Source: Candidatus Heimdallarchaeota archaeon (GTDB lineage Archaea > Asgardarchaeota > Heimdallarchaeia > Heimdallarchaeales > Heimdallarchaeaceae). From it: a stretch of DNA of 7,607 nucleotides. The translations under genes were made by a program, and so were the position numbers. Below the pieces are notes generated by a model. That model saw nothing but the letters and a program-made list of their open reading frames with translations. It did no database searches and was not told the DNA's origin. Where the stretch lies: NCBI GenBank assembly GCA_030668875.1, contig DAOVER010000090.1, forward strand, positions 1 to 7,607, given 5' to 3'. Shown here one piece after another: positions 1 through 7,607 of this stretch (its first letter is position 1; every line of letters starts with the position of its first letter).

Positions 1-6
1 ATTTCA

Positions 7-40
7 TTGCGAAAAAAGAGGGGAGAGGAGAAGAAAAGTA
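7..40 (-). terminator. Possible minus-strand pyrimidine-rich terminator tract downstream of X1
   Basis: Plus strand reads TTGCGAAAAA...AGAAAAGTA and is purine-only from 11 to 38. It lies ~200 nt past the X1 stop and resembles 2155-2192 behind the S8 gene. Confidence 0.35.
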
Positions 41-242
41 TAGCAAAAGACGACTATTTTGATAATATCACCAGAAGTGTGATAAATCTAGGAGAAAAAT
101 GTCTTGATCTTATTGAACATTAGTCATCAGTAATTAAGTGATTACTAAATATCCTAATAGATTATAGAATTGCTTCAAATTAGCATAAAACAGGTCTATT
201 TAAAACAAATTTCGATTTAGTGAGTTGCATGCTCTTTAGGGA

Positions 243-1682
243 TTAAATAATTATACTGTTATACTCTCTTTTGACAAGAATAATTCGTAGGTTTATAAGG
301 AAGGAGAATAAAGTGTCAGAATGTTCCTTAGCATAACAGTGTATGAAGTCAGGAGAGCGAGAAAAAGAACCAGAATCAAACATCTGATCTAACTCTGAAA
401 AGGTTATCCTATTGTAGAAAACTTGCCAAGGTTCGTTTCCATAGTATCTGTTCCATACATAATGAAAATATTTTTCACCTTTTTCGCCATGAGCATATGC
501 TTCAGAAAAATTAGGCGTGGTAGTTAATCGCACTTCTTGAAAAACTGTGCCATTATATTTCCCTAAGAAGAGGTCTGTATGGGAATCCAGAAGAGAGGGA
601 AAGCGAGAGTAGATGAAAAGATAACTTTCTTTATCTAATTCAAATATAGATTCCTCAATAAAAAACCATTGACCTGGAAAAGTAGTAATCTCTTTAGTGA
701 CAGAATAGGTTGAATTAAGAAAGGTTGTAACAAAAAGCCTACTAATATTATTAACCCTACCGCTTTCATAATGAAATACATCAAATCCCTCATTTCTTGG
801 AATTATAGCAATTGGGAACCTGGGAGGATAGCACTCTCCCAATATATACAGTCGCCAACCTTCAACAGGCCAACAAATTGCGAGATAAGTATAGCTTTGT
901 ACACTATCGATTCTTCTTTCCCAAAGAAGAGCAATAGTTGAATTCATGATTTTAAAATCTCCAGGAGCTTGTACATCGTGATCAGTTATTTCTGGAAAAA
1001 TCTCATGCATGAAAGTAGCTTGTTTAGAACTGGAATTGTATATAACAGGTGTATTAACCTTAGGAGTGGTACCATCATCAATATATGGAGGTTGATAGAT
1101 AAAAGCAATTACTATATCACCAGTTCCTGAAAAAAACCAATTTAGCAGAGCACTTCGAGCTAATGTACTAATGTTAAGAGGTAAATAATCAAAATCTGGA
1201 TGATCTTCCCAAGAGTTATTGGTTATTTTTAGAATTTCTCCTAATTGAAAATCGAAACCACTGTATGCATAGATGTAAATAATGGGGCATTTTTCAGAGT
1301 CCAAAGCTATTCGAACCTGGTAGAAATCACCTGCAATTCCCCACTCAAATCTAGGTAAACCATAGAACGAATCATTGTTAAAATTTAAAATTCCATAAAT
1401 AAGATTGTCATTTACAACTACATCTCCATATTTTGAAGAATTCGTTGAGCAGAAATGAATTATATCATCACTTTCTAAGATTATGTCAGAAACTGAACCA
1501 TTCCATAGTGGATTAGGATAAATACGATTGATAAGAGCATCATAAAAACCATTGGTGTTGTTTATATGATTGTTGTTGTTATTTTGTGGAGGTGGTTGAA
1601 AATAGTAGTGCAAAGAGACAGCTATAACACTAAGACTCACAACTATACAGCTAGTAATGATGATCTTCCATCTCTTTCGCAT
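243..1682 (-). CDS. Family-X protein 1 (X1): N-terminally membrane-anchored, probably extracellular and glycosylated, beta-rich (possible beta-propeller) protein of unknown function, 479 aa
   Basis: ATG with AGGTGA 5 nt upstream and a TAA stop. Basic N-terminus plus hydrophobic helix (RKRWK-IIITSCIVVSLSVIAVSL) and many N-x-S/T sequons. Colinear similarity to 4145-5593 (YPNxLWN, IHFC, TPVIYN, FPEI, PGDFK, PIAIIP, YESGxxNNISRL, TDLxLGKY). The fold call is an inference. Confidence 0.85.
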   Translation of the reverse strand: MRKRWKIIITSCIVVSLSVIAVSLHYYFQPPPQNNNNNHINNTNGFYDALINRIYPNPLWNGSVSDIILESDDIIHFCSTNSSKYGDVVVNDNLIYGILNFNNDSFYGLPRFEWGIAGDFYQVRIALDSEKCPIIYIYAYSGFDFQLGEILKITNNSWEDHPDFDYLPLNISTLARSALLNWFFSGTGDIVIAFIYQPPYIDDGTTPKVNTPVIYNSSSKQATFMHEIFPEITDHDVQAPGDFKIMNSTIALLWERRIDSVQSYTYLAICWPVEGWRLYILGECYPPRFPIAIIPRNEGFDVFHYESGRVNNISRLFVTTFLNSTYSVTKEITTFPGQWFFIEESIFELDKESYLFIYSRFPSLLDSHTDLFLGKYNGTVFQEVRLTTTPNFSEAYAHGEKGEKYFHYVWNRYYGNEPWQVFYNRITFSELDQMFDSGSFSRSPDFIHCYAKEHSDTLFSFLINLRIILVKREYNSIII

Positions 1683-1686
1683 TCAG

Positions 1687-1716
1687 TCACCTATATTATT
1701 ATATTTGTTTAAATAC
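1687..1716 (-). promoter_or_regulatory. Putative TATA box and Shine-Dalgarno motif of X1
   Basis: Minus strand: GTATTTAAAC (1716-1707), then AGGTGA (1692-1687), CTGA and the ATG. Confidence 0.45.
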
Positions 1717-1819
1717 ATTAAAGTATTTTGAGTCTTAAATTGAACTAAGTTAAATCTTGTTATTTCACTCATTTAATATCTACATTTAGCTGTTATTCAG
1801 ATTTCAACCCTCTAGTCTT

Positions 1820-1885
1820 TTAGGAAAGACCTGCAATATATTCAAGCATATCGTATACGTCAAGAGAACCGTATCCAACTCTATA
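1820..1885 (-). pseudogene. 3'-terminal fragment of a second S8 peptidase gene (S8')
   Basis: Translates YRVGYGSLDVYDMLEYIAGLS*, versus YRVGYGSLDVYDMLEYVNNLS* at 2275->2210. Identity is 18/21 aa and 52/66 nt, and both end in TAA. Confidence 0.92.
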
Positions 1886-1886
1886 G

Positions 1887-1893
1887 GTTAACA
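1887..1893 (-). other. Fusion junction TGTTAAC, identical to the first 7 nt of the IS481 termini in this window
   Basis: Lies where family-X similarity ends (GTA GAA AAT, 1902-1894) and S8 similarity begins (TAT AGA, 1885). Interpretation as an IS footprint is inference. Confidence 0.45.
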
Positions 1894-2059
1894 ATTTTCT
1901 ACAGTCATATCAGATATGATACTAGTATCCTATAATGAATTAGGATAAAGGTATAAATCGCCATCAGTTTTTCTTCTTAAAAGAGATAATGGTAAAACTA
2001 CTGCAATCACTAGTACAACTACTCTCACAATCGTAGTTCTTTCTAACTCCTTTTTGCAT
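1894..2059 (-). pseudogene. 5' fragment of a third family-X gene (X3)
   Basis: MQKGVR, +1 frameshift, then RTTIVRVVVLVIAVVLPLSLLRRKTDGDLYLYPNSL*DTSIISDMTVEN. It matches X2 YLYPNALWNASIQSDMYVEN at 14/20 positions. TAG at 1932-1930 replaces the conserved Trp. Confidence 0.9.
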
Positions 2060-2089
2060 TCATCCACCTTGACTTAATTATATATTTTT
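2060..2089 (-). promoter_or_regulatory. Relic promoter and ribosome-binding site of X3
   Basis: AAAAATATATAA is identical to the 12-mer upstream of X2 (4102-4113). AGGTGGATGAATG resembles AGGTGACTGAATG at the X1 start. Confidence 0.5.
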
Positions 2090-2160
2090 AATATTTGAGA
2101 GTTTGTATAATAATTTCCTATCTATTTGAAGCGAATTTGTTGGTGCACTTGAATTTGCGA

Positions 2161-2203
2161 AAAACAAAGAAAAAAGAAAAAAGAGAAAAGTATTTCTTTT
2201 CTC
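2161..2203 (-). terminator. Intrinsic terminator of the S8 gene
   Basis: Minus strand: 8-bp stem GAGAAAAG-aaata-CTTTTCTC (2203-2183) immediately followed by a long T-rich tract, starting 6 nt after the stop codon. Confidence 0.75.
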
Positions 2204-2209
2204 ATTTTA

Positions 2210-3484
2210 TTACGAAAGATTGTTAACATATTCTAGCATATCATATACATCAAGTGATCCATAACCAACTCTATATGAATAAAATGTCGTATATTGCCCC
2301 AAATTACCAACTATAGGTTCGCCAACCTTGTTCCAAATTAATTTGTCTGGATCATTTCTTCCATTAGGATCGTTTTCACAAGAATATTTTATACATGCAA
2401 AGAAATCAAATTTTGTTAGCGGACTGCTAGGGGTATTTCTATATTTTATTCTTGAAGTCAAATATGCGGCTGCAGCAACTTGAGGTACTGCGTAACTTGT
2501 ACCAGTATCTTCATAGAACTCTAAATATCCATTATTGTCAGAATCACACATAAGATCAATTTCAAATCCTGGAGTCGCTAGATTAACTGTTGCGTGGGAA
2601 AAACCTTGGCCTTGCAGATAACGACTACCTACATATAGTCCACCAGTTGTTTCTGAGATACATGTTGACATCCTATCAATTTTGTGTGAAGATGTGTGAG
2701 CATCATAAGAGTATATGCCACCTACCCCAAATACATCACTATCCCCTGCTGGATAAGCTAATAAGTTTTCTAATTGATGTGCACCTTCAGGACTGTTTCG
2801 TGTCTCACTATCTGCATTTCCAGATATTGAAACAAGAATACATTTTTGTTGATTTACTAGAACATCAATTTCTTCTGACCAGTGATTTGTGTTACCATCA
2901 AATGACATTGAAATTACTTTGTATTTTCCAGAGGAATGTTGATTATTCCAATTGATAATTCTTTGTAGCTGTTGTTTAATAATATTTGAATCAGGAGCAC
3001 CATATTGAGTTCCAATAAACATAGTAATGCTGATTTCAATGTTTCCATAGCTTTCAAGCAATTGAATCATCAAACTTGTAATCATTGTTCCATGATGATA
3101 ATTATAATTTCTATCTATAGCATTATTTCTGTTCCTATAAGCCCCGTTATAATCAACAAGCATTAAATTTACCCAATCTCCATATTCGTTATAAAAATGT
3201 GTCCAAGTTGTTTTATCTAATCCTGAATCTATAATTGCTATTCTCTCTGCATTCAGGTTATATCTTAGTTTTGAATTGTGTTTTTGAATTGCTTTATCTA
3301 TATTGATCCAATTAACTACTTCATCTGGATCTCCTTCACCATCACTTGGTATACGTGTTGAACCTGCATACTGAATTTCATCTTCTGAATATCCATGGAT
3401 TCCTATAGGGCTAATGTCTAAGATTGTCATACTTCCATAAATCATCAGAACTAATACAATAGTTATTGTTTTATTTCTCTTCAT
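2210..3484 (-). CDS. Secreted or membrane-anchored S8 family (subtilisin-like) serine peptidase, 424 aa
   Basis: Catalytic motifs IAIIDSG (D86), HHGTMITS (H131) and GTSYAVPQVAAAA (S330); oxyanion SGN (N223); YPA and ATPG motifs. N-terminal basic plus hydrophobic signal segment; AAGGAGA upstream. Confidence 0.93.
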   Translation of the reverse strand: MKRNKTITIVLVLMIYGSMTILDISPIGIHGYSEDEIQYAGSTRIPSDGEGDPDEVVNWINIDKAIQKHNSKLRYNLNAERIAIIDSGLDKTTWTHFYNEYGDWVNLMLVDYNGAYRNRNNAIDRNYNYHHGTMITSLMIQLLESYGNIEISITMFIGTQYGAPDSNIIKQQLQRIINWNNQHSSGKYKVISMSFDGNTNHWSEEIDVLVNQQKCILVSISGNADSETRNSPEGAHQLENLLAYPAGDSDVFGVGGIYSYDAHTSSHKIDRMSTCISETTGGLYVGSRYLQGQGFSHATVNLATPGFEIDLMCDSDNNGYLEFYEDTGTSYAVPQVAAAAYLTSRIKYRNTPSSPLTKFDFFACIKYSCENDPNGRNDPDKLIWNKVGEPIVGNLGQYTTFYSYRVGYGSLDVYDMLEYVNNLS

Positions 3485-3490
3485 AATTCA

Positions 3491-3554
3491 TCTCCTTCTC
3501 TTTTGATTCACTGAAATTGTGAATCTAAAATATTAGGTTTTTTAAATATTTAAA
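3491..3554 (-). promoter_or_regulatory. S8 upstream region: SD motif, 7-bp inverted repeat and palindromic TATA-like element
   Basis: AAGGAGA (3497-3491); GATTCAC-N7-GTGAATC (3505-3525); perfect 14-bp palindrome TTTAAATATTTAAA (3541-3554). Confidence 0.45.
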
Positions 3555-3561
3555 CTTTACT

Positions 3562-4076
3562 TGACAACTTGATATTAAAGATTCTCTCTGGGTGGAAGAG
3601 CAGAATCAACATCTCTGTCTCTTAACCATTCTTGATGACTATTCCCGCTTCCTCTTGGAGAGTAGACTCTACCCCCATCCTATCACCCAGCAAGAGATCT
3701 TGACGAGGTTACACCACTGCTTACAGTTTTATAGTCGTCCCAAGCAAGTTCCAACCGATAATGGGGCACAGTTCCACTCTATGCAGAGAGGAACAAGTAC
3801 CTTCACCCGTGTGCTCGCTCAAAAGGAGTGAAACATATCCGCAACCGTGTCTTCCATCCTGAGACTTGTGGGAAAGTAGAGTGTCAGCATGGGACTACCG
3901 TCAGAGAGCTGAAGAGGTTAAGGTTAAAGTATTGCAACACTGACCTCCGACGCTATAAGGACTACTATAACTCCTTCCGCCCTCATCAAGGAATAGGTCT
4001 GCAAACCCCAGGTGAAAGATTTATGAACCACTCACCAAAAGATACCTTCCCCAAAAGTGTAACCGATCTTAGTTGA
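3562..4076 (+). pseudogene. IS481-family transposase catalytic-core pseudogene
   Basis: *QLDIKDSLWVEEQ...DDYSRF...TDNGAQF...(net -1 frameshift near 3811-3825)...HPETCGKVE...YYNSFRPHQGIG..TP. TGA at 3562-3564 sits at the Trp of the LWQxD motif. Confidence 0.9.
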
Positions 4077-4083
4077 GTTAACA
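4055..4083 (+). repeat. Right terminal inverted repeat of IS-a
   Basis: Reverse complement TGTTAACTCAACTAAGATCGGTTACACTT matches the IS-b right end (5672-5700) at 25/29 positions. Confidence 0.85.
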
Positions 4084-4097
4084 AAACTGTAGATTGC

Positions 4098-4144
4098 AGA
4101 AAAAAATATATAAATGTATTGAGAGATTATTATTGAGTGAGGTA
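4098..4144 (+). promoter_or_regulatory. Archaeal-type BRE/TATA promoter and SD-like motif of X2
   Basis: A purine run AGAAAAAAA precedes TATATAAA (4107-4114), 30 nt before the ATG at 4145. GAGGT lies just upstream of the ATG. Confidence 0.6.
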
Positions 4145-5593
4145 ATGCAGAAGAATCTGAGAATGGCTATCGCAATTATGATTATGATAGGTATAAGTCT
4201 TGCGATTGCTTTGCCAATATATTACCTAGTTATAGTACAACCAGAAAAACCATTTACTGATAAATATCTATATCCCAATGCATTATGGAATGCAAGTATT
4301 CAATCTGATATGTATGTAGAAAATGATGACAAGATTCATTTCTGTTTCTCTAACACTATAACTGATTTCGGAGACGACATAGACTTGATCTATACCAGAT
4401 TAAATCTCAAGGAAGACACCATAGCTTTCATTCCAAGATACAATTCAATAATGTTAGTTACTTTTCTAGATATAAGAATAGGATTAGACCCACAAGACAA
4501 TCCTTTCATTTATAGTTATACAAGGGATGGATTTGGATTCTATATGGGGGAGGTTTTAACTGTAATTAATAATACCTGGGAGGAATATCCAGTTCTAGTA
4601 AATGTTCCCTATAATTGTAGTTCAGGGGTAAGAGAATACGTCTATAACTGGCAATTTTTGGATTCCGGTGATGTTATGTTAGCATTCATCTCCCGACAAC
4701 TATTCCAAGTAAATGGAAGTACCACCCTAGTTCAAACACCAGTTATTTACAATGGCACAGAAAACAATGGAATATTCATGCATACTGTTTTTCCTGAAAT
4801 CGTTGAGGATTTTTCGGTATCTCCTGGGGATTTCAAAGTTGTGAATTCTACGATAGCTTTGTTATGGGGGAACTATATAAATGAAATGAATATGCACCCT
4901 TATTTAGCTATAAATTGGCCGGAAAACGGTTGGGAGCTTTATAAATTGGGAATTGGTAATACTCTCCAATATCCTATTGCGATAATCCCTTCTGATAATA
5001 CATTTAATGTGTTTTATTATGAAAGTGGGCATTCAAATAATATCAGTCGACTTTATCAAACACGAGTTTTCAACTCTACTTACTCTACTACTCAAGAGAT
5101 TGCAAGTTTTTACGGTAACCTAATTTTTCATGATGATGCTATTTGCATTCTTAAAGATAATATTTTCCTTTTTGTGTATTCAAGAAGAACCTTTCTAAAT
5201 TATAATACTCAAACTGACCTCTACTTGGGAAAATATGATGGAGAGAAATTTGAGGAAATTAGATTGACACATACATTGAATCACTCTGAATTTTATGCTC
5301 ACTGTGATATAAGTGAGAACTATTTCCATTATGCGTGGTCTAGTTTCAATGATGAAGCTAAAACTGATCTCACTTGGGGACCTAGTTCGATTTACTACAA
5401 TCGTATTCCAATATCTGAAATAGATTCTTTTATTATTAACGGATCTAGTCTTCGTTTAACTCCTGATTTGAATTCTTTATTTCAGAAGAAATACAGCACC
5501 ATTTCAATCTCTTTAATTGTATTGGTTCTCTCTACTAAGAACTCAGAAAAAATCTCCTTGAATTCCTATAATACAAAAACAAGCAGTGAATAA
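4145..5593 (+). CDS. Family-X protein 2 (X2), paralogue of X1, 482 aa from the likely true start
   Basis: The ATG at 4145 (MQKNLR + hydrophobic helix) aligns with the X1 and X3 starts and lies downstream of the TATA box. The ORF-track TTG start at 4094 is upstream of that TATA box. Motifs and sequons are shared with X1; TAA stop. Confidence 0.85.
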   Translation: MQKNLRMAIAIMIMIGISLAIALPIYYLVIVQPEKPFTDKYLYPNALWNASIQSDMYVENDDKIHFCFSNTITDFGDDIDLIYTRLNLKEDTIAFIPRYNSIMLVTFLDIRIGLDPQDNPFIYSYTRDGFGFYMGEVLTVINNTWEEYPVLVNVPYNCSSGVREYVYNWQFLDSGDVMLAFISRQLFQVNGSTTLVQTPVIYNGTENNGIFMHTVFPEIVEDFSVSPGDFKVVNSTIALLWGNYINEMNMHPYLAINWPENGWELYKLGIGNTLQYPIAIIPSDNTFNVFYYESGHSNNISRLYQTRVFNSTYSTTQEIASFYGNLIFHDDAICILKDNIFLFVYSRRTFLNYNTQTDLYLGKYDGEKFEEIRLTHTLNHSEFYAHCDISENYFHYAWSSFNDEAKTDLTWGPSSIYYNRIPISEIDSFIINGSSLRLTPDLNSLFQKKYSTISISLIVLVLSTKNSEKISLNSYNTKTSSE

Positions 5594-5633
5594 TTCGGTT
5601 ATACATAGTATAAAGTAGGAAAGAACAAAATTT

Positions 5634-5657
5634 ACACAATTATTAATATAATTGTGT
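5634..5657. terminator. Perfect hairpin downstream of X2 (possible terminator or IS target structure)
   Basis: ACACAATTAT-TAAT-ATAATTGTGT: 10-bp stem, 4-nt loop, 40 nt after the X2 stop. No poly-T tail follows. Confidence 0.5.
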
Positions 5658-5671
5658 CATGATTCCTGCTC
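5656..5671 (+). repeat. Target-site duplication of IS-b, left copy (16 bp)
   Basis: GTCATGATTCCTGCTC, identical to 6676-6691 and directly abutting TGTTAAC. Confidence 0.95.
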
Positions 5672-5700
5672 TGTTAACTCAACAGACATGGGTTACACTT
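5672..5700 (+). repeat. Terminal inverted repeat (right end of IS-b)
   Basis: TGTTAACTCAACAGACATGGGTTACACTT; contains the transposase TGA stop (5681-5679). Confidence 0.9.
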
Positions 5701-6611
5701 GAGGGCATATGGAGAGTCAAGGGCACATTCATGAATCTTTCACCAGGAGTTTGAAGGTTTATTCCTTGATGAGGGCGGGAGAAGTTATAATAGTCACGAT
5801 AGCGACGGAGGTCAGCGTTACAATAAGCTAATCCTAACCGGTTCACCTCCCTGATGATTGTACCATGGAGACGTTCGACTTTCCCACAAGTTTCGGGATG
5901 ATACACTCTTGCTCTGATATGGTCAATAATATTCGTCTGACACCAACGGGTGAAGGAACTTATTCCTCCTCTTTGCGGGTGGAAGATGGCACCATTATCG
6001 GTTAAAATCTGACGGGGAGTGCCATAGGTTTGCATAGCCTGGTCCAAGAGCTGGAGAATGTCCCAAGTCTTAACAGGACGGGGAAAGAACTTTGCTCCTA
6101 CACAGAACCTTGAGTGGTCATCAATAACACTCACAAGGTGAAGGTGTTGTCCTTGCTCTTCTACCCAGAAAGGTCCCTTGATGTCAATCTGCCAGAGGTC
6201 GTTAGATTCTTCTCGTTCGAACCTTTTCACCCTCTTATAAGCTTTCTTTGTTGTTCTTCACTTCTCCTCCCCCTCTTGTTGGAGCGTCTTCTACACTGTC
6301 GTGTGAGAAAGGTTTATCCCTTCGAGTGTTAGGAGATAGGCTATCTTAATAATATTGAAGCCATAAGCTCTCCTGAGAGCGAGAATACGGCTTTTATTCT
6401 CTTCTGTCACTTTCCTCCTAATGTTCTTGGGTCGTGAGGACCTTTCTTTGTACCATTCTCCTGCGGGGTTCTCATTATGCCTTCTCATCCACTTATGGAT
6501 GAATTTCCTGCTGACCATATACGCTTTAGCTAGTTGGGTAACTTTCGACCCATTCAAAGCTTTTTTAACCACAATTTTTCTAAGTTTTACCAGGTTACGG
6601 TTGGGATTCAT
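5679..6611 (-). pseudogene. IS481-family transposase, one 310-codon frame interrupted by TAG (6293-6291) and TGA (6260-6258)
   Basis: The ORF-track pieces 6611->6291 and 6230->5679 are in the same frame (offset 381 nt). The linker reads HTTV*KTLQQEGEEK*RTTKKAYKRVKRFE. N-terminal HTH (VTQLAKAYMVSRKFIHKW); DDE residues in WQID, TDNG and GKVER. Confidence 0.88.
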
Positions 6612-6646
6612 GTTTGATCACATACCCTCCGTAACCCAATATTTTA

Positions 6647-6675
6647 AACTGTTACCAAGGTGGGTTTAGTTAACA
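6647..6675 (-). repeat. Terminal inverted repeat (left end of IS-b)
   Basis: Minus strand TGTTAACTAAACCCACCTTGGTAACAGTT; 22/29 match to the right end. Confidence 0.88.
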
Positions 6676-6691
6676 GTCATGATTCCTGCTC
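6676..6691 (+). repeat. Target-site duplication of IS-b, right copy (16 bp)
   Basis: GTCATGATTCCTGCTC directly after ...GTTAACA. Confidence 0.95.
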
Positions 6692-6999
6692 GATATAAGA
6701 TATATACTAAAAAATACAGTAGTAAAATAAGGCAGAATAGGCAAGGAAGGTGAACAACAATCGCTTCCAGCGTCTTATTTCTTAGGAATACCAAAGCTTC
6801 TTATTTCTTGTAATAATCCTTGGAAAGAATGCTCCTGCTTCTTCATGGACTTTCCACATTGGAGTTTTTGTTAATCCCATAATTATAACCTACTAATTTT
6901 ATTTTAGTATCTGGTATCGATTTTTCTTTGCAGATAAAAATGTTATCCATTGTAGTTATTCTTCCGAATAACCTTTTATTTTTCAATTGTTTCTACAAC

Positions 7000-7607
7000 T
7001 TATTCAAGTGTTGTTAATTCATGCTCTGCTTTTAGCGCTTCCTCAAAATGTAATGCAATATCTCTAAAGTGTAAATTTCTTGTCAAGGAGCTGTAAGCTA
7101 ACAATCCAATTTGTGATTGCTTCACATATTCCTTCAGCAATTTTTTTGGTACACCTATTGTTTCCACTGTATAAGTAAATTCCTTTTTGGGATCATTTCC
7201 TCCTCTAAACATCATCGTTTGAATTATTATCGGCCATAATTTATATTCTAGTATCTCTTTCCATCTATCTTTTACTACTACTATATAGAACCAGTATATT
7301 TCTTGATTTCCCTTCAGAGTAATTGTCTTTTTCTCTCTAAAGATGTTCACTGATAAGTAGTTTAATGAATGAAATATTGTTTCTATCACTTCTGCTTTCT
7401 CTTTTGATATTTTCCCTTTGTTTAAATAATTTCTATATTTTACCAATAGCTCAATCATCTTCTCCTGTAGTCCCTCATTGTCAACACCATCACCTATCAT
7501 ATGTAGTTGATTAAGTAATGTAACGGAAATAATATTCGCGCTTTTGAAATCCTTCTTGTTAATGTGTTCTATTGCTAAAGAAATATTGTTCTCCAATGCT
7601 TCTGACA
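7000..7607 (-). CDS. Hypothetical protein, probably cytoplasmic, with 5' end at or beyond the window edge
   Basis: The frame stays open upstream of the TTG at 7596 (xTG TCA GAA GCA TTG GAG), so a start codon may lie at 7608-7606. TAA stop; no motif recognised. Confidence 0.65.
   Translation of the reverse strand, partial: SEALENNISLAIEHINKKDFKSANIISVTLLNQLHMIGDGVDNEGLQEKMIELLVKYRNYLNKGKISKEKAEVIETIFHSLNYLSVNIFREKKTITLKGNQEIYWFYIVVVKDRWKEILEYKLWPIIIQTMMFRGGNDPKKEFTYTVETIGVPKKLLKEYVKQSQIGLLAYSSLTRNLHFRDIALHFEEALKAEHELTTLE

Follow-up and report, generated by a model that had tools for sequence, protein, structure and literature searches.

A subtilase gene of peptidase family S8 lying repeatedly next to genes of an anchored protein family, here called X, raises the question of whether the two form a conserved unit and what such a unit would do. 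The stretch analysed (the window, 7,607 nt) makes up one complete contig of 7.6 kb in a Heimdallarchaeial MAG. Intact in it are one S8 subtilase and two X genes (X1 and X2); a third X gene (X3) and a second subtilase (S8') are present as relics, which are fused over an 8-nt junction (Table 1). All five pieces were found where a sequence-only reading of the window had placed them, and coordinates and profile matches bore out its minus-strand order of S8, X3 relic, S8' relic and X1. Contigs free of errors, from further samples of the same study, bridged positions 1004-3717, and four runs carried S8, the relic ORF and X1 in the window's order, so that the arrangement is not an assembly artefact. 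What the window holds is a copy, rearranged and in part decayed, of an accessory cassette of three genes that is restricted to one Heimdallarchaeial family and has the order S8, X and nucleotidyltransferase.

Table 1. Features of the 7,607-nt window.
Feature	Position	Strand	Description
NTase 3' end	1-123	+	last 40 codons and stop; gene cut by the contig end; convergent with X1
X1	243-1682	-	intact X-family gene, 479 aa
X1 upstream region	1683-1819	-	AT-rich TATA-like stretch and GGTGA ribosome-binding site
S8' relic	1820-1885	-	final 21 codons and TAA; remnant of a second subtilase from the S8 subfamily
Junction	1886-1893		deletion or recombination joint between X3 start and S8' end
X3 relic	1894-2059	-	first ~55 codons of a third X gene
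S8	2210-3484	-	intact divergent subtilase, 424 aa
Truncated IS copy	3565-4083	+	two ORF pieces covering just the integrase core; borders the X2 segment with its end at 4083
X2	4145-5593	+	intact X-family gene; 482 aa when counted from M18 of the listed ORF
Full IS copy	5671-6676	-	30-nt terminal inverted repeats, HTH ORF and integrase-core ORF; end at 5671 faces X2

Genomic context analysis revealed that X homologues are strongly enriched for S8 neighbours. The S8 subfamily had 11 matching places in the 30 genomes of the family, eight of them directly upstream of an X gene on the same strand, although related genomes are not independent samples and such counts overstate the number of independent events. 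These eight include every match above 200 bits with its 3' end kept, except for a more distant gene in genome G018, and further S8-X pairs were present on metagenome contigs L006, L018, L020 and L061. Intact pairs were 8-38 nt apart or overlapping. The S8-linked X genes were scattered over the whole X tree (27-40% identity), which fits an ancestral linkage followed by repeated loss of S8, and the pairing was kept while X diverged to about 30% identity. Five X-bearing genomes had no S8 of the subfamily, S8 fragments preceded an intact X in G026, G006, G010 and the window, and X was kept without S8 in about half of the X loci. Within the 30 genomes, no strongly scoring subfamily S8 with its 3' end kept occurred without X; the S8 matches without X were the weaker ones of G018 and G008 and one on metagenome contig L016. 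The closest relative of S8 (P0008, 76% identity) was followed by the nucleotidyltransferase with no X in between. The cassette was patchily distributed, occurring in 12 of the 30 genomes of one family and in none of 52 elsewhere in the class, with several paralogues in some genomes.

The S8-X unit proposed by the sequence-only reading, which recognised no named system of this layout, is therefore real, conserved and apparently undescribed, given the enrichment of S8 upstream of X and the absence of X from known families: searches of X against Pfam, NCBIfam and PDB sequences returned no match. The view of a duplicated two-gene unit nevertheless fell one gene short, since in most loci a 255-aa Pol-beta nucleotidyltransferase (NTase) lies on the 3' side of X, at a spacing of -14 to 12 nt. 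In the window, its last 40 codons (positions 1-120) fall outside the span of 243-5593 considered before; frame 1 matched positions 222-260 of the 261 of the NTase HMM (E 6e-12) and was 87.5% identical to the C-terminal end of the NTase that neighbours the G026 orthologue of X1. The NTase subfamily abutted X or S8 in 8 of 10 loci. The member on L020 scored 31.9 bits with PF18765 (cut-off 26.9) and 24.2 bits with PF01909 (cut-off 21), and the invariant motifs G-G-S, DxD and D (G30-G31, D43, D45 and D76) provide the G-[GS] loop, the DxD and the third acidic residue of the Pol-beta nucleotidyltransferase superfamily. A cytoplasmic NTase is hard to fit into a scheme in which protease and substrate meet entirely outside the cell.

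The S8' relic is identical to the C-terminus of S8 at 18 of 21 residues, matched positions 401-424 of the subfamily HMM (E 2e-10) and showed 79% DNA identity to 2210-2275. The X3 relic, which matched positions 10-64 of the X HMM (E 2.3e-6) and showed 77% identity to X2 at 4259-4324, kept its ATG and a GGTGG ribosome-binding site and bears one frameshift and a Trp to TAG change in the YPNxLW motif; this S8-proximal X gene is dead in the window's genome. The junction is limited by homology to X2, which stops at 1894, and to S8, which begins at 1885. Homology to G026 also stops at 1885, and the S8' orthologue in this sister species is a longer fragment of 165 aa. The order S8 then X does occur twice, as first read, but its second occurrence is the remnant of a separate S8'-X1 unit with an orthologue in G026. 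X1 derives from this second unit, its protease reduced to 21 codons and its own upstream region kept. X1 orthologues showed identities of 96% (L013), 86% (L009-12) and, at the DNA level, about 91% (G026). The upstream region was retained with X1 in relatives without any S8 upstream, homology reaching window position 1804, 1840 or 1885, and probably contains the promoter. S8 and X1 did not start out as a pair in the window, where 527 nt of relics lie between them; therefore, they may be transcribed separately.

X2 indeed lies divergently beside S8, but this placement does not belong to the pattern. By family alignment, the listed ORF (4094-5593, plus strand) starts at M18, position 4145. Orthologues of X2 showed 94% (G021) and 76% (P0002) identity, and DNA homology to relatives was confined to 4084-5607, ending at the flanking IS ends. 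Bracketed in this way, its place beside S8 is secondary, and X2 was probably brought there by an IS-associated rearrangement. The truncated IS copy gave rve and rve_3 matches and a tblastn match to the full IS transposase; its terminal repeat occupies 4050-4083, and contigs carrying other IS copies diverge exactly at 4083. Such IS copies on both flanks, together with contexts outside the cassette that differ in nearly every genome, could mean that the genes only travel together in a mobile, recombining island and are functionally unrelated. This is very unlikely, as order, strand and the short S8-X spacing have been kept over deep divergence, and elsewhere in the genomes examined, members of the S8 and NTase subfamilies are almost absent.

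In two other samples, an X3-type start runs in frame position into a full X body directly after S8: a cold-seep DNA run joins it to an X1-type body, skipping 1512-1938, and a metatranscriptome contig joins it to an X2-type body across opposite strands (joint 1906/4313), where 2 inserted nt would bring the frame back. It is a long shot that the X start next to S8 serves as an expression site into which propeller bodies are recombined at the conserved YPNxLW-coding motif, giving variation of an Asgard surface glycoprotein; if true, such a site with a fixed protease and nucleotidyltransferase would represent a novel type of system for surface variation or conflict in archaea. In the window itself, the X3-type start is dead. 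An invertible or shufflon-type system was rejected: the window contains no site-specific recombinase, only IS transposases, and contigs of the source study showed one orientation only, although contigs cannot reveal rare variants.

Sequence analysis of S8 revealed a match to PF00082 of 35.2 bits (gathering cut-off 21.8) over residues 82-343. The residues D86 (DSG), H131 (HHG) and S330 (GTS), in the Asp, His, Ser order of peptidase family S8, and the oxyanion-hole N223 (SGN) were invariant in 10 subfamily members. The protein is highly divergent (Pfam E 1e-8; PDB profile E 1.8e-7) and ends in a family-specific conserved tail, YSYRVGYGSLDV.DM.EY. It was rejected as a classical secreted subtilisin, which has an N-terminal I9 prodomain of about 70-80 residues: a profile search at E 0.1 gave no I9 match, and the catalytic Asp follows the signal segment after only ~55 residues. 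The cassette S8 is a fast-evolving secreted protease gene whose pairing with X is found only in one Heimdall-group archaeal family. The N-terminal export or anchor segments first read in both S8 and X were recovered as one hydrophobic segment each: Kyte-Doolittle 19-mers exceeded the threshold of 1.6 only at residues 3-15 in both families, and in X the segment is preceded by Lys/Arg. S8 has no C-terminal anchor. The C-terminal hydrophobic stretch of X remained below the threshold, so that only the N-terminal anchor is supported.

Judged by its sequence, X is a new family, with homologues in 23 clusters among 1.84 billion representatives. X1 and X2 share 43% identity over 421 aa (E 2e-114), and X1 is laid out as a signal anchor at the N-terminus, a stalk of low complexity and what is predicted to be a seven-bladed beta-propeller. 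The AlphaFold model was all-beta (pLDDT 75, pTM 0.73) and matched seven-bladed propellers with VIA-align Z scores of 22-26. The prediction for X is a seven-bladed beta-propeller that is anchored at its N-terminus and has many N-glycosylation sequons. Its earlier description as a glycoprotein draws solely on sequon density, with 12 and 10 N-X-S/T sites in X1 and X2 (96th-97th percentile of the genome's long ORFs); three sequon columns are conserved in the family. Location on the cell surface and glycosylation are probable. A BNR/sialidase-type propeller was rejected, because neither Asp-boxes (S-x-D-x-G-x-x-W, loose pattern included) nor matches to BNR Pfam models or NCBIfam were found in X. 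Language-model neighbours of X named BNR scored 0.86 or less and serve as a lead only.

The top fold matches of X included GH145 (Z 24.6), PL42 (23.7), PL25 (22.5) and PLL/BP39L lectins (about 23.5), and its invariant polar residues (E70, D72, E383, E394, Y405, H407, Y423 and R425) include the His, Tyr and Arg types that beta-elimination lyases use. With NosD/beta-helix proteins often near the cassette, these features could indicate a surface digestive module, in which X would be a polysaccharide-acting enzyme or lectin and S8 an independent, co-expressed secreted protease not acting on X. This is unlikely, however. The Z scores are generic for propellers, those of WD40 and integrin propellers being nearly as high, and with 51 NosD-type ORFs in the genome their proximity may be due to chance. 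Moreover, X is confined to one archaeal family and often pseudogenised, which would be unusual for a nutrient-acquisition enzyme, and the NTase stays unexplained.

It is quite possible, if short of probable, that S8 is an active, exported subtilase dedicated to the extracellular processing or maturation of the surface propeller X within the three-gene cassette. S8 would be exported via its N-terminal signal, with neither prodomain nor anchor of its own, and X would be the core component, type-II-anchored, N-glycosylated and displayed on the cell surface. The two genes are probably co-transcribed, and S8 would cleave X, for example in the variable stalk that links the membrane anchor to the conserved YPNxLW motif at which the propeller begins, so that the ectodomain may be released or activated. 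The NTase, similar to ANT/KNTase enzymes and cytoplasmic, would be a co-inherited third component. As X survives without S8 in so many loci, processing by S8 cannot be essential for X. The converse arrangement, with X as a stable partner serving the protease as a membrane tether, as a foldase in place of the missing prodomain, or as an inhibitor or immunity protein, would suit an anchored X tightly coupled to a protease lacking prodomain and anchor, and propellers gate or hold the protease in S9 peptidases, some of them among the fold matches of X. It is nonetheless rather unlikely, since X is often retained in loci with a lost or broken S8, whereas a protein serving S8 should show the reverse. 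This asymmetry, with X outlasting S8 and S8 not outlasting X, favours a protease that serves X.

A conflict or defence cassette directed at competing cells or viruses has a small chance of being right. In it, the propeller would be a sensor or a decoy, the protease would be the effector or its activator, and the NTase would serve as a cytoplasmic regulator or immunity enzyme. Such a cassette would agree with the patchy distribution and the paralogues, the frequent decay of S8 and NTase copies, the IS flanks and weak PADLOC matches (IetS 27 bits, PDC-S09 22 bits). In addition, the best fold matches of the NTase were Hailong HalB (E 3.4e-5, TM 0.46), a negative regulator of a membrane effector (PMC13434031), and aminoglycoside/lincosamide adenylyltransferases (TM about 0.5). 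However, all defence-library matches were far below family level and covered generic catalytic cores only, the partner proteins IetA ATPase and HalA channel were absent, two of the three proteins are predicted outside the cell, and the ~5 cytoplasmic residues of X leave no visible signalling route to the NTase.

The locus adds a new family of exported proteins, seven-bladed propellers that are anchored and probably glycosylated, with which a dedicated, very divergent subtilase and a nucleotidyltransferase travel as one cassette. Its scope is limited, as the X family is found in one archaeal family and is dispensable; for Heimdallarchaeia, it offers concrete targets on which surface proteolysis, the display of glycoproteins and surface variation between strains can be tested.

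Compared with known systems, the NTase resembles AadA, ANT(9), ANT(4'), KNTase, LinB and HalB in its length of ~255 aa and in combining an N-terminal GS/DxD/D core with a C-terminal helical domain (Foldseek E 3e-5 to 1e-3, TM 0.42-0.53), whereas the sequence link is to the minimal NTase core only. The Hailong system (HalA and HalB) was rejected, the likeness to HalB being at fold level only: the NTase neighbours are S8 and a single-pass X instead of a HalA-type channel, and no HalA-like gene was found in the window or related loci. IetAS was likewise rejected, with IetS at the PADLOC score given above and 21 bits in NCBIfam (cut-off 900), and no ATPase gene nearby. X shares its predicted fold, ectodomain size and the common extracellular setting with GH145, the PL24, PL25 and PL42 lyases, PLL-type lectins and the integrin alpha head (Z 22-26 over 300-340 aligned residues), but sequence identity was 5-12%, without a profile match, and X lacks Asp-boxes; against GH145, PL24, PL25 and PL42 (Z 22-25, Foldseek TM about 0.44), which have catalytic His, Tyr and Arg residues in the central pocket, the comparison is at fold level, and X has the invariant residues H407, Y405, Y423 and R425. 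The nearest solved relatives of S8 by sequence in PF00082 are the "intracellular serine proteases" 4zoq and 7y6m, which share the Asp-His-Ser triad in subtilase order, the oxyanion Asn and the lack of a long I9 prodomain; S8 differs in its strong divergence, export signal and C-terminal tail. Subtilases are also encoded beside the proteins they process, as are the clostridial Csp proteases with pro-SleC and the lantibiotic and cyanobactin leader peptidases with their precursors. The cassette differs from these in its archaeal hosts, in the NTase as a third fixed member, in a still putative cleavage of X, and in its partner, a membrane-anchored beta-propeller of 480 aa that belongs to a new family and is neither a zymogen nor a peptide precursor; it shares with them an S8 protease gene kept directly beside one gene for an exported protein, apparently in an operon.

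The window is one whole contig (C21) of a metagenome-assembled genome of 3.2 Mb (99 contigs, ~33% G+C, 92% complete), and the closest named relatives of its proteins belong to 'Candidatus Heimdallarchaeota archaeon'. The contig is tied to this genome by insertion sequence (IS) copies on contigs C57, C73 and C11 that are 93-97% identical at the protein level, and a second time by its last open reading frame (ORF), which has a paralogue on C77. The layout was established from the ORF listing and domain scans, which, with the HMM matches of the relics, bore out the count of two S8 subtilase and three family-X copies made in the sequence-only reading. X1 and X2 share 43% identity. The 527-nt interval from S8 to X1 contains two relics, S8' and X3, whose junction lies within 1886-1893, and this region is bridged entirely, with zero mismatches, by contigs from other samples.

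Features of the window (forward-strand positions) and basis of assignment
Feature	Position	Strand	Basis or remarks
NTase 3' end, last 40 residues	1-120	+	Comparison with G026; cut by contig end
X1	243-1682	-	ORF listing, domain scans
S8' relic, 21-codon S8 C-terminus and stop	1885 to 1820	-	18/21 identical to S8; HMM E 2e-10
X3 relic, 5' end (~55 codons) of an X gene	2059 to 1894	-	Ribosome-binding site, ATG, one frameshift, Trp to TAG
S8	2210-3484	-	PF00082 match
Truncated IS relic, integrase-core	~3565-4083	+	ORF listing, domain scans
X2	4094/4145-5593	+	ORF listing, domain scans
Full IS	5671-6676	-	ORF listing, domain scans
ORF without assigned function	7000-7605	-	ORF listing

The full IS is ~1 kb long, with 30-nt terminal inverted repeats and separate, unfused ORFs for an HTH protein (6291-6611) and an integrase core (5679-6230). 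At least four near-identical copies occur elsewhere in the genome (C57, C73, C11 and others), and many contig ends lie inside this IS; the second copy in the window is 5'-truncated and frameshifted. The last ORF runs off the end of the contig after at least 201 aa, has an 88% identical paralogue at the start of C77, and found no match in Pfam, NCBIfam, PADLOC or PHROGs.

Family X is very small and new in sequence, and according to structure prediction it has a common fold. A search of 5.8 billion proteins yielded seven clusters at 90% identity, and when 1.84 billion representatives were searched exhaustively with a profile, only the family itself (23 proteins) came back; within the class, X was found in 12 of the 30 genomes of the window's own family and in 0 of 52 elsewhere. 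X gave no matches in Pfam, NCBIfam, PADLOC and PHROGs, nor any PDB sequence match even at E 10, and belongs to no known family. The proteins begin with Lys/Arg, one hydrophobic segment and a variable low-complexity stalk, followed at the motif YPNxLW by a predicted all-beta domain (pLDDT 75, pTM 0.73). The model matches seven-bladed propellers at Z 20-26, including CylK, GH145, PL42, PL25, PLL lectins, integrin alpha and WD40; Asp-boxes were searched for in X and not found. The invariant polar positions are concentrated in two regions: E70 and D72 in the first strand, and E383, E394, Y405, H407, Y423 and R425 in the last blade. There are 10-12 sequons, three of them conserved, which is the 96th-97th percentile among long ORFs of the genome. 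The stalk of X1 (window 1540-1600, residues ~28-47) is a Pro/Gln/Asn low-complexity run, QPPPQNNNNNHINNTNG, and its length varies among near-identical orthologues, with an extra Pro in locus L013 and in G026, the genome of a sister species, which suggests slippage-prone variation after the anchor. A short metagenome contig, L014, carries two convergent X genes, at 47-1474(+) and 1584-2168(-), so X paralogues also cluster together without S8.

S8 is a divergent but regular subtilase, with an invariant catalytic triad and oxyanion Asn, a single N-terminal hydrophobic segment and a conserved tail specific to its subfamily; the domain scan detected no I9 prodomain, and there is no C-terminal anchor. 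All fetched loci were scanned with HMMs built for X, the S8 subfamily, the adjacent nucleotidyltransferase (NTase) and the NosD-like neighbours. In the 30 genomes of the family, which are relatives and hence non-independent samples, 8 of 11 S8-subfamily places stand immediately 5' of a co-oriented X gene, revealing the enrichment for S8 neighbours whose absence would have refuted the sequence-only reading. Of the remaining three places, G010:C80 holds an N-terminal fragment that lies at the end of a contig, and those in genomes G018 and G008 are S8 genes of more distant relationship. Additional pairs were found on metagenome contigs L006, L018, L020/L021 and L061, and screening JGI metagenomes with the S8 profile returned two loci only. 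Intact pairs are spaced by 8-38 nt or overlap. Every deep branch of the X tree contains some of the S8-linked genes (27-40% identity), which indicates that the linkage is ancestral and that S8 was lost repeatedly. Judged from these sequence comparisons, order, strand and spacing kept over such divergence are not a chance pattern.

Decaying copies of the cassette occur in relatives (G006:C1:565910-568584, G010:C107:93612-94136 and G021:C16:7124-7732), where an S8 of only 123-166 aa remains and one to three in-frame stops interrupt NTase genes. At L058 (G018:C101; 1748-3927(-)) and L016 (1971-4185(+)), the NTase comes immediately after S8 and no X intervenes, and in L058 this pair is flanked by two other N-anchored proteins (465-481 aa) unrelated to X in sequence. 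At L059 (G008:C63), a distant S8-subfamily member at 5907-7160(-) is divergent from a 460-aa N-anchored protein at 7301-8680(+), whose sequence bears no detectable likeness to that of X (hhalign probability 2.7%); when the N-anchored 460-510-aa neighbours of S8 in L058, L059 and L006 were compared with X profile to profile, no homology emerged (probability at most 2.7%). In its Atlas model, the L059 protein folds as a propeller (TM 0.6-0.67 against BNR-like clusters), and it shares its nearest language-model clusters with X1; thus, the protease-propeller pairing may reach beyond the X family as defined by sequence.

The unit proved real, and its proposed two-gene make-up did not hold, since the NTase is a third member, adjoining X or S8 in 8 of 10 loci of its subfamily in genomes of the family. 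A gene of 255-260 aa follows X at -14 to 12 nt in L008, L020/G030, G003, G010:C107, G006 and L061, and at a longer gap in G021:C16, where it carries a stop; it is convergent to X in G026 and G010:C51, and directly follows S8 in L016 and G018. Comparison with G026, which is 91% identical to window 1-1885, identified the NTase end at the start of the window, and all three parts of the cassette are therefore present. Within the Pol-beta superfamily the NTase is a regular member: its GGS/DxD/D motifs are invariant, and the sequence link covers the minimal NTase core only. The best structural matches of its confident model (pLDDT 83) are Hailong HalB and aminoglycoside/lincosamide adenylyltransferases (TM 0.42-0.53), and it has a two-domain build like that of ANT/KNTase/HalB. 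NosD/right-handed beta-helix genes adjoin X or S8 in the relatives L001, L016, L020, L046 and L050. Their membership as a fourth part was rejected as unproven; this genome holds a large expansion of 51 such ORFs (e.g. C61:7929-9614 and C82:2051-4201), and given that number the proximity may be coincidental.

The second S8-then-X order had been read as a duplicate of the first. Its relics are present, and a simple local tandem duplication of the 390-bp S8-end/X-start junction is contradicted by S8 tails that are only 79% alike, by an X3 start resembling X2 and the homologous protein P0004 instead of X1, and by the occurrence of S8'-X1 as a separate locus in G026. There, a C-terminal S8' fragment of 165 aa lies ahead of the X1 orthologue, together with unrelated genes, and homology to the window ends exactly at 1885; for other X1 orthologues no trace of S8 is left, and homology ends at 1804 or 1840. 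These limits and the G026 fragment indicate that S8'-X1 is a separate unit with a decaying protease, which, on the sequence comparisons, was joined in the window's lineage to the X3 start behind the intact S8. The placement of X2 within the unit, opposite S8, was not sustained. X2 is flanked on both sides by inward-facing IS ends (4050-4083 and 5672-5705), at which contigs of other IS copies diverge exactly; homology to its orthologues is confined to 4084-5607, and these stand beside NosD-like genes or alone, so its position is secondary.

Joined forms of X were found in runs X5 and X15, as assembled contigs for which chimeric assembly is not fully excludable. In a cold-seep DNA run, ~94% identical to the window, a contig starts in the end of the NTase, crosses an X1-type body and continues through an X3-type start to S8, jumping from 1511 to 1939 (a 427-nt skip) between homologous in-frame codon positions in YPNxLW. 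A metatranscriptome contig, covering 1906-2293 and 4313-5409 only (uncovered parts were not used as evidence) and, as one RNA-library contig, no proof of transcription, links the end of S8 and the X3-type start with an X2-type body at 1906|4313, on opposite strands; its 2-nt insertion after 2037 would repair the reading frame that is broken in the window. The joined forms imply that the S8-proximal start heads an intact gene in relatives, and suggest that X paralogues have recombined, or undergone inversion, at the conserved 5' motif. No full-length protein with an X3-type N-terminus turned up in a search. A recombinational system of surface variation is very unlikely.

Regarding mechanism, the coupling is tight and operon-like, both products are exported, and the protease lacks prodomain and anchor. 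X is regularly kept where S8 decayed, and strongly scoring S8 members that keep their 3' end were not found without X in genomes of the family; the S8 genes without X are the more distant ones of G018 and G008 and that of contig L016. This asymmetry of loss fits better with S8 serving X, by processing, shedding or activating it, than with X serving S8, and we tentatively favour the former, at somewhat less than even probability. That X is a stable partner of S8 (tether, foldase or inhibitor) fits the asymmetry less well and is quite improbable; a co-fold in which S8 (35-424) and X1 (45-445) were each given their own alignment scored 0.00 and speaks neither for nor against binding. Co-expressed but independent exo-enzymes are unlikely, and mere co-travel of the genes is very unlikely. 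All of these readings leave the role of the NTase unexplained; a conflict or defence-type cassette is the sole one to account for it, and is itself quite improbable.

The cassette is relevant mainly to Asgard surface biology. In accordance with the earlier claim, literature searches on Asgard, S8 and propeller found the module described nowhere, nor any three-gene layout like S8-X-NTase or an anchored propeller as a fixed partner. Operons that place a protease beside its substrate are known in bacteria.

What the first reader, a model, noticed from the sequence alone, without database searches (positions are those of the whole stretch)
1820..2059. Hidden chimeric relic: the start of a third X gene fused to the end of a second S8 gene
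The 527-bp gap is not simply intergenic. 2059->1894 encodes an X-family N-terminus with its own TATA/SD, one frameshift and a Trp->TAG change. Within 8 nt it switches to an S8 C-terminus ending in TAA. If both genes had normal lengths, roughly 2.5 kb plus an intergenic spacer were deleted. This shows that the locus was a longer tandem array.
Basis: seen in the sequence. Interest (0 to 1): 0.7.

Follow-up and report, generated by a model that had tools for sequence, protein, structure and literature searches.

The report
Deletion scar fusing two gene stumps
The 527-bp "spacer" in this Asgard archaeal contig holds the dead start of a third surface-propeller (X) gene joined to the last 21 codons of a second subtilase gene; it is a real but ordinary deletion scar showing that these paired surface genes are gained and lost quickly.

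Summary
On the minus strand, 2059->1894 is the 5' end of an X-family gene. It keeps the conserved GGTG..ATG start context and has one frameshift near 2038 and TAG (1932-1930) at the family's Trp. A family profile scores it 24.2 bits, against at most 7.3 in 200 shuffles. After 8 orphan bases (TGTTAACC, 1893-1886), 1885->1820 encodes the last 21 codons plus TAA of an S8 peptidase.

This tail is not a copy of the neighbouring S8 gene (dS about 1.2, dN 0.12). It is the orthologue of the S8 gene upstream of the X1 orthologue in a sister genome (G010). Window 1-1885 aligns there at 91.3% and the tail at 60/63, then similarity falls to chance exactly at 1885, while the G010 S8 reading frame continues.

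Four per-run Logan contigs are 100% identical across the junction, so it is not an assembly chimera. One run also holds a variant that continues into S8 beyond 1885.

A short duplication spanning the junction is rejected. An internal deletion (at least about 2.5 kb) between two co-oriented S8->X cassettes is the simplest origin. No intact S8-X-S8-X array was found anywhere, so prior adjacency and deleted size remain inferred. This is ordinary gene decay and of low interest.

The parts
2210..3484 (-). S8a: intact subtilase gene (424 aa), the upstream partner of the X3 stump
   Evidence: Pfam Peptidase_S8, E 1.1e-8. A 76%-identical orthologue lies on L031.
2060..2209 (-). Spacer between S8a and X3. 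It holds a terminator-like hairpin (GAGAAAAG..CTTTTCTC) with a T-run at about 2200-2160, an A/T-rich TATA-like run at 2091-2075, and GGTGG at 2068-2064.
   Evidence: Sequence. The hairpin and homology to L031 run down to 2177 only. The GGTG..ATG context is shared with X1. Promoter function was not tested.
1894..2059 (-). X3 stump: ATG 2059-2057, a frameshift (2-nt gap) near 2038, a membrane helix, then the YLYPNSL-TAG(1932-1930)-DTSIISDMTVEN motif. It is cut off after the Asn codon at 1896-1894.
   Evidence: tblastn, DNA repeat I2, alignment A1, profile score 24.2 bits against 7.3 or less in shuffles, frames. Its closest relatives are in the X2 lineage (79-80% over 61 nt).
1886..1893 (-). Eight orphan junction bases, TGTTAACC. 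The first seven equal the terminal bases of all three insertion-sequence ends in the contig, and also occur in the S8a tail (2221-2228).
   Evidence: The genome-wide frequency of TGTTAAC is 1.5e-4 per bp.
1820..1885 (-). S8b stump: the last 21 codons (YRVGYGSLDVYDMLEYIAGLS) plus TAA (1822-1820)
   Evidence: 60/63 identical to the tail of the G010 S8b frame. Against S8a: 79% nt, 8.5 synonymous and 5.5 non-synonymous differences.
1683..1819 (-). Original S8b-X1 spacer with the X1 start signals
   Evidence: 92% identical and collinear with G010.
243..1682 (-). X1: intact X-family gene, the former downstream partner of S8b
   Evidence: 86% aa identity to the G010 orthologue. omega 0.33.
4145..5593 (+). 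X2: intact paralogue and the closest relative of the X3 stump. Its own upstream S8 was lost at the insertion-sequence fragment end (4083/4084).
   Evidence: L033 shows the order S8 then X2-like. Fold: membrane helix plus beta-propeller.

Best explanation
The stretch is non-functional debris left by a deletion. It does nothing now; what can be explained is how it formed.

The lineage once carried two co-oriented two-gene cassettes on the minus strand, S8a->X3 and S8b->X1. One loss event removed about 425 codons of the 3' part of X3, whatever lay between the cassettes, and the first 400 or so codons of S8b. This is at least 2.5 kb. It left the X3 start signals plus 55 codons, 8 filler bases, and the last 21 codons and stop of S8b.

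X3 carries two further lesions, a frameshift and TGG->TAG, so it has no long open frame.

Shown: both stumps are real homologues; the S8 stump is the orthologue of a longer gene in a sister genome; the breakpoint is at 1885/1886; the junction exists in the sequenced DNA.

Inferred: the two cassettes were direct neighbours; the loss was a single deletion; its size; and that the filler TGTTAAC is a leftover of an insertion-sequence end (about 35-40% likely, since a templated copy from the S8a tail or chance would also explain it).
For: - Both stumps are significant homologues.
- Window 1-1885 equals G010:C43 3934->2064 at 91.3%. Identity by segment: tail 95.2%, spacer 92%, X1 91.3%, and 33% beyond 1885. 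The G010 frame continues as S8 for 140 more codons.
- The tail differs from S8a with dS 1.17 and dN 0.12. The first 16 codons show 7 synonymous and 0 non-synonymous changes. It therefore spent most of its history inside a selected gene.
- S8 immediately upstream of X, in the same direction, is the rule: five loci in four genus genomes, plus L033 and L044.
- The two stumps are co-oriented and ordered as a simple internal deletion predicts.
- No other X or S8a-like piece exists in the 92%-complete genome, so the missing parts were lost rather than moved.
- Four per-run Logan contigs (3226, 2714, 2012 and 1834 nt) are 100% identical across 1841-3674 or more.
- One of those runs also has a contig end that matches up to 1885 and then reads the G010-type S8b sequence, 30/30 bases.
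Against: - No intact array, intact X3 or intact S8b was found in 23 genus genomes, 29 family genomes, the 5.8-billion-protein collection or JGI metagenomes.
- Cassettes in relatives are single and dispersed, not tandem.
- The locus is heavily rearranged. G010 joins its S8b stump to genes that lie mid-contig on C40 in this genome. L031 has S8a followed by a nucleotidyltransferase-like gene with no X. A more complex history is therefore possible.
- All four spanning contigs come from one study, which may be the source of the assembly.
Confidence: 0.7

Rival explanations
1. Rearrangement rather than deletion within an array. S8a-X3 and S8b-X1 were at separate places. An insertion-sequence-driven transposition, inversion or illegitimate recombination placed a block ending inside X3 next to a break inside S8b, and the other products were lost later.
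For: - Two insertion-sequence copies or fragments lie in the same 7.6-kb contig, and at least 15 copies or ends occur in the genome, many at contig ends.
- The filler TGTTAAC equals the insertion-sequence terminus. The expected chance of this in a 12-bp stretch is about 1e-3.
- Neighbouring breakpoints differ between G000, G010 and L031.
- No tandem array is seen in any relative.
Against: - It needs more events than one deletion.
- The co-orientation and the 5'-stump/3'-stump order are exactly what a plain deletion gives.
- No reciprocal products are found in the genome.
- TGTTAAC also occurs 335 bp away in the S8a tail, so the insertion-sequence link is not unique.
Confidence: 0.2
2. A short tandem duplication of about 390-430 bp spanning the S8/X gene boundary of a single S8-X pair. 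This would give the same order of pieces without any large deletion.
For: The topology fits: S8 tail, spacer, X start, S8 tail, spacer, X. The copy spacings are 390 and 427 bp.
Against: - The two S8 tails are saturated at synonymous sites (dS 1.17) yet conserved in protein.
- The two spacers do not align except at the GGTG..ATG site.
- The X stump is closer to the X2 lineage than to X1.
- In G010 the orthologous tail is part of a 161-codon S8 frame with no S8a or X3 upstream.
Confidence: 0.03
3. An assembly or binning chimera: the junction at 1886-1893 was created by the assembler joining similar S8 or X copies.
For: The contig is short (7.6 kb), comes from a metagenome bin, is rich in repeats, and co-occurs with related strains.
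Against: - Four separate per-run Logan assemblies give 100%-identical contigs across the junction, at depths of about 30-43.
- No other X or S8a-like copies exist in the genome that could be mis-joined.
Confidence: 0.02

Closest known systems
Gene remnants (truncated pseudogenes) left by deletions in prokaryotic genomes, including deletions associated with insertion sequences
   Same: The gap holds two gene stumps with extra inactivating lesions (frameshift, stop), a non-homologous junction with a few filler bases, and insertion sequences close by.
   Different: No insertion sequence remains at the junction. At most 7 bases of one remain, and even that link is uncertain.
Fusion genes from unequal crossing-over between tandem paralogues (Lepore-type fusions; from general knowledge)
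   Same: A deletion between neighbouring, co-oriented genes joins the 5' part of one gene to the 3' part of the next.
   Different: Here the two partners are unrelated families (a propeller protein and a subtilase), the join is out of frame with filler bases, and the product is dead. It is illegitimate recombination, not homologous recombination.
Peptidase S8 (subtilase) family, Pfam PF00082
   Same: The 3' stump is homologous to the extreme C-terminus of the family members found next to X genes in this genus.
   Different: Only 21 codons remain. None of the catalytic Asp/His/Ser motifs is present, so it is a fragment and not a peptidase.

Membership tests
X family (membrane-anchored beta-propeller proteins of this Asgard genus; no Pfam entry) | Conserved start context, N-terminal membrane helix, and the motif YxYPNxLWNxSxxSDMxxEND | tested here: met
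   Profile match of 24.2 bits, E 1.3e-5, against 7.3 bits or less in shuffles. Alignment A1. The motif is present up to ..VEN, with TAG in place of Trp.
X family (membrane-anchored beta-propeller proteins of this Asgard genus; no Pfam entry) | Full-length open frame of about 460-500 codons encoding the propeller | tested here: not met
   Only about 55 codons remain, with one frameshift and one stop. It is a fragment of a family member, not a gene.
Peptidase S8 (PF00082) | Catalytic Asp-His-Ser triad within a subtilase domain of about 290 residues | tested here: not met
   Only residues equivalent to 404-424 of S8a are present. The intact S8a next door does match PF00082.
Orthologue of the S8 gene upstream of X1 (S8b) | Collinear, high-identity alignment with the tail, spacer and X1 of a sister genome, with the S8 frame continuing there | tested here: met
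   Window 1-1885 against G010:C43 at 91.3%, tail 60/63. The G010 frame is 161 codons long.
Insertion-sequence end scar (IS481-like element of this contig) | Junction bases identical to the element's terminal inverted repeat beyond chance, with no other source | tested here: inconclusive
   7 of 7 bases match all three insertion-sequence ends. The genome frequency of the heptamer is 1.5e-4 per bp. The same heptamer lies in the S8a tail at 2221-2228. IS481 membership of the element itself was not tested beyond rve and HTH Pfam hits.
Tandem S8-X array | An extant relative carrying two or more S8-X units head to tail | tested here: not met
   None was found among 13 X loci in genus genomes or in L031, L033 and L044. 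Searches for X3 and S8b relatives found nothing closer.

The most novel reading that the evidence does not exclude
The stump may not be inert. It keeps the X3 promoter-like and ribosome-binding signals, and a 45-codon open frame (GTG 2067 to TAG 1930) that encodes a single membrane helix. It could be expressed as a small membrane peptide, or it could drive extra transcription into X1. More broadly, the S8-X cassettes and their stumps could form a fast-turnover surface-variation locus in Heimdall-group archaea, with fragments serving as a recombination reservoir.
Probability: 0.05. Interest if true: 0.5.

Novelty: new member of a known kind. Interest (0 to 1): 0.2.

Why it matters
On its own this is routine genome decay. 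Its value is as a dated footprint. It shows that S8b was the original partner of X1, and that S8b has been cut down independently in two sister genomes while X1 stays under purifying selection. It also shows that S8-then-X surface cassettes in this Asgard genus are duplicated, broken by insertion sequences and deleted on short time scales. This matters for annotation, because the 45-codon open frame called by gene finders is a pseudogene piece. It also matters for anyone testing whether the subtilase is needed to process the propeller protein: G010 and this genome keep X1 without its cognate S8.

Tried and rejected
- A search for an intact X3 using the relic DNA in 30 family genomes found only the X2 orthologue (80% over 61 nt) and low-complexity terminator matches.
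- Searches for an intact S8b found nothing closer than paralogues: a protein search for longer forms and a JGI metagenome scan.
- A metagenome scan with an X-family alignment failed for lack of conserved blocks. A narrower alignment found one distant S8-X-NTase contig.
- An exact-protein look-up of X1 found nothing on record.
- A tree of S8 C-terminal regions was unresolved, with no starred branch, so it was not used.
- No RNA holder was listed among the public runs, so expression could not be examined.
- An Rfam scan of 1600-2300 gave only one hit, SNORD19B-like at 1734-1813 (-), 28 bits against a gathering score of 50, E 0.03. I treat it as chance. No tRNA genes were found.
- A third YPN-like 21-nt match at 150-170 (+) reads KYPNRL*N but has no flanking similarity, and matches of that quality are expected by chance in a window this size.
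- An apparent S8-tail match upstream of the G009 X2 orthologue (E 2.6) lies inside another gene's frame and is noise.

Full report
**Setting.** The window is a complete 7,607-bp contig (C21) of a 99-contig, 3.23-Mb, 33.8% GC metagenome-assembled genome. A same-genus homologue is named 'Asgard group archaeon' by NCBI. Earlier notes of this scan call the genome Heimdall-group; I did not check that.

Gene order:

| Coordinates | Strand | Feature |
|---|---|---|
| 243-1682 | - | X1 |
| 1683-2209 | | 527-bp gap |
| 2210-3484 | - | S8a, Pfam Peptidase_S8 |
| about 3565-4083 | | broken insertion-sequence fragment |
| 4145-5593 | + | X2 |
| 5672-6675 | | 1,004-bp insertion sequence with rve and HTH domains |
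| 7000-7605 | - | unnamed gene |

X proteins have no Pfam family. An AlphaFold model of X2 (pLDDT 76.6) shows an N-terminal membrane helix, a beta-propeller and a C-terminal helix. The best PDB matches are sialidase-like and lectin propellers at modest TM-scores of 0.4-0.57. A protein-language search points the same way, at lead level only.

**The observation.** Read on the minus strand, the gap contains two significant homology blocks.

- *S8 block.* S8a residues 403-424 match 1888->1823 at 18/22, E 3e-6 for a 5-Mb search space. At DNA level 1820-1885 is 79% identical to 2210-2275.
- *X block.* X2 residues 19-77 match 2055->1894, E 1e-3. DNA 1894-1959 is 51/66 identical to X2 4259-4324.
- *Profile test.* A profile built from nine X proteins scores the frame 24.2 bits (E 1.3e-5 at Z=20000). 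Two hundred shuffles of the gap never exceed 7.3 bits.
- *Start context.* The relic reads AGGTGGATGAATGCAAAAAG and X1 reads AGGTGACTGAATGCGAAAG.
- *Lesions.* The ATG frame reads MQKGVRK and then runs into stops. The membrane helix and the family motif YLYPNSL*DTSIISDMTVEN are in another frame. The alignment places a 2-nt gap after 2038, which is one frameshift. TAG (1932-1930) replaces the family's invariant Trp codon.
- *Junction.* X similarity stops at 1894 and S8 similarity starts at 1885. Eight bases, TGTTAACC, belong to neither.

**What the S8 stump is.** It is not a copy of the adjacent S8a tail.

- The two tails differ by 8.5 synonymous and 5.5 non-synonymous changes (dS 1.17, dN 0.12). 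In the first 16 codons there are 7 synonymous and no non-synonymous changes. The stump therefore diverged from S8a while both were under protein-level selection.
- Its origin is shown by a sister genome. Window 1-1885 aligns without rearrangement to G010:C43 3934->2064 at 91.3%.
- Identity by segment is 60/63 for the S8 tail, 92% for the spacer, 91.3% for X1, 89% for the downstream spacer, and 93.5% for the end of a nucleotidyltransferase-like gene. It drops to 33%, which is chance, immediately beyond 1885.
- In G010 the S8 frame continues upstream for a total of 161 codons and ends YIADLS. The relic ends YIAGLS.

So the stump is the remnant of S8b, the ancestral upstream partner of X1.

S8 directly upstream of X in the same direction is the normal arrangement. 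It occurs at five loci in four genus genomes, on an NCBI MAG contig (L033), and on a distant JGI contig (L044).

**What the X stump is.** It is closest to the X2 lineage: 80% to the G016 X2 orthologue, 79% to X2 and 76% to the G009 orthologue over 61-66 nt. X1 matches only over 23 nt. It cannot be X2's own start, because X2 is intact. No closer relative, intact or not, was found in 30 family genomes.

It lies 150 bp downstream of S8a, after a terminator-like hairpin and T-run that S8a shares with its 76%-identical orthologue on L031. Homology to L031 ends at 2177, and L031 has no X there. X3 is therefore best read as the former partner of S8a.

**Is the junction real?** Yes.

- Logan's separate assemblies of four sequencing runs each give a contig 100% identical to the window. 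They cover 854-4079, 1004-3717, 1666-3677 and 1841-3674, at depths of about 30-43.
- These runs belong to one study and may be the source of the bin, so they exclude an assembler or co-assembly chimera but are not an independent population.
- One of these runs also contains a contig end that follows the window up to 1885 and then reads 30 bases identical to the G010 S8b sequence. An undeleted form, or a sister lineage carrying it, therefore co-occurs.
- A run from another study shows relatives that diverge at 1855 and 1801.

**How it arose.** Four models were weighed.

- *Short tandem duplication (about 400 bp) across an S8/X boundary.* This would give the same order of pieces. It is rejected because the tails are saturated at synonymous sites, the two spacers align only at the ribosome-binding site, the X stump is not X1-like, and G010 has the longer S8b with no S8a or X3 upstream.
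- *Internal deletion between co-oriented S8a->X3 and S8b->X1 cassettes.* This is the simplest remaining model. The stumps have the expected orientation and order. No other X or S8a-like fragment exists elsewhere in the 92%-complete genome, so the missing parts were lost, not relocated.
- *Why the size is only a minimum.* L044 carries S8->X->nucleotidyltransferase, L031 carries S8a->nucleotidyltransferase, and an insertion sequence may have been present.
- *Rearrangement instead of deletion.* I could not find any extant tandem array. The region is rearranged in every relative examined: G010 joins its S8b stump to genes that sit mid-contig on C40 in this genome. A multi-step history driven by insertion sequences therefore keeps about 20%.

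**The filler.** TGTTAAC is the terminal heptamer of all three insertion-sequence ends in the contig (5672, 6675 reversed, 4083 reversed). It occurs 1.5e-4 times per bp in the genome, so about 1e-3 is expected in a 12-bp junction.

This fits a scar from an element that once sat at the break. One possible route is loss by slippage between the palindromic GTTAAC termini of one or two copies; that is inference. However, the same heptamer lies 335 bp away in the S8a tail (2221-2228), so a templated fill-in or coincidence cannot be excluded. I give the insertion-sequence scar 35-40%.

**Function.** None is expected. The only open frames are a 45-codon piece (GTG 2067 to TAG 1930) and a 31-codon ATG frame. 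No known RNA family or tRNA lies in the gap. No RNA data were available.

**Verdict.** The 'tandem array' and '2.5 kb' statements are reasonable inferences rather than demonstrations. It is an ordinary product of genome decay in a locus rich in insertion sequences and is useful mainly for annotation and for reconstructing the turnover of S8-X cassettes. Interest is low (0.2).

Noticed in passing
window 2210-3484 vs L031:1971-3248: S8a and its 76%-identical orthologue differ more at non-synonymous than at synonymous sites (dN 0.154, dS 0.133, omega 1.16). The Asp/His/Ser motifs (DSGLD, HHGT, GTSYA) are kept in both. This suggests very fast or diversifying protein evolution of this subtilase.
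   Followed up: partly
L013 (G010:C43) 1330-2129; G000:C40 43644-44972: S8b is also truncated in the sister genome, but at a different point (161 C-terminal codons remain open). There it abuts genes that lie mid-contig on C40 in this genome. X1 stays under purifying selection (omega 0.33) in both genomes without an intact cognate S8.
   Followed up: partly
window 3565-4083 and 4084-4387; L033:2167-2469; L031:1798-1887: X2 also once had an S8 upstream. On L033 an S8 gene is followed by an X2-like gene, and homology to the window starts exactly at 4084, the outer end of the broken insertion-sequence fragment. L031 keeps about 90 bp of the same fragment upstream of its S8a, so that insertion predates the split of the two lineages.
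   Followed up: partly
window 5656-6691; L011 (G016:C55) 9044-9059: The 1,004-bp insertion sequence at 5672-6675 is flanked by a perfect 16-bp duplication (GTCATGATTCCTGCTC). G016 has the empty site. The genome holds at least 15 copies or ends of this element, many at contig ends.
   Followed up: yes
L044:93-3602; L031:1971-4185: A nucleotidyltransferase-like gene often follows the cassette. The order is S8->X->NTase on a distant JGI contig and S8a->NTase without X on L031. NTase is convergent with X1 in this window (1-123) and in G010. This may be a three-gene module.
   Followed up: no
window 4145-5593 (X2): The predicted fold is an N-terminal membrane helix, a beta-propeller whose best PDB matches are sialidase-like and lectin propellers (TM 0.4-0.57), and a long C-terminal helix of low confidence.
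   Followed up: partly
window 1734-1813 (-): A weak C/D-box-snoRNA-like Rfam hit (SNORD19B, 28.1 bits against a gathering score of 50, E 0.03) lies in the S8b-X1 spacer. It is probably chance.
   Followed up: no
window 150-170 (+): A 21-nt match to the YPNxLW motif of X1 and the X3 stump reads KYPNRL*N. It has no flanking similarity and is of chance-level quality.
   Followed up: partly
window 1855 and 1801 (run X5 loose ends): In a marine-sediment run from another study, relatives of the X1 upstream region diverge at 1855 and 1801. The 1855 variant continues with S8-like codons (..KLHPSYSY) directly before YDMLEY, which suggests yet another S8b allele or deletion.
   Followed up: no
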